DNA of 49,270 nucleotides from a bacterium (lineage in GTDB: Bacteria > Actinomycetota > Coriobacteriia > Coriobacteriales > Coriobacteriaceae). Numbering within the stretch: position 1 is the stretch's first letter; each line of letters starts with the position of its first letter. Location of the stretch: positions 1 through 49,270 of the forward strand of contig CAVDZW010000085.1 in the NCBI GenBank assembly GCA_963613305.1, written 5' to 3'. This document shows positions 1 to 49,270 of the stretch, piece by piece. The notes under the pieces were generated by a model that saw only the letters and a list, made by a program, of their open reading frames with translations, had not been told where the DNA came from and searched no databases. The translations under genes were made by a program, and so were the position numbers.

Positions 1-55
1 CGACAAGGCCGCCGAGACCATGGCCGGCCTCTCGGGCACCCGCATCCACGAGTAG
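1..55 (+). CDS. arcC: 3' end of a carbamate kinase gene (upstream copy, truncated by the window edge)
   Basis: 55/55 nt identical to 12844-12898, encoding DKAAETMAGLSGTRIHE-stop. Confidence 0.9.
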   Translation, partial: DKAAETMAGLSGTRIHE

Positions 56-102
56 CCCCGGGCCCCGACCCGCCCGCTCCCCACGCACAAGGCCGCCTCT
101 CG

Positions 103-139
103 GCGCCCCGTTCGGCCCTCCGGCCGGGCGGGGCGCTTT
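103..139 (+). terminator. Intrinsic terminator after the upstream arcC copy
   Basis: Hairpin cgccccgttcggcc-ctcc-ggccgggcggggcg followed by cttt; same hairpin at 12974-13009. Confidence 0.65.
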
Positions 140-207
140 CGTATTCGAAGACAGTACGGCGTGCCGCCAAGCGATGGACCCTCCGGTCAGCGTGCGAAGC
201 CTTTTAG

Positions 208-1044
208 TTAGGTAAGCTCCTCTAAAAAGGCGAGTGCCTTCTCGTATGCTTCCTTGCCTGCAGGGTTCGCGGTGTCTCGATCAAAATCATGCTCGAGATA
301 GTAGACCTGATGCATAACGGCCTTCGGCGCTGAACGCCACAGGGCTTTCGATTGCCTGATGGGCACATCTTCATCGCCGGTGCTCGCGGTGATGAAGAGG
401 GGAGGCAGGGCGGCGATGTCTTCAGGAGATAGCGACCAGCGCATTATCTCGTCGTGGCCATCAAGCCCCATCATACGTAGCCATGAGTTTTCGTGCTGCC
501 GGGCGTATACGTAAAGGGAGAAACGCTTTGCTTTTGCTCCCGATGTCGGTATCTCGGCACCGTTCATCACGATGGCATCCACCTGCGCTGACGTTATTTC
601 GGGTAATGCCAGGTACCTCTTGGCGGGTTTTGAAAACGCGGGGTCCGCGAGGTCGTGGTAGCCGTAAAAGTCGAGGATCCCCAGCGGTTTGCGTGCTCCC
701 CGTCGATTAAGTTCGCGCTGCAGCATCAAGGCAAGGTAGGCACCGGCCGAACGGCCGAAGAGACACCATTCGCGGTACGTTCCCAGCTCAAGTGCATCGC
801 CTACCTGTTCCTTCCAGGTTGCGGTAAGCGATTCGAGCGTTTGCGGCAGGCTCGCCTCGGGCGCCAAGGGGTAGTCGGCACAGATAAGGGTATAGCCGGA
901 ATCGAGAATCATGTGGATGTAAGGGGTGGGCAGGTCATCTCGCTCTCCGTAGAGCATCCCTCCGCCATGGATATAGAACAGCGCGATTTTCTTATCGCAC
1001 GCGGGCAGGGGGCGGTGAACAGATATCAAGGGACTTTCGCTCAT
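208..1044 (-). CDS. Alpha/beta-hydrolase (HSL-like esterase/amidase)
   Basis: HGGG oxyanion motif, GRSAG nucleophile elbow, candidate Asp (DEDV) and His (LEHDF). ATGA overlap with the pucR-like stop. Confidence 0.85.
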   Translation of the reverse strand: MSESPLISVHRPLPACDKKIALFYIHGGGMLYGERDDLPTPYIHMILDSGYTLICADYPLAPEASLPQTLESLTATWKEQVGDALELGTYREWCLFGRSAGAYLALMLQRELNRRGARKPLGILDFYGYHDLADPAFSKPAKRYLALPEITSAQVDAIVMNGAEIPTSGAKAKRFSLYVYARQHENSWLRMMGLDGHDEIMRWSLSPEDIAALPPLFITASTGDEDVPIRQSKALWRSAPKAVMHQVYYLEHDFDRDTANPAGKEAYEKALAFLEELT

Positions 1045-2687
1045 GAATCGGACTCGCTTTCCTTTGCATTGTCGCCAGAGAGTGCGAGGATCTTCTCGCT
1101 TAGCAGCACCTGCAGAAAGTCATCGGGGTTCTTTACGTCGATTCCCGTGAGCTTGTGCACGCGATCGATGCGATATCGCACGGTTTTGGGGTGGACGAAC
1201 AACTGCTCGGCGGTTTTGGCATAGTCGAGACTGTTTTTGCAGAGCGTGGTGAGCGTGGTGAGCAGATCGGGATTTTTACGTGCGAGCATCGACAAACGAG
1301 GGTCGATGAACCGTTCGGTTTGCGAGAGGTCGTCTGCCATCAACAGGAGCTTAAAGATGCCGAGGTCGTCGAAGCGCATGCAGCGGTTACGGTACCTCGT
1401 TCCGCTGAAGAGCTTGTAGGCATCGATGATCTCGCTGCTCATGCGCGGGAACGAATAGCGGTCCGTTGTGCTGCTGAGAATGGCAAAGTACGTAAAGAGC
1501 GGTAGCGTCGAGGCGGAGTGAAGTTCCTTGAGCGCGTTGTCGATTACCGTCTGGTCAAATCCGCTAAGCGAACTGCGGAAATTATGGATGAAGACAAGGC
1601 GATCGCTGCTTTCGAAATAGACGATTCCCGGATAGAGGGTGCGTAGCTTACGGCGTATGGCCTGGTGGACCTCGTCCAGACGGTCGGCGTCGGTTGGGTC
1701 GGTGGGCTCAACGCGCACCAAGAGCGCCTCGTAAAGCGGAAAACGGTCGATTTCGAGCGTCGAGAGCGCCGCATCGATTTTCTCATGCGTGTTGTAGCGG
1801 TCGAGCAGCAGATCATGCACGAGATTGTTGTTCTGAAAGAACATCTTCTGCTTGATGGCGTTTTGCTTAAGGATCTCCATCTGCAGAAGGCTCACGACGT
1901 TTTCGATGGTCATAACGTCGAGCGGGGTGAGGGTAGCCCCTTCGTTGTGCATGATCAGATAGTAGTCTATATCGTCGGAGCTGGGGATGCGCACGCCCAG
2001 TGCCATCTCGGTAAGGGTCTGATGGTTGCGATCCCCATAGCCCTTGTCGTAGAACAGACGGGTGTCGAAGTAAGCATGTGTCTGGTAAGGGCTTGGATCG
2101 CGCCTGGTAAATGAGTACCCGGAGAACTTTGCGCGCTCTTGATCGGTCGATAGGCGGCGGTCTCGTGCTGTGTCCAGGTATGTCACATCGACATGCAAGG
2201 TGTTTTTGAGGGTGCTGAGGATGTAGGACACCGAGGGCTGTTTGAGTGCAAGCGCCATGAGATGGCGGTGAACCTCGTAAAAGCGGTTGAGAAGCGTGAG
2301 GTTGGAATCGAGGATGTGCCCCATCACATCCATCAAAATGGATTCGTACTTGATGCCGGGGGATAGCTGAATCAACGGCAGGTCGAAATCTTCGCAGAGT
2401 TCGATGACGTTTGCGGGCGCTTGCGCCATGAGGCGCTCGGGCTTGAAGGCGATCGCGGCGATGCCGATGGAGCTCATCGTGCGGAAGAATTGCGCAAGGT
2501 CCGCCTCGGCCAGGTTTTCGATGGCATAGAAGCTCGAGATTATGAGCTGTCCTTTTTTGCCCCAGTTCTCGATATCGGAAGCCTCGAGCACCATGGCGCT
2601 TCCCACCTCGTTTGCGAGGCCGCTTGCACCGGCTATGACTTGCGCATCGGCGAACGAGGGGAGCAGGAGCACGTCTTCTACATTCAT
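1041..2687 (-). CDS. PucR/CdaR-family transcriptional regulator
   Basis: N-terminal PucR ligand domain (VIAGASGL..V...MVLE) and C-terminal HTH (TAEQLFVHPKTVRYRI). Divergent from the fdrA operon. Confidence 0.9.
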   Translation of the reverse strand: MNVEDVLLLPSFADAQVIAGASGLANEVGSAMVLEASDIENWGKKGQLIISSFYAIENLAEADLAQFFRTMSSIGIAAIAFKPERLMAQAPANVIELCEDFDLPLIQLSPGIKYESILMDVMGHILDSNLTLLNRFYEVHRHLMALALKQPSVSYILSTLKNTLHVDVTYLDTARDRRLSTDQERAKFSGYSFTRRDPSPYQTHAYFDTRLFYDKGYGDRNHQTLTEMALGVRIPSSDDIDYYLIMHNEGATLTPLDVMTIENVVSLLQMEILKQNAIKQKMFFQNNNLVHDLLLDRYNTHEKIDAALSTLEIDRFPLYEALLVRVEPTDPTDADRLDEVHQAIRRKLRTLYPGIVYFESSDRLVFIHNFRSSLSGFDQTVIDNALKELHSASTLPLFTYFAILSSTTDRYSFPRMSSEIIDAYKLFSGTRYRNRCMRFDDLGIFKLLLMADDLSQTERFIDPRLSMLARKNPDLLTTLTTLCKNSLDYAKTAEQLFVHPKTVRYRIDRVHKLTGIDVKNPDDFLQVLLSEKILALSGDNAKESESDS

Positions 2688-2746
2688 GGCTCTCCTTCGT
2701 ACGGTACCTACAAGTGTAACGGGGTCACCTGAGGGGTCTTTTCCCG

Positions 2747-2776
2747 TTTAGGAAAATTAGCGCTGTCTAAATTAGC
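2747..2776. promoter_or_regulatory. Candidate PucR-type operator in the divergent intergenic region
   Basis: AT-rich patch with inverted tttag/ctaaa and a direct aaattagc pair (2754, 2769). Confidence 0.3.
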
Positions 2777-2917
2777 CGTGCGGTACATGAACGCATGTTG
2801 AGCGGATGAAAGAATGAGCCTCGTACAACGACGAACCCTCTACCCGGGACTTGAGGGCGCGTCACCATGTGCGTGAAGCACAGGCAGAAATCGAAAAGAT
2901 CCGAAGGAGGACATTCG

Positions 2918-5900
2918 ATGCTCAAGACCGTTGTAAAGCAGAATTCGTATCAGGATTCCATCAATCTGATGTTGTTGACCAACAAGATCAACACACTCGA
3001 CGGCGTCATCCAAAGCCAGATCATGATGGGTACCGATGCCAATAAGGATATCTATCAGGCGGCCGGCCTTCTGACCGATGAGGCCGCGGCCGCGGCGCCC
3101 AGCGATATGGTCATTGTGGTAGAAACCGACGACGAGAGCGTGATTGACACGGTGCTTGCCGAGACCGAGGCGTTTTTGGCTGACCTTTCGGTGAAGAAGG
3201 AGGCGGCGGGCGCTCCAGCCGAGGCAACGAGCTGGGAAGAGGCCATGGCCATGCTCCCCGATGCCAACATGGCGCTCTTTTCCATCCCTGGCGAGTATGC
3301 AGCTCCTGAGCTCGAGCGTGCGCTCGACCTTGGACTCAACGTCTTCTCGTTCACCGATAACGTTGCCCTCGAGGACGAGGTGCGCCTGAAGCAGAAGGCA
3401 CATGAGAAGGGGCTTCTCTTCATGGGCCCCGACTGCGGCACCGGCGTGGTGTCGAGCGTGCCTGTGGCATTCACCAACGTCATCAACCCCGGCAACATCG
3501 GCATCGTGGGCGCATCGGGCACCGGCATCCAGGAGGTCACGTGCGTGATCGACCGTTTGGGCGAGGGCTGCGTGCACGCCATCGGCACCGGTGGACGCGA
3601 CCTCAACGAGCGCGTGGGCGCCGTGACGGTTAAGGACGCCATCGTCGCTCTTGAGCATCACGACCCCACCGACGTTATCTGCGTTATTTCCAAGCCGCCC
3701 GCGCCTGAGGTGCGCGACGAGGTCGTCGACCTGCTCGAGAAGTGCTCTAAGCCCGTCGTCGCCATCTTTATCGGCGAGAAGCCCGAGGCCCACTTGGGCA
3801 AGGTGCACCTGGCGCATACTCTCGAGGAGTGCGCGCGCATCGCCGTCGACCTTGCTCGCGGCGAGCAGGTAAAGAAGAACTACACCGAGCCGCTCGATGT
3901 TGAGGTCGAGACTCCGCTGGGCGACGACAAGACCGTCATCGGCCTGTATTCCGGCGGTACGCTCGCGGGCGAGGCTGCCATGATGATCACCGAGGCGCTT
4001 GATCTCGGCCACATTATCAAGGAAGACGGCTACATGCTGCGCCATGGTGGCTATGACGTCATCGACCTGGGCGACGACGTGTATACCCAGGGTCGTCCGC
4101 ACCCCATGATTGATCCCGAGGTCCGCATCAAGATGATGCGCGACTACTCCGCCATGGACACCACGGGTGTCATCGTCTTCGATTGTGTGCTGGGCTATGG
4201 CTGCCATCCCGATATGGCCTCTGAGCTCGCCCCCGTCATCTCAGAGTGCATCGAGAGGGCAAAGGCCGACGGACGCGATGTCAAGTTCGTCGGCACCGTG
4301 GTGGGCACCAAGCACGATCCGCAGGATTATGACCGTTCGGTCGAGATCCTTCGCGAGGCGGGCGCCATCGTCGAGTCGAGCAACGCGCGCGCTGTGCGCG
4401 CCGCGCTCGCCTTCAAGGGCATCGACTACGCCGAGGCCGATCGCGAGACCGTGCCGTACGAGGTGAAGGACGACTCCCCGCTGCCCGAGCCTTCCGAGGC
4501 CGTCATGGAGCTCCTCACCACCAAGCCGCGCGTCATCAACGTGGGTGTCGAGAGCTTCAACGACCCGCTGCGCACCTACGGCGCCCAGAGCGTCCAGTAC
4601 ACCTGGAAGCCCAAGGCCGGCGGCAACAAGCGCATGATCCATCTGCTCAACGAACTCGACAAGGTCGAAGGCATCGATGAGGCCAACGAGCGTATCTGCC
4701 AGCGCTTCCGTGAGTCTCAGCCGCAGCTCGTCGACGTCGTGGTGGCCAAGGACGTTATCCCTGAACTCAACCGCGCGCAGAAGACGCTCTTGCACGCCGG
4801 TCCTCCCATCACCTGGGAGAACATGCAGGGCCCGATGAGGGGCTCGTGCATCGGCGCCGCGCTCTTTGAGGGCTGGGCCGAGACCGAGGAGGAGGCGCTC
4901 GCGCTCCTCGAGGCTGGCGAGGTGGAGTTCATCCCCTGTCACCACTGCCATGCCGTGGGCCCCATGGGCGGCATCACCTCCGCCAACATGGCCGTGCTCA
5001 AGGTCGTCAACCTTGCTGATGACACGGTTGCCTACTGCACCATGAACGAGGGCATCGGCAAGGTGCTGCGCTTCGGTGCCTATAGCCAGGAGGTCGTGGA
5101 CCGTCTTCACTGGATGGCCGACGAGCTCGGGCCTGTGCTCGCCAAGGCGCTCAAGCTCTCCGATGGCGGCATCAACCTCAACGTGCTCATGGCGCGCGCC
5201 ATCACCCAGGGCGATGAGTTCCACCAGCGCAACATGGCCGCCACGCTCAACTTCGTCAAGGAGATGGCGCCGCTCATCGTCCAGACCGATGTGGATGAGG
5301 ACGCCAAGCAGCGCGTTATCCAGTTCCTTTGCGATACCGACCAATTCTTCCTTAACGTCATGATGGCCACGGGCAAGTCGATCGTCGATTACGTGCGCAA
5401 GGACCAGGAAGGCTGCATCGTTTCAACCATGACGCGCAATGGCTACGAGTTCGGTGTGCGCGTGTCCGGCTTGGGCGACGAGTGGTTCACCGCCCCCGTC
5501 AACACGCCGGTCGGCCTCTACTTCACGGGCTTTTCCGAGGAGGACGGCTGCCCCGACAACGGCGACTCCGCCATCTGCGAGACCGTGGGCGTTGGCGGCA
5601 TGGCCATGGTGGCCGCCCCGGGCGTCACGCGCTTTGTCGGTGCCGGCGGCTTTGAGGACGCGCTCAACATCTCCAACGAGATGGAGAAGATCTGTGTGGC
5701 GCATAACCCCAACTGGGCTATCCCCACGTGGGACTTCAAGGGCGCTTGCCTGGGCATCGACATTCGTAAGGTCGTTGCCACGGGTATCACCCCGCTTATC
5801 AACACCGGTATTGCGCACAAGAAGGCCGGAATCGGCCAGGTGGGCGCGGGTACCGTGCGAGCACCGCTGGCTTGCTTCGAGAAAGCGCTCGAGGCCTACT

Positions 5901-5923
5901 GCGCCAAGCTCGGAATCGAGTAG
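2918..5923 (+). CDS. fdrA: Fused FdrA (AllF)-YlbE/YahG (AllG, DUF1116) protein, oxamate transcarbamoylase-like subunits
   Basis: FdrA motifs YQDSINLM, MGPDCGT, GIVGASGTGIQE, GRPHPMIDP. YlbE half from ~4670 (LHAGPP, CH...VGPMGG, GDEFHQRN, GDSAICET). RBS aaggagg precedes ATG 2918. Confidence 0.9.
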   Translation: MLKTVVKQNSYQDSINLMLLTNKINTLDGVIQSQIMMGTDANKDIYQAAGLLTDEAAAAAPSDMVIVVETDDESVIDTVLAETEAFLADLSVKKEAAGAPAEATSWEEAMAMLPDANMALFSIPGEYAAPELERALDLGLNVFSFTDNVALEDEVRLKQKAHEKGLLFMGPDCGTGVVSSVPVAFTNVINPGNIGIVGASGTGIQEVTCVIDRLGEGCVHAIGTGGRDLNERVGAVTVKDAIVALEHHDPTDVICVISKPPAPEVRDEVVDLLEKCSKPVVAIFIGEKPEAHLGKVHLAHTLEECARIAVDLARGEQVKKNYTEPLDVEVETPLGDDKTVIGLYSGGTLAGEAAMMITEALDLGHIIKEDGYMLRHGGYDVIDLGDDVYTQGRPHPMIDPEVRIKMMRDYSAMDTTGVIVFDCVLGYGCHPDMASELAPVISECIERAKADGRDVKFVGTVVGTKHDPQDYDRSVEILREAGAIVESSNARAVRAALAFKGIDYAEADRETVPYEVKDDSPLPEPSEAVMELLTTKPRVINVGVESFNDPLRTYGAQSVQYTWKPKAGGNKRMIHLLNELDKVEGIDEANERICQRFRESQPQLVDVVVAKDVIPELNRAQKTLLHAGPPITWENMQGPMRGSCIGAALFEGWAETEEEALALLEAGEVEFIPCHHCHAVGPMGGITSANMAVLKVVNLADDTVAYCTMNEGIGKVLRFGAYSQEVVDRLHWMADELGPVLAKALKLSDGGINLNVLMARAITQGDEFHQRNMAATLNFVKEMAPLIVQTDVDEDAKQRVIQFLCDTDQFFLNVMMATGKSIVDYVRKDQEGCIVSTMTRNGYEFGVRVSGLGDEWFTAPVNTPVGLYFTGFSEEDGCPDNGDSAICETVGVGGMAMVAAPGVTRFVGAGGFEDALNISNEMEKICVAHNPNWAIPTWDFKGACLGIDIRKVVATGITPLINTGIAHKKAGIGQVGAGTVRAPLACFEKALEAYCAKLGIE

Positions 5924-5932
5924 GCGAGACGC

Positions 5933-6823
5933 ATGATTGTTTCCCTGGCGAGCGACTATACCCTGGAGCATATCCGGGGGCGGGTGCGCGGATGCGTGCA
6001 TAGCACGTTTGCGACGAGCTTCAACGTCGAGTTGGATGGCTTCTTGCTCCATGTGGGGCAGAGCGTTCAGGCGCTCTCCTGCCTGGGCGTTGCGGTCGCT
6101 CCCGGGGAAATGCAGGAGCTGCTCGATGTGATCGAGCGCGGCGACCGTGCGATTGTGCGCGATGGCGTGCTGCGTCTGTACGGGCGCTATGGCATGGGGC
6201 AGATCGAGCTTTCTGGGGCGCCGGTGCGTGCCTGTCGGGTTCTTTCGCGCAAAGATTCGATGGCGGAGGGCCTCGATCTGTCTGTCTACCGTGCTCTTGA
6301 GCAGTTCGACCTGCTTTCGCTCATGGGACTTCCCGAGTGCGCGCACACCACGCGTGCCATCTCGGAACTCGCGCGGTATTCGTCCATTTGCGCAGCGCAG
6401 TCTGCGGGTGCGGATGATATCGACCCCATGCGCATCGCCGCGGCCGAGCGCGCACTTTCCGGTGCGGTCGAGTACCTGGTCGGGCGCGGTCTGGGGCTCA
6501 CCCCTTCGGGTGACGACGTGCTCTGCGGGTTCGGATGCGGCCTTGCGTACCTCTACGGGGGCGTGCTCCCTTCGGGGGTTGAGGTTTTTCGCCAAGTGGT
6601 GTCCGAGAACGTTGAGGGGAGAGCCACTGCGGTGAGCGAGGCATATCTGCGAGCCATGCTCGATGGCTGCGCCAACGCCGACTACCTTGACGTTCTCGGC
6701 GCGCTCGATAGCGATGACACCGGTGCGCTCAATGCGCTCTTCGAACGGGTTCTTGCTACGGGCCACACGTCGGGTGCAGACAGCCTGCTCGGGTTCGCGG
6801 CAGCCTTCTGCTGCTTGTTCTAA
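5933..6823 (+). CDS. ylbF: DUF2877 / YlbF (AllH) family protein
   Basis: LVGRGLGLTPSGDD and GHTSGAD motifs; directly after fdrA-ylbE as in E. coli allFGH. Confidence 0.85.
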   Translation: MIVSLASDYTLEHIRGRVRGCVHSTFATSFNVELDGFLLHVGQSVQALSCLGVAVAPGEMQELLDVIERGDRAIVRDGVLRLYGRYGMGQIELSGAPVRACRVLSRKDSMAEGLDLSVYRALEQFDLLSLMGLPECAHTTRAISELARYSSICAAQSAGADDIDPMRIAAAERALSGAVEYLVGRGLGLTPSGDDVLCGFGCGLAYLYGGVLPSGVEVFRQVVSENVEGRATAVSEAYLRAMLDGCANADYLDVLGALDSDDTGALNALFERVLATGHTSGADSLLGFAAAFCCLF

Positions 6824-6871
6824 TAAACGTTTCACGGCGTTTTAGATAGGAAAAGAGAGAAAGGAAAAGGA

Positions 6872-8119
6872 ATGGCAACTGAGGAAAAGAAAAAGAAAGG
6901 GCCCGATATTACCGTCTGGCTTCTCATCTCGATGATTGCGGCCGTGATCGTCGGCCTTGTCGTGGGCGAGCCCATGCAGAACATACAGTTCATCGGCGAT
7001 ATCTTCTTCCGCCTGATTCAGATGACCATCCCTATCTTCATCCTGTGCACGATCGTCAAGTCGGTAGGAGGTTTGACTCCGCAGACGCTTTCGGGCATCG
7101 GCCTCAAGGGCATCATCGTCTTTATCGTCAGTACCGGTATCGCCGCTGCGGTGGGCATCAGCCTTGCAGTCACCCTTCAGCCTGGCAGCGGCCTCGAGGG
7201 TTCTGCCATCGTCAAGAACGCGTCGTATGACGGCGAGGCCACGGCCATGGCGTCCATTCAGGAAACCATCACCGGCTTTTTCGGCAACAACATCGTCGCG
7301 TCGCTCTCTAACGGTTCGATGATCCAGATCATCATCTTCGCTGTCGCGTTCGGCCTGGTCATCAGCTTCTGGCGCCACGAGCACGACGGTGAGTGCCTGG
7401 CCTACGACCTGTGCTGCGAGGTTTCCGACCTGCTGCTCAACATCATCCGAGCGGTCATGAAGATCGCCCCGATCGGCATCTTCTGCTACGTGTCCGCCAT
7501 GATCGGCACCCTCGGCTACGACGTGCTGCTGCCGCTGGGCAAGTACTTCGTCGTCATGCTCCTGGGCATGGGCATCATGTTCGCCGCCTACTTCATCGTC
7601 GTTCCGCTGTACTGCCGCGTGAGCCCGCTTAAGCTCGCCAAGAAGATGCTGCGCATGACCGTCACGGCCTTCACCACCATCTCCTCTGCTATTACGCTGC
7701 CTACCGCCATGGAGGATGCTAAGAACAAGATCGGAATTCGCGAGGACATCGTCGACGTGCTTCTGCCCCTCGGCGTGCCTCTGAACTCCAACGGCGTGGC
7801 CGTGCACATGGCGGTCGACGCCCTCTGCATCGCTCAGATGTACGGTGTGCACTTTGGTCCCAGCGACCTTCTGACCGTGTGGGTCATCTGCACCATGATT
7901 GCGTTCGTCAACGCGGCTACCCCTGGCGCATCGCTCGTGTCGCTCACCATGATGGTCCCGGCGCTCAACCTGCCCATGGCCGCGATCGGCATCTTCGGTG
8001 GCCTCGAGTATCCCACGGGTGCTTCCCGCACCCCGCTCAACGTCGACGGCGACGTCTTTGCGGCCATGCTCGTTGCTGGTCCTGACGGCATCGATCACGA
8101 GATCTTCGACGCGGATTAA
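6872..8119 (+). CDS. Dicarboxylate/amino acid:cation symporter (DAACS) paralog 1
   Basis: GDIFFRLIQM, APIGIF, SSAITLP, NSNG (NMDG position), RTPLNVDGD. Confidence 0.9.
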   Translation: MATEEKKKKGPDITVWLLISMIAAVIVGLVVGEPMQNIQFIGDIFFRLIQMTIPIFILCTIVKSVGGLTPQTLSGIGLKGIIVFIVSTGIAAAVGISLAVTLQPGSGLEGSAIVKNASYDGEATAMASIQETITGFFGNNIVASLSNGSMIQIIIFAVAFGLVISFWRHEHDGECLAYDLCCEVSDLLLNIIRAVMKIAPIGIFCYVSAMIGTLGYDVLLPLGKYFVVMLLGMGIMFAAYFIVVPLYCRVSPLKLAKKMLRMTVTAFTTISSAITLPTAMEDAKNKIGIREDIVDVLLPLGVPLNSNGVAVHMAVDALCIAQMYGVHFGPSDLLTVWVICTMIAFVNAATPGASLVSLTMMVPALNLPMAAIGIFGGLEYPTGASRTPLNVDGDVFAAMLVAGPDGIDHEIFDAD

Positions 8120-8344
8120 GGCAGCTCGCCGATTCGTGTGCCCGCCAGTTTTTGGCGGTACGGGGCGTAAGGACTAGACGCCCCGCCCGATGCGCTGCGG
8201 CTTCGTATCGGGCGGTCCCCACTCGGACCTAAAAGCCAAGTCGGCGCGCCTCGGCCGATGCCGAGGCGCCCGGCGGCTCCTTTTGGGAGTTTGTTTCGTC
8301 CACTTCTATGGGAAAGAGCGGTTTCCCGAGGGACAGTGATTTCA

Positions 8345-9616
8345 ATGGCTCAAGAAACAACCACTAAAGCCAAGCATTTTAAGTACAATCCCACTGCAGC
8401 CATGGTCATTGCCATGGTGGCGGGTGTCATCGTCGGCCTTATTGCCGGGCCCGTGATGTCGAACATTCAGTTCATCGGCAATATCTTCTTTCGCCTGGTG
8501 CAGATGGGCATCGTGCCCTTTGTGATGTGCGAGATCGTCGGCGCTATCGGCTCGCTCAGCAAAAAGGAGCTCGCCGGTATCGGCCTTAAGGCGACGATCG
8601 CCTTCCTGACTTCTTCACTCCTCGCGTCGGCATTCGGCATCCTGTGCACCGTGGTGTTCAAACCGGGTGCGGGCCTTGCCAACACCAGCCTGGTACAGTC
8701 GGCGACCACCGATCTCGAGGCGACGTCGGTGAGCATCACCGACACCATCACCGATTTCTTCCCGTCCAACATCATCGGGTCAATTGGTTCGGGCGCTATG
8801 GTACCCTGCATCGTCTTTGCCATCTTTTTCGGTATCGCCATCATCCTGGTGCGCGAGAAGAACGACGGCGTGTGCCCTGTCTACGACTGGGTGCTGAACC
8901 TCAACGAGATCTTGCTTGAGATCATCAAGGTCGTCATGAACGTCGCTCCTATCGGCATCTTCTCTTACGTATCGGCTTCGGTTGGTTCGCTCGGTTTTGA
9001 CGTACTCATCGCTATCGGGCGCTACATCCTGGTGCTTGCCGGTGCCACGCTCGTCTTTACCTTTGCTTGGTTCATCGTGGTGGGCGTGCGCTGCCGCCTG
9101 AGCATTCCCAAGCTCATGAGCAAGATGATCCCGATGTCCGTTATGGCGGCGGCCACCATCTCGTCTGCGGTCACCCTGCCCATGGAAATGGAAGACGCCA
9201 AGAACAAAATCGGCCTACGCCGTGACATCGCCGATTTGGTTCTTCCTCTGGGCGTGCCGCTCAACTCCAACGGTTCCGCGCTGCATATGGCCGTGACCGC
9301 CATCTTCGTGTCGCAGATGTATGACATGGAGTTCGCGGGGTCGGCGCTTATCGTGGTCTGCGTCATTGCCTGGTTGCTTTCGCTTGCCAACGCGGTCGCT
9401 CCGGGTGCCACGATGATCTCGCTCACCATGCTCATCCCGGCACTCGGCCTGCCGCTGCAGGCAGTGGCCATCCTTGGCGGCCTTGAGTACATCGTTGCCG
9501 CCATCCGTACCACGCTGAACGTCAACTCCGATGTCTTCTGCGCCCTTTTAGTTGCTGCGGGAGAAGACGGCATCGATCGCGAGGTCTTCGACGGAACCAA
9601 GGTCGCCCAGGAGTAG
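8345..9616 (+). CDS. DAACS symporter paralog 2
   Basis: GNIFFRLVQM, APIGIF, SSAVTLP, NSNG, RTTLNVNSD. Start at ATG 8345 chosen by homology to paralog 1. Confidence 0.88.
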   Translation: MAQETTTKAKHFKYNPTAAMVIAMVAGVIVGLIAGPVMSNIQFIGNIFFRLVQMGIVPFVMCEIVGAIGSLSKKELAGIGLKATIAFLTSSLLASAFGILCTVVFKPGAGLANTSLVQSATTDLEATSVSITDTITDFFPSNIIGSIGSGAMVPCIVFAIFFGIAIILVREKNDGVCPVYDWVLNLNEILLEIIKVVMNVAPIGIFSYVSASVGSLGFDVLIAIGRYILVLAGATLVFTFAWFIVVGVRCRLSIPKLMSKMIPMSVMAAATISSAVTLPMEMEDAKNKIGLRRDIADLVLPLGVPLNSNGSALHMAVTAIFVSQMYDMEFAGSALIVVCVIAWLLSLANAVAPGATMISLTMLIPALGLPLQAVAILGGLEYIVAAIRTTLNVNSDVFCALLVAAGEDGIDREVFDGTKVAQE

Positions 9617-9754
9617 GACTGAAGGGATTTTGGGCCGGTGGTCCCCTGTCTCGTTTGCGCAAGGGGCCGTATGTTTCGGTAGCGCACTCAGCGCATGCCG
9701 GTCGTTGGAATTCGATTTGTTTTTATTGCTTCGTTATGGCTATTGGAGGTCATG

Positions 9755-10807
9755 ATGCTCGTTTCACGCGACAAACTCAAAGAACTGATGAAGAACAAAT
9801 TCATGGCGGCCGGCATGCACGAAGACCATGCCGAGGCTCAGGCCGAGGTGCTCACCTGGTCGAGCGAGCGCGGCCTTCATAGCCACGGCGAGGTGCGCGT
9901 CGAGTACTACACCGAGCGCATTTCCAAGGGCGGCATGACCGTCGACCCCAAGGTCACCTGGACCCAGACCGGCCCATGCACCGGCATCCTTGATGCCGAC
10001 AATGGCTGCGGGTATCCGTTTGCCATCGAGGGCATGGAGCGCGCCATCGAGATGGCCAAAGAAAACGGCATCGGTTTTGTGGGCGTTGCCAACGTTTCGC
10101 ACACCGGCGCCATCGGCTACTACACCGAGATGGCCGCCAAGGCGGGCATGATCGGTCTTTCGTGCACTCAGTCCGACCCCATGGTCATCCCGTACGGCGG
10201 CGCCGAGCCGTTCTACGGCACCAACCCCATCGCCCTTGCGTGCCCCACGGCTGACGAGCGTATCGTTGAGTTCGATATGGCCACGACGGTTCAGGCATGG
10301 GGCAAGATCCTCGACGCCAAGAGCGCCGGCCGTTCCATCCCCGAGGGATGGGCGGTCGATGAGGACGGCAACCCCGTTACCGATCCGCACCTGGTAAACG
10401 CGCTCGTCGCTATCGCCGGCCCCAAGGGTTACGGTCTCATGATGATGGTCGACATCCTCTCGGGTGTGCTCATGGGTGTGCCCGCAGGCAAGAATGTCTC
10501 CTCCATGTACCATGACCTTTCCGAGGGCCGTCGTCTGGGGCACCTTAACGTCGCCATCAACCCCGAGTTCTTCTGCGGTGACACCAACTTCCGCGAGCAC
10601 ATGTCCCAGGTCCTGGACGAGCTCGGCGCTGTCAAGCCCGGCCCCGGTTTCGACAAGGTCTACTATCCCGGCGAGCGTGCGCAGCTGCGCATCCAGGCCA
10701 CCAAGGACGCGGGCGGCATCGAGATCGTGGACGACATCTACGATTACCTGGTTTCCGACGAGCTCTATATCAACAGCTGGGACCACAAGAACCGTTTCGC
10801 TGAATAG
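9755..10807 (+). CDS. allD: Ureidoglycolate dehydrogenase
   Basis: Ldh_2 family with AllD-like stretches HSHG.VRVEYY.ERISKGG, QSDPMV, GTNP, DMATTVQAWGK, GPKGYGLMMM, SSMY.DL, GIEIVDDIY.YL. RBS ggagg. Confidence 0.93.
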   Translation: MLVSRDKLKELMKNKFMAAGMHEDHAEAQAEVLTWSSERGLHSHGEVRVEYYTERISKGGMTVDPKVTWTQTGPCTGILDADNGCGYPFAIEGMERAIEMAKENGIGFVGVANVSHTGAIGYYTEMAAKAGMIGLSCTQSDPMVIPYGGAEPFYGTNPIALACPTADERIVEFDMATTVQAWGKILDAKSAGRSIPEGWAVDEDGNPVTDPHLVNALVAIAGPKGYGLMMMVDILSGVLMGVPAGKNVSSMYHDLSEGRRLGHLNVAINPEFFCGDTNFREHMSQVLDELGAVKPGPGFDKVYYPGERAQLRIQATKDAGGIEIVDDIYDYLVSDELYINSWDHKNRFAE

Positions 10808-10921
10808 CCGTATTCATGCGGCGGCGCGCAAGTAGGGCGTGCGCATGCATGAGGGGAAGGGCGCTCGAGGCCGCCCTTCCCGTGCTCTGCCGCGTCGCCG
10901 CGTTCATTGGAGTGTTTTCTC

Positions 10922-11893
10922 ATGGATAAGAAGAAGATCGTCATTCTTGACGCCTATGCCACGGTTCCCAACGACATCTCATGGGACCCGATCGCCCAGA
11001 TGGGCGAGCTCACTATTTACGATCGTACGCCGCCCGAACTCATCGCAGAGCGTATCGGGGACGCGAATATCGTCATCTCCAGTAAGGTGATGATCGGGCG
11101 CGATGTGTTCGAGCAGTGCCCCAACCTCGAGTACATCGGGCTTCTGTCCACGGGCTTCAACGTCATCGACATCGAGGCTGCGCGCGAGCACGGCATCTCC
11201 GTCTGCAACGTTCCCGGCTACAGCACCATGGCCGTGGCGCAGATGGCCATGGCCCTCCTGCTCGAGATCACCAATATGGTGGGCATGCATGCTCAGGCCG
11301 TCAACGACGGCAAGTGGGTCGAGAGCCCCGATTGGTGCTTCTGGCTGAAAGACCACATGGAGCTCCTTGATAAGACCATGGGCATCATCGGCTACGGGTC
11401 CATCGGGCAAGCCGCGGGCCGTATGGCCAATGCCTTCGGCATGAAGGTCATCGGCCAGAGCCGCCATGCGCACCCCGAGCTCGAGAACGACATGGTGCGC
11501 ACCACCACCGACGTAGATGAGGTGTTCCGCGAGTCCGATGTGGTGCTGGTGGCGGCCCCTCTCAACGACGATTGCCGTGACATCATCCGCAAGGAGAACA
11601 TCGACAAGATGAAGGACGGCGTGATCGTCATCAACATCGCGCGACCTGGCCATGTGGTCGAGCAGGACGTGGTCGATGCACTCAAGAGCGGCAAGATGCG
11701 CGGCTTCGGCGCCGATGCCTCGTATACGGAGTGGACGGAGGGCCATACCGTGCTCGAGGGCGTGGAGAACTGCTATCTCACCCCACATATCGCATGGTGC
11801 CCCTACGAGACGCGCGTGCGCATGATCGATATCGTCACCGACAACCTGCGCCATTACCTCGATGGGGACCGCATCAACTGCGTGAACCCCTAA
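10922..11893 (+). CDS. D-2-hydroxyacid dehydrogenase (glycerate dehydrogenase / glyoxylate-hydroxypyruvate reductase-like)
   Basis: TGFNVID, CNVPGYS, GIIGYGSIG Rossmann motif, INIAR, LTPHIAW. Confidence 0.88.
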   Translation: MDKKKIVILDAYATVPNDISWDPIAQMGELTIYDRTPPELIAERIGDANIVISSKVMIGRDVFEQCPNLEYIGLLSTGFNVIDIEAAREHGISVCNVPGYSTMAVAQMAMALLLEITNMVGMHAQAVNDGKWVESPDWCFWLKDHMELLDKTMGIIGYGSIGQAAGRMANAFGMKVIGQSRHAHPELENDMVRTTTDVDEVFRESDVVLVAAPLNDDCRDIIRKENIDKMKDGVIVINIARPGHVVEQDVVDALKSGKMRGFGADASYTEWTEGHTVLEGVENCYLTPHIAWCPYETRVRMIDIVTDNLRHYLDGDRINCVNP

Positions 11894-11935
11894 GCGCCGC
11901 GTCGCGGCAGCTTCTCTCACCGAAAGGAGATTCTC

Positions 11936-12898
11936 ATGTCCAAACCAGCGGGCAAGCCCGACCGCATCGTCGTCGCCCTCGGCGGCAACGCCCTCGGCAA
12001 CAACCCCACCGAGCAGATCGCCGCGGTGGACAACACCGCCCACGCGCTCCTCGGCCTCATCGAGCAGGGCAACGAGATCATCATCACCCACGGCAACGGC
12101 CCGCAGGTCGGCATGATCCAGAACGCCTTCGCCGCCGCCCACGACGCCATCGGCACCCCCGAGATGCCGCTGCCCGAGTGCGGCGCCATGAGCCAGGGCT
12201 ACATCGGCTACCACCTGCAGCAGGGCATCGGCCGCGAGATGCACAAGCGCTACAAGCGCTGGCACGCCGCCACCGTCGTCACCCAGATCGAGTGCGACCC
12301 CGACGACCCCGCGTTCAAGAACCCCACCAAGCCCATCGGCCCCTTCCTCACCGAGGAGGCCGCCCGCGCCGAGATGGAGGCCGACCCCTCCAAGGTGTTC
12401 GTCGAGGACTCCGGCCGCGGCTGGAGGCGCGTAGTGGCCTCGCCCGACCCCAAGAAGATCGTCGAGGCCGACTCGATCCTGAACCTCCTCGACAACGAGT
12501 TCATCGTCATCGCCTGCGGCGGCGGCGGCATCCCGGTCGTGCGCGACTACTCGAACAAGGGCTGCTACCGCGGCGTCCCCGCCGTCATCGACAAGGACCT
12601 GGGCGGCGAGCTGCTCGCCGAGGACTGCGACGCCGACGTGCTGTTCCTGCTGACCGCCGTGGAGCACGTGGCCATCAACTTCGGCAGGCCCGACCAGGAG
12701 GAGCTCGAGGACGTCACCGCCGACGAGGCCGAGCGCCTGGCCGACGAGGGCCAGTTCGGCAAGGGCTCCATGGAGCCCAAGGTCCGCGCCGCCATCAAGT
12801 TCGCCCGCTCCCGCAAGGGCCGCGTGTGCATCATCGGCGCCCTCGACAAGGCCGCCGAGACCATGGCCGGCCTCTCGGGCACCCGCATCCACGAGTAG
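11936..12898 (+). CDS. arcC: Carbamate kinase
   Basis: VVALGGNAL, THGNGPQVG, PTKPIGP, RRVVASP, GGGGIPV, AVIDKD, GSMEPKV. RBS aaggag. Confidence 0.97.
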   Translation: MSKPAGKPDRIVVALGGNALGNNPTEQIAAVDNTAHALLGLIEQGNEIIITHGNGPQVGMIQNAFAAAHDAIGTPEMPLPECGAMSQGYIGYHLQQGIGREMHKRYKRWHAATVVTQIECDPDDPAFKNPTKPIGPFLTEEAARAEMEADPSKVFVEDSGRGWRRVVASPDPKKIVEADSILNLLDNEFIVIACGGGGIPVVRDYSNKGCYRGVPAVIDKDLGGELLAEDCDADVLFLLTAVEHVAINFGRPDQEELEDVTADEAERLADEGQFGKGSMEPKVRAAIKFARSRKGRVCIIGALDKAAETMAGLSGTRIHE

Positions 12899-13014
12899 TC
12901 CCGGGCCCCGTCCCGCCCGCGCCCGGCCGGGACGCAGGCGCCTGCCCGCTCCCCGCGCCAGACCGCCTCTCAGCGCCCCGTTCGGCCCTCCGGCCGGGCG
13001 GGGCGTTTTCGTAT
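12844..13014 (+). repeat. Direct repeat copy 2 (arcC 3' end plus terminator region)
   Basis: Matches 1-146. Confidence 0.9.
12974..13009 (+). terminator. Intrinsic terminator of the fdrA-arcC operon
   Basis: 14-bp GC-rich stem (two G-U pairs) followed by tttt. Confidence 0.75.
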
Positions 13015-13031
13015 GGAAGGACGAGGTTGAG

Positions 13032-13124
13032 TAAATCCCTGGTAGCGGGCCTAATCCCTGAGGGTTAAAAAAGGTTTACACGCCGTTCGCGCTTTTTAAT
13101 CCCCTTATTGCCTATCTAATCCTT
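13032..13124 (+). promoter_or_regulatory. Four AATCC(C/T) direct repeats upstream of the amidohydrolase
   Basis: taaatccct 13032, ctaatccct 13051, ttaatcccc 13096, ctaatcctt 13116. Confidence 0.45.
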
Positions 13125-13194
13125 CCGGCGTCACGGTATTCATCGATAACAAAGGCTCGCGCAACGGGTGCGGGCGCAGTGAAAGGTGGAATAC

Positions 13195-14973
13195 ATGAAC
13201 GCCATCAATCGACCTGTTTCTCGCAGGGACTTTGTGGGCCTGGGCATGCTGGGCGCCGCCGCTGCCGCTATCGGCACCGCGGGTTGCGCGCAGGGCGGCA
13301 CGGCCGAGGGCAGCGCAGACGCGAGCAGCAAAGCCACGATCGTTTTCAAGAACGGCACCATTCAGACCATGGTCGCCGAGGGCGATACCGCCGCCGCCAT
13401 GGCGGTGCGCGGCAACGAGATCGTCTATGTGGGCAACGATTCGGGCCTCGATAAGTACATCGGCAACGACACCGAGGTCATCGACCTCGACGGTGGCATG
13501 GTCGTTCCCGGCTTTATGGACGGCCATATCCATGCTCCGGGCGATTGGCTCACCAAGCTCTACGAGATCGATCTTTCCAAGGGCTCGACCATCAAGGAGT
13601 ACAAGAAGATCATCAAGGAGTTCGTCGACGCCCATCCCGATGACGAGGCCTATACCGGCCATCCATTCATGATCAACGCCTTCGAGCAGGAGGACGGTAC
13701 CAACCCCGGTCCCAACAAAGAACTCCTCGACAAGATCTGCTCCGATAAGCCCATCCAGCTATTCGATGTGTCGCACCATTCGTGCTGGGTCAACTCCAAG
13801 GCGCTCGAGATGGCGGGCATCACCAACGATACGGCCGACCCCACGGGCGGCATCATCACGCGCGACGCCAACGGCGAGGCAACGGGCTACCTCATCGACT
13901 CGGCCGCCAACCTGGTGTCCGATGTGGTCGAGGTAAAGCATACCGACAAGCAGTACCTCAAGGCCATCAAGAAATACCAGGAGGCCGCGGCCGCCTACGG
14001 CATCACCGGCATCACCAACCTCACCGCGGTGAGCACCAAGTTCTATCGCGACCTCGAGAAGGACGGCGAGCTCAACCTGCGCATGCGCGTTCTGCCCACC
14101 ATCACGCCGGGCATGACGACCGACGAGGCCGTAAAGACGGTCGAGAGCCTCAAAAAATACGAGAGCGACATGATCTCGACCGGCACTGCCAAGATCTTCT
14201 CCGACGGCGTGACCGAGGGCGGCAGCGCCGTCATGCTCGAGCCCTATACCGATGCGGCCGGCAAGGGCGAGGGTTGGTACGGCGAGTCCGTGTGGGACCA
14301 GCAGGAGTTCTCGAACATGGTCGTGGCGCTCGACAAGGCGGGCGTGCAGGTGCACGTGCATGCCATCGGCGACGGCGCGGTGCACAACACCCTCGATGCC
14401 TATGAGCGCGCGATCAGCGAGAACGGTGCGCGCGACGACCGCCGCAACACCATGACGCACGTCTGCGCGGTGACCGACGGCGATATCCAGCGCATCGCCG
14501 ACATGAATGTCCTGTGCGCCCTGCAGTTCCTGTGGATGTATCGCGATTCGCTCTGCGATCTTGAGGTTGCGTTCGTCGGCGAAGAACGTGCCATGAAGTT
14601 CTATCCGGTCAAGACCATGATCGAGAAGGGCTGCTTTGTTTCGGGCGCTTCCGACGGCCCGGTTACCGGCTATGCGCCGCTCGAGGAGATCGAGGTTGCC
14701 GTCACGCGCAACAGCCCCTATAAGGACGAGGAAGACACCGACATGTATCGCTGGCCCGAGCAGGGCATCACCGCCTATCAGGCGCTCGAGGCCTACACCA
14801 AGAACGTGGCCTATGAGAACTATATGGAGGACAAGATCGGCACCCTCGAGGTGGGCAAACTCGCCGACATCACGGTGCTCGACACGAATATCCTCAAGTG
14901 CGACCCCAAGAAGATCTCGGACGCCAAGGTGCGCTACACCATCTCCGACGGACGCATCGTCTATTCGGCATAG
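13195..14973 (+). CDS. Tat-exported lipoprotein metallo-amidohydrolase (Amidohydro_3, YtcJ-like)
   Basis: SRRDFV twin-arginine motif and TAGC lipobox. PGFMDGHIH, KIFSDG, HAIGD, ASDGP, GTLEVGKLAD. Confidence 0.88.
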   Translation: MNAINRPVSRRDFVGLGMLGAAAAAIGTAGCAQGGTAEGSADASSKATIVFKNGTIQTMVAEGDTAAAMAVRGNEIVYVGNDSGLDKYIGNDTEVIDLDGGMVVPGFMDGHIHAPGDWLTKLYEIDLSKGSTIKEYKKIIKEFVDAHPDDEAYTGHPFMINAFEQEDGTNPGPNKELLDKICSDKPIQLFDVSHHSCWVNSKALEMAGITNDTADPTGGIITRDANGEATGYLIDSAANLVSDVVEVKHTDKQYLKAIKKYQEAAAAYGITGITNLTAVSTKFYRDLEKDGELNLRMRVLPTITPGMTTDEAVKTVESLKKYESDMISTGTAKIFSDGVTEGGSAVMLEPYTDAAGKGEGWYGESVWDQQEFSNMVVALDKAGVQVHVHAIGDGAVHNTLDAYERAISENGARDDRRNTMTHVCAVTDGDIQRIADMNVLCALQFLWMYRDSLCDLEVAFVGEERAMKFYPVKTMIEKGCFVSGASDGPVTGYAPLEEIEVAVTRNSPYKDEEDTDMYRWPEQGITAYQALEAYTKNVAYENYMEDKIGTLEVGKLADITVLDTNILKCDPKKISDAKVRYTISDGRIVYSA

Positions 14974-15085
14974 TCACCTATCCATTTGGGGCCAGCTGTT
15001 CGGTTGAGCTCAGCAAAACACGGCACGGTGGCGCGGTGCTCGCCGATATGGATCGCATCGTGTCGGCCCCAGAACTAAAGAAGGC

Positions 15086-15125
15086 AACGCACCATGCTCA
15101 AGAGGTTTTGGGCATGGTGCGTTTT
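15086..15125 (+). terminator. Intrinsic terminator
   Basis: aacgcaccatgctcaa...ttgggcatggtgcgtt followed by tt. Confidence 0.7.
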
Positions 15126-15180
15126 CGCACCGGTAATGCGGGCATAATGAGACGGTCTAATCGCTTATTGGAGGGACCTC

Positions 15181-16125
15181 ATGCCTGCCCTTATCACGCA
15201 TCATCTTTTTGGCGAGGAGAGCATCGACCGTCTGCCCGCCGGCATCATCGGGGGCGAGGAGGAGCGCACCGCCTTCATCCTCGGCAACCAGGGCCCCGAC
15301 CCGTATTTCTTCCGCTTTCGCACGCCGCGCCTCAAGGACTGCATGCACCTCGCCGCGGTCATGCACCGCTCGCGCATGACCCGCCAGTTCGAGGCCGTCC
15401 GCTCGGGCGTGGAGCATCTGCAAAAGAGCGACGCGAACCTTGGCCGCGCCTTTGCGCTCGGCATGCTTTCTCACTACGTGCTCGACCGCAACGCGCACCC
15501 GTTCGTCTACGAGCAGCAGTTCGGCATCCTCAAGGCCGATGAGTCGCTCGTCGGCTCCTCGAGTGAGGTGCACGCCGTGATCGAGAGCGAGCTCGATGTG
15601 CTCATGCTCAATCTCAAACGCGACGGCGCCACATGCGCCGATTTTCCGCCCGCTTCCGAGATCGTGACCACCGACCGCATCGATATGGTGGCCGGTGCCC
15701 TCATGAGCTTTGCGGCCATGAGCGTCTACGACCTCGACATTCCGGTAGGGGAGTACGGCGGCGCCGTAGCCGACATGCAGCTGCTCTACCGCACCATCGA
15801 GCCTGCCGGTTCGCGCAAGACGCAGGCCCTCGCGGCGCTCGAGGGCATGGTCAAGGACAACTCGCTTTTGGGCTCGCTCGCACATCGCGTGACCGACGAG
15901 CCTTCTGCACGTACCGGCAACATGGGGCATCTGAGCTGGGAGAACCCCTTTACCGGTGCTGTTTTTGACCGTTCGTTCCCCGAGGTGTTCGACGCCGCGC
16001 TCGACGATTACGCCCGCACCGCCGCCCGCTTTATCGAGGGCGAGAATATGGCCGATGTGACCGGGCACGTGAACTATAGCGGCCGTGTGCTCGATGGGAC
16101 CGAGGAGTTCGACCGCGAGGAGTAG
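15181..16125 (+). CDS. Zinc-dependent phospholipase C family protein (no signal peptide seen)
   Basis: MPALITHH N-terminus, GNQGPD, SHYVLD..AHPFV, HAVIESELD. Confidence 0.75.
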   Translation: MPALITHHLFGEESIDRLPAGIIGGEEERTAFILGNQGPDPYFFRFRTPRLKDCMHLAAVMHRSRMTRQFEAVRSGVEHLQKSDANLGRAFALGMLSHYVLDRNAHPFVYEQQFGILKADESLVGSSSEVHAVIESELDVLMLNLKRDGATCADFPPASEIVTTDRIDMVAGALMSFAAMSVYDLDIPVGEYGGAVADMQLLYRTIEPAGSRKTQALAALEGMVKDNSLLGSLAHRVTDEPSARTGNMGHLSWENPFTGAVFDRSFPEVFDAALDDYARTAARFIEGENMADVTGHVNYSGRVLDGTEEFDREE

Positions 16126-16145
16126 TGGGTTCCGGCGTTCCATGG

Positions 16146-16175
16146 GGTTCCGGCGTTTTGCCAAACGCCGGAACC
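16146..16175. terminator. Hairpin after the PLC-like gene
   Basis: ggttccggcgttt-tgcc-aaacgccggaacc; 5' arm duplicated at 16127-16139; no U-tract. Confidence 0.4.
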
Positions 16176-16251
16176 GGTCGACGCTGCGCGGCCACCTAGC
16201 GGGCATCTTGTCACTCAAGCGGTCGGTCATGACCCGAAGGTCAATGACCGA

Positions 16252-16503
16252 CCGCTTTCGTGCCAACCTGCTCCGCTAGGTGGCCGCTCGCTGACTTTGG
16301 TTCTACCTGGGGTGCTGTCGCAGTTGCGGCTTTTCGCCCCGCCGCTTTCATGCCAACTTGTTCGCCCTGGACGCCGCTCGCTGACGTGGGTTCAACCTGG
16401 GGCGTTGTCGCGGTTGCGGCTTTTCGCCCTGCCGCTTTCGTGCCAACCTGCTCCGCTGGGTGCCCGCTCGCTTGCGTTGGTTCTGCCTGGGGCGCTGCCG
16501 CTG
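16252..16503. repeat. 90-bp tandem repeat, about 2.8 copies
   Basis: Units begin tgccaacctg/tgccaacttg at 16261, 16351 and 16441. Confidence 0.9.
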
Positions 16504-16627
16504 CCGGGGCGTTCTTTGGGCGCTGCCTGTTCCTCGCTTGACCGAATCCTTACGCGTGGGTTTGTCGGCTTGCCCTAACATAGGTGAGTCTTCAAGACTC
16601 GTAAAACAAAAGGGAGGGTCCCTTCTT

Positions 16628-17878
16628 ATGAAGTACACCAAGGCCGAGCGCAACTGGGTCATGTATGACGTTGGCAATTCGGCACTCGTGCTGCTGAACA
16701 CCTCGATTGTGCCCATCTACTTTAACGCCATCAACACCGGCGCCTCCTCGGCCGACCTCGTGGTGGCCTGGGGCAACGCGCAGACCATCGCCTCGCTCGT
16801 GATCGCGCTGCTCATGCCCGTCCTCGGCTCGCTTGCCGACTACGCGGGCAACAAGGTCAAGTTCTTCCTGGGCTTCTTCCTCACGGGCCTCGTGCTCTGC
16901 TTTGCGCAGGCGATCCCCATGAGCGCCATGATGTTCTTGGCCGTCTACGTGCTCTGCACTATCGGCCTCAACTCCTCAATGACGTTCTACGACGCCATGC
17001 TCATCGACATCACCACCGACGAGCGCATGGATGCCGTCTCGAGCTCGGGCTACGCCTGGGGTTACGTGGGCTCCACCGTGCCGTTCATCGTCTGCCTGGC
17101 GCTCATCATGGGCGGCCCGGCGCTCGGCATCCCCACCATGCTCGCCACGCGCCTCTCGTTCGTCATCACGGGTCTTTGGTGGCTCGCCTTTACGCTCCCG
17201 CTCCTGCGTACCTACAAGCAAAAGTACGGCCGTGAGCGCAGCCCCGAGGACACCATCGGCCACATCGTGGGCGGCGTGTTCTCCGAGGTCAAGCACACCA
17301 TGGGCGAGATCGTTCGCGACCGCGCGGTGCTGCTCTACATGATCGCATTCTTCTTCTACATCGACGGCGTGCACACGGTTATCTCCATGGCCACGAGCTA
17401 TGGCTCCTCGCTCGGCATCGACTCCACGCAGCTCGTGCTCGCGCTGCTCGTCACCCAGTTCGTGGCGTTCCCCTCGGCCATCGCCTACGGCAAGCTCGCC
17501 GGCAAGGTCGGTACGCTCAACATGATCCTCGTGGCCGTCGCCGCCTACATGGGCATCGTGCTCTTTGCCGCGTTCTTCCTCAAGACCGCCTTTGAGTTCT
17601 GGTGCCTCGCCATCATGGTGGGCCTCTTCCAGGGCGGCGTGCAGGCGCTTTCGCGCAGCTACTTCGGCCGCATCATCCCCAAGGAAAAGTCCAACGAGTA
17701 CTACGGCTTCTTCGACATCTTTGGCCGTTACGCCTCGGTTCTGGGAACTCTGCTAGTATCTCTCGTGACGTCGCTCACGGGGAATCCTTCTTTAGGAGTG
17801 CTTTCCATCGGGATCCTCTTGGTTGTGGGCTTCGTTTTGCTAGTAAAGCTCTCCAAGATGGACGGGGCCGCCGTGTAA
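16628..17878 (+). CDS. MFS transporter, UMF1/ATG22-like family
   Basis: WVMYDVGNSA, FYDAML, SSSGYAWGYVG, FFYIDGV, QALSRSYF, YYGFF. RBS gggagg. Confidence 0.88.
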   Translation: MKYTKAERNWVMYDVGNSALVLLNTSIVPIYFNAINTGASSADLVVAWGNAQTIASLVIALLMPVLGSLADYAGNKVKFFLGFFLTGLVLCFAQAIPMSAMMFLAVYVLCTIGLNSSMTFYDAMLIDITTDERMDAVSSSGYAWGYVGSTVPFIVCLALIMGGPALGIPTMLATRLSFVITGLWWLAFTLPLLRTYKQKYGRERSPEDTIGHIVGGVFSEVKHTMGEIVRDRAVLLYMIAFFFYIDGVHTVISMATSYGSSLGIDSTQLVLALLVTQFVAFPSAIAYGKLAGKVGTLNMILVAVAAYMGIVLFAAFFLKTAFEFWCLAIMVGLFQGGVQALSRSYFGRIIPKEKSNEYYGFFDIFGRYASVLGTLLVSLVTSLTGNPSLGVLSIGILLVVGFVLLVKLSKMDGAAV

Positions 17879-17906
17879 GGGCGCGGTGCCTCTCACCTTG
17901 GACATG

Positions 17907-17946
17907 CGGAGGGCTTTGCTGGCGGTCAGCAAAGCCCTCCGTTTTT
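17907..17946 (+). terminator. Strong hairpin plus U-tract between the MFS gene and queT
   Basis: cggagggctttgctg-gcggt-cagcaaagccctccg-ttttt (perfect 15-bp stem). Confidence 0.8.
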
Positions 17947-17963
17947 GTAGAAGGTGGAAGAAC

Positions 17964-18536
17964 TTGAAATCTCAGTACATCGCCCACGTGGGCGTCATCG
18001 CGGCAATCTATGCGGTCTGCACGCTCTTTGCGCTGCTGTTCCTCGGCAGCCTTGCCTGGGGCCCCATCCAGTTCCGCGTTTCGGAGGCGCTCTGCGTGCT
18101 CGCGCTCTTTACGCCGGCGGCCGTCCCCGGTCTCACGCTCGGCTGCGTGATCGCTAACGTGGCGAATATCGCCCTCTCGGGCACCGGCATGCTCGGCATG
18201 CTCGACGTGGTCTTTGGCTCGCTCGCGACCTTTGCGGGCGCGCTCTTTACCTACAAGATGCGCAACCGCCCGCTGCTCGCCATCCTCGGTCCCGTCGTTG
18301 CCAACGCGCTGATCGTACCGGCCTACCTGCCGATTCTCCTCAAGGCCACGGGCTTCTACACCATCCCGTTCACCTCGATCGCGCTCGACGGCTCCTGGGG
18401 CCTCATGTATCTGTTCGGCCTCGTTACGACGGGTGCCGGCGAGGCCGTGGTGCTCTATGTGCTCGGTTACCCGCTCGCTCGCTCGCTTGCCAAGACGCCG
18501 TATTTTAAGGGTGAGGCTCCGGCCAAGCTCGCCTAG
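17964..18536 (+). CDS. queT: Queuosine precursor ECF transporter S component
   Basis: IAAIY...GPIQFRVSEAL, GLTLGC.IAN, DVVFGSLAT. TTG start after RBS aaggtgg. Confidence 0.85.
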   Translation: MKSQYIAHVGVIAAIYAVCTLFALLFLGSLAWGPIQFRVSEALCVLALFTPAAVPGLTLGCVIANVANIALSGTGMLGMLDVVFGSLATFAGALFTYKMRNRPLLAILGPVVANALIVPAYLPILLKATGFYTIPFTSIALDGSWGLMYLFGLVTTGAGEAVVLYVLGYPLARSLAKTPYFKGEAPAKLA

Positions 18537-18775
18537 CGGCTCTGTTTCGTTTGGGCCTCGAACTTACTCGGGGCCTTGCTTCTTTTGGGGTGCGCTATCG
18601 ATCGGCGCCAAAGCCGAACACCGTCCCCGTCTGTGTGGATTATTGCTCCCCGTCTTCTAATAAATCCCCGGTATGCCCGGTTATTCGCGTCCGGGCCGTG
18701 GGATATAGTAGAGGAGGCGGAAGGCCTGCGGCGCAGAGGGCGCCGCGTCGTGCCCGCAGACAGGAGTGTTGAGCC

Positions 18776-19960
18776 GTGAACCCCGTCATCGTCATCCCGA
18801 CCTATTGGGCCGGCGATAATCTCAGCTCCCGGGTCCCGGGCTCCTACGACCATGCCACGCTTCTGAACGACGAGAACCCGGATCTTGAGCGCTGCCTTGC
18901 CTCGCTCGAGCAGGTACGCGACCTTTGCCGCATCATTTTGCTTGTCGTATGCCCCAAATCGGCCACGGCCGACGTGGCCCTACGCGTTGAGGCTATCGCC
19001 AACGCGCACGAGAACATGGACATCCGCATCGTCACCAACGTGGAGGCGGGGCGCATCGCCGACCGCATCGGCGAGCTCGTCCCGCACGACACAGGCGAGT
19101 GTGTGTCGCTGCGCGGCTACGGCGCCATCAGGAACATGGGGCTCGCGGTTGCGGCCATCCTGGGTCACGATGCGGTGATCTTTGTGGACGACGACGAGGT
19201 CGTCCTCGGCCCCGACTTCATGGCGCAGGCGCTCTACGCGCTCGGTCAGGAGAACCGCCAGGGGCTCCCCATCCTCGCCAAGACCGGCTACTTTTACGAC
19301 CGCGAGGGCTCTCCTCTTGCCGATGCCACCAAGGCGGGAATCACGCATCGCTGGTGGACCAAGCGCATCGAGTTCAACCGCTGGATGAAGCGCGCCCTCG
19401 CCGGTACGCGCGTGAGCCGCTCGAACTACGTGTGCGGCGGCCTTTTTGCCCTGCATGCGCGCGCCTTCACGCGCGTGTCGTTCGACCCGTTCATTACCCG
19501 CGGGGAGGACCTCGACTATCTCTTTAACATGCGCATGATGGGGCTCGATGTCTGGTTCGACAACGAGTGGGTCGTGCGGCATCTGCCGCCCGCCGTCGAG
19601 CAGCGCGCCCCGCGCTTTATGCAGGACGTCTACCGCTGGTACTACGAGCGCGCCAAGCTCTCCGCCGCGGCGCACCGCAAGGAGCTGAACCCGGTGACGT
19701 CTGCGAGCCTCATGCCCTATCCGGGCCCCTGGATCGGCCCCGAGCTCGACGAGCGCGTGCGCAAGACCGCACTCGTTCGCTCGCTCCTCACGCGCGAGCG
19801 TAAGGCCTATCGCAACATTTACCTGCACGGACGAGACGACGCCCGACGCTATGCGCGGCAGAACGCGGGCGCCTACCTCAGGTTCCAGAGCTTTTGGCCG
19901 AGCATCATGGACGGCCTCTGGAGGGACGCCGAACTCGCCCACCTGCTCGAAAGGAACTAA
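18776..19960 (+). CDS. GT-A fold (GT2-like) glycosyltransferase
   Basis: VIVIPTY, GYGAIRN, FVDDDE (DxD), RGEDLD. Confidence 0.75.
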   Translation: MNPVIVIPTYWAGDNLSSRVPGSYDHATLLNDENPDLERCLASLEQVRDLCRIILLVVCPKSATADVALRVEAIANAHENMDIRIVTNVEAGRIADRIGELVPHDTGECVSLRGYGAIRNMGLAVAAILGHDAVIFVDDDEVVLGPDFMAQALYALGQENRQGLPILAKTGYFYDREGSPLADATKAGITHRWWTKRIEFNRWMKRALAGTRVSRSNYVCGGLFALHARAFTRVSFDPFITRGEDLDYLFNMRMMGLDVWFDNEWVVRHLPPAVEQRAPRFMQDVYRWYYERAKLSAAAHRKELNPVTSASLMPYPGPWIGPELDERVRKTALVRSLLTRERKAYRNIYLHGRDDARRYARQNAGAYLRFQSFWPSIMDGLWRDAELAHLLERN

Positions 19961-19963
19961 GCT

Positions 19964-21319
19964 ATGAATCCCAAACCCGCGCCGCAGCAGACGCGCGCCT
20001 ACGACGCCACGGCGAACGTGTTCCGCGTGCTCTCGCTCGTCTGCGCGCTAATCCTCGTCTTCTACTTTGTCTTTGCGCTGGCCACCGGCATGGAGCCGGT
20101 CGTCACGGTGCTTGCTTGCGCGCTTTTGGCCTCGTTCTTCTCGATCTTCGTGTATCTCTGCCGCAACCCCGACACCATGCGCTCGCAGTATACCGAGGAG
20201 ACCCTCCTGGTGGTCTCGCGCATGCTCGAGGACATTCGCGGCGGCCTTACGCCCGAGAGCGCCGGCGCGATTTGCCGCAGGATTCTGCCCGAGACGCGTG
20301 CCATGACGGTGGCGATTACCGACACCACCTGCGTGCTCGCCTGCGTGGGCGAGCTCGCCGACGCGTTCAAGCCCGGCTCTCCCATCCATACTCCGGCCAC
20401 GCACTATGTGATCGACCACGGCATCGTGCAGTCGTTTGCGCACGTGGTCGATATTCCTAACGACCTCGGGAGCCGCAGCACCATTCCGGCGGGTATCATC
20501 GCGCCCATCAAGGTGGGCGGCCGCACGGTGGGCACGCTCAAGTTCTATTTTAAGAACTCGCGTCAGGTCAACCGCACCCAGTACGCGCTCGCCGCGGGTT
20601 TTGCCGAGGTGCTCTCGACGCAGCTCGCCATCCACGAGCTCGAGACCCAAAAGGAGCTCACCACCCGCGCCGAGATGCGAGCGCTGCAGGCGCAGATCAA
20701 CCCGCATTTTCTCTTTAACACGCTCAACACCATCGCGGCCTATACACGCATGGACCCGCCGCGCGCCCGCGAGCTTTTGCGCGAGTTCGCCTCGTTCTAC
20801 CGTGCCACGCTCGACAACTCGGGCTCGCTCATTCCGGTCTCGCGCGAGGTCCAGCAGACCAAGCGCTATCTCGTGTTCGAAAAGGCCCGTTTTGGCGACG
20901 ACCGCATCTGCGACTCGTTCTACGTCGAGGACGACGTGGCCGACACGAACGTGCCCGCGTTTATCATCCAGCCGCTCGTCGAGAACGCCGTGCGCCACGG
21001 CATGCGCGATGACGCTCCGCTCAAGATCGAGGTCTCGGTGGTCGAGGACGGCGAGAACGCGATTCTCATCACGGTGAGCGACGACGGCGCCGGCATGGAT
21101 GCCGAGACCGCGGCGCGCCTCTTTGACGAAAAGACCGCCGAGCCCGATGCTTCCGCCCCGCAGGGGAGCGGTGCCGGAGTCGCCATGCACAACATCTCCG
21201 AGCGAATCCGCAAGTTCTACGGTCCGCGTTCCTTTGCTCACGTCGAATCGACCGTGGGCGCGGGAACGAGCATCTTTTTGCATCTCGATTTGCAAGAAAG
21301 TATCTTTGTTGAAGGGTAA
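19964..21319 (+). CDS. LytS-type sensor histidine kinase (2 TM, GAF-like, His_kinase, HATPase)
   Basis: ALQAQINPHFLFNTLNTI, QPLVENAVRHG, DDGAGM, GAGVAMHNI. Confidence 0.92.
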   Translation: MNPKPAPQQTRAYDATANVFRVLSLVCALILVFYFVFALATGMEPVVTVLACALLASFFSIFVYLCRNPDTMRSQYTEETLLVVSRMLEDIRGGLTPESAGAICRRILPETRAMTVAITDTTCVLACVGELADAFKPGSPIHTPATHYVIDHGIVQSFAHVVDIPNDLGSRSTIPAGIIAPIKVGGRTVGTLKFYFKNSRQVNRTQYALAAGFAEVLSTQLAIHELETQKELTTRAEMRALQAQINPHFLFNTLNTIAAYTRMDPPRARELLREFASFYRATLDNSGSLIPVSREVQQTKRYLVFEKARFGDDRICDSFYVEDDVADTNVPAFIIQPLVENAVRHGMRDDAPLKIEVSVVEDGENAILITVSDDGAGMDAETAARLFDEKTAEPDASAPQGSGAGVAMHNISERIRKFYGPRSFAHVESTVGAGTSIFLHLDLQESIFVEG

Positions 21320-21391
21320 ACTATTTACCTGTTGCTGAGTTAAGCGGAAGGTCCGTGCGCTCAGACTTCCCGAATGAAAGGTTGAGACGCT

Positions 21392-22108
21392 ATGCTGCGT
21401 GCCATGATCGTTGACGACGAAGCCCCCGCACGCTCGGAACTCAAGTTCCTACTCGAGCAGACGGGCAAGATCGGATCGATCTCGGAGGCCTCGAGCGTTC
21501 GCTCTGCCATCGAGATGCTCATGGAGAACCGCGTTGACGTTGTGTTTCTCGACATCTCCATGCCGGGCGCCTCGGGTCTGCAGCTGGCCGAGGCCCTGCA
21601 CAAGCTCAAGAACCCGCCCGCGATCGTCTTTGTGACCGCCTACAGCGACCATGCGGTGGAGGCCTTTGAGGTCGACGCCGTCGACTATCTTATGAAGCCC
21701 GTTGAGGAGGCTCGCCTCGACCAAGCGATCGGCAAGGTGCTCGCGCGCGTTAAGCCGCAGACCGAGACCAAGGCGTCGGTGGAGCGCATTCCCGTCGAAA
21801 AGGGCGGCCGCAAGGTGCTCATCCCCGTGGACCAGATTCGCTACATCATGGCCAAGGACGACTACTCCTGCATCTTTACCGACGAGGACCGCTTTTTGTC
21901 CACGACGTCGCTCGCCCAGTTCGAGGCCAAGCTTTGCGAGTTCGGGTTCTTCCGCGTGCACCGTCGCTATATTGTGAACCTCGCCTGCGTCGAGGACGTC
22001 GAGACGGTGGCCTCCGGTGCCATTCAGCTCGGTATCACCGGGGTGGAGGACCGTATTCCCGTGAGCCGCCGTCGCGTGGTTCCGCTCAAAAAGGCCCTGA
22101 GCCTGTAG
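21392..22108 (+). CDS. LytTR-family response regulator
   Basis: IVDDE, FLDISMPG, FVTAY, DYLMKP, FFRVHRRYIVN, PVSRR. Confidence 0.95.
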   Translation: MLRAMIVDDEAPARSELKFLLEQTGKIGSISEASSVRSAIEMLMENRVDVVFLDISMPGASGLQLAEALHKLKNPPAIVFVTAYSDHAVEAFEVDAVDYLMKPVEEARLDQAIGKVLARVKPQTETKASVERIPVEKGGRKVLIPVDQIRYIMAKDDYSCIFTDEDRFLSTTSLAQFEAKLCEFGFFRVHRRYIVNLACVEDVETVASGAIQLGITGVEDRIPVSRRRVVPLKKALSL

Positions 22109-22163
22109 TTGTTTGCAAACCGTAGAGAAGGTTCGAAGAAGAGACGGACCGAAGGGAGCCGCC

Positions 22164-22628
22164 ATGGAGCTCGAGAACGCACGCCGCATCGACATCGTTT
22201 CCGATACCCACGGGCATCTTTCGGGTGAGCTCTTGCGGGAGCTTGCGGGTGCCGACCTTATCGTGCACGCGGGCGATCTCACGTCCGAGCAGGATTACGA
22301 GCATCTCAAGACCATCGCGCCGATTCGCGCCGTGCTCGGCAACAACGACTTCTTTTACGACTACGGCCCCGAGGTCGTGCAGCTTGCCACCTTTGAGTTC
22401 GAGGGTGTCTCGTTTGCTGTGGCCCACTATCGCGAGGACCTTCCCATCGGCAAAGTCGATGTGGCCGTGTGCGGGCATACGCACCGTTGCGCCGAGGACC
22501 GCGTGGGCTCCACGCTCGTCATCAATCCGGGTTCGGCTTCGTATCCCCGCGGCAGCCGCGGCGCTACCATCGCGCGCCTTTGGGTCCACGCGGGTGCGGT
22601 GCTCGACTGCTCGTTTATCGATCTTTAA
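22164..22628 (+). CDS. YfcE/MJ0936-family metallophosphoesterase
   Basis: SDTHG, HAGD, GNND, GHTH, INPGS. Confidence 0.9.
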   Translation: MELENARRIDIVSDTHGHLSGELLRELAGADLIVHAGDLTSEQDYEHLKTIAPIRAVLGNNDFFYDYGPEVVQLATFEFEGVSFAVAHYREDLPIGKVDVAVCGHTHRCAEDRVGSTLVINPGSASYPRGSRGATIARLWVHAGAVLDCSFIDL

Positions 22629-22661
22629 AGCCGCCGGGCTTTATTTACCCCTCTGACCTGC

Positions 22662-22714
22662 GAACTTTTTTTCTAAAAAAGTTCTTGCGTGCGCCCTGAG
22701 ATTCTGTGTATACT
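22662..22714 (+). promoter_or_regulatory. tRNA promoter with A/T-tract upstream element
   Basis: -35 TTGCGT 22685, 18-nt spacer, -10 TATACT 22709; palindromic gaactttttt..aaaaaagttc upstream. Confidence 0.7.
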
Positions 22715-22747
22715 AATCCCCGCAGCGCACGCGAGTGCGAACTGCCT

Positions 22748-22825
<78 letters not shown>

Positions 22826-22834
22826 TCGAATGTT

Positions 22835-22864
22835 AAAAGCCTCGTCTTCGGACGGGGCTTTTTT
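22835..22864 (+). terminator. tRNA terminator
   Basis: aaaagcctcgtc-ttcg-gacggggctttttt. Confidence 0.85.
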
Positions 22865-23295
22865 CATAGGTATTAACCCTGCGGCCCGATGCCTTTGGGG
22901 AAGCACGGAAGAAGCGCGTAGGGTGACGGCCCGCGCTGGGCGAGCGGCGCCGGCAGCGGTCGTGCAGCGCGGGCTTACACGAACGGCGTTCACATCTCCT
23001 CCATAAGTTTGAGCGGGCCTCGAAACCTTATAAAAAGGGGTGTTGGCATGTCTGCTCTGGTGATGGGTCAGTAATTACCGGCGCTACCATGCATTTGTTC
23101 TTAAATACGAACGCTTATCTGCTCGGATTGCATAATCCCGTTTGTCGGCCGGGTAATCTTACCTGCCATTTGTCGACATGTTCACTCGAGGGCGTACGAA
23201 TTATCCGGGTATAGGGTGTATAGTTTTATCCTAATGGCGCGGGGTTGTTTTCCGTCCATTATTGGCGGTAGGCGGCCTGCAATAGAGGGGTAGAG

Positions 23296-23784
23296 ATGGA
23301 CATCTCCAGGAAGACAGACTACGCACTGCGCATGTTGTCGATTCTTGCACAAGGTGACAACGGCCTTCTTTCGGTGCGAGCTGCTGCCGACGAGGTCGAT
23401 GTGCCCTATTCTTTTGCTCGTTCCATTCAGCACGGGCTGGTTCAGGCCGGGATTATCGAGAGCCTGCGCGGCGTTCACGGCGGTATGCGCCTTAAGGTCA
23501 AGCCGTCTGAGGTGACGATCCGCCAGGTGGTTGAGGCCGTACAAGGCCCGCTGACCATGAACGACTGCACCGCCGAGGGCGCGACCTGTTCGCGCATGAA
23601 CGGCTGCTGTTATCATCCCTTGTGGATCGGCACGCAGGAGCTCGTGCGCAACTACCTTGATTCCGTTACGCTCGAGGACGTTGTTTGCGGCAAGAACGCG
23701 CCTGCGGTTGACCCCAAGTTTGCCGACCGTTCTGCGTTTACCGAATACGTCTTGAGCGCCGAGGAATGCCGCTGCGGTAAGTAG
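23296..23784 (+). CDS. Rrf2-family transcriptional regulator (IscR/NsrR-like)
   Basis: ISRKTDYALR, IESLRGVHGG, VVEAVQGP, and a Cys cluster (C..C..CC). Confidence 0.9.
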   Translation: MDISRKTDYALRMLSILAQGDNGLLSVRAAADEVDVPYSFARSIQHGLVQAGIIESLRGVHGGMRLKVKPSEVTIRQVVEAVQGPLTMNDCTAEGATCSRMNGCCYHPLWIGTQELVRNYLDSVTLEDVVCGKNAPAVDPKFADRSAFTEYVLSAEECRCGK

Positions 23785-23825
23785 CTGCGGTTTGTGCCCT
23801 CGTCGCCCGATGAGGAGCACCTAAT

Positions 23826-24866
23826 ATGACACCAGACCCCTTTCGCCAGCTTGTCCGTGCGGAAGGGGTTCGTTTGTATCGAGACCTCCCGTGGCGAAAC
23901 ACGCGCGACCCGTATGGCATTTGGCTCTCGGAGGTCATGCTGCAGCAAACGCAGGTGGCACGTGTGCTGGAACGCTGGCCGCAGTGGCTGGAACGCTTCC
24001 CCGATGTGCAGACGTTGGCCGCCGCGCCCACAGTGGACGTTTTGGCCGCTTGGCAGGGGATGGGCTACAACCGGCGGGCGCTTGCGCTCAAAGCTGGGGC
24101 TGAGGAGGTCGTGCGTACCTGGGACGGCGCGTTTCCGCACGAGACGCGCGAGCTGTGCGCGCTGCCGGGGATTGGCCCCGCCACAGCACAGGGGATCCGC
24201 TCGTTTGCATTCAACCTGCCGGGCGTGTATCTGGAGACCAACGTGCGCACGGTGATGCTGCATCAGTTCTTCCCCGAGATGGACGCCGTGCCCGATCGCG
24301 AACTGATCCCGTTGGTGGAGGCGACCTGTCCTGCGGCGCCTGCAAGCGTGGAGGCTTCGCAGCGAAGTGTTGACGGGTCGGAGAACGCCGCCGCGGGCAG
24401 CGCTTCGGGTGTTGTCGCGGGAACCACGGGCAAGGGTATCGGCGTCGCTGCATGTGGTGTTCAAGCAGATGCCGAGGGCGCCTCCGCTGCAGCCAGTCCC
24501 TACGCTGAACCCATGGACGCACAGGACACACCACGCGCCTGGTACTACGCGATGCTCGATTACGGGGCGTATCTCAAAAAGACGATCCCCAACCCTTCGC
24601 GGCGTTCCAAGTCCTACGCGCGGCAGAGCAAGTTCGAGGGCTCGCGGCGCCAGAAGCGTGCCGAGCTGGTGCGCATGCTGCTCGAGGCCGGGGCTGCGGG
24701 TTGTACGGGTGCGGAGCTGCACGGGCGGCTCTCCGCTGTGGAGATAGCCGCGGGCAGGGAGCCGGTGGCAGGCGAACTCGTTCAGGAGATTCTTGCCGAC
24801 CTTGAACGCGAGGGGTTTTGCGCGCGCGAGGATGATACTCCGGGCGCCGTGTGGCGTATCGCGTAG
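23826..24866 (+). CDS. mutY: A/G-specific adenine glycosylase, MutY-like, lacking the Fe-S motif
   Basis: RDLPWR, SEVMLQQT, WQGMGYNRRA, HhH LPGIGPATA, ETNV. No CX6CX2CX5C motif. Confidence 0.85.
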   Translation: MTPDPFRQLVRAEGVRLYRDLPWRNTRDPYGIWLSEVMLQQTQVARVLERWPQWLERFPDVQTLAAAPTVDVLAAWQGMGYNRRALALKAGAEEVVRTWDGAFPHETRELCALPGIGPATAQGIRSFAFNLPGVYLETNVRTVMLHQFFPEMDAVPDRELIPLVEATCPAAPASVEASQRSVDGSENAAAGSASGVVAGTTGKGIGVAACGVQADAEGASAAASPYAEPMDAQDTPRAWYYAMLDYGAYLKKTIPNPSRRSKSYARQSKFEGSRRQKRAELVRMLLEAGAAGCTGAELHGRLSAVEIAAGREPVAGELVQEILADLEREGFCAREDDTPGAVWRIA

Positions 24867-25051
24867 GGTAGCGGCTGCCCTGTTATCGCGCTCCGCCTCT
24901 TGTGCTGCGGGCAAGCTGCCCCTCAGCCTCACAAGCTGCTTCCTGCAGACCTGCTTCTGATGCTCAGGCTCTATCTCGCAACGCGGTGAAAAAGGGAAGC
25001 CAAACGTTAGCCCCGCTGGGTATAAACGAGTCGCTTGTTGTGGCTAGTATT

Positions 25052-25076
25052 CTTATTAGGAATCAGTTACAATAAG
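25052..25076. promoter_or_regulatory. Candidate PerR/Fur-family operator upstream of rubrerythrin
   Basis: AT-rich imperfect palindrome cttatt-aggaatcagttac-aataag. Confidence 0.5.
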
Positions 25077-25126
25077 TAAAAGCAGCTCGCCTGCTGCTGA
25101 ACACACCGTATCGAAGGGATTGCATC

Positions 25127-25666
25127 ATGGATTTCGAGAACTCCCAGACCAAGAAGAACCTGGAGGCCGCGTTTGCCGGCGAGTCCCAGGCGCACACCAA
25201 GTATCGTTACTACGCCTCGCGCGCCAAGAAGGACGGCTACGTGCAGATCTCGAACATCTTTACCGAGACGGCCGGCAACGAGGCCGAGCACGCCAAGCTG
25301 TGGTTTAAGTACCTGCACGATGGCGCCGTGCCTGACACCCTGCAGAACCTGAAGGACGCCGCTGCGGGCGAGAACTACGAGTGGACTGAGATGTACGAGG
25401 ACTTTGCCAAGACGGCAGAGGCCGAGGGCTTTACCGAGATCGCTGAGAAGTTCCGTGGCGTGGGCGCTGTTGAGAAGGCGCACGAGGAGCGCTATCAGAA
25501 GCTTGCCGAGCGCGTGGAGGCCGGCGAGGTCTTTACGCACGAGGGCGTGAAGGTTTGGAAGTGCCTGAACTGCGGCCATCTGCACGTTGGCCCCGAGGCT
25601 CCTGAGGTCTGCCCGGTCTGCAACCATCCGCGCAGCTACTTTGAGGAGCAGGTCGTCAACTACTAA
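25127..25666 (+). CDS. rbr: Rubrerythrin
   Basis: [28 protein letters not shown]; rubredoxin-like CLNCG...CPVC. Confidence 0.95.
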
Positions 25667-25692
25667 GCAGCTGCTTAGCCTGTTTTGTGAAT

Positions 25693-25729
25693 AACGGGAG
25701 TCGGGCCGGACGGTTCGGCTCCCGTTTTT
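25693..25729 (+). terminator. Rubrerythrin terminator
   Basis: aacgggagtcgggccg-ga-cggttcggctcccgtt-ttt. Confidence 0.8.
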
Positions 25730-26136
25730 GTTGTAGCGCACCATGCTGTCGGCTGGCATGCGGGGCGGGGATGTCCGTCTCGGTGCGCACGTCCATGAAG
25801 GGTAGGCGGGGATTCTGTTTACTCTCGGCACGCTCCCCGCTTGGATGTGCCCAGCAGCTTGTTCTGACCGCCTGTTTCGGTCTGTGCGCGGACCGGTAAG
25901 GTCGTGTCGGCGCGAGCGATAGGTTTGGGGCAAGGTGTTGACGGGAGCGCGGGCGATGAGTTGAAGCTTTGCAACAAAGCTCAACAAAAGTGCAGGTAGA
26001 TGATATAGCGCAGGCTTTTGAGGCCTAGGGTGGGCCTCATTTTTATGCGCAAAGGGCGCTGTGGGCATTGCTGGGGGAGCGCCCATTTGGCACGGTGGAG
26101 AGGTAGAAACCTTGGGCCTTGAACGGGGGAGCGGGG

Positions 26137-26655
26137 ATGGATCTTTTCTTGGAAACCTCTGCGCGGCGGGCGCGTCGGTTGGCTGCTGGGGACGGTGCTG
26201 CTGTATCGGGCTTCTCGGGTCTTTGGAGCGGAGCCGATGCCGTGGCGTCTCCGTGCGAGGCGCCGAAGGCGCGCGAGCGCGCGGAGACAGCTGGGGGAAC
26301 GACGGCAGCTGGGGGAACGACGGCACTGGCTGCTCCAGAGAGGCGTGGAATCTTTAGCCGGCGCAAAGAAAAGGCGCCGGCCGTGCACGAGGAGTATTCG
26401 ATTCAGCAGGAGAGCTATCGAGCGGAGCTTGCGTTCGATAGGGCGCGTGAACGGCGGCGAAAATTCCTGGCCGTTGTGCGCGCGCTCGCGATGGTTGTGC
26501 TCGTTCCGCTGGGGCTGGTGCTCCTCTTTGTGGGGTCGTATTCGCTCACCTGCATTTTGCATGGCGCCACGCCCGATGAGGTGGTGGAGCTATTGCAGAT
26601 GATGTTTGAGCGGGTGTGCTCCTTTGCGGCGAGCTTCGGTTGGCCTGCGCTCTAG
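26137..26655 (+). CDS. Hypothetical membrane-anchored protein (start uncertain)
   Basis: Low-complexity N-terminus, basic RERRRK patch, then one long hydrophobic helix. RBS-like gggggag. Confidence 0.55.
   Translation: MDLFLETSARRARRLAAGDGAAVSGFSGLWSGADAVASPCEAPKARERAETAGGTTAAGGTTALAAPERRGIFSRRKEKAPAVHEEYSIQQESYRAELAFDRARERRRKFLAVVRALAMVVLVPLGLVLLFVGSYSLTCILHGATPDEVVELLQMMFERVCSFAASFGWPAL
26288..26325 (+). repeat. 18-bp perfect tandem duplication
   Basis: cagctgggggaacgacgg twice, in frame (AGGTTA twice). Confidence 0.9.
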
Positions 26656-26661
26656 CGCTTT

Positions 26662-27396
26662 TTACGAACGCTCGGGACGTGTGGCGGTCTCGCGCACGGC
26701 AAAGTAGTAGGGGTGCTGGCGGATCTCGGAGTACTCGAACATCACGCCCTTGGAGTCAAAGTGCTGCCCCCTAAAGACGCCGACGGCCTTGAGCGAGGTG
26801 AGATCGAACACGCGGATGTCTTCCTCGTTGGCGGCCTCCATGGTGATGAGGCGCTTGCCGATGCCGATGGTGACCCCGATCTTCTCGAGGTAACCGTAGA
26901 GCGAGACGCGTGCCTGCTCGGCGGTGAGGCCGGGTGCCTCGGCGGCGAGCATCCACGACGACTCGATGGAGACGGCCACGCCGTCGGCTTGCCTAATGCG
27001 CTTGGTGAAGTAGACCTCGTCGCCTACGGCAAAGCCCGTGGTCTGGGCGAGGGCCTCATCGATGGTGAGCATGCGGAAGTCGAGGAGCGTGGTCGAGGGG
27101 GCAAACCCGATGCGCTTAGCCGTCTGGTTAAACGATTCAAGGCCGCCCATGGAGTAGCCGCCGTCGTTGTCGTCGGTCTCGGGGCGCCAGATCACGCGTA
27201 CACCCTTGCCCTGAATGGGCTGCACGTAGCCATCGCGGGCAAGCTCGGAGAGCGCGCGTCGCACGCTTGAGCGCGAGCAGCCGTAACGTGCGCAGAGCTC
27301 GTTTTCGGAGAGGAGCATCGACTGGTACGTGTAAAGACCGGTCTCGATGCTTTCTTTGATGTTGTCGTAGATCCCTCTGAAAATGCTTTTGGGCAT
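26662..27396 (-). CDS. TreR-like GntR/HutC regulator (HTH plus UTRA)
   Basis: SENEL...YGCSRSSVRRAL..L, IQGKGVRV, GLESF, FEYSEIRQHP..F. Confidence 0.88.
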   Translation of the reverse strand: MPKSIFRGIYDNIKESIETGLYTYQSMLLSENELCARYGCSRSSVRRALSELARDGYVQPIQGKGVRVIWRPETDDNDGGYSMGGLESFNQTAKRIGFAPSTTLLDFRMLTIDEALAQTTGFAVGDEVYFTKRIRQADGVAVSIESSWMLAAEAPGLTAEQARVSLYGYLEKIGVTIGIGKRLITMEAANEEDIRVFDLTSLKAVGVFRGQHFDSKGVMFEYSEIRQHPYYFAVRETATRPERS

Positions 27397-27477
27397 GGAC
27401 GTGTCTCGAATCTTTTGCAGCTTAGTAGGTGAACGGGGTGCGTTTATAGCATCGGTGCAGGTACATGATAGTGGAAT

Positions 27478-27651
27478 CTTGTTCGAACAAGCAATAAAAA
27501 CAGAGGGGGTTACCGCTTCTGAAATATCCTATTTCGGACTGCCTCTGCACGTTTACCGCCAAATTGCTACCGTTCACAGCTTGTTCGAACAAGTCAGGAG
27601 AAGCTTGTTCGAACAAGTGCGTATAGTACCCATTGAACTTGTTCGCACAAG
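27478..27651. promoter_or_regulatory. Four palindromic operators CTTGTTCGAACAAG
   Basis: Perfect copies at 27478-27491, 27580-27593 and 27604-27617; one-mismatch copy at 27638-27651. Confidence 0.85.
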
Positions 27652-27734
27652 TGAACCGAAGGCGCCCGGTTCGTGCGAACGAATAGCACCGGGGTCTCGC
27701 CGCCCCGTGCGCAGGAAAGAAGGGACTTATCCTC

Positions 27735-29327
27735 ATGATGCAAAAGATTCAGAAGTTCGGAGGTGCGATGTTCACCCCGGTCCTGCTCTTCGCCTTTGCC
27801 GGCGTGGTTGTGGGTCTGGGCACGCTCTTCACGACGCAGGCCATCTTCGGTGACCTTGCAGCCCCGACTTCTCCCTGGTACCTCTGCTGGAACGTGGTGC
27901 TCCAGGGCGGTTGGACCGTCTTTAACCAGCTGCCGCTCCTCTTTGCGGTCTCGCTCCCGATCGGTCTTGCCAAAAAGCAGAACGCCCGTTGCTGCATGGA
28001 GGCGCTCGTCGGCTACCTCACCTTCCACTACTTCATGAACACGCTGCTCTCGCAGTGGGGCGGGTTCTTTGGCGTCGACTTCTCGGCCGAGACCGGTTCC
28101 GCCTCGGGCCTCGCGATGATCGCCTCGATCAAGACGCTCGACATGGGCATGATCGGCGCGCTCGCCGTTTCCGGCATCATCATCGCGGTGCACAACAAGT
28201 TCTTCGACACCGAGCTGCCCGACTGGCTGGGCGTCTTCAACGGCTCCGTCTTCGTCTACGTCGTCAGCTTCTTCGTGCTGCTCCCGACCGCCGTGCTCTG
28301 CTGCTTCGTGTGGCCGCACGTCCAGGACGGCATCGCCGCGCTCCAGGGCTTCCTCACTTCCACCGGCCTGCTCGGCGTGTGGGTCTTTGCCTTCCTTGAG
28401 CGCATCCTCATCCCGTTCGGTCTGCATCACCTCGTGTACTCGCCGCTCTACTATGACAACGTCGTGGTTCACGGCGGTATCTACGCCGCATGGGCAACCG
28501 CCCTCCCGACCCTGGCCGCCTCGAGCGATTCGCTCAGCAGCGTCGCTCCCTGGGCTGCCTTCACCTGCACCGGTTGGTCCAAGATCTTCGGCTGCACGGG
28601 TATCGCACTGGCCTTCTACAACACGGCCAAGCCTGAGCGCCGCAAGGAGCTCCTGGGCCTTCTGATCCCCATCACCCTCACCGCCATCTTCTGCGGCGTC
28701 ACCGAGCCGATCGAGTTCACCTTCCTCTTTATCGCTCCTCCGCTGTTCGCGGTCCACGCGGTCCTCGCGGCCTGCCTGGCCACGGCCATGAACGCGGCCG
28801 GCGTGGTCGGCGTCTTCGCCGGCGGCCTGATCGAGATGAGCTCGCTGAACTTCATCCCGCTCATGGCTTCGCACGGCTTCACCTATCTCATCGCCCTCGT
28901 GATCGGCCTCGTGTTCACCGCCATCTACTTTGTGGTGTTCCGTACGCTCATCCTCAAGTTCGACTACAAGACCCCCGGCCGTGAGGACGACGACGCCGAG
29001 ATCGAGTTCAAGTCCAAGCAGGACTACCGCGACAAGCAGTCCGGCGCCGCCGCCTCCGCCGAGGCCGCAGCCGAGACCGGCAAGTCCAAGAACGAGATCC
29101 TCGCCGAGAACATCCTCGACCTGCTCGGCGGCAAGGACAACATCAAGGACGTCACCAACTGCGCCACCCGTCTGCGCGTGAACGTCTACGACGATTCGCT
29201 TGTGGCTAACGATCCCGACTTTAAGAAGATCGGCACCATGGGTCTCTCTAGGAACGGCTGCTCCATGCAGGTCATCGTGGGCCTCACGGTCCCCATGGTC
29301 CGCGAGAAGTTCGAGGCCCTGCTCTAA
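27735..29327 (+). CDS. glvC: Alpha-glucoside PTS EIICB
   Basis: MQKIQKFGGAMFTPVLLF, ERILIPFGLHH, GVTEPIEFTFLF, KTPGRE, EIIB motif NCATRLR. No EIIA in the locus. Confidence 0.92.
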   Translation: MMQKIQKFGGAMFTPVLLFAFAGVVVGLGTLFTTQAIFGDLAAPTSPWYLCWNVVLQGGWTVFNQLPLLFAVSLPIGLAKKQNARCCMEALVGYLTFHYFMNTLLSQWGGFFGVDFSAETGSASGLAMIASIKTLDMGMIGALAVSGIIIAVHNKFFDTELPDWLGVFNGSVFVYVVSFFVLLPTAVLCCFVWPHVQDGIAALQGFLTSTGLLGVWVFAFLERILIPFGLHHLVYSPLYYDNVVVHGGIYAAWATALPTLAASSDSLSSVAPWAAFTCTGWSKIFGCTGIALAFYNTAKPERRKELLGLLIPITLTAIFCGVTEPIEFTFLFIAPPLFAVHAVLAACLATAMNAAGVVGVFAGGLIEMSSLNFIPLMASHGFTYLIALVIGLVFTAIYFVVFRTLILKFDYKTPGREDDDAEIEFKSKQDYRDKQSGAAASAEAAAETGKSKNEILAENILDLLGGKDNIKDVTNCATRLRVNVYDDSLVANDPDFKKIGTMGLSRNGCSMQVIVGLTVPMVREKFEALL

Positions 29328-29360
29328 GCCCCAAGCGCTCAGAGCCCACCTACCAGGTAA

Positions 29361-30779
<1,419 letters not shown>

Positions 30780-30834
30780 GGTCTGCGGAGCTACGCATCC
30801 GCGCTGAGGCGCTACGATAGACGCGCCGTATACG

Positions 30835-30869
30835 AGGCCTCCCCGGCGCGCAAACGCTCGGGGAGGCCT
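30835..30869 (+). terminator. Stem-loop after glvA
   Basis: aggcctccccg...cggggaggcct; weak U-tract. Confidence 0.5.
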
Positions 30870-30887
30870 TGCTGGTAAGGAGTGAAG

Positions 30888-31538
30888 ATGGGCAAAAAGA
30901 AGGTATCGCGCGCAAAGGCTGCGGCCGCGGGCACCAAGAGCGATCCCAGGCGTGCTGAGCGCGGCGCCGAGATGGCTGCTGCGGTTGACGGCGCGGCGGG
31001 GCGCAAGGCGTCTGCGACGCGCAAGATCGCGCACCCTGAGTGGGCGCCAGCGGCGAATTCCGCTCGCGAGCGGCGCACAGCCCAGTTCTTTGTGGTGGTT
31101 GAGGTTTTGCTCGCGCTCGTGCCGGTGCTGGTCGTGGTCTCGTTCGTGATGCTCAAGGGGCAGTTTTCGGCCGAGGGGCTCCAGTCGGCGTTCAGCGAGG
31201 ACCCCGCCTTTATGGTGAGCTTTTTGGCCGCCTGCGTGCAGCCGTTTGCGGCCTACCTGCTGCGCATCGTGCACCAAAAGTACCTTGAGGGCGATGCGGG
31301 TTACACGGTGGGAAACCTCATCGCGCTGCTTTGCTCCGAGATGTTCCTGCAGAACCTGGTGGGCGTTGCCGGTATGGCGCTCCTGCTTTGGCGCGTGTGG
31401 AAGAACACGGCGTCGCATATGGGGGATTGGGCGCATGAGCGCAGGCTCGGCGGCGTGCTCTTTGATATCTCGGGCGCACTCGTGGTCTTTGCCTTTGCAC
31501 TCATTTGCGCATTTGCGAACCTGCAGCTCGCGGCATAA
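30888..31538 (+). CDS. Hypothetical integral membrane protein
   Basis: Basic N-terminus followed by about four hydrophobic segments. RBS aaggag. Confidence 0.7.
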   Translation: MGKKKVSRAKAAAAGTKSDPRRAERGAEMAAAVDGAAGRKASATRKIAHPEWAPAANSARERRTAQFFVVVEVLLALVPVLVVVSFVMLKGQFSAEGLQSAFSEDPAFMVSFLAACVQPFAAYLLRIVHQKYLEGDAGYTVGNLIALLCSEMFLQNLVGVAGMALLLWRVWKNTASHMGDWAHERRLGGVLFDISGALVVFAFALICAFANLQLAA

Positions 31539-31558
31539 GGGCGTTGTAATTCCTGTCC

Positions 31559-31591
31559 GCACGGTCCCGTATACTGGGACCGTGCTTTTTT
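31559..31591 (+). terminator. Intrinsic terminator
   Basis: gcacggtccc-gtatact-gggaccgtgc-tttttt. Confidence 0.8.
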
Positions 31592-31611
31592 GTATGTACG
31601 GGAGGTCTGCG

Positions 31612-32937
31612 TTGGAAGCTATCGTCGTCGTGCTTGCCTTGCTGGCGGTCGTCTTGAGTGCCGGGTGCCTGGTGCTTCTTGTGGGGAGCCGCCGGAGTGC
31701 TGCCGAAGCGGCCGGCGCGCAACGCGAGATGCTCGAGCAGGTGTCGGCGCTTGCCGCCGAGCTCGACGCGCAGGCACAAGCCCAGCGGCAGGCCACTGCC
31801 CTCGAGCAGCAACGTTTTAGCTATCTGAACCAGCAGATGACGACCCTTTCGGACCGTGTGGACGCCACTCGCCGCGAGACCGTGCAGCAGCTTTCTGCCA
31901 ACCGTGAGGCCACGGAGGCCCGCCTCGACAAGATTCGCGAGACGGTGAGCTCGGAGCTCGGCGTCATCCGCACCGACAACGCGCAACAGCTCGACCGCAT
32001 GCGCGCCACCGTGGACGAAAAGCTCTCCCGCACGTTGAATGACCGCTTGAGCGCGTCGTTCAAGCAGGTGAGCGAGCAGCTCGAGGCCGTCTACAAGGGC
32101 TTGGGCGACATGCAGGGGATCGCTGCCGGTGTGGGCGATCTTAAGCGCGTGCTCGGTAACGTCAAGACGCGCGGCATCTTGGGCGAGGTTCAGCTCGGCG
32201 CCATCTTGCACGAGATCCTGGCTCCCGAGCAGTACGAGGAGAACGTGGCAACCAAGCCGGGCTCAAGCGAGCGCGTGGAGTTTGCCGTGAGGATCCCGGT
32301 GGAGGACGGCGAGCCGGTGCTGCTGCCGATCGATTCCAAGTTCCCGGGCGACGCGTACGAGCATCTGCTCGACGCACTCGATAGCGGTGACGCGGATGCC
32401 GTGGCGGCCGCGCGCAAGAACCTCGACACCATGATCAAGCGCGAGGCCAAGGACATCTCCGAAAAATACCTTTCGGTGCCCGCTACCACGAGTTTTGGCA
32501 TCATGTTCCTACCTTTTGAGGGGCTCTATGCCGAGGTGGTTAACCGCCCCGGCCTCATGGAGGAGCTTGGCCGCACCTACCGCGTGAACGTGGCCGGTCC
32601 GAGCACCATGGCGGCACTCCTCAACAGCCTGCAGATGAGCTACCAAACCTTTGCGCTCCAAAAGCGCACCGACGACGTGCTGCGCGTGCTCTCGGCGGTC
32701 AAGGCCGAGCTGCCCAAGTACCAGACGGCGCTGCGCCGCGCGCACCAGCAGATCGAGACCGCGGGCAAGACGGTCGACAGCATCATCACCACGCGCACCA
32801 ACGTGATGCAGCGCACGCTCAAGAGCATCGACGCCATGGGGAACGAGGGCGAGCCGGAGCGCGTGCTCGGCTACGACGGCATCGAGCTGCTGGGCGCGAG
32901 CGGTGAGGGAAATCTGAGCGGCGAGGTTGAGTCCTGA
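31612..32937 (+). CDS. rmuC: DNA recombination protein RmuC
   Basis: N-terminal TM and coiled coil, NVKTRGILGE, LPIDSKFP, MFLPFEGLYAE, AGPSTM. TTG start after ggagg. Confidence 0.93.
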   Translation: MEAIVVVLALLAVVLSAGCLVLLVGSRRSAAEAAGAQREMLEQVSALAAELDAQAQAQRQATALEQQRFSYLNQQMTTLSDRVDATRRETVQQLSANREATEARLDKIRETVSSELGVIRTDNAQQLDRMRATVDEKLSRTLNDRLSASFKQVSEQLEAVYKGLGDMQGIAAGVGDLKRVLGNVKTRGILGEVQLGAILHEILAPEQYEENVATKPGSSERVEFAVRIPVEDGEPVLLPIDSKFPGDAYEHLLDALDSGDADAVAAARKNLDTMIKREAKDISEKYLSVPATTSFGIMFLPFEGLYAEVVNRPGLMEELGRTYRVNVAGPSTMAALLNSLQMSYQTFALQKRTDDVLRVLSAVKAELPKYQTALRRAHQQIETAGKTVDSIITTRTNVMQRTLKSIDAMGNEGEPERVLGYDGIELLGASGEGNLSGEVES

Positions 32938-33596
32938 TGCCGCGCGAGACGAACGCGAGCAAACGCGAGCGCGCGATCGAGGTGTGCGAGCGGCTCGACA
33001 GGCGCTACGGGCCCGTCGAGTGTTTTTTGGATCACGAGAACCCGTTCAGGTTGCTCGTTGCGGTTCTGCTTTCGGCCCAGACCACCGATGCCCAGGTGAA
33101 TAAGGTGACACCGCGCCTCTTTGAGCTTTGGCCGACGCCCGAGGCGCTGGCTGGGGCGTCATATGCAGACGTGTGCGAGGTCATCCGCTCGCTCGGGTTT
33201 TACAAGAGCAAGGCCAAGCATGCTATCGAGGCAGCGCAGATGATCGTCGCCGATTACGGCGGCGAGGTTCCGGCCGATATGAGGGAGCTCGTTAAGCTCC
33301 CCGGCGTGGGACGCAAGACAGCGAACATCGTGCTCAACGTGGGGTTCGGGATCGTCGAGGGCATCGCGGTCGACACGCATGTGAATCGCATCGCGCATCG
33401 GTTGGCGCTGAGTCCCAAAACGCATGCCAAGGAGCCGCTCAAGACCGAGCAGGACCTGCTCAAGATCTTGCCGCATGAGTACTGGAGCTCGGTAAACCAT
33501 CAGTGGATCAGCTTTGGGCGCGAGATCTGCGACGCGCGCAAGCCCCTTTGCGGGGAGTGTCCGCTCGCCGACCTTTGCCCTTCGGTTCAGGCATAG
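32937..33596 (+). CDS. nth: Endonuclease III
   Basis: LSAQTTD, LPGVGRKTAN, VDTHV, CX6CX2CX5C. TGATG coupling to rmuC. Confidence 0.96.
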   Translation: MPRETNASKRERAIEVCERLDRRYGPVECFLDHENPFRLLVAVLLSAQTTDAQVNKVTPRLFELWPTPEALAGASYADVCEVIRSLGFYKSKAKHAIEAAQMIVADYGGEVPADMRELVKLPGVGRKTANIVLNVGFGIVEGIAVDTHVNRIAHRLALSPKTHAKEPLKTEQDLLKILPHEYWSSVNHQWISFGREICDARKPLCGECPLADLCPSVQA

Positions 33597-33814
33597 GTGT
33601 TGAGTCGGTGCACCATTCGGCCCCGTATAGGGGGCCGTCGGGTCGCGGTGCCGTCCGGTCCCGTGCAAGGGTCATGGGGCCGCTGCGACGTGACCTCTGC
33701 CTGCGGGGTTTTGCCTGGTGTGACGTGCTAGGATAGTCAAAAATCACGAGCGTTCAGACCCGCCGGGCCCAGCCTGGCGGGCTTTTGGCGTGAGCCGGCG
33801 AAGGGACCCAACCC

Positions 33815-36800
33815 ATGCTCATCCATCGCATTGCCGCACAGCTGTATACCGCAGAGGGCCCGCAGGTCATTGAGCAAGCGCTCGATGCCGGCGAGGATGC
33901 CACGCTCGCCGTCTCACAGTCGGCGCGCTCGCTCATGCTTGCGGCGCAGTTCGTGCGCCGTCCGCGCCCGTGCGTATACGTGGTCTCGGGCGAGGATGCC
34001 GCCGACCGTGCGGCCCGCGCGCTTGCGAGCTACGTGGGCCTTGAGCATGTGGTGCGGTTTCCCGAGCGCACCGATCGGCCTTGGAAGGACAAAGCGCCCG
34101 ACGACGCCGTCGTTGCCAGCCGTTGCGCCGCACTCGGGCGCATCGCGCGGGGCGATGCGTGCATCATGGTCGCCTCCGCGCGCTCGCTGCTGCGCTGCGT
34201 GCCGCCTGCCGAGAGCCGCTTTTGGGCTTCGCAGACCTTTAGCGTAGGCGGCGAGGTTCCCTTTGACGAGGTGCCGCGGCTCCTGGTGGGGATGGGCTAT
34301 ACCGCGGCCGGTGCCGCCGACGTTCCCGGAACCTTTAACGTGCACGGCGACACGGTAGACATCTTTCCCGCGCAGGCCAAGGCGCCGGTGCGTTTGGAGT
34401 TCTTCGGCGACGAGATCGATCGCATCCGCCGCATGGTGGCCTCGACCGGCCAGACCATCGGCGACGAGGAGGCCGTCGAGGTCTTTCCGTGCCGCGAGCT
34501 CGCGCTCACCGACGACGCCGTGCATCGCATGCATGTGGCGCTTTACCGCGCGAGCCAGGACGACAGCGAGCTGGCGGCCCTACTCGAGATGGTCGACGCG
34601 CGCATCGTCACGCCCGAGCTCGAGCGCTACCTGCCCGTTATGTACGAATCGACGGTGTCGCCGCTCGCGCATGTGAGCGAGAACACGCTTGTCGTTCTCT
34701 CGGAGCCGCGCTCGCTCTTTGATGACTGCGCTCGTGCCTACGAGGAGCTCGAGGGCCGTGCCGCTGCCGACGGCATCAAACGCCTCGACGGTCTCTATGT
34801 GCGTCCGCAACAGCTCGACTTCGGCCGTCAGCAGCGCCTGAACTACGTGAGTCTCATTCGCGCGGGCGGCACGGTGACGGCCGAGCTCAAGGTTGAGCAA
34901 CCGGCGATCGCGGGTTCCGACACACGCTTTATGAGCCGCATTCAGGAGGTCGTGGCCAATCGCTCGGCGGTCGTCTTCGCTATTCCCGACCGTGGTGCGC
35001 GCGAGTCGATGGAGCTCACCTTTGGCGATGAGTCCATTCCGTTCGAGGAATCGCTGACGAGTTCTCCCGAGAACGCGGGAGATGCTTGCGCACGCGTGCA
35101 CGTTGTCGCCGCCGATTCGTCGGAGCGCGTGGCCGCGGGCGCACGCAGGGGAGAGCCTGCTGTGTCGCGCCGCACGGCCGATGCGCTCAACGCCCGTTCG
35201 CTCGAGGAGGGCGCTGCGAGCAGCGTGCCCACCCTCACGCGCGGCCGCGTGACCTTTACGGATGCTGCATTCCCGCAGGGCGTGGTGGTTCCCGAGGCGA
35301 GCCTCGCGATCTTCTCCATCGCCGACCTGAGCGCGCGCATGGATGCCAAGCGCAACCAGCGCCGTCGCAAGGTCGACATCACCGAGGTGACGTTCCCCTT
35401 TAAGCCGGGCGACTACGTGGTGCATGCCACGCACGGTATCGCGCTCTTTGCTGAGATCGTGCGCCAGGAGGTAGGCGGCAAGGATCGCGACTACTTTTTG
35501 CTGGAGTATGCCGACGGCGACAAGCTCTATGTGCCGCTCGAGCAGGTCGACCGTATCTCGCGCTACGTTGGTCCCGATGGCGACCGCCCGCGTCTCACGC
35601 GCCTCAACACCGCCGACTGGAGCCGCGCCACCACCAAGGCGCGCAAGAGCGCCAAAAAGCTCGCGTTCGACCTCGTCGATCTTTATACGCGCCGCGCCTC
35701 GGTGACGGGCATCGCCTGCCCGCCCGATACGCCCGAGCAGCAGGAGATGGAGGAGAGCTTCCCCTACGACGAGACGCGCGACCAGCTCGAGGCCATTGCC
35801 GACATCAAGGCCGACATGGAGGCGGCAAAGCCGATGGACCGTCTGCTTTGCGGCGACGTGGGCTTCGGCAAAACCGAGGTCGCCCTGCGTGCCGCCTTTA
35901 AGTGCGTCGACTCGGGTCGCCAGGTCATGGTGCTCTGCCCCACGACGATCCTGGCGCAGCAGCACTCCGAGACGTTCTTTGAGCGCTTTGCCCCCTTTGG
36001 CGTGGAGGTCGAGGTGCTCAGCCGTTTTCGCACCCCGGCGCAGCAGAAGCGCTCGCTCGCGGCCTTTGCCGAGGGCAAGGTCGAGGTGCTGATTGGCACG
36101 CACCGTCTGCTCTCTGCCGACGTGAACCCGCACAACCTGGGCCTCGTGATCATCGACGAGGAACAGCGCTTTGGCGTGCAGCACAAGGAGCAGCTCAAGA
36201 ACCTGCGCGAGCAGATCGACGTGCTCACGCTCTCGGCAACGCCCATTCCGCGCACCATGCAGATGGCCATGAGCGGCGTGCGCGACATGAGCCTCATCAC
36301 CACGCCACCTACCGGACGTCGCCCCGTGGCGGTGCATGTGGGCGAGTATGACCCCGACGTGGTGAGCGCGGCGATTCGCCTCGAGATGGAGCGCGGCGGC
36401 CAGGTGTACTACGTGAGCAACCGCGTAAAGACCATCGACGACGCCGTGGAGCGCGTGCACGACGTAGCGCCCGAGGCATGCGTGGGCGTGGCGCACGGCA
36501 AGATGAGCCCGCGCGAGGTGGAGGATGTGATGATCCAGTTCGCCACCAAAAAGATCGACGTGCTCATCGCCACCACCATCGTCGAGAGCGGTATCGACAA
36601 CGCGCATGCGAACACGTTGATCATCGAGGACTCGCAGCGCTTGGGCCTGGCACAGCTCTACCAGCTCAAGGGCCGCGTGGGCCGTTCTGCCACGCAGGCC
36701 TACGCGTACTTTATGTTCCCGGGCGAGCTGCCGCTCACCGAGGAGGCCACGGCGCGCCTCACGGCGCTCTCGGAGTTCCAGGACCTCGGCAGCGGTATGC

Positions 36801-37441
36801 GCATCGCTATGCGCGACCTCGAGATTCGTGGTGCGGGCTCGCTTGTGGGCGCCGAGCAGCACGGCAATCTCTCGAGTGTGGGCTTTGACCTGTTCACGCA
36901 GATGCTTGGACAGGCCGTGGCCGAGGCTCGCGGCGATGAGGAAGCGACTCTTGAGGCACCGGGTGTTGCCATCAACTTGCCGGCCGATTTCTACCTCGAC
37001 GAGGAGTACCTGCCGCGCGTGGACGAGCGCGTGCTCGTGTACCGCAAGGTCGCGGCCGCCGAAGACCTCGAGGCGGTGGACGAGGCCCAGCAGGATTGCG
37101 AGGCTGCGCACGGCGAGCTGCCGCAGGCGGCGCTCAACCTGTTCGACCGCGCCCGCCTGCGCATTCGCGGCGGACGCTTGGGGCTCGAGGGCATCTCGCT
37201 CACGGGCGGACGTCTGGTATTCCAGGGCGTTGACGTGCCCAAAAAGGTCGCGTTCGAGCTCAAGAACCGCTACGGCGCCGTCAACTTTCCCAAGAGTCGC
37301 AAGCTCTCGGTGCCCTACAAGGCGGGTGCCGGTGCGGGCTCGGGGCTGGGGCGCGGGATCGATGCCAGTAACGGCACGGGTCCCGTTGCCGCCGCGCTCA
37401 TGATCCTCGAGCAGCTCGGCGCCAGCGGGGATGACGACTAA
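33815..37441 (+). CDS. mfd: Transcription-repair coupling factor
   Basis: UvrB-like N-terminus, CarD/RID (GDYVVH..HGI), GDVGFGKTEVA, DEEQRFGV, QLKGRVGRS, TRG motif RDLEIRGAG. Confidence 0.97.
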   Translation: MLIHRIAAQLYTAEGPQVIEQALDAGEDATLAVSQSARSLMLAAQFVRRPRPCVYVVSGEDAADRAARALASYVGLEHVVRFPERTDRPWKDKAPDDAVVASRCAALGRIARGDACIMVASARSLLRCVPPAESRFWASQTFSVGGEVPFDEVPRLLVGMGYTAAGAADVPGTFNVHGDTVDIFPAQAKAPVRLEFFGDEIDRIRRMVASTGQTIGDEEAVEVFPCRELALTDDAVHRMHVALYRASQDDSELAALLEMVDARIVTPELERYLPVMYESTVSPLAHVSENTLVVLSEPRSLFDDCARAYEELEGRAAADGIKRLDGLYVRPQQLDFGRQQRLNYVSLIRAGGTVTAELKVEQPAIAGSDTRFMSRIQEVVANRSAVVFAIPDRGARESMELTFGDESIPFEESLTSSPENAGDACARVHVVAADSSERVAAGARRGEPAVSRRTADALNARSLEEGAASSVPTLTRGRVTFTDAAFPQGVVVPEASLAIFSIADLSARMDAKRNQRRRKVDITEVTFPFKPGDYVVHATHGIALFAEIVRQEVGGKDRDYFLLEYADGDKLYVPLEQVDRISRYVGPDGDRPRLTRLNTADWSRATTKARKSAKKLAFDLVDLYTRRASVTGIACPPDTPEQQEMEESFPYDETRDQLEAIADIKADMEAAKPMDRLLCGDVGFGKTEVALRAAFKCVDSGRQVMVLCPTTILAQQHSETFFERFAPFGVEVEVLSRFRTPAQQKRSLAAFAEGKVEVLIGTHRLLSADVNPHNLGLVIIDEEQRFGVQHKEQLKNLREQIDVLTLSATPIPRTMQMAMSGVRDMSLITTPPTGRRPVAVHVGEYDPDVVSAAIRLEMERGGQVYYVSNRVKTIDDAVERVHDVAPEACVGVAHGKMSPREVEDVMIQFATKKIDVLIATTIVESGIDNAHANTLIIEDSQRLGLAQLYQLKGRVGRSATQAYAYFMFPGELPLTEEATARLTALSEFQDLGSGMRIAMRDLEIRGAGSLVGAEQHGNLSSVGFDLFTQMLGQAVAEARGDEEATLEAPGVAINLPADFYLDEEYLPRVDERVLVYRKVAAAEDLEAVDEAQQDCEAAHGELPQAALNLFDRARLRIRGGRLGLEGISLTGGRLVFQGVDVPKKVAFELKNRYGAVNFPKSRKLSVPYKAGAGAGSGLGRGIDASNGTGPVAAALMILEQLGASGDDD

Positions 37442-37517
37442 GCGTTGCCCGTGCTCTGTCGCAAGCCTTACGGCGTACAATGTCGCCGTTTAAACGAACG
37501 TGCATGAGAGGGGTCTT

Positions 37518-38549
37518 ATGGTCACCTTCGAGAACGACTATTCCTTTGGGGCGCATCCGGCGGTGCTGCAGGCCCTTGTCGATACCAACATGGAGCCTAT
37601 GACGGGTTACGGCATGGACGGCCATTGCGACCGCGCTAAGGAGCTGATTCGCGCTGCATGCGAGACGCCCGAAGCCGACGTGTTCTTTTTGGTCGGCGGC
37701 ACGCAGACCAACCAGGTCGTGCTCGACATGCTGCTCGCACCCTATGAGGGCGTGGTCGCGGCCGAGACGGGCCACGTAGCCTGCCATGAGGCCGGGGCCA
37801 TTGAGTTCTCGGGCCATAAGGTGCTCACCGTTCCCGCGCACGAGGGAAAGATGGATGCCGCGGAGCTCGACCACTTTATTGAGCTGTTCTATCAAGACGG
37901 CAACCACGAGCACATGGTGTTCCCGGGCGCTGCGTACATTTCGTTCCCTACGGAGTTCGGCACGCTTTACAGCAAAGCTGAACTCGAGGCCATTCACGAG
38001 GTTTGTCGCAGGCGCGAGATTCCGCTGTTTGTGGACGGCGCGCGCTTGGCCTACGCGCTCGCGAGCGATGAGTGCGATGTTGCGCTTTCTGAGCTCGCAC
38101 AGCTCTGCGATGTGTTCTACATCGGCGGCACCAAGTGCGGGACCCTGTGCGGCGAGGCCGTGGTGTTCCCGCGTGGCACGGCACCCGCGCATACCATGCC
38201 ACGCATCAAGCAGCACGGCGCGCTCCTGGCTAAAGGCCGCTTGCTCGGCGTGCAGTTCGAAGCGCTTTTTACCGATGACCTGTATCTCGAGATCGGCCGC
38301 ACCGGCATCGATGCCGCAAAGAAGCTGAGGGCCCTGCTCCACGAGCGCAACGCGCGCTTTTTGCTCGAGTCGCCAACCAATCAGCAGTTTGCGATCGTGA
38401 GCAAGGACGAGTACGAGCGCCTGCAGGAGCACATGCCGGTGAGCTATTGGGACGCTTTTGACGACGAGCACGTGAGCATTCGCCTGGCAACGAGTTGGGC
38501 CACGACCGATGCCGACATCGAGGCGCTGGCAGAGATTTGGGAGGCATAG
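37518..38549 (+). CDS. ltaE: Low-specificity L-threonine aldolase family PLP enzyme
   Basis: FENDY, GGTQTN, HEAGAIE, TEFGT, DGARL, GGTK. Confidence 0.88.
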   Translation: MVTFENDYSFGAHPAVLQALVDTNMEPMTGYGMDGHCDRAKELIRAACETPEADVFFLVGGTQTNQVVLDMLLAPYEGVVAAETGHVACHEAGAIEFSGHKVLTVPAHEGKMDAAELDHFIELFYQDGNHEHMVFPGAAYISFPTEFGTLYSKAELEAIHEVCRRREIPLFVDGARLAYALASDECDVALSELAQLCDVFYIGGTKCGTLCGEAVVFPRGTAPAHTMPRIKQHGALLAKGRLLGVQFEALFTDDLYLEIGRTGIDAAKKLRALLHERNARFLLESPTNQQFAIVSKDEYERLQEHMPVSYWDAFDDEHVSIRLATSWATTDADIEALAEIWEA

Positions 38550-38550
38550 C

Positions 38551-39210
38551 ATGACGAGGAACGATGAGGCTATGGAGTCCGCGGGCTGTCGAGCGGAGGG
38601 CTGCGGCGTTGTTGACTCAACGAATCGGTTGATCATACGCAGAGCAACGCCGGAAGACGCGCCCGCTCTGCGTGCGATTTACGCGCCCTACGTACTCGAG
38701 ACCGCGATTACCTACGAATATGACGTTCCGAGTGAGGACGAGTTTGAGGGGCGCATTCGCAAGACGCTGCGGGATGGCTATCCGTACCTTGTTGCTGAGC
38801 GCTCGGGCGTGCTCGTGGGCTACGCCTACGTAGGCCGTTTGAATGAGCGCACTGCCTACGACTGGTCGGTAGAGACATCAATCTACCTGGCAAAAGACGA
38901 GCGCGGGCATGGTACGGGCCGAGTCCTGCACGATGCGCTCGAGACCTCTCTTCGCGCGATGGGCATGCTCGATATGTGCGCCTGCATCGCCGTGCCCAAC
39001 GGCGCGGACGATGAGTACCTCACGCATAACAGCGAGCAGTTCCATGCGCACCTTGGCTATCGCAAGGTGGGGGAGTTTATTCAGTGCGCGCAGAAGTTCG
39101 GGCGCTGGTACAACATGGTCTGGATGGAAAAGTCGCTCGGCGAGCGCGTGTCGAATGCGTCCGCACCTAAGCGCTTTGACGAGGTTGCCGGAGAGCTGGG
39201 CTATCTCTAG
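38551..39210 (+). CDS. GNAT N-acetyltransferase, phosphinothricin/MddA(YncA)-like
   Basis: IYAPYV.ETAIT, GYAY, AYDWSVETSIY, RGHGTG, KFGRWYNMVWM. Confidence 0.88.
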   Translation: MTRNDEAMESAGCRAEGCGVVDSTNRLIIRRATPEDAPALRAIYAPYVLETAITYEYDVPSEDEFEGRIRKTLRDGYPYLVAERSGVLVGYAYVGRLNERTAYDWSVETSIYLAKDERGHGTGRVLHDALETSLRAMGMLDMCACIAVPNGADDEYLTHNSEQFHAHLGYRKVGEFIQCAQKFGRWYNMVWMEKSLGERVSNASAPKRFDEVAGELGYL

Positions 39211-39222
39211 CGTTCGAGGTTG

Positions 39223-39945
39223 CTACCCAATCGGTTCGGTATAGGCGGCGCGATCGGTGCGCATCACGCGTTTTGAGATGTGCAAGGGCGCACCCGAGGT
39301 GTCGTTTACGTAATCGGTGACGAGCATGAGTGCCGTGTCACGTGCGACGTCGAGTAGAAACGCCTCATTGGGAGTCGCAAAGCAGACCTCAAACGTCTTG
39401 TGCCCGCGTCCCGGGGCGCGATGGAACAGTCGCCTCAGCGTTGCGTAGAGCGACCCCTCAAGATCCTCATCGACAAGGGAGCTGAACGCCAAAGGCAGAT
39501 AGGTCGTTTCGACGCAAAACGGTTCGCCGTCGAGATAGCGGAGCCGAACGAGCTTGACCAGCAAGGAGCCGGAGGCCACGCCAAAGAACCTTGCGGTTTT
39601 GCCCGTGACCTTGGTGCATTCGGCATCGACCACGCGCGCGGAGGCGACCGCGCCCTCTTTCTTGGATTTGCTCGTAAGGCTGATGAACGGCATCTCGTTC
39701 TCGTCGAGTGTCGGCACGTGGGCAACAAAGGCCCCGCGTCCGCGCTCTTTACGCAACAGGCCTTCGTCGACGAGCAGCTGAAGCGCCCGTCGAACCGTGC
39801 TGCGCGAGAAACCAGTCTCGGCCATCAGCTCTGCCTCGGAGGGGAGCTTGAATCCGAGCGGGTACAGGCCCGAGCGCATGCGAGAGCGAAGCGTTTTTGC
39901 CAGCTGTTCGTATCTGATTGTGCGCGGGGAGTTGGTATCATCCAT
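39223..39945 (-). CDS. GntR/HutC (FrlR-like) regulator 1
   Basis: LPSEAEL...SRSTVRRAL..L, RGRGAFV, UTRA domain. Confidence 0.88.
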   Translation of the reverse strand: MDDTNSPRTIRYEQLAKTLRSRMRSGLYPLGFKLPSEAELMAETGFSRSTVRRALQLLVDEGLLRKERGRGAFVAHVPTLDENEMPFISLTSKSKKEGAVASARVVDAECTKVTGKTARFFGVASGSLLVKLVRLRYLDGEPFCVETTYLPLAFSSLVDEDLEGSLYATLRRLFHRAPGRGHKTFEVCFATPNEAFLLDVARDTALMLVTDYVNDTSGAPLHISKRVMRTDRAAYTEPIG

Positions 39946-40145
39946 AGCAAGCCTGTATCTAACTTATATGGTAACTAAAACACGACATATATTTAAATCC
40001 CTAGATAAACGCATGTCAAATGCCTAGTTGGCTCAGATGCGGCAAAATCGAATTCAACAGTCTTAGATACAACAGCTAGACAGGTCTCGTCACGCTTTCT
40101 ATCTTCCGTGGTGTTGAGCGCACAGAAGAGAAAGGGTGATGCGCT

Positions 40146-41138
40146 ATGTCGTTGACAGCAGAAGTGAGCTCTCTGGTATCGGAGGTCTTAAAGGAGCGCG
40201 AGCAGGCGGGCGGTGTCGACCGCGTGGTATGGATCGGGGCCGGCGGTTCTAACGGCGGTAACTACCCCGCCCATTATTTTATGGAGCACGAGGCTACGGC
40301 AATTGTCTCGTCGATGTATACGAGCAGCGAGTTCGTTCATGCCGCTCCTGCTTACGTCGGTCCGCGCACGCTTGCGGTGGTCGTCTCTATGCGCGGAACG
40401 CCCGAGACTATCGAGGCCGCACGCGTAGCAAAGGAACGCGGCGCGGCGACGCTCGCAATCTACGTTGACGAATCCGGCCTTACTGAGGTGTGCGATCGCA
40501 AACTGCACTACGACAGCGTAGCCATTGACGAGTCCGACATGGGCCGCACCAACTCGGCGGCTGTACTCGATATCGCAATCGAGCTGGTGCAGCAGACGGA
40601 GGGCTACGCCGACTACGAAGACGCCGTTGCGGCATTTGCCCTCATCGATCCCATTTATCGCAAGGCGTTTGACTATGCTCAGCCGCTTGCGGCCCAGTGG
40701 GCTAAGCAGAACGCCGATAAGCCGACCATCAACGTGATGGCGCAGGGACCACTTTATGGCGCGGCATACATCTTCTCTATCTGCAACGTTCAAGAGATGC
40801 TGCAGATCGATTCGTGCACGATCAATACCTGCGATTTTTTCCACGGTCCGTTCGAGATTATCGACAAGCGCACCTCGCTGTTCCAGCTTGTCTCGGTAGG
40901 CCGCTCACGCGCCAACGATGAGCGCGGCACGGCCTTCCTGCGCAAGCACGGCGGCGAGCGCGTCTATCTTCTCGATGCGAAGGAGCTGGGCCTCAACGAC
41001 ATCAAGGACAGCGTGAGCGAGTACTTTAACCATCTGATTTTTGCGCCCATTCTCAACAATGTGTACATGCGGGCGCTTTCCGTCGTTACGCACAAGGACT
41101 ACACCACGCGCCGTTACATGTGGAAGGGCGGTTACTAG
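40146..41138 (+). CDS. SIS-domain fructosamine-6-phosphate deglycase, divergent FrlB-like
   Basis: GAGGS, S.RGTPET, EMLQI, DFFHGPFE, TRRYMWK. Confidence 0.82.
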   Translation: MSLTAEVSSLVSEVLKEREQAGGVDRVVWIGAGGSNGGNYPAHYFMEHEATAIVSSMYTSSEFVHAAPAYVGPRTLAVVVSMRGTPETIEAARVAKERGAATLAIYVDESGLTEVCDRKLHYDSVAIDESDMGRTNSAAVLDIAIELVQQTEGYADYEDAVAAFALIDPIYRKAFDYAQPLAAQWAKQNADKPTINVMAQGPLYGAAYIFSICNVQEMLQIDSCTINTCDFFHGPFEIIDKRTSLFQLVSVGRSRANDERGTAFLRKHGGERVYLLDAKELGLNDIKDSVSEYFNHLIFAPILNNVYMRALSVVTHKDYTTRRYMWKGGY

Positions 41139-41354
41139 TTTTCATCCCCATCAGGCCGTGGTACCGATCGACGTCGTGTCGGTCTCCCAAGTGGTCCGCC
41201 TGTGCTTCGCAAACCGCCGGAGCACAGGCACGGCAAAGCAAGGCTACTGAAGATAATTCGCTGAATCCTACCGCCGACCGTTTTTTGCTTGCGAAACATC
41301 TATAACGAATATAACGTATCCGAAACATGCTGGAAACAGAGGAGGGGCATGTAG

Positions 41355-42455
41355 ATGAAAGGCAATGCAACAAGGGGATATGCGATGGTCTTTGCGGCGG
41401 CGTGCCTGTGGGGCGCAATCGGCATATTCGTGAATGCTGCAACGGCGATGGGCCTGGCATCTCAGAGTACGGCGGCGCTTCGGTTGCTGTTTGGGGCAAT
41501 TGTGCTGGCGCCGGTTCTGATTCTGAGGCGCGGCCGTGGTTCTTCCACTCATGGTCAAGGACAGTCCGCGGCAATCTCGTCCGCGTTTCATCTGGGCAAA
41601 AAGGCATTCGTGCCCACGGCACTCGTGGGCACGGTGGGCCTGGCTTTGGCGAATTTCTTGTATTACGAGAGCATAGGCTCCGTAGGCATCTCGACCGCAT
41701 CCGTGCTGCTCTATACCTCGCCGATCTTTGCTACGGCACTGGGCCGCGTTCTCTACAAAGAGGAGATATGCGCGCAGAAGCTTGTCGCCGTGGGAATGAA
41801 CTTTGCCGGCTGCATTTTGACGGTCACGAATGGCGGTTTCCTTGCATTCGAGTTCTCATGGTACGGCGTTCTTGCGGGCGTGGGTGCCGCGTTGGGAGGA
41901 GCCCTTTTGGCGATATTCAGCAGCAAGGCCTCTGCAGAAGAGGATCCTCTTGCGGTGACGTTTTGGGCATTTGTAGTGGGCGCCGTGTTTATGGGAGCCG
42001 TCTCGTTTCCGTGGAACGATGTGCGGCAGGCCATGAGTCTCCAGCTCATATTGCTGTTCGGAGCGTTTGGCACCATATCTACGGCACTTGCCTACATCTT
42101 GTACATGACAGGCTTAGCACATGGGCTCGAGGCTTCCAAGGTCCCCGTGGTGGCTTCGGCCGAGACGGCTGTAGCCGCCGTGATCGGGATCGCGCTGTAC
42201 GGCGAGCAAGCCGGCGCGATAAAGGTGCTCGGAATCTGCATGGTGCTCGCGTCGATCCTGGTCATGAACATGACGTCTCGCAGGCAAGCCCGCTTGGCAT
42301 TCGGGGGATACGCGCGCGAATCTTTTGGCTTTAGCTCGAACGGCTGGCAGCGCGAAAAAGAAGACGAGCTGCGCCTTTTGCGCGAGCGCCTTGCGTCGGC
42401 CGGGGGAGTCTCGGAGTATCAGGATTCGTGGAAGAGCTGGCTTTACGTGCGGTAA
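41355..42455 (+). CDS. EamA/DMT-family transporter with a C-terminal extension
   Basis: AACLWG, ASVLLYTSPIF, AYILY..GL, EASK...VAS.E; about ten TM helices. RBS ggagg. Confidence 0.85.
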   Translation: MKGNATRGYAMVFAAACLWGAIGIFVNAATAMGLASQSTAALRLLFGAIVLAPVLILRRGRGSSTHGQGQSAAISSAFHLGKKAFVPTALVGTVGLALANFLYYESIGSVGISTASVLLYTSPIFATALGRVLYKEEICAQKLVAVGMNFAGCILTVTNGGFLAFEFSWYGVLAGVGAALGGALLAIFSSKASAEEDPLAVTFWAFVVGAVFMGAVSFPWNDVRQAMSLQLILLFGAFGTISTALAYILYMTGLAHGLEASKVPVVASAETAVAAVIGIALYGEQAGAIKVLGICMVLASILVMNMTSRRQARLAFGGYARESFGFSSNGWQREKEDELRLLRERLASAGGVSEYQDSWKSWLYVR

Positions 42456-42703
42456 TGTTGGCTTTTGCAGCATACGACCGCGTCGGGCGCGCTTTTGATC
42501 CGAGCGAGGCTCTTCGGCTTAATGGCGTCGAAAGCAGGGCGAACGCCCTCTGACAAACCGCGTTCCTTGTTCATGTTCGCAATGTAACAGGTACGTAAAC
42601 GCGGCAAACGGTAGAAAACGGCAGATAAACGGCGACTAGAATAACCGACAGTTTTATAACGCATAAGACGTTATAATGACCATAACGAAAAGGAGGAGGC
42701 AAG

Positions 42704-43627
42704 ATGAATCAGATCATTCTGGCATCTCACGGCGGCCTGGCGGCAGGCGCTAAAGACACGCTCGAGATGGTCCTCGGCAATGTGTCCAATGTTCATGTCG
42801 TCTCGCTTGCTCGTGACGACAAAGAGCCCATCGCCAATAAGGTCGAGGCTCTTATCGCTACGTTCAACGCGGACGACGCCGTCTACGTCCTGACCGACAT
42901 GCTCGGCAGCTCGGTCAACAACAACGTGGTCGAGCTTTCGAAGAAGGGCACCGCGTTCACGGTGATCAGCGGTTTCAACATCCCGCTGGCGCTTACGCTC
43001 GCCGTGAGCCCCACGCCCGTCAAGGGGGCCGAACTCACGGCGCTCATCAACGAGGCCCGCGGCGGACTCGTCAACCCCAATGCGCCGCAGGATGTCGCTG
43101 CTCCTGCAAACAAGAAGGGCAAGCCCGCGAGCCGTGGCGCCGGCCCTGCCAAGATCGTTCTCGCACGTCTTGACTACCGACTGCTGCACGGCCAGGTCGT
43201 CTTTACCTGGACCAGCAAGGTCCAGGCCGAGCGCATCATCGTCGTCGACAACGCCGCTGCCAACGACGACCTCAAGAAGGGTGCCCTCAAGCTGGCTAAG
43301 CCGCAGGGCGTGCGTCTCAACGTTTTTACCGTCGAGCGCGCCCTCTCCAAAATGGAAAAGCTCAACACGCTCGGTGAGCGCGTCATGTTCATCTTTGGCA
43401 ACACGTCCGAGATGCTCGAGTTTTGCGAGGGCTACAAGCTCGATGCCATCAACTTGGGCGCCACCGCCAACCATGATGGCGCCGAGCAGGTCGGCGGCTC
43501 CGACAGCTCCGTCTTTTTTGACGCTTCCCAAAAGACCGACGTCAACCGACTGCTCGATATGGGCGTCAAGCTCTATGTCCAGCAGACCCCGACGTATCAG
43601 CGCGTCGATATCAGCGCAACGTTGTAA
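42704..43627 (+). CDS. Mannose-class PTS EIIAB
   Basis: ILASHG, TDMLGSSV, linker, RLDYRLLHGQV. Confidence 0.93.
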   Translation: MNQIILASHGGLAAGAKDTLEMVLGNVSNVHVVSLARDDKEPIANKVEALIATFNADDAVYVLTDMLGSSVNNNVVELSKKGTAFTVISGFNIPLALTLAVSPTPVKGAELTALINEARGGLVNPNAPQDVAAPANKKGKPASRGAGPAKIVLARLDYRLLHGQVVFTWTSKVQAERIIVVDNAAANDDLKKGALKLAKPQGVRLNVFTVERALSKMEKLNTLGERVMFIFGNTSEMLEFCEGYKLDAINLGATANHDGAEQVGGSDSSVFFDASQKTDVNRLLDMGVKLYVQQTPTYQRVDISATL

Positions 43628-43666
43628 GCAATCGGGTGCCTGTCACCCGCATGAAAGGAGAAGGGT

Positions 43667-44461
43667 ATGAATACGTTCATCAGTGCGGTGCTCGTCGGCC
43701 TTGTCGGCGTGTTCTGCATGTGGGACTCCCGTTTGCTGGGACGCCTCAATTTTGAGCAGCCGCTCGTCGGTGCCACGCTCGTTGGCCTGCTGCTGGGCGA
43801 TGTTCCCACCGGCCTTGCCGTCGGAGCTGCAGTCGAGCTCGTGTCCATGGGCTTGGTGCAGGTTGGTGCCGCTGTTCCGCCCGATATGGTACTGGGCGGC
43901 ATCGTCGCCGCGGCCTTTGCCTGCCTGACCGGCGCCTCCGCCGAGACCGCCATGACGATCGCCATTCCGGTCGCCGTCCTGGGCCAGCTGCTCGGCATCG
44001 TGTTCCGCTCCATCATCGCCGCACTCACCCATGTGGCCGACGACGCGATCGACAAGGGCCATTTTAAGACCGCCTATCGCATGCATATCTGCGCCGGCTC
44101 CGGTCTTTATGCCCTCATGTACTTCCTGCCGATCTTCCTGGCCGTCTTTGTGGGCACCGACCTGGTCCAGACTATCGTCGATATGATTCCCGACTGGCTC
44201 TCCAGCGGCCTCAACGTCTCTACGCAGATCATGACCGCCTACGGTTTGGCGCTGCTCCTCACCATGATGATCAAGAAGGACATGATCCCGTTCCTGTTCA
44301 TCGGCTTTTTGCTTGCCGCCTATCTCAACCTGTCCGTCATCGCGATCGCGCTGATCGGCAGCTGCCTGGCCATCGTGTTCATGGGCTTCAAGTTCAACGG
44401 TGCTCATGCGCTTGCCGGCGCCGATGCTGACCATGATCCGCTCGAAGACGACGAAGACTAA
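43667..44461 (+). CDS. Mannose-class PTS EIIC
   Basis: QPLVGATLVG, VGAAVPPD, IAIPVA. Confidence 0.93.
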   Translation: MNTFISAVLVGLVGVFCMWDSRLLGRLNFEQPLVGATLVGLLLGDVPTGLAVGAAVELVSMGLVQVGAAVPPDMVLGGIVAAAFACLTGASAETAMTIAIPVAVLGQLLGIVFRSIIAALTHVADDAIDKGHFKTAYRMHICAGSGLYALMYFLPIFLAVFVGTDLVQTIVDMIPDWLSSGLNVSTQIMTAYGLALLLTMMIKKDMIPFLFIGFLLAAYLNLSVIAIALIGSCLAIVFMGFKFNGAHALAGADADHDPLEDDED

Positions 44462-44474
44462 GGAGGAGACGCTC

Positions 44475-45317
44475 ATGGCAACCAATACATCCGCAACCAC
44501 CGAAGTGTCCCTGAACAAGAAGGTCAGCCAGTTCTTCTGGCGCTCCTGGACCATCCAGGCCTCTTGGAACTACGAGCGCCAGATGAACATGGGCTTCCTC
44601 TATGGCATGGTGCCGACGCTCGATCGTCTCTATCCTGACGAGTCGGACCCCAAGCAGCTCGCCGCCAAAAAAGAGGCCTACCACCGTCACATGGCGTTCT
44701 ACAACTGCACCCCGCAGACGAGCGCTTTTGTCTTGGGTCTCGCTTCTTCCATGGAGGAGGAGTACGCCCGCGATCCCGAGAACTTCGACCCCGATTCGAT
44801 CAACGCGGTCAAGACCTCGCTCATGGGGCCGCTTTCTGGCGTCGGTGACTCCGTCTTTCAGGGCACTATTCGCGTTATCGCTTTTGGTCTCGGCGTCCAG
44901 CTCGCTCAGCAGGGCTCCGTTATGGGCCCGATCTTGGCCATGATTATCTCGATCGTGCCCTCGGTGCTCATCACCTGGTTCGCCGCAAAGCTCGGCTACC
45001 AGGGCGGTCATCAGTACCTTTCTAAGCTGCAGTCGGGCGACCTCATGGAAAAGCTCATGTATGTCTGCGGCATCGTGGGTCTTATGTCCGTGGGCGGCAT
45101 GATCGCCACCCTGATCGGTTCCACCACGCCGCTTCAGTTCGCCGACGGCAGCGTCGTTATCCAAGACATCCTCGACGGCATGATGCCCCAGATGATCCCG
45201 CTCGCGCTCACCGGTCTTATGTATGCGCTCATCAAAAAGAACGTCAATACCGGATGGCTTCTGCTCATCGCCATCGTGGGTGGCGTGGCGCTTTCGGCGG
45301 CTGGCATCCTGGCCTAA
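44475..45317 (+). CDS. Mannose-class PTS EIID
   Basis: SWNYERQMN, FYNCTP, KTSLMGPLSGVGDS. RBS aggagg. Confidence 0.93.
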   Translation: MATNTSATTEVSLNKKVSQFFWRSWTIQASWNYERQMNMGFLYGMVPTLDRLYPDESDPKQLAAKKEAYHRHMAFYNCTPQTSAFVLGLASSMEEEYARDPENFDPDSINAVKTSLMGPLSGVGDSVFQGTIRVIAFGLGVQLAQQGSVMGPILAMIISIVPSVLITWFAAKLGYQGGHQYLSKLQSGDLMEKLMYVCGIVGLMSVGGMIATLIGSTTPLQFADGSVVIQDILDGMMPQMIPLALTGLMYALIKKNVNTGWLLLIAIVGGVALSAAGILA

Positions 45318-45509
45318 AGCCCGCTTTTCTCTGCGACTGCTGCTCGCAACCCTCCGTCGCATATGGGTTCGGGCACGTCGATATACGGCGGGGTGAGCCC
45401 CAATGAACTGCCTCGCCCCGCCCTCCCCTCGGTTTTACAAATGTCGTGCATGGTGCCCCGCTGTGGGTGCGTGGGTCCTGCCGGCAAGAAAAGAAAGGAT
45501 TTGCATCCG

Positions 45510-46493
45510 ATGTACGAGATCGACCTCAACCTCCCCAAGCAGATCGTCGCTGACGTGCTGTCCGATCACGAGATCCGCAGCGTTGCATTTGTCGGCTGCG
45601 GCGCCTCCATGTCCGATCTCTATCCGGCCAAGTACTTCTTGGCCAACAACACGGACAAGCTGAATGTTCAGATCTTCACCGCCAACGAGTTCAACTACGA
45701 CACGCCCTCCTGGGTCGGCGAGCACACCTTTGTGATCACTTGCTCGCTCGGTGGCGCCACGCCCGAGACCGTCGAGGCCAACAAGACCGCCAAGAAGCGC
45801 GGCTGCCCGCTCGTCTCGCTCACTCACAACGCCGGCTCGCCGCTGACCGTCGATGCCGACCACGTGATCGTCCACGGGTTCGACGCCAACTTTGCCGCCA
45901 AGTGCGAGAAGCCCGGTTACGCCCTTACGCTGGCGCTCGAGATCCTTCAGCAGACCGAGGGCTATGAGCACTACGACGACATGATCTCCGGCCTCACCAG
46001 CGTCTTCGAGCTGTGCCAGAATGCCGCGGTTTCGAGCGAGAAGCTCGCCAAGAAGTTCGCCGAGGACTTCAAGGACGACGAGATGGTCTACTTCATGGCC
46101 TCGGGAGCTTCGGAGAAGATGGCCTACTCCCACGCGGCTTTCCTGTTCACCGAGATGCAGTGGATCGATGCTGCCGCCTACAACACTGGCGAGTACTTCC
46201 ACGGTCCGTTTGAGGTCTCGACCCCGGGCAAGCCCTACATCTTCTTTATGTCCGAGGGCGCTACCCGCCCGATGGACGCCCGCGCCCTCACGTTCCTCGA
46301 GCGCATGGGAGCCAAGGTCGCGCTGATCGACTCCAAGGACTATGGCCTGGCCAGCGCCGTGCCCGCGAGCGTTATCACCTACTTCAACCCGCTCCTGCAT
46401 CTTGCCGTCATGCGTGAGTACGGTAACCAGCTCGCCGAGCTTCGCCAGCACCCGCTGACCATGCGTCGCTACATGTGGAAGCTCACCTACTAA
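45510..46493 (+). CDS. frlB: Fructoselysine-6-phosphate deglycase-like SIS protein
   Basis: VGCGAS, GATPETV, EMQWI, GEYFHGPFE, HPLTMRRYMWK. Confidence 0.87.
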   Translation: MYEIDLNLPKQIVADVLSDHEIRSVAFVGCGASMSDLYPAKYFLANNTDKLNVQIFTANEFNYDTPSWVGEHTFVITCSLGGATPETVEANKTAKKRGCPLVSLTHNAGSPLTVDADHVIVHGFDANFAAKCEKPGYALTLALEILQQTEGYEHYDDMISGLTSVFELCQNAAVSSEKLAKKFAEDFKDDEMVYFMASGASEKMAYSHAAFLFTEMQWIDAAAYNTGEYFHGPFEVSTPGKPYIFFMSEGATRPMDARALTFLERMGAKVALIDSKDYGLASAVPASVITYFNPLLHLAVMREYGNQLAELRQHPLTMRRYMWKLTY

Positions 46494-46554
46494 GCAAAAG
46501 CTCGCGGTTTGGCCGAGTGCGGGTTTGCTGAACCGCGCAAAGGCTTAACGCCGC

Positions 46555-46656
46555 AAGCGCCCCGGCGTGGCAACCTGACGCTCCCTCTTCGCCTGTGCAC
46601 ACGAGGTGCCCGGCGCTCCTCTTTCGCGTCATCTTGCCTGCGCCGGGGCGCTTTTT
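46555..46656 (+). terminator. Long rod-like stem-loop ending in a U-tract after frlB
   Basis: aagcgccccggcgtggcaa ... ttgcctgcgccggggcgctt-ttt. Confidence 0.6.
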
Positions 46657-46762
46657 CGATTGCGGCAAAACGTCGGTATTCAGGGGTCGGTTTAGAGCGG
46701 GGCCCGCGGCGCAATAAATCGATTTTATGTGCGCCTGCGCCTGCCGGGAGATGGGAGTTGCC

Positions 46763-47401
46763 ATGATCAAGGCCGTTTTGTTCGATATGGATGGCGTGCT
46801 GGTAGATACCGAATGGTTCTACAACCGTCGTCGTATCGCCTTTATGGAGGAGCAGGGGTTTGAGTTTGAGGAGATACCCGACTTTTCGGGTTCCAACGAC
46901 GTTGCGATTTGGGAGGCGTTGGTGCCGGACGATCTGAAGCTGCGGGAGCGCTTGCACCACGAATACCGCGACGTGTACAGCCCTGCTCATCCCGTTCCCT
47001 ACGAGGAGCTGCTCAATCGCGACGCAGCGCCCGTGATGCGCGCGCTCAAAGAGCACGGCGTTCTCTGCGCCATCGCGAGTTCGTCGTATCGCGACCTTAT
47101 CGAGGCGCTGGTCGATACCGTGGGACTGGGCTGTCTGCTCGATTTTGTGATAAGCGGCCATGAGTGCGCCGCGTTCAAGCCCGATCCCGAGATCTATCTC
47201 CGTGCCATGGAAGCGCTTGGAGTCGCCCCCGAGGAGTGCCTGGTTATCGAGGACTCGCCGCTGGGTATTGAGGCGGGCGTCCGTGCGGGGGCGCGGGTGC
47301 TGGCGCTGCGTCCGCATGCGGGCGTTTCGCTCGATCAGCATGCCGCGCACCGGATCATCGACTCGCTTTGGGCGATTCTTGACGAGCTGGACGCAAGATA
47401 A
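46763..47401 (+). CDS. HAD-superfamily phosphatase (beta-PGM/CbbY-like)
   Basis: FDMDGVLVDTE, ASSS, KPDPEIY, IEDSPLGI. Confidence 0.9.
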   Translation: MIKAVLFDMDGVLVDTEWFYNRRRIAFMEEQGFEFEEIPDFSGSNDVAIWEALVPDDLKLRERLHHEYRDVYSPAHPVPYEELLNRDAAPVMRALKEHGVLCAIASSSYRDLIEALVDTVGLGCLLDFVISGHECAAFKPDPEIYLRAMEALGVAPEECLVIEDSPLGIEAGVRAGARVLALRPHAGVSLDQHAAHRIIDSLWAILDELDAR

Positions 47402-47499
47402 CGAAGCATTTTCTGGGCGTTTGCGGGTATCATTGCCAAACGTATATAACGTATGCAATATCTTACCGACTCGCATTGCTTTGATACAGGGAGCTTCGT

Positions 47500-48219
47500 A
47501 TGGCCGCGTCAAAATCCACCCCGCTCTACCAGCAAATTTACGATGAACTGAAAGAGGCGATCGAGCGCGGTGAGTATGCACCGAAGGAGCGCATTCCCTC
47601 GGAGCCGGAGTTGGCCGAAAAGTACGAGGTCAGCCGCATTACCGTGCGCCGCGCCGTCGAGGAGCTGTGCGGCGACGGCTATTTGGTCAAGCAGCAGGGG
47701 CGCGGCACGTTTGTGAGCGCCCCGCACATCAACCGCCGCCTGTATGCCGAGGCGCCGCGTGGGTTCACCGATGTCTGCGCCGATAACGGCATGACGGCCG
47801 GAGCGCATGTGGTCGACCGCCAGATCGTGCCTATCCGCCAAAACGAGATGGAGTTCTTCGGCCTGGATAAGGATGCGCTCATGTTGCATATCAAGCGCGT
47901 GCGTACGGCCGATGGCGAGCCTATCTTCGAAGAGAACATCTTTGCTCCTTACGAGCGTTTTCGCGACCTGCTCACGGCCGACCTCGAGAACAGGTCGATT
48001 TTTGACGAGATCTATCGTATCTCTGGCACAAAGGTGTCGGGTAACGGCGACCGTCAGGTCGAGGCTGTGCGCGCCAAGGCCGAGCAGGCTTCTGAGCTGG
48101 GCATCGCTCCGCACGATCCGCTGCTCTACCTGTATACCTGCTTTACGGGCGAGCACGGTGAGCCGCTTTGTATCGGGCGTCAGTACTACGTGGGCAGCCG
48201 TTACGTGTTCGTGATCTAG
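47500..48219 (+). CDS. GntR/HutC (FrlR-like) regulator 2
   Basis: PLYQQI, IPSEPEL, VSRITVRRA, QGRGTFV, UTRA domain. Confidence 0.9.
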   Translation: MAASKSTPLYQQIYDELKEAIERGEYAPKERIPSEPELAEKYEVSRITVRRAVEELCGDGYLVKQQGRGTFVSAPHINRRLYAEAPRGFTDVCADNGMTAGAHVVDRQIVPIRQNEMEFFGLDKDALMLHIKRVRTADGEPIFEENIFAPYERFRDLLTADLENRSIFDEIYRISGTKVSGNGDRQVEAVRAKAEQASELGIAPHDPLLYLYTCFTGEHGEPLCIGRQYYVGSRYVFVI

Positions 48220-48292
48220 CGCTTTGCCGGATGCGTCCGGACCGCGGCGTATAATCGTTCGCACTGAAAGCAGGCGAACGGGGGCGGACGGC

Positions 48293-49270
48293 ATGTCGAG
48301 CGAGCAGGCGCTTGCCACACTCAAAACCTACTTTGGCTATGACTCGTTCCGTCCGGGGCAGGAGCGCATGGTCGAGGCGATTCTTGCCGGGCGTGATGCG
48401 CTCGGCGTGATGCCCACCGGCGCGGGCAAATCTATCTGCTACCAAACGCCGGCGCTCATGGGCGACGGCCTTACGCTCGTGGTGAGCCCGCTCGTTTCGC
48501 TCATGGCCGACCAAACGCGCGCCCTGCTGGCCGCTGGCGCGCGTCCGAGCTACCTCAACTCAACGCTCACGCCCGCCCAGCAGAATACCGTGCTCAAACG
48601 AGCGCGCGAGGGACGCTACCAGATCATGTACGTGGCGCCCGAGCGCCTGCAGGACCCGCGCTTTGTCGAATTTGCCCAAGAGATCGCCTCGCCGGGCGGT
48701 ATCGGTCTGCCCTTTATCTCCGTTGACGAGGCGCATTGCGTGAGCCAGTGGGGCCAGGACTTTAGGCCTGCCTACCTGCAAATCTCCGAATTCATTGAGC
48801 GGTTGCCCGAGCGCCCGGTGCTCGCGGCCTTTACGGCAACCGCTACCGAGCGCGTGCGTGCCGACATTATCGACATGCTGGGGCTCCGCAATCCCGAAAC
48901 CGTGGTGACGGGCTTTGACCGCGCAAACCTCCACTTTGGCGTGGAGGAGATGGGCGACAAGGCAAAGGCCGCCTGGATTCGCGACTATGCCCTCTCGCAC
49001 GCGGACGAGAGCGGCATCGTGTACTGCGCCACGCGCAAGGCGGTCGATGCGCTTGCGAACGAGCTGGGGGAGGCGCTCGGGCCGCGCGGCATCGCGGTAG
49101 GTCGCTATCATGCGGGCATGCCCGACCGCGAGCGCGCCGAGAACCAGGAGGCGTTCATTTCGGATGCCATGCCCGTCATGGTCGCTACCAACGCATTCGG
49201 CATGGGCATCGACAAACCCAACGTGCGCTACGTGATTCACAACAACGTGCCCGAGAGCATCGAGGCCTAC
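48293..49270 (+). CDS. recQ: RecQ DNA helicase (5' part; runs off the window and is absent from the ORF track)
   Basis: Manual translation: MSSEQALATLKTYFGYDSFRPGQE, MPTGAGKSICYQ, VDEAHCVSQWGQDFRP, TATAT, YHAGM, VATNAFGMGIDKPNVR. Confidence 0.95.
   Translation, partial: MSSEQALATLKTYFGYDSFRPGQERMVEAILAGRDALGVMPTGAGKSICYQTPALMGDGLTLVVSPLVSLMADQTRALLAAGARPSYLNSTLTPAQQNTVLKRAREGRYQIMYVAPERLQDPRFVEFAQEIASPGGIGLPFISVDEAHCVSQWGQDFRPAYLQISEFIERLPERPVLAAFTATATERVRADIIDMLGLRNPETVVTGFDRANLHFGVEEMGDKAKAAWIRDYALSHADESGIVYCATRKAVDALANELGEALGPRGIAVGRYHAGMPDRERAENQEAFISDAMPVMVATNAFGMGIDKPNVRYVIHNNVPESIEAY

What the first reader, a model, noticed from the sequence alone, without database searches (positions are those of the whole stretch)
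208..12898. Ureide-to-ATP module without allantoin-opening enzymes: a candidate pathway with an unknown imported substrate
Seen: AllD, FdrA-YlbE, YlbF and carbamate kinase lie in one co-oriented run with two DAACS transporters and a 2-hydroxyacid dehydrogenase, divergent from a PucR regulator that is translationally coupled to an alpha/beta-hydrolase. Established: in E. coli, AllD oxidises ureidoglycolate to oxalurate, AllFGH (FdrA/YlbE/YlbF) converts it to oxamate plus carbamoyl phosphate, and carbamate kinase makes ATP. Seen: no allB, allC, allE or NCS1 allantoin permease in the window. Inference: the cell imports a downstream ureido-acid (ureidoglycolate, oxalurate or an N-carbamoyl acid) to gain ATP, and the hydroxyacid dehydrogenase may reoxidise NADH, e.g. 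glyoxylate to glycolate. I recall similar gene sets in Firmicutes such as Enterococcus, so the open question is the substrate rather than the arrangement.
Basis: partly seen in the sequence, partly recalled or inferred. Interest (0 to 1): 0.72.

Follow-up and report, generated by a model that had tools for sequence, protein, structure and literature searches.

The report
Gut oxalurate-to-ATP fermentation module
This gut bacterium carries the lower half of purine (allantoin) breakdown as a free-standing unit, with its own importers and regulator, most likely to make ATP from oxalurate and related waste products made by other organisms or by oxidation of uric acid.

Summary
Observation confirmed. 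PucR and an alpha/beta-hydrolase lie divergent from an AllF-AllG fusion, AllH, two DAACS carriers, AllD, a GHRC-type reductase and carbamate kinase. allB, allC and allE were not found in this 74%-complete genome, nor allB or allE in 33 relatives lacking the full cluster.

The substrate is less open than proposed. The homologous module holds Enterococcus faecalis ArcC2, and a 1986 title reports an oxalurate catabolic pathway with a third carbamate kinase in that species. Sister clusters (FdrA 80% identical) carry the whole allantoin route, including oxalurate-making PucG. All 61 carriers lack the amino-binding aspartate, so they probably carry non-amino acids. Twelve of 42 loci lack allD, so the core substrate is most likely oxalurate.

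Not found in the papers searched: the first carrier's type tracks intact allD (21 of 21 versus 0 of 20; six independent pairs, p 0.03). This suggests a ureidoglycolate importer added in front.

Caveat: this genome holds the start of a pucG gene at a contig end, so unassembled upstream genes cannot be excluded. Look-ups of this scan's earlier findings showed no note on this module. Verdict: new variant of a known pathway, untested biochemically.

The parts
1..144 (+). 3' end (55 nt) of a second, near-identical carbamate kinase gene plus its terminator hairpin (102-137); contig starts here
   Evidence: 100% identical to 12844-12898, then 79% over 171 columns to 13014; hairpin
208..1044 (-). HSL-type alpha/beta-hydrolase (HGGG, GRSAG; putative triad S99-D224-H252), function unknown; homolog of the E. 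faecalis protein in PDB 2QRU
   Evidence: triad assigned by motif (recalled family knowledge)
1041..2687 (-). PucR-family activator, ATGA overlap with the hydrolase
   Evidence: PF07905 + PF13556; sequence
2688..2917 (.). divergent intergenic region, weakly conserved and homologous to the fdrA-upstream region of the full allantoin clusters
   Evidence: alignment A3, mean identity 37%; no site demonstrated
2918..5923 (+). AllF-AllG (FdrA-YlbE) fusion, oxamate carbamoyltransferase large subunits, 1001 aa
   Evidence: 37% to E. coli FdrA and 60% to YlbE, better than to YahF/YahG
5933..6823 (+). AllH (YlbF, DUF2877)
   Evidence: PF11392; 40% to YlbF vs 27% to YahE
6872..8119 (+). DAACS carrier 1, 'V314' type that co-occurs with intact allD; candidate ureidoglycolate importer
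   Evidence: NSNG-V in TM7, Gly at 394, Arg397, Asn401, Asp405; covariation
8342..9616 (+). DAACS carrier 2; same clade as the single carrier of full allantoin clusters; candidate oxalurate/oxamate carrier
   Evidence: NSNG-S, Ala at 394; tree
9755..10807 (+). AllD, (S)-ureidoglycolate dehydrogenase
   Evidence: TIGR03175 above cut-off; 55% to E. coli AllD, 15 of 15 residues kept
10922..11893 (+). GHRC-subfamily D-2-hydroxyacid (glyoxylate/hydroxypyruvate) reductase; optional
   Evidence: best PDB hit 5tx7, E 8e-72, a GHRC representative (PMC6303947); co-occurrence
11936..12898 (+). carbamate kinase, of the genus's resident multi-copy type (GC3 0.99)
   Evidence: TIGR00746
12988..13003 (+). 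terminator-like hairpin closing the operon
   Evidence: consensus match only

Best explanation
A PucR-controlled, free-standing lower half of anaerobic purine breakdown that ferments oxalurate for ATP, with an AllD front end. Steps: (1) carrier 2 brings in oxalurate and probably exports oxamate [inferred]; (2) AllFG + AllH split oxalurate with phosphate into oxamate and carbamoyl phosphate [shown for the E. coli proteins, inferred here by orthology and context]; (3) carbamate kinase turns carbamoyl phosphate and ADP into ATP, CO2 and ammonia, one ATP per oxalurate [family assignment]; (4) in this version carrier 1 imports (S)-ureidoglycolate [inferred from covariation] and AllD oxidises it to oxalurate with NAD+ [strong by residues]; (5) the GHRC reductase disposes of glyoxylate that ureidoglycolate sheds on its own and may absorb reducing power [weak inference]. 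The substrates come from outside: neighbours that degrade allantoin, diet, or oxidation of urate via parabanate. The hydrolase's role is unknown; opening parabanate is the leading guess.
For: Homologous module in E. faecalis: locus L126 has hydrolase, PucR, FdrA fusion, AllH, MFS, kinase, carrier, allD; its kinase is named ARCC2_ENTFA and its fusion Q838Q3_ENTFA; its hydrolase is PDB 2QRU. [quoted passage not shown] Sister clusters with FdrA about 80% identical carry allW-allB-allC-allE, AllD and PucG (PucG by 3nnk, E 2e-129) with the same PucR and hydrolase, and six of the nine also the same kind of carrier. A graded series of entry points exists: allantoin (9 of 42 loci), allantoate (1 of 42, plus L096, L127, L192), AllD level (16), no allD (12), 4 broken or unresolved. 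allE and allB pass cut-off in 2 of 35 genomes, both full-type controls; AllC matches in 2 of 34, the same controls. 61 of 61 carriers have Gly/Ala at the amino-binding Asp394 position and keep Arg397 and Asn401 (roles from PMC12668577). 41 of 43 metagenome loci of at least 8 kb with this carrier signature hold fdrA. Carrier-1 type V goes with intact allD in 21 of 21 twin-carrier loci; type A has no allD in 19, a frameshifted allD in 1, 3 unresolved; 6 independent pairs all agree, sign p 0.031. AllD's nine substrate-site residues are invariant in 48 of 48 homologs.
Against: No activity, transport or expression data. The link between the ArcC2 module and the 1986 pathway is my inference from titles; one enterococcal genome has four kinases. 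This genome is 74.5% complete and has a pucG start at a contig end; E. faecalis genome G731 keeps allW-allB-allC-allE-pucG at a separate locus, so a split pathway is a real arrangement. Ureidoglycolate decays spontaneously (PMC3793230), which makes it a doubtful free substrate. Carrier 1 and allD are close together and may travel as a block; carrier 2's type also follows allD in 4.8 of 6 pairs. The V/A trait was first noticed on part of the same data, and several loci are near-duplicates. AllFGH paralogs occur in other contexts (E. coli yahEFG; biuret clusters), so family membership alone does not fix the substrate.
Confidence: 0.62

Rival explanations
1. In this genome the module is simply the lower half of ordinary allantoin or allantoate catabolism, whose upper genes sit in the unassembled quarter, as in E. 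faecalis, where they form a separate cluster.
For: pucG start (87-89% amino-acid identity to full-cluster PucG, 92.5% nucleotide identity to L071) runs off the end of C113; PucG was otherwise found in only 1 of 400 family genomes, one whose protein is identical to the full-cluster query; genome 74.5% complete; separate upper cluster in G731.
Against: No trace of allB, allC, allE, allW or the cluster MFS anywhere else in the assembly at E up to 0.05. Near-complete genomes with the same AllD-bearing short module lack these genes: G029 98%, G036 92%, and G504, G509, G349, G468, G482 at 97-99% (AllC; matched to loci L045, L049, L040, L044, L050, hence). The two closest relatives (L037, L033) have no pucG match. 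So this can hold for this genome at most, not for the module type.
Confidence: 0.16
2. The true entry substrates are cyclic ureides made by oxidative damage (parabanate, and for AllD-bearing versions its reduced form 5-hydroxyhydantoin); the conserved alpha/beta-hydrolase opens the ring to give oxalurate or ureidoglycolate.
For: Hydrolase beside PucR in 64 of 77 loci, some misses due to contig ends, with invariant nucleophile, acid and histidine and two invariant arginines; 1965 title on induction by parabanic acid; parabanate is the singlet-oxygen product of urate and hydrolyses to oxalurate (PMC5703782).
Against: Parabanate opens by itself at neutral pH; nearest characterised folds are carboxylesterases; the carriers keep the carboxylate-binding arginine, fitting open-chain acids; the 5-hydroxyhydantoin step rests on recalled chemistry only.
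Confidence: 0.11
3. The enzymes act on a different acyl-urea or an N-carbamoyl amino acid, and AllD has shifted substrate.
For: AllFGH-like genes sit in other contexts; some versions add a cytosine-deaminase-like enzyme and a UIT9 membrane protein (L050, L051, L126, L132), hinting at further substrates.
Against: AllD substrate residues invariant in 48 of 48; closest relatives with upstream genes are allantoin clusters; closer to AllF/G/H than to YahF/G/E; carriers lack the amino-binding aspartate.
Confidence: 0.06
4. Carrier 1 imports glyoxylate, which condenses with urea inside the cell to ureidoglycolate, so the module makes ATP from urea plus glyoxylate.
For: Carrier signature fits a small carboxylate; the condensation is the reverse of the known decay (reversibility recalled).
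Against: No ureidoglycolate lyase over cut-off in 34 genomes; a glyoxylate reductase in the same operon would compete; this genome has part of a urease cluster.
Confidence: 0.03
5. A decaying relic of the full allantoin cluster with no present function.
For: Patchy distribution (3 of 36 congeners; 12 of 400 family genomes); one frameshifted allD.
Against: Intact frames, 78-98% conservation of FdrA and AllD across Coriobacteriia; short forms lie on all sides of the FdrA tree, including Lactobacillales, while the full form is one clade (quick tree); duplicated, diversified carriers.
Confidence: 0.02

Closest known systems
E. coli allD and allFGHK (anaerobic allantoin degradation, oxamate branch; PMC11326118, PMC9843812, PMC3527362)
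   Same: AllD, AllF, AllG, AllH and a catabolic carbamate kinase; all AllD residues checked are kept.
   Different: AllF and AllG fused; no allB, allC, allE, allW, allA found; PucR instead of AllS/AllR; two DAACS carriers, a hydrolase and a GHRC reductase added.
Oxalurate catabolic pathway of Enterococcus (Streptococcus) faecalis (Tigier and Grisolia 1965; Vander Wauven et al. 1986; titles seen only) and the E. faecalis ArcC2 gene cluster (L126)
   Same: Same divergent hydrolase-PucR / FdrA-fusion-AllH layout, signature carrier, allD and a kinase in the operon; FdrA about 67% identical.
   Different: E. faecalis has one DAACS plus an MFS carrier, adds a membrane protein and a deaminase-like enzyme, its AllD is only about 50% identical to this one, and genome G731 holds the upper allantoin genes elsewhere. 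The papers searched do not tie these genes to the 1986 pathway.
Full allantoin clusters of the Collinsella phocaeensis group (L061-L070)
   Same: Same PucR, hydrolase, FdrA fusion (80%), AllH, AllD (79%), carrier 2 clade.
   Different: They add allC-allW-allB-MFS-allE between the promoter and pucR, plus pucG, and lack the V-type carrier.
allFGHK without upstream genes in ammonia oxidisers (PMC12625717)
   Same: Orphan lower module read as use of purine products from other microbes.
   Different: There it lies with biuret/triuret genes and ABC transporters and is read as a nitrogen source; no DAACS, PucR or AllD mentioned in the passages seen.
Arginine and agmatine deiminase pathways
   Same: Carbamoyl donor in, catabolic transcarbamylase, carbamate kinase, one ATP; both are present in this genome.
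   Different: Unrelated transcarbamylase fold and carrier family; precursor/product exchange is not shown here.

Membership tests
Oxamate carbamoyltransferase AllFGH | All three components AllF, AllG, AllH encoded together with a carbamate kinase | tested here: met
   AllF-AllG fused
Oxamate carbamoyltransferase AllFGH | Closer to AllF/AllG/AllH than to the paralogs YahF/YahG/YahE | tested here: met
   bits 362 vs 301, 514 vs 372, 59 vs 36; the kinase is closer to YahI than YbcF (208 vs 164)
Oxamate carbamoyltransferase AllFGH | Oxalurate + phosphate to oxamate + carbamoyl phosphate | not testable with these tools
   needs an enzyme assay
AllD ureidoglycolate dehydrogenase | TIGR03175/PRK15025 above cut-off; Ser43, His44, Arg48, Tyr52, His116, Ser140, Asp141, Met251, Arg259 | tested here: met
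Complete ALL allantoin pathway | allB, allC, allE and an NCS1 allantoin permease in the cluster | tested here: not met
   absent from window and module
Complete ALL allantoin pathway | allB, allC, allE elsewhere in this genome | tested here: inconclusive
   not found but genome 74.5% complete and pucG start on C113
Alternative upstream routes | PuuE allantoinase, allantoicase or AllA lyase | tested here: inconclusive
   PuuE 0 of 5 over cut-off; AllA 0 of 34 over cut-off; allantoicase 0 of 45 but no control rang
DAACS acidic amino-acid symporters (GltP/GltPh) | Asp394 binding the amino group and the NMD motif | tested here: not met
   Gly/Ala in 61 of 61; NSN in 60 of 61; numbering carried over through E. 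coli GltP and PDB 9bgz
DAACS superfamily | PF00375 fold with Arg397, Asn401 | tested here: met
DctA C4-dicarboxylate:H+ symporters | Model cut-off and H+-coupling signature Leu311, Asn405 | tested here: not met
   140 and 157 bits vs cut-off 513; Ser311, Asp405
GHRC glyoxylate/hydroxypyruvate reductases | Two conserved tryptophans, Asn-Lys motif lysine, no NADH-selecting aspartate | tested here: met
   alignment to 5tx7 keeps both Trp and the Lys (Asn replaced by Ser); substrate untested
E. faecalis oxalurate pathway (1986) | Transcarbamylase and kinase induced by oxalurate | not testable with these tools
   paper not held; induction detail recalled

The most novel reading that the evidence does not exclude
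Gut Coriobacteriia and enterococci carry a swappable 'purine-waste scavenging' cassette whose entry point is set by exchangeable front ends: an undescribed DAACS subfamily that exchanges ureido-acids for oxamate, with a V-type member evolved as a ureidoglycolate importer tied to AllD, and a serine hydrolase that opens oxidative-damage rings (parabanate, 5-hydroxyhydantoin). These bacteria would then gain ATP from host oxidative products of urate without touching urate or allantoin.
Probability: 0.25. Interest if true: 0.72.

Novelty: new variant of a known kind. Interest (0 to 1): 0.48.

Why it matters
It supplies candidate genes for the parts of oxalurate fermentation that I found no gene assignment for in the papers searched: the carriers, the regulator and the dedicated kinase (ArcC2 in E. 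faecalis), sixty years after the activity was reported. It predicts a DAACS subfamily for ureido-acids, with a natural within-species test (near-identical Enorma-type loci differ in carrier type and allD). It also points to an unmeasured cross-feeding step in gut purine turnover, with oxamate and ammonia as outputs. The core chemistry is known, which limits the surprise.

Tried and rejected
AllB-like hit on C189: lies beside pyrB and is far below cut-off. DNA search with the C113 end across 400 congeners: the listed matches covered only the neighbouring transporter gene, so it said nothing on pucG. Sequencing runs: none was listed, so no reads were laid; this is no evidence either way. Allantoicase search: nothing rang, controls included. 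ESM Atlas, AlphaFold and Foldseek for the hydrolase gave only unnamed Bacillota hydrolases, 2QRU, 3H04 and esterases. The careful FdrA tree did not finish; quick trees were used, and the E. coli outgroup is a very long branch, so gain versus loss of the upper genes is not settled. Strict coupling of the reductase to AllD rejected (9 of 38). N-carbamoyl amino acid substrate judged unlikely. Literature on E. faecalis locus tags gave one table entry (EF0383 up in an abscess model, PMC4278851); that EF0383 is the FdrA fusion is recalled, not checked. Earlier-findings look-ups gave one note on a different FdrA arrangement that did not affect the reading. No complex prediction was run.
Full report
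OBSERVATION. The gene run is real and intact: hydrolase and PucR on the minus strand with an ATGA overlap, then the FdrA-YlbE fusion, YlbF, two DAACS carriers, AllD, a 2-hydroxyacid dehydrogenase and carbamate kinase. The window is contig C85 of a 1.81 Mb assembly, 74.5% complete. Its nearest loci are mostly titled Collinsella, so I infer that genus. Bases 1-55 repeat the end of the kinase gene exactly, followed by a similar terminator: the module is flanked by two kinase copies. Relatives also hold several near-identical copies (99.3% nucleotide identity within G036 against about 92% to this window's gene). The genome also has arginine and agmatine deiminase genes; which operon the left copy belongs to is not known.

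UPSTREAM GENES. With E. coli proteins and with the sister-cluster proteins, AllC, AllE and AllW give no hit in this assembly and AllB hits only a gene beside pyrB and short amidohydrolase starts. I gave 35 of the 42 genome loci to genome-wide searches (seven further full-type loci left out): allE and allB pass cut-off in 2 of 35, the two full-type controls. AllC matches 2 of 34, AllA passes cut-off in 0 of 34, NCS1 0 of 4, PuuE 0 of 5. The allantoicase search is uninformative because no control rang. Seven AllD-bearing genomes of 92-99% completeness are among the negatives. Against this: contig C113 of the window's genome ends within the first ~57 codons of a PucG-like gene, and PucG was otherwise found in only 1 of 400 family genomes. 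Unassembled upstream genes remain possible for this genome.

COMPARATIVE SERIES. Of 42 loci: 9 are full allantoin clusters with allC-allW-allB-MFS-allE inserted ahead of pucR and, in eight, pucG; 1 has allC and pucG; 16 match the window (allD, no upper genes); 12 lack allD; 2 have a broken or cut allD; 2 are unresolved. Three more allantoate-entry versions appear in L096, L127 and L192. On quick FdrA trees the full type is one clade and short forms lie on all sides, including Lactobacillales; the root is not reliable. The module is patchy: 3 of 36 congeners, 12 of 400 family genomes. The constant core is PucR, hydrolase, AllFG, AllH, carrier and usually kinase; that core needs only oxalurate.

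LINK TO KNOWN PHYSIOLOGY. AllFGH converts oxalurate to oxamate and carbamoyl phosphate in E. coli (PMC11326118; abstract, introduction, first results and passages seen). Locus L126 has the homologous module; its proteins are named as E. faecalis, the kinase as ARCC2_ENTFA, and its hydrolase is PDB 2QRU. Reference lists cite a 1986 paper on the oxalurate catabolic pathway of S. faecalis with a third carbamate kinase and a 1965 paper on induction by parabanic acid (titles only; the 1986 paper is not held). PMC3282769 and PMC6022934 (passages) state that oxalurate can serve as an energy source through this enzyme. I recall, but did not see, that the 1986 abstract reports growth on oxalurate as sole energy source. 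Tying ArcC2 to that pathway is my inference. Genome G731 holds allW-allB-allC-allE-pucG at a separate locus; I take it to be E. faecalis from its genus and size.

THE CARRIERS. In 61 of 61 carriers from the window and the genome loci, the position of the amino-binding Asp394 is Gly or Ala, Arg397 and Asn401 are kept, the TM7 motif is NSNG (60 of 61) and Asp405 is kept. PMC12668577 (passages) says Asp394 binds the amino group and Arg397 the side-chain carboxylate, and lists the Na+ and H+ signatures; these carriers fit neither fully. They are therefore probably carriers of non-amino carboxylates; exchange against oxamate is a guess by analogy with deiminase pathways. In metagenomes 59 of 70 loci carry this signature, and 41 of the 43 that are at least 8 kb long hold fdrA.

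CARRIER 1 TRACKS allD. Among 44 twin-carrier loci without upper genes, the first carrier has Val at position 314 in 21, all with intact allD; it has Ala in 23: 19 without allD, 1 with a one-base deletion in allD (L048; could be an assembly error), 3 unresolved. I noticed the trait on the genome loci; in the later metagenome set it held in 6 of 6 and 11 of 11 resolved loci, four of which nearly duplicate earlier ones. On the FdrA tree of 37 loci (3 unresolved and 4 without full-length FdrA dropped; L048 scored as lacking allD), 6 independent pairs all agree, sign p 0.031; carrier 2's type agrees in 4.8 of 6 on average. Loci with FdrA at least 99.4% identical (L046, L081, L082, L084) show three combinations, and only carrier 1 follows allD. 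Full clusters, which make ureidoglycolate inside, have no V-type carrier. This fits a ureidoglycolate importer, but block transfer is not excluded, and Lactobacillales versions have allD with one S-type carrier and an MFS.

OTHER PARTS. AllD keeps all 15 residues checked against E. coli (PMC3527362 passages). The reductase is GHRC-like (PMC6303947 passages), a subfamily that reduces glyoxylate and hydroxypyruvate and may prefer NADPH; a reductase of this or a second lineage occurs in 9 of 38 AllD-bearing and 1 of 23 AllD-lacking short loci (kin not independent). Ureidoglycolate decays to glyoxylate and urea (PMC3793230 passages), which gives the reductase a likely substrate. The hydrolase has invariant catalytic motifs and no characterised close relative. 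Oxalurate forms from urate via parabanate (PMC5703782 abstract and passages), one outside source.

NOVELTY. Orphan allFGHK read as cross-feeding is in print for nitrifiers (PMC12625717 passages). Searches showed no paper on this PucR-DAACS module in Coriobacteriia or on the genes of the enterococcal oxalurate pathway; the library lacks most subscription journals, and I read no supplements (Table S3 of PMC11326118 lists homologs and may bear). Also seen as passages, without changing the reading: PMC9843812, PMC4278851, PMC5270733, PMC3364942, PMC514541.

VERDICT. Observation confirmed; interpretation partly supported. Most likely an oxalurate-fermenting module with an AllD front end (0.62). New variant of a known kind; interest 0.48.

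Noticed in passing
window 1-144 and 11936-13014; L014, L181, L044, L046: Carbamate kinase genes occur in several near-identical copies per genome (99.3% within G036), break assemblies, and here have the highest GC3 (0.99) of 760 long frames; looks like gene conversion. Direct repeats around the module could allow gain, loss or amplification by recombination.
   Followed up: partly
L149 (G000:C113) 7255-7426: Start of a PucG/HpxJ-like aminotransferase running off the contig end, 87-89% identical to full-cluster PucG.
   Followed up: partly
G000:C81 3-3287; C37 509-3298; C54 746-3454: The genome has the tail of a urease cluster, an agmatine deiminase operon and arginine deiminase with ornithine carbamoyltransferase but no kinase beside it.
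   Followed up: partly
window 13186-14973: Amidohydro_3 enzyme with a twin-arginine, lipoprotein-like leader and three paralogs in the genome; it follows the resident kinase site (compare L181), probably not part of the module.
   Followed up: no
L050 18015-20681, L051, L126 11369-14038, L132: Some versions add a UIT9/citrate-transporter-like membrane protein and a cytosine-deaminase-like amidohydrolase, hinting at a further upstream substrate.
   Followed up: partly
L137: A variant carrier (INPLG motif) sits among distant AllB-like and three AllC-like hydrolases and a reductase, possibly a hydantoin-use cluster.
   Followed up: no
L016-L019 (G046, G053): Other FdrA/AllG contexts in the same order: with an ankyrin-like protein and a permease, with PucR and a probable cysteine hydrolase, and with a cyclase-like and molybdoenzyme-like genes plus kinase (labels from sequence appearance, not scanned).
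   Followed up: no
L037, L063, L064, L071: Records titled Oribacterium, Bacteroidaceae or Anaerovoracaceae carry loci nested among Collinsella sequences (L037 FdrA 99% to the window): mislabelled bins or recent transfer.
   Followed up: no
L048 near 10295: One-base deletion near the end of allD in the only A-type locus that still has the gene.
   Followed up: partly
L098, L099, L101, L114, L115: A separate lineage (FdrA about 65%) also has twin A-type carriers, no allD, and no kinase or hydrolase in the stretch seen.
   Followed up: no
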